Assembly: GCA_039683575.1 (NCBI GenBank)
Contig: JBDKRC010000202.1
Span: forward strand, 1-14,221
Origin: Armatimonadia bacterium
GTDB lineage: Bacteria > Armatimonadota > Zipacnadia > Zipacnadales > UBA11051
Direction of reading: 5' to 3'
Length of the DNA: 14,221 bases
Each line of letters begins with the position of its first letter. Position 1 is the first letter of the stretch. Below, piece after piece: positions 1-14,221 of this stretch. A model generated the notes under the pieces. It had not been told where the DNA came from. It was given only the letters and a program-made list of their open reading frames with translations, and made no database searches. The position numbers were made by a program, and so were the translations under genes.

Positions 1-50
1 TCGGTGGCGGCCTGGCTGAGCGGGTGGAGGTCGATGAAAAGTGGGTGCAT
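1..50 (-). CDS. 5' end of the next gene of the portal operon (MHPLFIDLHPLSQAAT...), truncated by the window edge
   Basis: ATG at 50-48 and an open frame to the window end, same strand as the portal. Only 16 codons are visible and there is no clear SD. Confidence 0.45.
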   Translation of the reverse strand, partial: MHPLFIDLHPLSQAAT

Positions 51-60
51 TCTAGTTCAC

Positions 61-280
61 TTGCCGGCGGATGAATCGCCCCTGGCTGGCAGGGCTGCGG
101 TGGGGGCCGCAGTAGCGGACCCCGCCAGCCGGGGCTCCCCCTTGCGACTATCCCGAGGGACAGAGGGACGCGCGTTCAGCTTTTCCTGCCGTCCGACGTT
201 GCCGCCGGCCAGACCGCGAGCTGAGCGCGGTGAAGTGTACCCGGCCGTTTCGCCCCGGCCGGCCCTGTCAGGATTCAGGG
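61..280 (-). ncRNA. Candidate highly structured non-coding RNA, unknown family
   Basis: At least seven helices: CCCUG/CAGGG, CCGGCCG/CGGCCGG, ACCGCG/CGCGGU, CCGGCG-GCAA-CGUCGG, CUGUCC-CUCG-GGAUAG, GCCCC+GGCUGGCGGGG/CCCUGCCAGCC+GGGGC, CUGCGG/CCGCAG. G-U wobbles and a GNRA loop appear only on the minus strand. Two possible loop pseudoknots. Confidence 0.62.
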
Positions 281-595
281 TATGTGTGGGCTTGATCCTT
301 TCTTGGCTGGCTTCTCCAGCTCGTACTGCTCGGCCTTGGCCTCCGGCGGGATGCCGATGAAGCGCCGGTGACCGTGCTGGTTCTGCACGATCAGGCCGTC
401 CTCGCCGTGATCGAGCACCTTGTAGTCCTGCTGTGCACGTGACTTGTGCCCGGCCAGGTGCTCCCACTTGAGCTTGTGCTTCTGACCTTCATGCTCGACG
501 GTGCAACCGTGGCGGCCGGTGCAGAGCACCTTGCCGACCTTGGGCTCACCTCGGTGGTGGAAGAACACCTCATCGCCGGGATAGGCGCGGCTCAC
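275..595 (-). CDS. Small phage hypothetical protein (~106 aa) with two internally similar beta-rich units
   Basis: GTG start at 595 overlaps the portal TGA (GTGA coupling). Sequence SRAYPGDEVFFHHRGEPKVGKVLCTGRHGCTVEH...YKVLDHGEDGLIVQNQHG; GC-ending codons like its neighbours. Confidence 0.8.
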   Translation of the reverse strand: MSRAYPGDEVFFHHRGEPKVGKVLCTGRHGCTVEHEGQKHKLKWEHLAGHKSRAQQDYKVLDHGEDGLIVQNQHGHRRFIGIPPEAKAEQYELEKPAKKGSSPHIP

Positions 596-2295
596 GGATC
601 CACCCTCCACACCGGCAGGCCAAATGACTTCTGCATGTCCTCGCCGTTGTCGTCCTGCGGGGCGTCCTTACCGGGAACCTGATCCTGATCAGGAGCGCCG
701 CCCGGCTGACCGGGCTGGCCGGGCCCATTGCCGAACTGGCCAACGCCACCGGGTGCGTCCGGGTTGCCGTAGTCTTCCTGGCTGCCCTGCAGGTTCTGCA
801 TGTAGGCGCCCATGACCACCTGGTTGAGCGGTGCGTCGCCCCACTCGACCTCTTCCCAGCCGCGAGCCTTGCGGGCCTCGTTGACCGTACGGAGAGCCGT
901 TTCTTCGACCCAGGACTGCTCCGGGGAGAGCTCGTCAAGGCCGGTCCAGCGGAAGCAATACTTGTCTCCAAAGTCGGAGACGATGTAGTCGCTGAAGATG
1001 TCCTCGTAGTAGGCCAGCAGCGGGCGCAAGCCCTTGTCCTTGGAGTTGATCAGCTTCTCTTCGGTGTCGCTGCCGGACAGCGAGCTTGTGCCCGCCGTGA
1101 AGCTCTCGAAGTTGATCTCGTCCGGCGCCATGCCGTAGATCGCGCAGATGATCGAGGTCAGGAAGGTCATCCACTTGGCGAACATGATCTCGTTCACGTC
1201 GACGCCGAAGTTCTCGAAGGAGGCCTTCGATTCCTGATTCTTCGAGACCATGACCGGCAGGGTCCAGGCATTGTTGATGCCCTTGACCATGGCGTTCCAG
1301 TAGCGCTTGAAGGCCGACAGATCCTCGTTTGAGTAGTCGCCGGAGAGGTGCAGCAGACCCTTCGGGATGGAGTTGCTGTCGAAGTATTTCAGGTTGTAGG
1401 TCATGGCGTTCAGCAGGCCAGTGACCACCTTGATCAGCAGCTCGGTCTCCGAGAACCCATAGGAACCCACCATGACGTCCGTGCGCGGGTTACGCGGCAC
1501 ATAGATCAGGTCGTCATAGGTGTAGGCGGCGCGCAGGTTCCCTTGGACCACCTGCAGGGCAAAGATCTCGTCGTCGCCGCGGTACCCGGATTCGGAGCAC
1601 AGGCGGACAGTGGCGCCGTCGACAGCGTACATGCCATCAAGACCCAGCGACTTGTCCCGCTTCCACTCGGTTTCAATCGGCATCGAGTCCAGCACGAGGC
1701 TGTCGCGGACCAGTTTCGCCATGAAGTTGGAGAAGTTGTCGCGCTTCAGGCGCATGCGCTGGCGAGGGTTGGTTTCCCAGCCGCAGTTGGTGAAGAAGCC
1801 CTCGAGCAGCTTGATTGACTGCTGTTCCTGCTCGCCGAGTTTGGCAGTCGGGTCTTTCGGGCGAATGGCGAAGCCCGGCCCCTTCCCGCTCTCCTGCACC
1901 CGGCAGAAGCGGCGTACCTGGCGCTGGCGCGTCCAGATCACCGAGGACAGGATCGGCGTCTGGTCGACCATGGTCCGCATCAGGTCGAAGGCAAATGCGC
2001 CAGGCCGCTCGTAGTAATCCCCAAGCAGCTCGACCCGGCGTTCATCCAGGAACACCGACTGCATGCCAGGCTGCTTCTCCTTGATCGCTTTGGACGGGAA
2101 CGGGATGACGTTGGGCTTGGTCAGCGCTTTCGTCATCTCCTGTTCGGCGTACTGGTTGCGCATGAACTCCACGACCGGGAGCATGTCGACGACGCTCGAC
2201 GGCATCGCCGCTTTCTGGGCGACAGCCATGGCGTCGCGCTGCTCATCGGCAGGTGCGGCGGGATTGTGGGCTACTTCAAGGGCTTTATCGCTCAT
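592..2295 (-). CDS. Phage portal protein
   Basis: 567 aa with portal-like segments: LVRDSLVLD..IE, YAVDGATVR, DLIYVPRNPRTD...YGFS, NLKYFDSNSIPKGLL, ICAIYGMAPDEI, GLRPLL, RTVNEARK..G; low-complexity P/G/Q tail. Confidence 0.88.
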   Translation of the reverse strand: MSDKALEVAHNPAAPADEQRDAMAVAQKAAMPSSVVDMLPVVEFMRNQYAEQEMTKALTKPNVIPFPSKAIKEKQPGMQSVFLDERRVELLGDYYERPGAFAFDLMRTMVDQTPILSSVIWTRQRQVRRFCRVQESGKGPGFAIRPKDPTAKLGEQEQQSIKLLEGFFTNCGWETNPRQRMRLKRDNFSNFMAKLVRDSLVLDSMPIETEWKRDKSLGLDGMYAVDGATVRLCSESGYRGDDEIFALQVVQGNLRAAYTYDDLIYVPRNPRTDVMVGSYGFSETELLIKVVTGLLNAMTYNLKYFDSNSIPKGLLHLSGDYSNEDLSAFKRYWNAMVKGINNAWTLPVMVSKNQESKASFENFGVDVNEIMFAKWMTFLTSIICAIYGMAPDEINFESFTAGTSSLSGSDTEEKLINSKDKGLRPLLAYYEDIFSDYIVSDFGDKYCFRWTGLDELSPEQSWVEETALRTVNEARKARGWEEVEWGDAPLNQVVMGAYMQNLQGSQEDYGNPDAPGGVGQFGNGPGQPGQPGGAPDQDQVPGKDAPQDDNGEDMQKSFGLPVWRVDP

Positions 2296-2302
2296 GCCCT
2301 GA

Positions 2303-2318
2303 AGGATGCTGTCACGAC
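2303..2318 (-). promoter_or_regulatory. Putative phage late promoter for the portal operon (GTCGTGAC-AG-CATCCT)
   Basis: Same octamer and 2-nt spacing to a -10-like YANNNT box as ahead of the tail and terminase genes; 7 nt from the box to the portal ATG. Confidence 0.65.
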
Positions 2319-2348
2319 GACGGCCGGAGTACCGCCAGCTGCCAGATC

Positions 2349-2364
2349 GTCGTGACGCTACCCT
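2349..2364 (+). promoter_or_regulatory. Putative phage late promoter for the tail gene (GTCGTGAC-GC-TACCCT)
   Basis: Second copy of the motif, back-to-back with the portal copy, forming a 10-bp inverted repeat at 2311-2320 / 2347-2356. Confidence 0.65.
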
Positions 2365-2392
2365 TTAGAAAACACAATTCGCGGTAAGCACC

Positions 2393-4699
2393 ATGACCGA
2401 TAACGCCCCTGAGCAAGTCCCTGGAAAGCAGCTTCAAGACCTCGACCCTGCCAGCCCCATCACTGCAACAAGCTGGTTCCTGGTGGAGCAGAATGGGGTA
2501 TCCAAGAGGGCTAATGCTGAAGACTTGCGTCCCTACTTCAAGGGCGACCAAGGTGATCAGGGCATCCAGGGGCCCATGGGCGACATCACCCCAGGGCTTG
2601 AGGCGCTTCAGCTTGATGTGCAGGAAAATGCATCTGTGGCGGAAAGCGCGGCAGATGCTGCAGTCGTCGCACAGGGACTCGCCAGCAACAGCGCCACTAC
2701 TGCATCCGGTAGCGCCGCAGCCGCCCTCCAATCGGAGCAAAATGCGCTGGCCTACAAGGCGACCGCTGAGCAGGCGGCCAGCGATGCCAATACAGACGCA
2801 CTTGCTGCCGCCCAGAGCAAGCTAGATGCCGCTGACAGCGCATCGACCGCAGCATCGCATAAGGACAACGCCGAAGTGGCGGCTCTTGCGGCCGCTCAGT
2901 CCGAGGCCAATGCCAGCGACTCTGAAAATGCCGCTACCGCATCGGCATTGACTGCGACCACTCAAGCCAGCCTCGCCACCGCCGCCAAGACCGCCGCCGA
3001 GTCCGCCCGCGATGCGGCGCAACTGTCTGCTGGGGTCTATGTGGATACGGCTGCCGGGCTGGCCGCAACGACCAGCGGCGATTATTTCAGCGTGCCATCG
3101 GCGGATTCCTCTGAGTACCTGATTCTTTACCGCAACAACCTCGGCGTGGCGGACGAGATCAAGCGTTACCCGAGTGCCGATGCTGCTGCAGCCTACATCA
3201 CATCTCTCACTGATGAGGTATTTTTCCGCGTTGTTCCCAACCTGTTTTCGGCGGCAAATCTACTGGTGCGCCGGTACACCGCCGCAGGCACGTTCAACGA
3301 CTATACCGCTGGCTATTCGCAGACCGCAACCGGCGACGGTCTGCGCGTCGCGATTCCGTCAGCCGGCTCCGGCAAGATCAAGCACTATGTCAGGACTGGC
3401 GTTTCGTGGACCTCTGAGTCGATGACTGCCGAGTTTCTTGACGTTGCATCACTGTCTGAATCGGCGGCTGTCGGCATTGGCGCCATCATTGGCGGCCAAT
3501 ACATCGCCTACACGCTATCGAAGACTGGTAACCTATTTGTGGTGAATGGCTTTGGCTCTACGCTAATTGTTTCTGGCCTCGGCACCTATGCCGCTGGTGA
3601 CGACATCAAGTTCGCGCTCCATGGCGGCTACCTGCGAGTCTATGTCAATGGCAGCCAGTGGTACGAAGCCGCCATCGCAGAGGACTTCACTGCCGGTGAG
3701 CTTATCTTTGCGCAGATAGGCTTCCTGTCATATACCGGAAAGGTCACGTCCAACTTCGACCCAGTGCGCACCTATATCTCCGACTCGGTCGCTTCCGCTT
3801 TCCCCAATGTCTTTTACAGCTACTCGCTCACGGGCGGCTCTACTTCCGGGAATGAGTTTTTTATGGTGTATTCGCGGTTGGCGGGGGAGCGCTACGTCGG
3901 TTACAAGATCGGCCGTTTTGTGCATGTCTCTGAGCTGGTCTTTGCTGACTACTGGCGGCTGGAAGAGGCGGCGTTGTTCATCTACAACCCGCTGGAAAAC
4001 CAGTTTGAAAAGACCGGCGTCGTGCTGCTGGGGAGTGGTGAAAACGAGTGTGTCTGGAAGCGGAATTCATCCAAGGACGACTTTACGGGCGGCATCCACG
4101 GCGACGAAAAAACCACCGCCGTTTCGTTCTTTGCTGGCGGTGTTGAGATCGACCCGGCGCTGCTGTCGTCCGCCATTGCGCTCACCCCGTGCGATAGCTT
4201 CAGCTACAAGGTGCTGTCCAACATGCACGCTACTGCCGAGGGCGGCGTGCCGATTGCGGGGCATCCTGTCGAGTGCACCCACATCAAGGTCACGTCATTT
4301 CACGGTGGCGGATACAGGACGTTTAATAGGATGACCTGGGTGAATCCGGGACTGGTGACGCTCTGGTATGCCGGGATCGCCTGTATCGGCAAGGACGCCG
4401 CCTCCGACGGGTATACGGACGGCACTTATGTGGCTGCGGCCTACACTGGCTCTGGCGATAATGTTGATAAGGCTGTCGGGCCGCGTGAATTCCACGCATG
4501 GAATGCGACGCTCGGGTACTCGGCAGAAGTGACCAGCCGAATCATGAAGCCTGCAGATCAGGACGCAGCCGCAACCCTGTTCATTCATGACCGCACTACC
4601 GACAGCAAGTATTACCGGCGTCAGGCCCCGGTCACGGTCGTGGCTGGCGACGTGTGGGAGAGCGAGATGACGGTCGCCTACTCAACGAGCAATCCGTAA
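2393..4699 (+). CDS. Tail fibre / tail spike-like virion protein (putative receptor-binding protein)
   Basis: 768 aa. N-terminal QLQDLDPA...FLVEQNGVSKR motif, short collagen-like GDQGDQGIQGPMG, long Ala/Ser-rich coiled coil, and a YVDTAAGLAATTSGDYFSVPS...YLILYRN module typical of prophage tail proteins, followed by a beta-rich C-terminal region. Confidence 0.72.
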   Translation: MTDNAPEQVPGKQLQDLDPASPITATSWFLVEQNGVSKRANAEDLRPYFKGDQGDQGIQGPMGDITPGLEALQLDVQENASVAESAADAAVVAQGLASNSATTASGSAAAALQSEQNALAYKATAEQAASDANTDALAAAQSKLDAADSASTAASHKDNAEVAALAAAQSEANASDSENAATASALTATTQASLATAAKTAAESARDAAQLSAGVYVDTAAGLAATTSGDYFSVPSADSSEYLILYRNNLGVADEIKRYPSADAAAAYITSLTDEVFFRVVPNLFSAANLLVRRYTAAGTFNDYTAGYSQTATGDGLRVAIPSAGSGKIKHYVRTGVSWTSESMTAEFLDVASLSESAAVGIGAIIGGQYIAYTLSKTGNLFVVNGFGSTLIVSGLGTYAAGDDIKFALHGGYLRVYVNGSQWYEAAIAEDFTAGELIFAQIGFLSYTGKVTSNFDPVRTYISDSVASAFPNVFYSYSLTGGSTSGNEFFMVYSRLAGERYVGYKIGRFVHVSELVFADYWRLEEAALFIYNPLENQFEKTGVVLLGSGENECVWKRNSSKDDFTGGIHGDEKTTAVSFFAGGVEIDPALLSSAIALTPCDSFSYKVLSNMHATAEGGVPIAGHPVECTHIKVTSFHGGGYRTFNRMTWVNPGLVTLWYAGIACIGKDAASDGYTDGTYVAAAYTGSGDNVDKAVGPREFHAWNATLGYSAEVTSRIMKPADQDAAATLFIHDRTTDSKYYRRQAPVTVVAGDVWESEMTVAYSTSNP

Positions 4700-4815
4700 C
4701 GCTGACCCCTGATACAAAGTCAGGTTATCTCCAGCCCAATACCCTGAAAAATTAACCACATACGCGCGCTCGACCAAAATCCGGGCGCGCATAGGGCGCT
4801 TTTACTCAAAATTGC

Positions 4816-4845
4816 TTGCCTTTGCTCTTTTTTGAGGCGTAGAAT
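4816..4845 (+). promoter_or_regulatory. Sigma70-type promoter for the rdgC operon (TTGCCT-18 bp-TAGAAT)
   Basis: Near-consensus -35 (4816-4821) and -10 (4840-4845) in an AT-rich intergenic region, 30 nt before an ATG that has an AAGGGGAAG RBS. Confidence 0.6.
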
Positions 4846-4875
4846 CCACCCAGCAACCAGCAAAGGGGAAGATTC

Positions 4876-5172
4876 ATGGCCGACCGCATCGCTCTCGCTC
4901 TCGCCGCCTGCGAAGGGCTCACCAACGAAGAGCTCGCAGCCAGAGGCGCCGGCTCGTTCAAGAAGATGATCCGCCGCAAGCGCATGTACGCCACCGTTGC
5001 CAGAGGGCTGGCGATGGACGTGCAGGTCGTTGCCGGCAAGCTCGCCAAGGCTCAGGACGAGGCCGCCAAGGCCAAGGCCACCGCCTCCATGCTGGAATCT
5101 CTCGACGCGCCGATCACCGACACCTCGCAGGCCCAGGAGCTCCTGGCCAGCGCCTTGCAGAAAGGGGGCTGA
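4876..5172 (+). CDS. Phage hypothetical protein (98 aa, helical)
   Basis: RBS AAGGGGAAG, strong GC3 bias; the N-terminus ADRIALALAACEGLTNEEL resembles a motif seen in phage early proteins. Confidence 0.75.
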   Translation: MADRIALALAACEGLTNEELAARGAGSFKKMIRRKRMYATVARGLAMDVQVVAGKLAKAQDEAAKAKATASMLESLDAPITDTSQAQELLASALQKGG

Positions 5173-5223
5173 TGCCCGACCCGCCGCCCGGTCGGTCACC
5201 GGGTACCCGACAAGAGAAAGGAC

Positions 5224-6138
5224 ATGTTACGACTCATCAAGAACGCCATTGTTTTCAAGGCGGCGCTGCCTGCCGCCGAACACATGACCACCCATCTGGC
5301 CGAGCTGCCTCACGGCCCCCTCACCGAGGCACAGTTGTGCCGGACCAGCTTCGTCCCGAACAGCACGACCAACGAGCTCGTGACCCCCTTCGAGGGCGGC
5401 TATTCCTTCTGTCTCCGCATGGACGAGAAGATCCTGCCGACGTCGATCGTGCGGGCCAGGGCTGCTGAGCGCTTCGCCGAGGCCGAGGCCAAGATGACGC
5501 GGCGCCTCAAGAAGGTCGAGCGTGACGCCATCCGTGAGCAGGTGTTCCTCGAGCTCGCTAAGGTTGCCCTGATCAAGACCACCGTCGTCACGGCCTTCTA
5601 TCACCATGCCGAGCAGCTGCTGGTCGTTGCCACCCCGAGCAAGCGTCTGGCGCAGGTGCTGATCGCCTTAGTCATCAAGGTTGTCGGCTCGGTGAAGACC
5701 GAGACCATCCGCATCAGCGACATCAAGCACGGCCTGACCACGCGCCTTGGCAACCACTTGGAAGGTGCTGTCGACAATCCGCCGTTCGGTGACTTCGAGC
5801 TGGGTGAATTCTGTGAGCTGAAGAAGGGCAGCGAGAAGGTCAGCTACCAGATCAGCGACCTCAGCACCGCCTCCAGCGGGCTCAGCGACGCCATTGGCGA
5901 TGGCTTCGAGGTGGATCGCATTCAGCTGACCTACAAGGACGTGACCTTTAAGCTGACCGCTGATTTCCACTTCAAGTCCGTGACCTTCGCCACCGAGCTC
6001 GAGCACGACGAGGCCGAGGCCTGCGATCCGGCCTTCATCTGGCGCCACGAAGCGTCTGTCCAGCTGCTGCAGTTTGCGGCCGTAGTGACGACGGTCTGCG
6101 ACCTGCTGGGCTACCAGCCGCCAGCCAACGAGGCCTGA
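5224..6138 (+). CDS. rdgC: Recombination-associated protein RdgC (phage-encoded)
   Basis: 304 aa, typical RdgC length. IKNAIVFK N-terminus, SFVP...ELV, DEKILPTSIVR, RRLKKVERDAIREQV, FELGEFCELK, VTFKLTADFHFKSV. Confidence 0.88.
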   Translation: MLRLIKNAIVFKAALPAAEHMTTHLAELPHGPLTEAQLCRTSFVPNSTTNELVTPFEGGYSFCLRMDEKILPTSIVRARAAERFAEAEAKMTRRLKKVERDAIREQVFLELAKVALIKTTVVTAFYHHAEQLLVVATPSKRLAQVLIALVIKVVGSVKTETIRISDIKHGLTTRLGNHLEGAVDNPPFGDFELGEFCELKKGSEKVSYQISDLSTASSGLSDAIGDGFEVDRIQLTYKDVTFKLTADFHFKSVTFATELEHDEAEACDPAFIWRHEASVQLLQFAAVVTTVCDLLGYQPPANEA

Positions 6139-6185
6139 CCCCCATCCGCCCGGCTCCGGCCGGGCCCCACTCCAGAGAGAAAGGT

Positions 6186-6776
6186 ATGAGCGTTTACAAG
6201 CGTTATTTCGAAATCAAGGACGCGGCCACACTCGCAAAGATTGACCAGATCCTGGCTGATCAGGAGGCCTATAACGAAGGGCTAAAAAAGATCAAAGAGG
6301 ACATCTGTGCAACCCAGGTATTCACCTACAGCCGCAGCGGACGCCTTGCAGGTTTCGCGTTTGCTTCCCCTCATGACCTCTCCGATTTCAAGCGCGTAGG
6401 GGGTGCCTGGTTACCGAAGAAGAACACCTCCGTCGGCAGGGCAATCTGGAAGCAGATCAACCGTCTTAAATGCCCCGGGACACTGGATGACGCCCTTAGC
6501 GTCTCAGGAATCTTCCACGAGCTTTGCCTCACTGATGGCAGCATGGGTTATGGCGCCAGTATCTGCGGATCAAAGACCAAAAAACGCTGGTTTGCTGTAG
6601 TGCCGTGGCGCGATGTCGATCCGAAAGAAATGGAGCAGTACAAGGCCGACAATGCGGCCGGCAATCGCTACTGCGCGGCACTTGATCATCTTCAGTGGGT
6701 TCCGCCAGCTGAGTGGGTTGAGATGAAGGAATGGCAGCTGCTGAAGGCCATGGACGAACTGAAGGGGGCGGCATGA
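6186..6776 (+). CDS. Phage hypothetical protein, possibly Eac-like
   Basis: 196 aa, RBS GAGAAAGG. AWLPKKNT..GRAIWKQI and C-terminal PPAEWVEMKEWQL resemble Eac-type phage early proteins (recognition from memory only). More A/T-ending codons than its neighbours. Confidence 0.7.
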   Translation: MSVYKRYFEIKDAATLAKIDQILADQEAYNEGLKKIKEDICATQVFTYSRSGRLAGFAFASPHDLSDFKRVGGAWLPKKNTSVGRAIWKQINRLKCPGTLDDALSVSGIFHELCLTDGSMGYGASICGSKTKKRWFAVVPWRDVDPKEMEQYKADNAAGNRYCAALDHLQWVPPAEWVEMKEWQLLKAMDELKGAA

Positions 6777-7171
6777 GCCTACCATTCTCCCCTGGCATTC
6801 ACCCCAGCGTCCTGGCCGCCAACGAAGACGAGCTCCGGCGGGTGTTCCCGCCAGAGAACGAGCGCGAGGAGTTTCTGCATCGCGTCATCGAGTGGCTGTC
6901 GCCGCTGGCAGAGATCAACACCATCACGGAGATCTCAGACCTCGACCCGGAGGACCGGGAGCAGGTCATGACAGTCGCGGATGCCCTGCGGGACAAGGAG
7001 AACGCCGTGAGAGAAAGCGGCGACCTGCGCGAGCGGCTCAGGGTGCTTCGGCTTGGCGTCAAGGGGGCCTACCTCGAGGGCGCTGCCATCGCGTCGGTTG
7101 AAGGCCGCCTCGAGGCGATCCTCGCTCGCCTCCAGGCGCTGATCAAGGACATCGACAGCCGCTACCCCTAA
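6773..7171 (+). CDS. Phage hypothetical protein (132 aa, acidic/coiled-coil)
   Basis: ATG at 6773 overlaps the upstream TGA (ATGA), with a GAAGGGGG RBS; this start is preferred over the ORF-track start at 6731. Confidence 0.72.
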   Translation: MSLPFSPGIHPSVLAANEDELRRVFPPENEREEFLHRVIEWLSPLAEINTITEISDLDPEDREQVMTVADALRDKENAVRESGDLRERLRVLRLGVKGAYLEGAAIASVEGRLEAILARLQALIKDIDSRYP

Positions 7172-9768
7172 GCCCCTTCCTTTGCGATAAACGCCCAACA
7201 GCCCGGGTCACCGGGCTTCACCTTGTACCCATTCTCGTTGCAGAAGCCGGTGGCCTCATCCCGGTTGGTGCAGCGGCCGCACACCTCATCCCGCGAGACC
7301 TGCAGCTGCTCGAGTACGGCAGTGACCGTGCCGGGCACGTGGATCTCGTGCGGGTCCAGCGTCTTCGCCGGGCTCGTCCCGACTGGCGGGATGATGAAGG
7401 TGCTGGTGCCGTGCGATCGTGACCAGGCGACGTCGCACAGCATGTTGGCGTAGCTGAAGTGAGGGTCGATGCCGATCTTCTTCACGCTGCGCTTGTACTG
7501 GTTGGTTTCCTCGTCCTTCTCGGCCACCAGTGCGGTCTTGGTGAGGTGAGTGAACATGCGGGGCAGGACAGGCACGGTCTGCCGCTGGCCCTTCTCAATC
7601 ACCTCCTGGACAAGCCCCTGCGGGTCAGGGAAGAGGCAGAACGGCTGCTTGCCCGTGAACCTGGCCATGGACACCTGCATGCACTTGTACTGGTCCATGC
7701 GCAGCGTGTAGCGGTCTCGCTCATCCTCGTCGGTCCGGCGATCGGACGCATCCATTTTAGGACCGTCACCCCAGACGATCATGCCCTCGACCACCGAGCC
7801 GAAGCTGTTGCAGATAAAGACCCGGCCGGGGTGCCGGTTGGCGAAGCGCTTGGCGTCGTTGTAGTTCGGGTTGATTTCCACCACGCAGACCGCCACGCCA
7901 TAGGCATCCATGAGCTCGGAGCAGCGATCGAACGGATCCGCGCTGTAGACCTCCTCGACATGGATCGTGGCCTGGCGCCCGTCCGGCAGGCGCTCCTTGA
8001 TGACCACGACGTTGAAGTTGCCCATCTGGTCGATGCCCATGTAGGTGCCAGTGGCGCGCGTCTTCCAGGTGACGCCGGCGGCCTTGCCGGCCTCCACGCA
8101 GGCCGCCAGGTGCTCGAGGTTCACCGGCACCTGGCTCGGGTCGAGATACGGCTTCCCGAGCTTACGGTTGAAGAAGTTCTTCATATCCGTAGCGGTGTTG
8201 TAGGCGAAGATGATTTCACCTGGGCTGATCGTGGGCGACAGGAACTGCGGGAAGTGAATCGACCGGATGGGCGCCTCGCCCTTCTCGTTCTCGGGTGCGT
8301 CCGGTATCCATTCGCCGCGCTGGGGATCATCGATCCAGCCACCGCACTCCGCGCAGACATACCGGTGCCGGTCGATCGAGGGGTCGAACTTGATGCACTC
8401 CGGGAAGTAGTCGTCGAGCGGCTTCCGGTTGAGGCAGTGCGGGCACTCGGTATGAAAGCGGAACTGGCTGCCGCGTTTGTACCAGTGATGAATGTCAGCG
8501 TCGGGCCAGTTGGCCGTTGAGCCCATGATCGTATAGCGGATGGAGCTGGCGGACAGACGCTCGCGGGTCTTTTCCATTTGCTCCAGGGTCATCTCCTGCA
8601 CCTCGTCGAAGGACAGGATATCCATGGGTATGGATTCGGTTGTGGCGCGGCCGGATGTCCACGAGAACACGAACATGGCCTCGGCGATGCGGCGGGTTCG
8701 CACGTTGCCCTCGGTGCCGGTCTTGCCGCCGTCATCCTTGTTGCTCGCCGTCATCAGGCGGTGCACGGGCGGGATGGTGCGGACGATCGGCATGAAGCGC
8801 TCGGAGGACTTGAGGCCTGCGAGGTTCATGTCAGGCAGGAACATACCTACCGTGGCAGGGCCGAACTTGATGCCAAGATAGATCACGGCCAGCATCTCCA
8901 TGACCGTAAAGCCCACCTGGGCGCACTTCATCAGCACCAGCGTCTTGCGGAAGGCCTCCTCCGGATTGCTGGGGATCTGGTCGTAGATCCACGCCATGGC
9001 CGGGCGGTTTTCGAGCGTGAAAGGCCGGCCATCCACCTTGAGGCCATCGGCCGCCAGGCGCTCGCACCACTGCCGGAAGGTCTCGTCGGGACCAATGACG
9101 CGCTGGGCCGCCGAGAGCTCGATCGCCACGTCGAGGAACTCGGCACCGAACCGCTGCCGGTATTCCGACTCGGTGACGCTCATCGCCTCGGTGGCGGTCT
9201 CCGCCGGCAGGTGCGGGTTGCTGAAGGAGTCGAACTGCCAGCAGGACCAGTCCGGATCCGACTGGCCCCGGTGCCACAGCTTGTAGAAGTCGTTCCGCTT
9301 GCCGTACGCGCCAGACAGGAACCATGCCTCGCCCTTGTGCTCGCGCAGGGCCTCGCTGAGCACGTCCTCCCAGAGGTTCAGGAAGTCGGGCACCTGGCGC
9401 ACGTTGTCGACCACGATCAGGCCGAACTGAGGGAAGCTGTCCCGCGGCTCATCGAGCGAGTAGAAGAACAGGCTGTTCCCGCTCTTGAGCTCGACCTCGC
9501 GCCGGTTCACCACGCGCTTGATCATCGGGTCGATTGCGCGCATCACCGTGCGTCGGACCTCGACCAGGTCGTCCTTGGTGGCGGAAAACCAGGCGACCGG
9601 CGCCTTGCCGGACAGGGCGCCGGCCTTGGATGTGATCAGTACCTCGATGCCGAGAGTCGTCTTGCCTGCCTTCTCGCCCATGGCGACGGCATTGAAACGG
9701 CTGGCACGGTCGAGAATCTTCTTCTGGGCTGGATGGGGCGTCGGGAGACGTATTTTGATTTCGGCCAT
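7168..9768 (-). CDS. terL: Terminase large subunit (GpA-type ATPase + nuclease) with an extra N-terminal Terminase_6-like ATPase domain
   Basis: GpA-like Walker A LVLMKCAQVGFT (cf. lambda KSARVGYS), Walker B ILSFDEV, motif III GST, Zn ribbon CPHC...CAEC, FFNRKLGKPY, nuclease YMGIDQ and C-terminal DPHFSYA. Residues 1-213 carry a second ATPase-like motif set. Confidence 0.9.
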   Translation of the reverse strand: MAEIKIRLPTPHPAQKKILDRASRFNAVAMGEKAGKTTLGIEVLITSKAGALSGKAPVAWFSATKDDLVEVRRTVMRAIDPMIKRVVNRREVELKSGNSLFFYSLDEPRDSFPQFGLIVVDNVRQVPDFLNLWEDVLSEALREHKGEAWFLSGAYGKRNDFYKLWHRGQSDPDWSCWQFDSFSNPHLPAETATEAMSVTESEYRQRFGAEFLDVAIELSAAQRVIGPDETFRQWCERLAADGLKVDGRPFTLENRPAMAWIYDQIPSNPEEAFRKTLVLMKCAQVGFTVMEMLAVIYLGIKFGPATVGMFLPDMNLAGLKSSERFMPIVRTIPPVHRLMTASNKDDGGKTGTEGNVRTRRIAEAMFVFSWTSGRATTESIPMDILSFDEVQEMTLEQMEKTRERLSASSIRYTIMGSTANWPDADIHHWYKRGSQFRFHTECPHCLNRKPLDDYFPECIKFDPSIDRHRYVCAECGGWIDDPQRGEWIPDAPENEKGEAPIRSIHFPQFLSPTISPGEIIFAYNTATDMKNFFNRKLGKPYLDPSQVPVNLEHLAACVEAGKAAGVTWKTRATGTYMGIDQMGNFNVVVIKERLPDGRQATIHVEEVYSADPFDRCSELMDAYGVAVCVVEINPNYNDAKRFANRHPGRVFICNSFGSVVEGMIVWGDGPKMDASDRRTDEDERDRYTLRMDQYKCMQVSMARFTGKQPFCLFPDPQGLVQEVIEKGQRQTVPVLPRMFTHLTKTALVAEKDEETNQYKRSVKKIGIDPHFSYANMLCDVAWSRSHGTSTFIIPPVGTSPAKTLDPHEIHVPGTVTAVLEQLQVSRDEVCGRCTNRDEATGFCNENGYKVKPGDPGCWAFIAKEGA

Positions 9769-9774
9769 TCTTCA

Positions 9775-9790
9775 ATTTTGCAGTCACGAC
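9775..9790 (-). promoter_or_regulatory. Putative phage late promoter for terL (GTCGTGAC-TG-CAAAAT)
   Basis: Third copy of the octamer + 2 nt + -10-like box, immediately after a terminator; 6 nt from the box to the ATG. Confidence 0.65.
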
Positions 9791-9815
9791 AACAAAAACC
9801 CCGCCGGAGCGGGGT
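9791..9815 (-). terminator. Rho-independent terminator ending the leftward early operon
   Basis: Minus strand ACCCCGC-TCCG-GCGGGGT followed by TTTTGTT, 4 nt after the stop of 9820-10050. Confidence 0.85.
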
Positions 9816-9819
9816 CTTG

Positions 9820-10050
9820 TCATTCTGGCTGGACGTCGGCCAACTGCATCAGTGTCTTGTAGGCTGTGTCGGCACGGTCAGTCTCGACCAGCGCCCGGTG
9901 CTCTTTCATGAACTCACGGATGCCGCGCTTCACCAGCCCAGGCTCCGCCCCGACCAGATCGACGGGGTGAAAAAAGTTGCCCTGGTAGTAGTAGAGCCGG
10001 CGCCGGCCGCGACCCGGTAGGTCCATGATGTGGATCTCGTTTGGGCTCAT
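9820..10050 (-). CDS. Phage hypothetical protein (76 aa)
   Basis: ATGA overlap with the deaminase stop, GAGG RBS, followed by a terminator. Confidence 0.72.
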   Translation of the reverse strand: MSPNEIHIMDLPGRGRRRLYYYQGNFFHPVDLVGAEPGLVKRGIREFMKEHRALVETDRADTAYKTLMQLADVQPE

Positions 10051-10490
10051 GTCGGCGCCTCGAAAAACGCGAACGGCTCCACCGTGATACCACCCTCGCG
10101 CAGCATGGACGCCGAGGTCGCAAGGCTGTCAGCCCAGCGAGCCTCGAACTCCGCGTCCACCAGGTACACGACGCGCTTCACCGTGCGGGCCGCCAGGATG
10201 TGCAGGGCGCAGCCGGCGCAGGGATGGCGAGTGACGTACAGCGTCTGCACCTCGAAGGGTGCATTCGCCAGCGCATTGACCTCCGCATGCAGGGTCAGCT
10301 GCAGCTTCTGCTCGCGATCGTGCAGCCGCTCGGGATGGTCACTTATCCCGGGCGGGAAGCCGTTGTAGCCCCAGGCCACGAGATTCGGCCGGTTGCCGAC
10401 GGCAATGCTGCAGACCTTTGTGCTGGGGTCTTTGCTCCAGATTTCGGCCAGAGCCACAGCTGAGCGCATGAAGCGGAGGTCTTTGCTCAT
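10047..10490 (-). CDS. dCMP deaminase (cytidine/deoxycytidylate deaminase family)
   Basis: SKDPSTKV, GYNGFPPG, Zn-binding HAE (LHAEVNAL) and PCxxC (HPCAGC) motifs. Confidence 0.92.
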   Translation of the reverse strand: MSKDLRFMRSAVALAEIWSKDPSTKVCSIAVGNRPNLVAWGYNGFPPGISDHPERLHDREQKLQLTLHAEVNALANAPFEVQTLYVTRHPCAGCALHILAARTVKRVVYLVDAEFEARWADSLATSASMLREGGITVEPFAFFEAPT

Positions 10491-10852
10491 GGCGTCACCT
10501 CCGGCACTTCCACCTCGTCACCCAACTTGCTGGCAACGAAGGCGCGCATGGCGGCGATCAGTGGTGTGGGGCCGAACTTCCAGCCTTCGGACCAGCTATC
10601 AGCGTCGGTGATCCGCGCGCCCCATTCCGGCGCGTCGTTGGACGGCCTCGTTTCGATGCGCTCGCGCTCGATGATCGGGCCGCCGTGGCTCCAGTCGGTT
10701 GAAGGGCTGAATATCTCAAGGTCACCATCGCCAAATCCGACCATGATGAAGTCTCCCTGCATGGCCTCATTGCAAAGAGGAAGGCCATCTGCCTTCGCCA
10801 CCGCCAAATCCAACTGCACTCCTATCAGGTCGGCCGTCTTGATCTTGACCAT
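10487..10852 (-). CDS. DUF2591 / NinX-like phage protein (121 aa)
   Basis: MVKIKTADLIGVQLDLAVAKA, FSPSTDWSHGGPIIERERI, GPTPLIAAMRAFVASKLGDEVEVP. True start is the ATG at 10852, 1 nt after the dUTPase stop. Confidence 0.85.
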   Translation of the reverse strand: MVKIKTADLIGVQLDLAVAKADGLPLCNEAMQGDFIMVGFGDGDLEIFSPSTDWSHGGPIIERERIETRPSNDAPEWGARITDADSWSEGWKFGPTPLIAAMRAFVASKLGDEVEVPEVTP

Positions 10853-10853
10853 G

Positions 10854-11750
10854 TCAGGCCCCCGTGCTGCCGAAGCCGCCCGTGCCGCGCTCGGTCTCGG
10901 TGAGGTCGGCCACCTCAACGAACTGCACCTGCTGCACGGGGATGACCATGGCCTGGGCGATGCGGTCGCCGTGGTTGACAGCGAAGCGCGGGAGGGCGCC
11001 CATGTTGTCACAGGTGAGCTTCACCTGCAGTTCACCACGGTAGTCGGAGTCGATCACGCCGACGCAGTTGGCCAGACGGATGTCGTTCTTGAAGCCGTGA
11101 CCGCTGCGGCTGAACACCAGCATCACGTGGTCCTCGGGAATCTGAAAGGCGAGGCCGGTGCGGATGGTTGCCGGCTGGTCAACATAGACCTCCTCGCAGA
11201 CATCATCATCCATGAATGCGTGCAGGTCGAAGCAGGCCGCCCCTTGGCTCTGGTACTTCGGCACAATGGCATCGGGGTGCAGCTTCTTGACCTTGAGCTG
11301 CAACACATTCTCGACCGGTGCGGTCGCCGGCCGGCAGTCCGCCAGAGCAAAGACGATGCCACGGCAGTAGACCTCACCGTCTTCAACGATCTCGAAGGTC
11401 TCGTGCGGGATTTCCGTCTGGTAGGTCCAGGAGATATTCGAGCCCGGCACGGCGCACCACTTGGCTTCGATTTCAAAGGCCAGCGGCTTGCGAGCCATGT
11501 AGTCGGCGATCTGCTCGTCCTCGTCGATATCTGCACGGTTCGGCAGGAGGCCGCGAGCGTCGACCAGGGCAGATCCGCCATCGTAGGCGCCGACTTCATC
11601 ATGGATGGCGCCGCGGAACTCCATCAGGTCATCGCTGGCACCAAACACCACGACGAGGCCGGCGGCCTTGGCCTGGGCTTCCTCGTCCTTGGTGATTTCG
11701 CGGGCGTATTCGCGGCCATTCAGCAGTGCAGCCAGTTCTTTTGCGTTCAC
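10854..11750 (-). CDS. dut: dUTPase (trimeric family) fused to an N-terminal ~140-aa phage domain of unknown function
   Basis: The C-terminal half has all five dUTPase motifs (ACFDL, SRSG, GVIDSDYRGE, GDRIAQ, RGTGGFGSTG). GTG start with an AAGAGGT RBS. Confidence 0.9.
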   Translation of the reverse strand: MNAKELAALLNGREYAREITKDEEAQAKAAGLVVVFGASDDLMEFRGAIHDEVGAYDGGSALVDARGLLPNRADIDEDEQIADYMARKPLAFEIEAKWCAVPGSNISWTYQTEIPHETFEIVEDGEVYCRGIVFALADCRPATAPVENVLQLKVKKLHPDAIVPKYQSQGAACFDLHAFMDDDVCEEVYVDQPATIRTGLAFQIPEDHVMLVFSRSGHGFKNDIRLANCVGVIDSDYRGELQVKLTCDNMGALPRFAVNHGDRIAQAMVIPVQQVQFVEVADLTETERGTGGFGSTGA

Positions 11751-11787
11751 GGGTATTACCTCTTCTTTTTGGGGCTATGCGCCCGGG

Positions 11788-12030
11788 TCACAGGGGAATC
11801 TTCGCAAGCTCGATCGCCTTGATGAGCCGCTGGTAGTTGGTGGGCTCATGGCCTTCGGATAGCTTCACGACCAGCACGCAGTCGTCGCCAAGCCCCCAAC
11901 GCAGAGCCAGGAAGCTGCCCGGCTCAATGTTGCCAAAGATGTCAATGCTAGGATTGGCGGCAAACGCCTCTGCAGCGCGCTTAGCGAAGGCCTGCTGCTC
12001 TTCCTCTTGCCCGAGGGTGGTCGTCCTCAT
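11788..12030 (-). CDS. Phage hypothetical protein (80 aa)
   Basis: ATGA overlap with the upstream gene, AAGGTG RBS; fills the gap in a co-directional operon. Confidence 0.72.
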   Translation of the reverse strand: MRTTTLGQEEEQQAFAKRAAEAFAANPSIDIFGNIEPGSFLALRWGLGDDCVLVVKLSEGHEPTNYQRLIKAIELAKIPL

Positions 12031-12434
12031 GGCAGCACCTTCGCGATCGCAGAAAGCGCGGCATTGTAGCGGGCCAGCGGCTTGTGAGCGATGCTGTCCA
12101 GATCGCCGGTGCCCGGGGCGGTATGGCTGTCAATGAGCGCCTTTCGGTCCTCCTCAATGACTGCCTTCGCCAGCTGGATAGCAGCCTCGGCATTCCGCAG
12201 CCGCTGCACGAGCTCCAGCACCGCAGCAGGGTTCGCGGCAGCGATGAAGCGCTGACGCTGACCATCCTTGCAGTCCGTCCGGAGGTATACCTCGACCACC
12301 TCCTGGCCCGCCTTCTCAGGGCCAAGAGCAGGGTCGGAGTGGCACAGGTAGATCGTACCAGTCCCGTCTCCGAACCATTGCTCCGGTCCCACGGCCAGTG
12401 CGGCCTGCTCGATAGCGTCAATGTCTATGTTCAC
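12027..12434 (-). CDS. Ead/Ea22-like phage protein
   Basis: NIDIDAIEQAALA..P.QW and RFIAAANPAAVLELVQRL signatures. The likely start is the GTG at 12434 after GGAGAAAGGAA. Confidence 0.8.
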   Translation of the reverse strand: MNIDIDAIEQAALAVGPEQWFGDGTGTIYLCHSDPALGPEKAGQEVVEVYLRTDCKDGQRQRFIAAANPAAVLELVQRLRNAEAAIQLAKAVIEEDRKALIDSHTAPGTGDLDSIAHKPLARYNAALSAIAKVLP

Positions 12435-12476
12435 TTCCTTTCTCCAGCCGGGCAGGCCCGGCACTCAAATACTCAG

Positions 12477-14117
12477 TTACTCAACACGGTCAGCGGTCAG
12501 GATCACCACGGATACGCTGGTGCCGGCGAATTGATTGTCGAACGGTCCGTACCAGTCGCAGTCCCACCCAGGCAGCAAGTCCTTGCCCTTGGCCGAGGCT
12601 GGAAGGATTGCGACAAGGCGGCCCGTCCAGAACCCTTTCCCGCCAGATTTCACCAGGCCGGCTGCAGCCTGCAGGTGTGCCTGCCAGCGGCCTTCGCTGA
12701 ACGGCGGGTTCATCACCACACGGTCAAACAGCGGCTTCATGACAGATGCCAGCGACAGGAAGTCCCCTTGCGTGACGGCGAAGCCCTTGGCTTCAAGAAT
12801 GCTTGCGCGCAGCTCTGAAACCTCGATGCAGTGCGTCGCATCCACCGGCATGTGATCAGCAATCGCTCCGGTACCGGCGCTCGGTTCCAGGCACTTCATG
12901 CCGGGTTGGATGTGCGCCATCTGCACCACCTTGGCCGCAAGGCCCTCCGGGGTCGGGTAGAACTGGTGCGACTTGTCATCCGGGATGCAGCCGCTGCACA
13001 CGATCTCGTCCAGCACCGCCTGCGGCTCATAGTCGAAGCGGAAGAGGGTCTGGTTGCCGATCTTGTCGCGCACGCCACCGATGGCTTCCAGCACGCGCTC
13101 GGCCTCGGCCATGGCGCCCTTGTCGGCATCGTAGACGCAGATGGCGCGCGTCCGCGGGATGTTGCGCCAGGGGTTGCGGAAGTCGTCCACCTTCTCCCGG
13201 GCCTCGGTGGCGCTGGCCAACAGGCCGACCACGGCAAAGGGCAGAGGCCGCTGCATCAACCGGTGTTCCTTCGGCGCCTTCTTCGGCCGCTCCCGGAACT
13301 TCGGCGGGATCGCCATGGGGTACAGGCTTGCCAGCACGCCATTCAGCCGCCACGCCATGTCCGGATGCACCTCGAGGTGGGCGGTGCCGGCGCCGTTGTA
13401 GATGCGCATCCGCAGCGCACCGCCATCGATGTCAGCCCACTCGCCGTTGCGCTGGCGCACCCGCTTGATCAGGCCATCGGTTGCGCCGTGCTTCGGCTCG
13501 TCGCGCCCCATGAACTTGGCGATGATGCAGCGCAGGTCGTTGATGTAGCCGCTGCGGCTCCAGCTCATGGAGCCATAGCTGTCGATCACCCCGGAGATGA
13601 TCATGCGCTTGCCAAAGCCCTCCGGCCGGTTGGTGACGTGCGTGCCAGACAGGGCGCGGAAGATGCCGTCGACCCGCTCAGCGAAAAACTTCGAACGGCT
13701 GGCAAGCATGTCCGCGATCGTGCTCCGGACGGTGTCCTCCTCGAAGTCAGGCGCCGTCTTGTTGCGGATCTGCTCGTGCCACTCGTCGCGCCGCTTCTGC
13801 GGCATGCAGTCGAGCACGTCGGTCAGGCCGAGAGCGCGCTGCCAGTAGGCGGAATTGAGCGACGCGATGGCGCCGGCCGGGTCGAACAGTTTGTCCAGCC
13901 GGTACCAGCCGTCACGCTCGCTCTTGTTGCCGTCGATGAAGTAATGCACCACGCCACCGAGCTCGCCGGCCATGACCTCGGCCACCTGATCAATGCGAGC
14001 ACGTTCCTGCTTGTACTGCCCGATCAGGCTGTCGATCAGGTCGGACGACATCGGCGCGAAGAATTCCGCGCTGTCATCGATCAGCTCGCCATCGAGGCTT
14101 TGGACGATGGCGTTCAA
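12477..14117 (-). CDS. DUF4942-type class I SAM-dependent (amino) DNA methyltransferase
   Basis: HQFYPTP, motif I LEPSAGTGAI, motif IV VVMNPPF; N-terminal region FFAERVDGIFRALS..HVTNRPEGFGKRMI. TTG start overlaps the upstream TGA. Confidence 0.85.
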   Translation of the reverse strand: MNAIVQSLDGELIDDSAEFFAPMSSDLIDSLIGQYKQERARIDQVAEVMAGELGGVVHYFIDGNKSERDGWYRLDKLFDPAGAIASLNSAYWQRALGLTDVLDCMPQKRRDEWHEQIRNKTAPDFEEDTVRSTIADMLASRSKFFAERVDGIFRALSGTHVTNRPEGFGKRMIISGVIDSYGSMSWSRSGYINDLRCIIAKFMGRDEPKHGATDGLIKRVRQRNGEWADIDGGALRMRIYNGAGTAHLEVHPDMAWRLNGVLASLYPMAIPPKFRERPKKAPKEHRLMQRPLPFAVVGLLASATEAREKVDDFRNPWRNIPRTRAICVYDADKGAMAEAERVLEAIGGVRDKIGNQTLFRFDYEPQAVLDEIVCSGCIPDDKSHQFYPTPEGLAAKVVQMAHIQPGMKCLEPSAGTGAIADHMPVDATHCIEVSELRASILEAKGFAVTQGDFLSLASVMKPLFDRVVMNPPFSEGRWQAHLQAAAGLVKSGGKGFWTGRLVAILPASAKGKDLLPGWDCDWYGPFDNQFAGTSVSVVILTADRVE

Positions 14118-14221
14118 AACAGGCCCTTCTGGCGACGCGAGGTGCTGTACGGCGGGATCTCCTGCAGGCGCGCCATGATGCTCCAGAAGCCGGCATAGGC
14201 GTCGTGGAGCTTGCTGTTGCG
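14114..14221 (-). CDS. 3' end of an upstream gene (...RNSKLHDAYAGFWSIMARLQEIPPYSTSRRQKGLF*)
   Basis: Open frame from the window edge to TGA at 14116-14114, coupled (TTGA) to the MTase start; GC-ending codons. Confidence 0.7.
   Translation of the reverse strand, partial: RNSKLHDAYAGFWSIMARLQEIPPYSTSRRQKGLF

Follow-up and report, generated by a model that had tools for sequence, protein, structure and literature searches.

A structured RNA lies downstream of the portal gene of a phage-like contig, at positions 296-74 of the minus strand, and we consider its reality virtually certain. Its architecture consists of five helices (H1-H4, and P5 enclosing H5) locked by the long-range pairings PK1, PK2, PK0 and possibly PK3, with the hairpin P6 following this core (Table 1). 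Judged from sequence comparisons, the element belongs to a previously uncatalogued family of phage structured RNAs. The core comprises about 165 nt, or about 225 nt including P6, and its 5' limit was taken from the onset of conservation (AUCAAGCCC) and from the predicted start site in promoter-bearing homologs.

The window, i.e. the whole 14,221-nt stretch of DNA analysed here, stems from contig C202 of a 6.2-Mb assembly and begins at the first base of that contig. The portal stop codon overlaps the GTG start of a 106-aa ORF (GTGA, 595-592), and 224 nt separate the TGA of this ORF (277-275) from the downstream ATG (50-48), in agreement with the overlap and the gap of roughly 225 nt described in an earlier note on this DNA. 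The gap behind the portal gene, or behind the small ORF where there is one, is similar in sequence across related loci, including those lacking the small ORF. The RNA region is single-copy in its own genome.

Table 1. Coordinates of the RNA, its parts and the surrounding features in the window; paired cells, changed pairs and permutations refer to the comparisons among homologs described in the text.
Feature	Coordinates	Strand	Evidence
Whole RNA element (conserved core 296-136 and terminal hairpin P6)	74..296	minus	Model R1 match 133-298, 143.9 bits, E 2.3e-37; column-to-coordinate mapping; promoter-motif spacing
PK0: 5' tail GCCC, pairing with GGGC of the H2 loop (255-252)	288..291	minus	93.9% of cells paired, 2/4 pairs changed on both sides; 2/1000 permutations
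H1: CCCUG/CAGGG (280-276/267-263), 8-nt loop AAUCCUGA	263..280	minus	92.6% paired; 5/5 pairs changed on both sides
H2: CCGGCCG/CGGCCGG (262-256/247-241), conserved loop GGGCGAAA (consensus GGGYUAAR)	241..262	minus	99.6% paired; 6/7 pairs changed on both sides
H3: ACCGCG/CGCGGU (231-226/218-213), loop CUCAGCU	213..231	minus	98.1% paired; 6/6 pairs changed on both sides
H4: CCGGCG-GCAA-CGUCGG (208-203/198-193)	193..208	minus	90.4% paired; 6/6 pairs changed on both sides
PK1: 3' strand CAGGA, partner UCCUG of the H1 loop (273-269)	184..188	minus	96.0% paired, 5/5 pairs changed on both sides; 0/1000 permutations; among top blind-scan pairs
PK2: 3' strand AGCUGA, partner UCAGCU of the H3 loop (224-219)	176..181	minus	80.7% paired, 6/6 pairs changed on both sides; 0/1000 permutations; among top blind-scan pairs
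PK3 (tentative): GCGC within the near-invariant (A/G)CGCAGC block, may pair with GUCGC 148-144	170..173	minus	One pair varies, others invariant
P5: UCCCUCU 168-162 / AGGGGGA 142-136, enclosing the short H5 (161-158/154-151) and the conserved UAGUCGNA block	136..168	minus	87.4% paired, 6/7 pairs changed on both sides; H5 base pairs covary
P6: terminal hairpin (H6 and H7 of the earlier note; cap 112-107/100-95)	78..134	minus	Window fold; hairpin in 33/35 homolog tails
Downstream gene start (MHPLFIDLHPLSQAAT...), first 16 codons, rest lost at the contig end	1..50	minus	Homolog of a 381-385 aa particle-associated / minor head protein
106-aa ORF, conserved, 3' end overlapping the RNA 5' tail; predicted tandem small beta-barrels	275..595	minus	tblastn matches in 52 loci; AlphaFold2 pLDDT 81.1; weak KOW/Tudor-like fold matches
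Portal protein gene	592..2295	minus	PF04860, E 7.8e-16; phrog_12
GTCGTGA promoter-like motif, 16 nt before the portal ATG; nearest one upstream of the RNA in the window	2312..2318	minus	Motif scan
gpA-type large terminase	9768-7168	minus	PF05876

Folding and covariation of the RNA

In the comparison with dinucleotide shuffles that the earlier note had proposed, the minus strand of positions 51-285 folds at -121.9 kcal/mol (z -3.30) and none of 200 shuffles is as good, while the plus strand reaches a z of only -1.49 and is equalled by 16 of 200. All helices listed in that note, the single strand CAGGA-AA-AGCUGA and the terminal hairpin (about 134-78) are present at the minus-strand coordinates assigned to them. 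H5, however, had to be redrawn: the short hairpin (161-158/154-151) stands, but the outer pairs CU...AG belong to the covarying P5 (168-162/142-136). Of 34 homologs, 28 close H4 with a GNRA tetraloop, and the junctions of the core contain near-invariant nucleotides, among them CGCAGC and UAGUCG.

Base pairs were counted in a model-based alignment (A3) of 36 distinct rows for H1, H2, H3, H4, P5 and four crossing pairings, together 50 pairs and 1693 cells. Standard pairs occupy 92.3% of these cells, compared to 70.8% after shuffling and 32-46% in slid controls, and the covariation score of 0.545 is reached by none of 500 shuffled sets (0.180), with slid controls scoring 0.058-0.085. Compensatory changes in homologs, for which the earlier note had suggested to look, are thus abundant, with both sides changed at 43 of the 50 pairs. 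The counts for the crossing pairs are not fitted to the covariance model (R1, see below) because that model contains no crossing pairs.

The earlier note had further postulated two adjacent pseudoknots, and these covary in the 36 distinct homologs. A blind scan of all column pairs returned as its top 17 only the proposed helices, the base of H5, PK1 and PK2. An alignment-free test set the duplex energy of loop and strand from one sequence against that of partners exchanged between sequences (1000 permutations); not one permutation was as good for PK1, nor for PK2, whereas the crossed controls were equalled by 973 (H1 loop with PK2 strand) and 990 (H3 loop with PK1 strand) of 1000. As blind scan and permutation test agree, the double pseudoknot is regarded as real. 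P5, PK0 and PK3 are additions to the elements listed in the earlier note. The partners of PK0 are lost jointly in two homologs (L023 and L042), which have neither the 5' GCCC nor the usual H2 loop, a GCAA or UUCG tetraloop standing in its place. PK3, the pairing of GCGC with GUCGC, is a tentative fourth pseudoknot proposed from the alignment: its single variable pair is GC in 14, GU in 6 and CG in 4 homologs and something else in 10 (A-A or other non-pairs in 10 of 34). A closing helix between the 5' GCCC and a 3' GGG after P6, suggested by RNAalifold for the first 13 sequences, was dropped: those G's belong to the base of P6, and the H2 loop is the better partner for GCCC.

The strand of reading follows from the kind of imperfect pairs. 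G-U pairs outnumber A-C combinations by 136 to 34 among the 1693 cells, so RNA and portal gene share one direction of reading, and the selection at the RNA level that the earlier note had deduced from G-U pairs in the window extends to the homologs. Across the RNA, the 34 full-length homologs have no reading frame conserved among them: stops in all three forward frames interrupt 25 of the 34, which removes the earlier note's proviso of an ORF (57..467) conserved as a protein, core lengths range from 159 to 190 nt and are not multiples of three, and Pfam gave no match for the window frames 57..467 (minus) or 1..360 (plus).

Distribution and genomic context

Homologs were collected by nhmmer from a 13-sequence alignment (A1), which after one iteration gave 46 matches, all on the portal strand. 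The covariance model R1 was built from 30 distinct core sequences (alignment A2; 167 positions, 31 pairs) and run against 88 related phage sources (535,076 bases, both strands). It detected the element in 42 of the 88 sources (36 distinct sequences; E 4.7e-41 to 6.5e-07) and in 4 of 11 further metagenome loci. All 42 matches in the phage sources lie on the portal strand, and together with the covarying helices and pseudoknots this bears out the selected, functional RNA on that strand that the earlier note had envisaged. A strict IUPAC pattern scan of viral contigs returned six stretches, four of them on contigs already in the homolog set; the other two (L100, L101) have no model match and were rejected as chance matches. 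Outside the phages, R1 was run against 79 genomes of the same class as the window and matched a single one, the window's own genome, with none in the other 78, and a blastn search of positions 1-700 against 60 relatives gave short stray matches only.

Among sequencing runs, no carrier is recorded as RNA, and four runs labelled RNA-Seq are probably DNA. At least six cultured phages, all with ordinary laboratory hosts, carry the RNA, namely Pseudomonas phages Dolphis, Jeremy and Touem01, Escherichia phage ECML-606-1, Aeromonas phage ST4 and Yersinia phage fHe-Yen8-01. In cultured phages the element sits in an unannotated gap of 224-273 nt; in Touem01, a hypothetical CDS on the minus strand has been drawn across it. 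The phage group of the carriers is widespread, its members measuring roughly 91-95 kb. Relatives of the portal protein occur on 63 viral contigs and 5 bacterial genome contigs, many of them 84-98 kb long; Bordetella phage PHB04 and a genome contig of Microvirga lupini are among them. In PHB04, genes occupy the place of the RNA and an R1 match is absent. Among 36 complete intervals from portal to head gene (duplicates included), 25 contain the RNA and 11 do not. Since about a third of related phages are without it, the RNA appears to be accessory rather than indispensable, as far as these intervals can tell.

Homologs of the downstream gene go by 'particle associated protein' in the annotation of Yersinia phage fHe-Yen8-01 and by 'putative minor head protein' in that of Morganella phage Mecenats66. 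The gene begins 32-114 nt past the core in 24 of 31 homologs and 363-1026 nt past it in the other 7, where the extra DNA holds no convincing ORF. A tRNA-Met(CAT) gene is located 140-270 nt downstream of the RNA on the same strand in four loci (L018, L019, L023, L034), of which L018 does not contain the downstream gene. In L026, L022 and L054, genes have been inserted between portal and RNA. For the small ORF upstream, the AlphaFold2 model (pLDDT 81.1) consists of two small beta-barrels whose best Foldseek matches are the tandem KOW domains of Spt5, eIF5A, Tudor domains, Hfq and L24, all of them weak (E 0.03-0.2). The small ORF and the RNA are each found in loci without the other, and for this reason the small ORF as a protein partner of the RNA is only an idea.

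Of 35 homolog tails, 33 have a hairpin of -12 kcal/mol or stronger behind the core, and P6 begins 0-4 nt past P5 in most of them, without overlap. At least four U occur within the 8 nt after the hairpin in 12 of the 35. The P6 of the window is followed by 2 U in 8 nt and a terminator scan of positions 1-2500 found none, as expected from the missing U-tract recorded in the earlier note; other high-GC members likewise have a P6 without U-tract.

These phages share a promoter-like motif, GTCGTGA-N3-YANNMT. An ATG follows GTCGTGA after 14-16 nt in 105 of 180 distinct contexts, and where the ATG is exactly 15 nt away (85 contexts), A is found at +5 in all 85 and T at +9 in 83. The motif reads like a -10 hexamer with the start site on the ATG, from which we infer a promoter role; going by the spacing between motif and ATG, most other genes of these phages seem leaderless. 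The window has four GTCGTGA sites, all intergenic, three of them followed after 15-16 nt by an ATG (that of the portal, that of the terminase and one at 11849) and the fourth 37 nt before the ATG at 2393. The motif precedes the GCCC of the RNA by 21-26 nt in 10 of 34 homologs, which predicts an RNA start at AUCAAGCCC, where conservation begins.

The placement of the motif relative to the RNA and the downstream gene is variable. It stands between the two in 11 of 31 homologs and is lacking there in 20, the window included; both places, before the RNA and before the gene, are occupied in L022 only, and neither in 11 of 31, the window among them. The order promoter motif, RNA, gene is found in nine homologs. 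Three of the loci (L094, L065 and L054) have an attenuator-like layout of promoter motif, RNA, U-tract hairpin and gene without a second promoter motif. Taken together, the sequence layouts suggest that the RNA is a self-contained module, with or without its own promoter, with or without its own terminator, and with insertions on either side.

Relation to known RNAs and previous surveys

None of the 4227 models of Rfam 15 matches any part of the window at gathering thresholds, and in 12 homolog loci the only matches are three tRNAs, all outside the RNA. When E values up to 10 were admitted for the window and L094, the best scores were 12-18 bits against thresholds of 38-162, i.e. noise, so that the earlier note was right in not recognising a known family. 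The phi29-type pRNA model was not listed for the window and L094 even at E values up to 10, and the Rfam models of self-cleaving ribozyme classes matched neither the window nor the homolog loci.

ROOL, GOLLD and raiA are large, ornate RNAs of bacteria and phages with unknown function. They resemble the RNA described here in their complex, strongly covarying fold, the phage setting and the tRNA genes nearby in some loci; however, our RNA is much smaller, is not recognised by any of their models and keeps to one position within the head-gene module. The stable RNAs C and D of T4 are phage-encoded, of unknown function and located in a tRNA cluster, and a position beside phage tRNA genes is what they have in common with our element, a likeness by description only.

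New RNA folds of such complexity are rare, and earlier examples have proved to be riboswitches, ribozymes or cores of ribonucleoproteins. Here, five helices are packed into about 165 nt within a head-assembly module, tied by two pseudoknots with firm support and by as many as two more. Full-text searches of the literature yielded no description of the RNA or of the GTCGTGA motif. A screen of IMG/VR (Fremin, Bhatt, Kyrpides 2023; PMC10690425) reported 10,006 unnamed candidate structured RNAs, and the element may be among these candidates, as IMG/VR holds most of the homologs found here. The abstract and sections 2.4-2.5 of that article do not describe it, and the word 'portal' is absent from its text, supplementary tables aside. 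Passages of PMC9503643 treat the phage group and describe no RNA, and those of 10.64898/2026.09.22.753630 concern other RNAs.

Possible roles of the RNA

The earlier note had named a structural or packaging RNA, a ribozyme or processing element and a cis-regulator as possibilities. Our leading reading, held tentatively, is that of a discrete, stable non-coding RNA acting in trans. The RNA would be made together with the head genes as a discrete stable species: in some phages it might be transcribed from its own promoter and end at P6 as an intrinsic terminator, while in others, including the window, it would arise by read-through from the portal promoter, with P6 protecting the 3' end. In trans it would work as a compact, globular molecule, most probably with a protein partner. 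We prefer this reading because it fits every layout, whether or not promoter, terminator and insertions are present. Where the motif stands between RNA and gene (11 of 31 homologs), the RNA cannot be the leader of that gene if the motif is a promoter. On the other hand, the 20 homologs without such a motif, with the gene starting 32-114 nt past the core, are also leader-like, as is the attenuator-like layout of L094, L065 and L054, and a discrete RNA in the window would need processing since its P6 has no U-tract.

These leader-like features are the basis of a second reading, possible but rather doubtful, of an element that acts in cis, as a leader or for intercistronic control. Whether RNA polymerase stops at P6 or reads through into the minor-head gene and the head operon would depend on the folded core, alone or with a protein or small ligand bound to it. 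By analogy, such an element could be a riboswitch-like attenuator or a processive-antitermination RNA; HK022 put and EAR are RNAs of the latter type. The RNA is always located upstream of, and co-oriented with, one and the same gene, whose start is less than 130 nt away from the core end in 24 of 31 homologs, with no motif in between in 20 of 31 and with the order promoter, RNA, gene in nine. A structured leader of about 220 nt would also stand out among genes that mostly seem leaderless, and the KOW-like fold of the neighbouring small ORF, as in NusG/Spt5 domains, might be relevant, albeit through weak matches and with small ORF and RNA occurring independently. Like a platform of riboswitch aptamer and terminator, the element has a conserved, covarying, pseudoknotted core followed by a hairpin (a U-tract terminator in 12 of 35) upstream of a single gene. 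However, no known riboswitch class matches, the motif separates the RNA from the gene in 11 of 31 homologs, and 363-1026 nt with tRNAs and ORF-free DNA intervene in 7 of 31. Moreover, a conserved terminator/antiterminator alternative was not found: by eye, alternative pairing between core and P6 is seen in the L084/87/89 group only and not in L094, L022, L012 or L079, and P6 starts 0-4 nt past P5 in most homologs without overlapping it.

It is improbable that the RNA is an active machine part instead of a regulator, be it a ribozyme or a portal- or procapsid-associated cofactor for assembly or packaging in myoviruses of Gram-negative bacteria. Taken by itself, a self-cleaving or otherwise catalytic RNA that processes the polycistronic transcript from portal to head genes is quite improbable. 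Small ribozymes are common in intergenic regions of phages, the two to four pseudoknots and near-invariant junction nucleotides have a ribozyme-like intricacy, and 11 of 31 homologs including the window place the RNA between two cistrons and have a promoter motif neither before nor after it. Yet no ribozyme model of Rfam 15 matches, a candidate cleavage site could not be defined, and a processing element needs no promoter or terminator of its own, which many homologs nevertheless have.

A cofactor of assembly or packaging that binds portal or procapsid, by analogy to the phi29 pRNA, is very improbable. Such a cofactor would extend pRNA-like RNAs beyond the phi29 group for the first time. Both RNAs are phage-encoded, structured, linked to the portal (here by context) and use loops for specific base pairing, and our RNA is located between portal and head-morphogenesis genes and shares its promoter motif with portal and terminase. 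However, the partner of its loops is a single strand inside the same RNA sequence rather than another loop. The permutation test does not bear out complementarity between hairpin loops: H1 and H3 loops have a mean of -1.96 kcal/mol and are equalled by 80 of 1000 permutations, other loop pairs by 800 and 991 of 1000. As the pRNA model does not match either, the phi29 analogy drawn in the earlier note finds no support. The large terminase of these phages is of the gpA type, and the absence of the RNA from 11 of 36 complete intervals, i.e. from a third of related phages, e.g. Bordetella phage PHB04, is hard to reconcile with an essential part of the motor.

That there is no RNA but only chance GC-rich hairpins, a DNA-level site or a coding frame (57..467 minus, 1..360 plus) has practically no probability left, for even though the window has long frames of spurious appearance running through the region and high-GC DNA folds well in general, it is contradicted by the massive covariation, the permutation tests, folding with z -3.30 on one strand only, the excess of G-U over A-C and frames that are interrupted in 25 of 34 homologs, have no Pfam match and vary in length by other than multiples of three.

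The function of the RNA is directly testable, given that it occurs in cultured phages of Pseudomonas, Escherichia, Yersinia and Aeromonas, and its size suits structure determination. It also corrects existing annotation, as in Touem01, where a hypothetical CDS overlies the element.

Accessory cargo at the portal-to-head-gene junction

A hot spot of accessory cargo lies at the junction between the portal gene and the downstream head gene, a minor head protein homolog. In Bordetella phage PHB04 (locus L096), the slot occupied by the structured RNA in other loci, flanked by the small ORF and the head gene, contains genes annotated as a (p)ppGpp synthetase/hydrolase and as a Ser/Thr phosphatase, and the inserted genes in the related loci L026 and L022 amount to 1.7-1.8 kb. 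The same interval holds tRNA-Met(CAT) genes and one tRNA-Gly gene, all on the same strand and either shortly downstream of the RNA or in loci that lack its core (see table).

Stretches apparently free of ORFs also occur in this slot. Downstream of the RNA, the DNA leading to the head gene has no convincing ORF in L084, L087, L089 (~360-650 nt), L031 (433 nt) and L023 (1026 nt), and no tRNA was found in these long stretches in L084, L087, L089 and L031; further non-coding elements may reside in all five. A further stretch of ~150 nt, free of ORFs, is found in L021 (~5252-5406) with a promoter-like motif at each end, and likewise in L030 and L072. In L021 it includes CCGCAGCC and a long hairpin resembling the 3' domain of the RNA. 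R1, the covariance model of the RNA core, has no match there. These stretches may represent a reduced or a different RNA occupying the same slot.

Coordinates of promoter-like motif sites, plus-strand genes and tRNA genes
Feature	Locus	Position	Strand	Remark
GTCGTGA-type motif	window	2318-2312	-	
GTCGTGA-type motif	window	9790-9784	-	
GTCGTGA-type motif	window	11871-11865	-	
GTCGTGA-type motif	window	2349-2355	+	
768-aa protein	window	within 2393-6776	+	weak tail-fibre PHROG matches
RdgC homolog	window	5224-6138	+	
196-aa ORF	window	within 2393-6776	+	
tRNA gene	L018	5396-5472		shortly after RNA
tRNA gene	L019	5527-5602		shortly after RNA
tRNA gene	L034	5945-6020		shortly after RNA
tRNA genes (two)	L023	5083-5159, 5871-5945		shortly after RNA
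tRNA gene	L021	5064-5140		no RNA core
tRNA gene	L030	5050-5126		no RNA core
tRNA gene	L072	5090-5167		no RNA core

A promoter-like motif and an interrupted head-gene module

The motif GTCGTGA-N3-YANNMT-N6/7-ATG is common to the phage family, being present in the window and many related loci; it was not found in the literature searched. An ATG lies 14-16 nt downstream in 105 of 180 distinct contexts, and the A at +5 and the T at +9 hardly vary. Judged by its sequence, the motif resembles a promoter with its start site on the ATG itself, in which case many mRNAs would be leaderless. In the window, the terminase and portal genes, both on the minus strand, are separated by three genes on the plus strand (2393-6776), an unusual interruption of the head-gene module.

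The small ORF, a loop variant and an annotation over the RNA

The 106-aa ORF located 3' of the portal gene (595-275, minus strand) is conserved and belongs to no Pfam or PHROG family. Its predicted structure consists of two small beta-barrels (pLDDT 81), for which the fold comparison gave weak matches, namely Spt5 KOW pairs, eIF5A, Tudor domains, Hfq and L24.

A contig from sequencing run X8 spans positions 70-409 with 17 differences from the window and diverges beyond position 70. Two of these differences, at 248 and 251, convert the loop of RNA helix H2 from GGGCGAAA in the window to GGGCUAAG, the family consensus.

In Pseudomonas phage Touem01 (L094), the RNA is encoded on the plus strand (1264-1433) and followed by a terminator; the hypothetical minus-strand CDS annotated over it, Touem01_00051 (1227-1472), is probably a mis-call.
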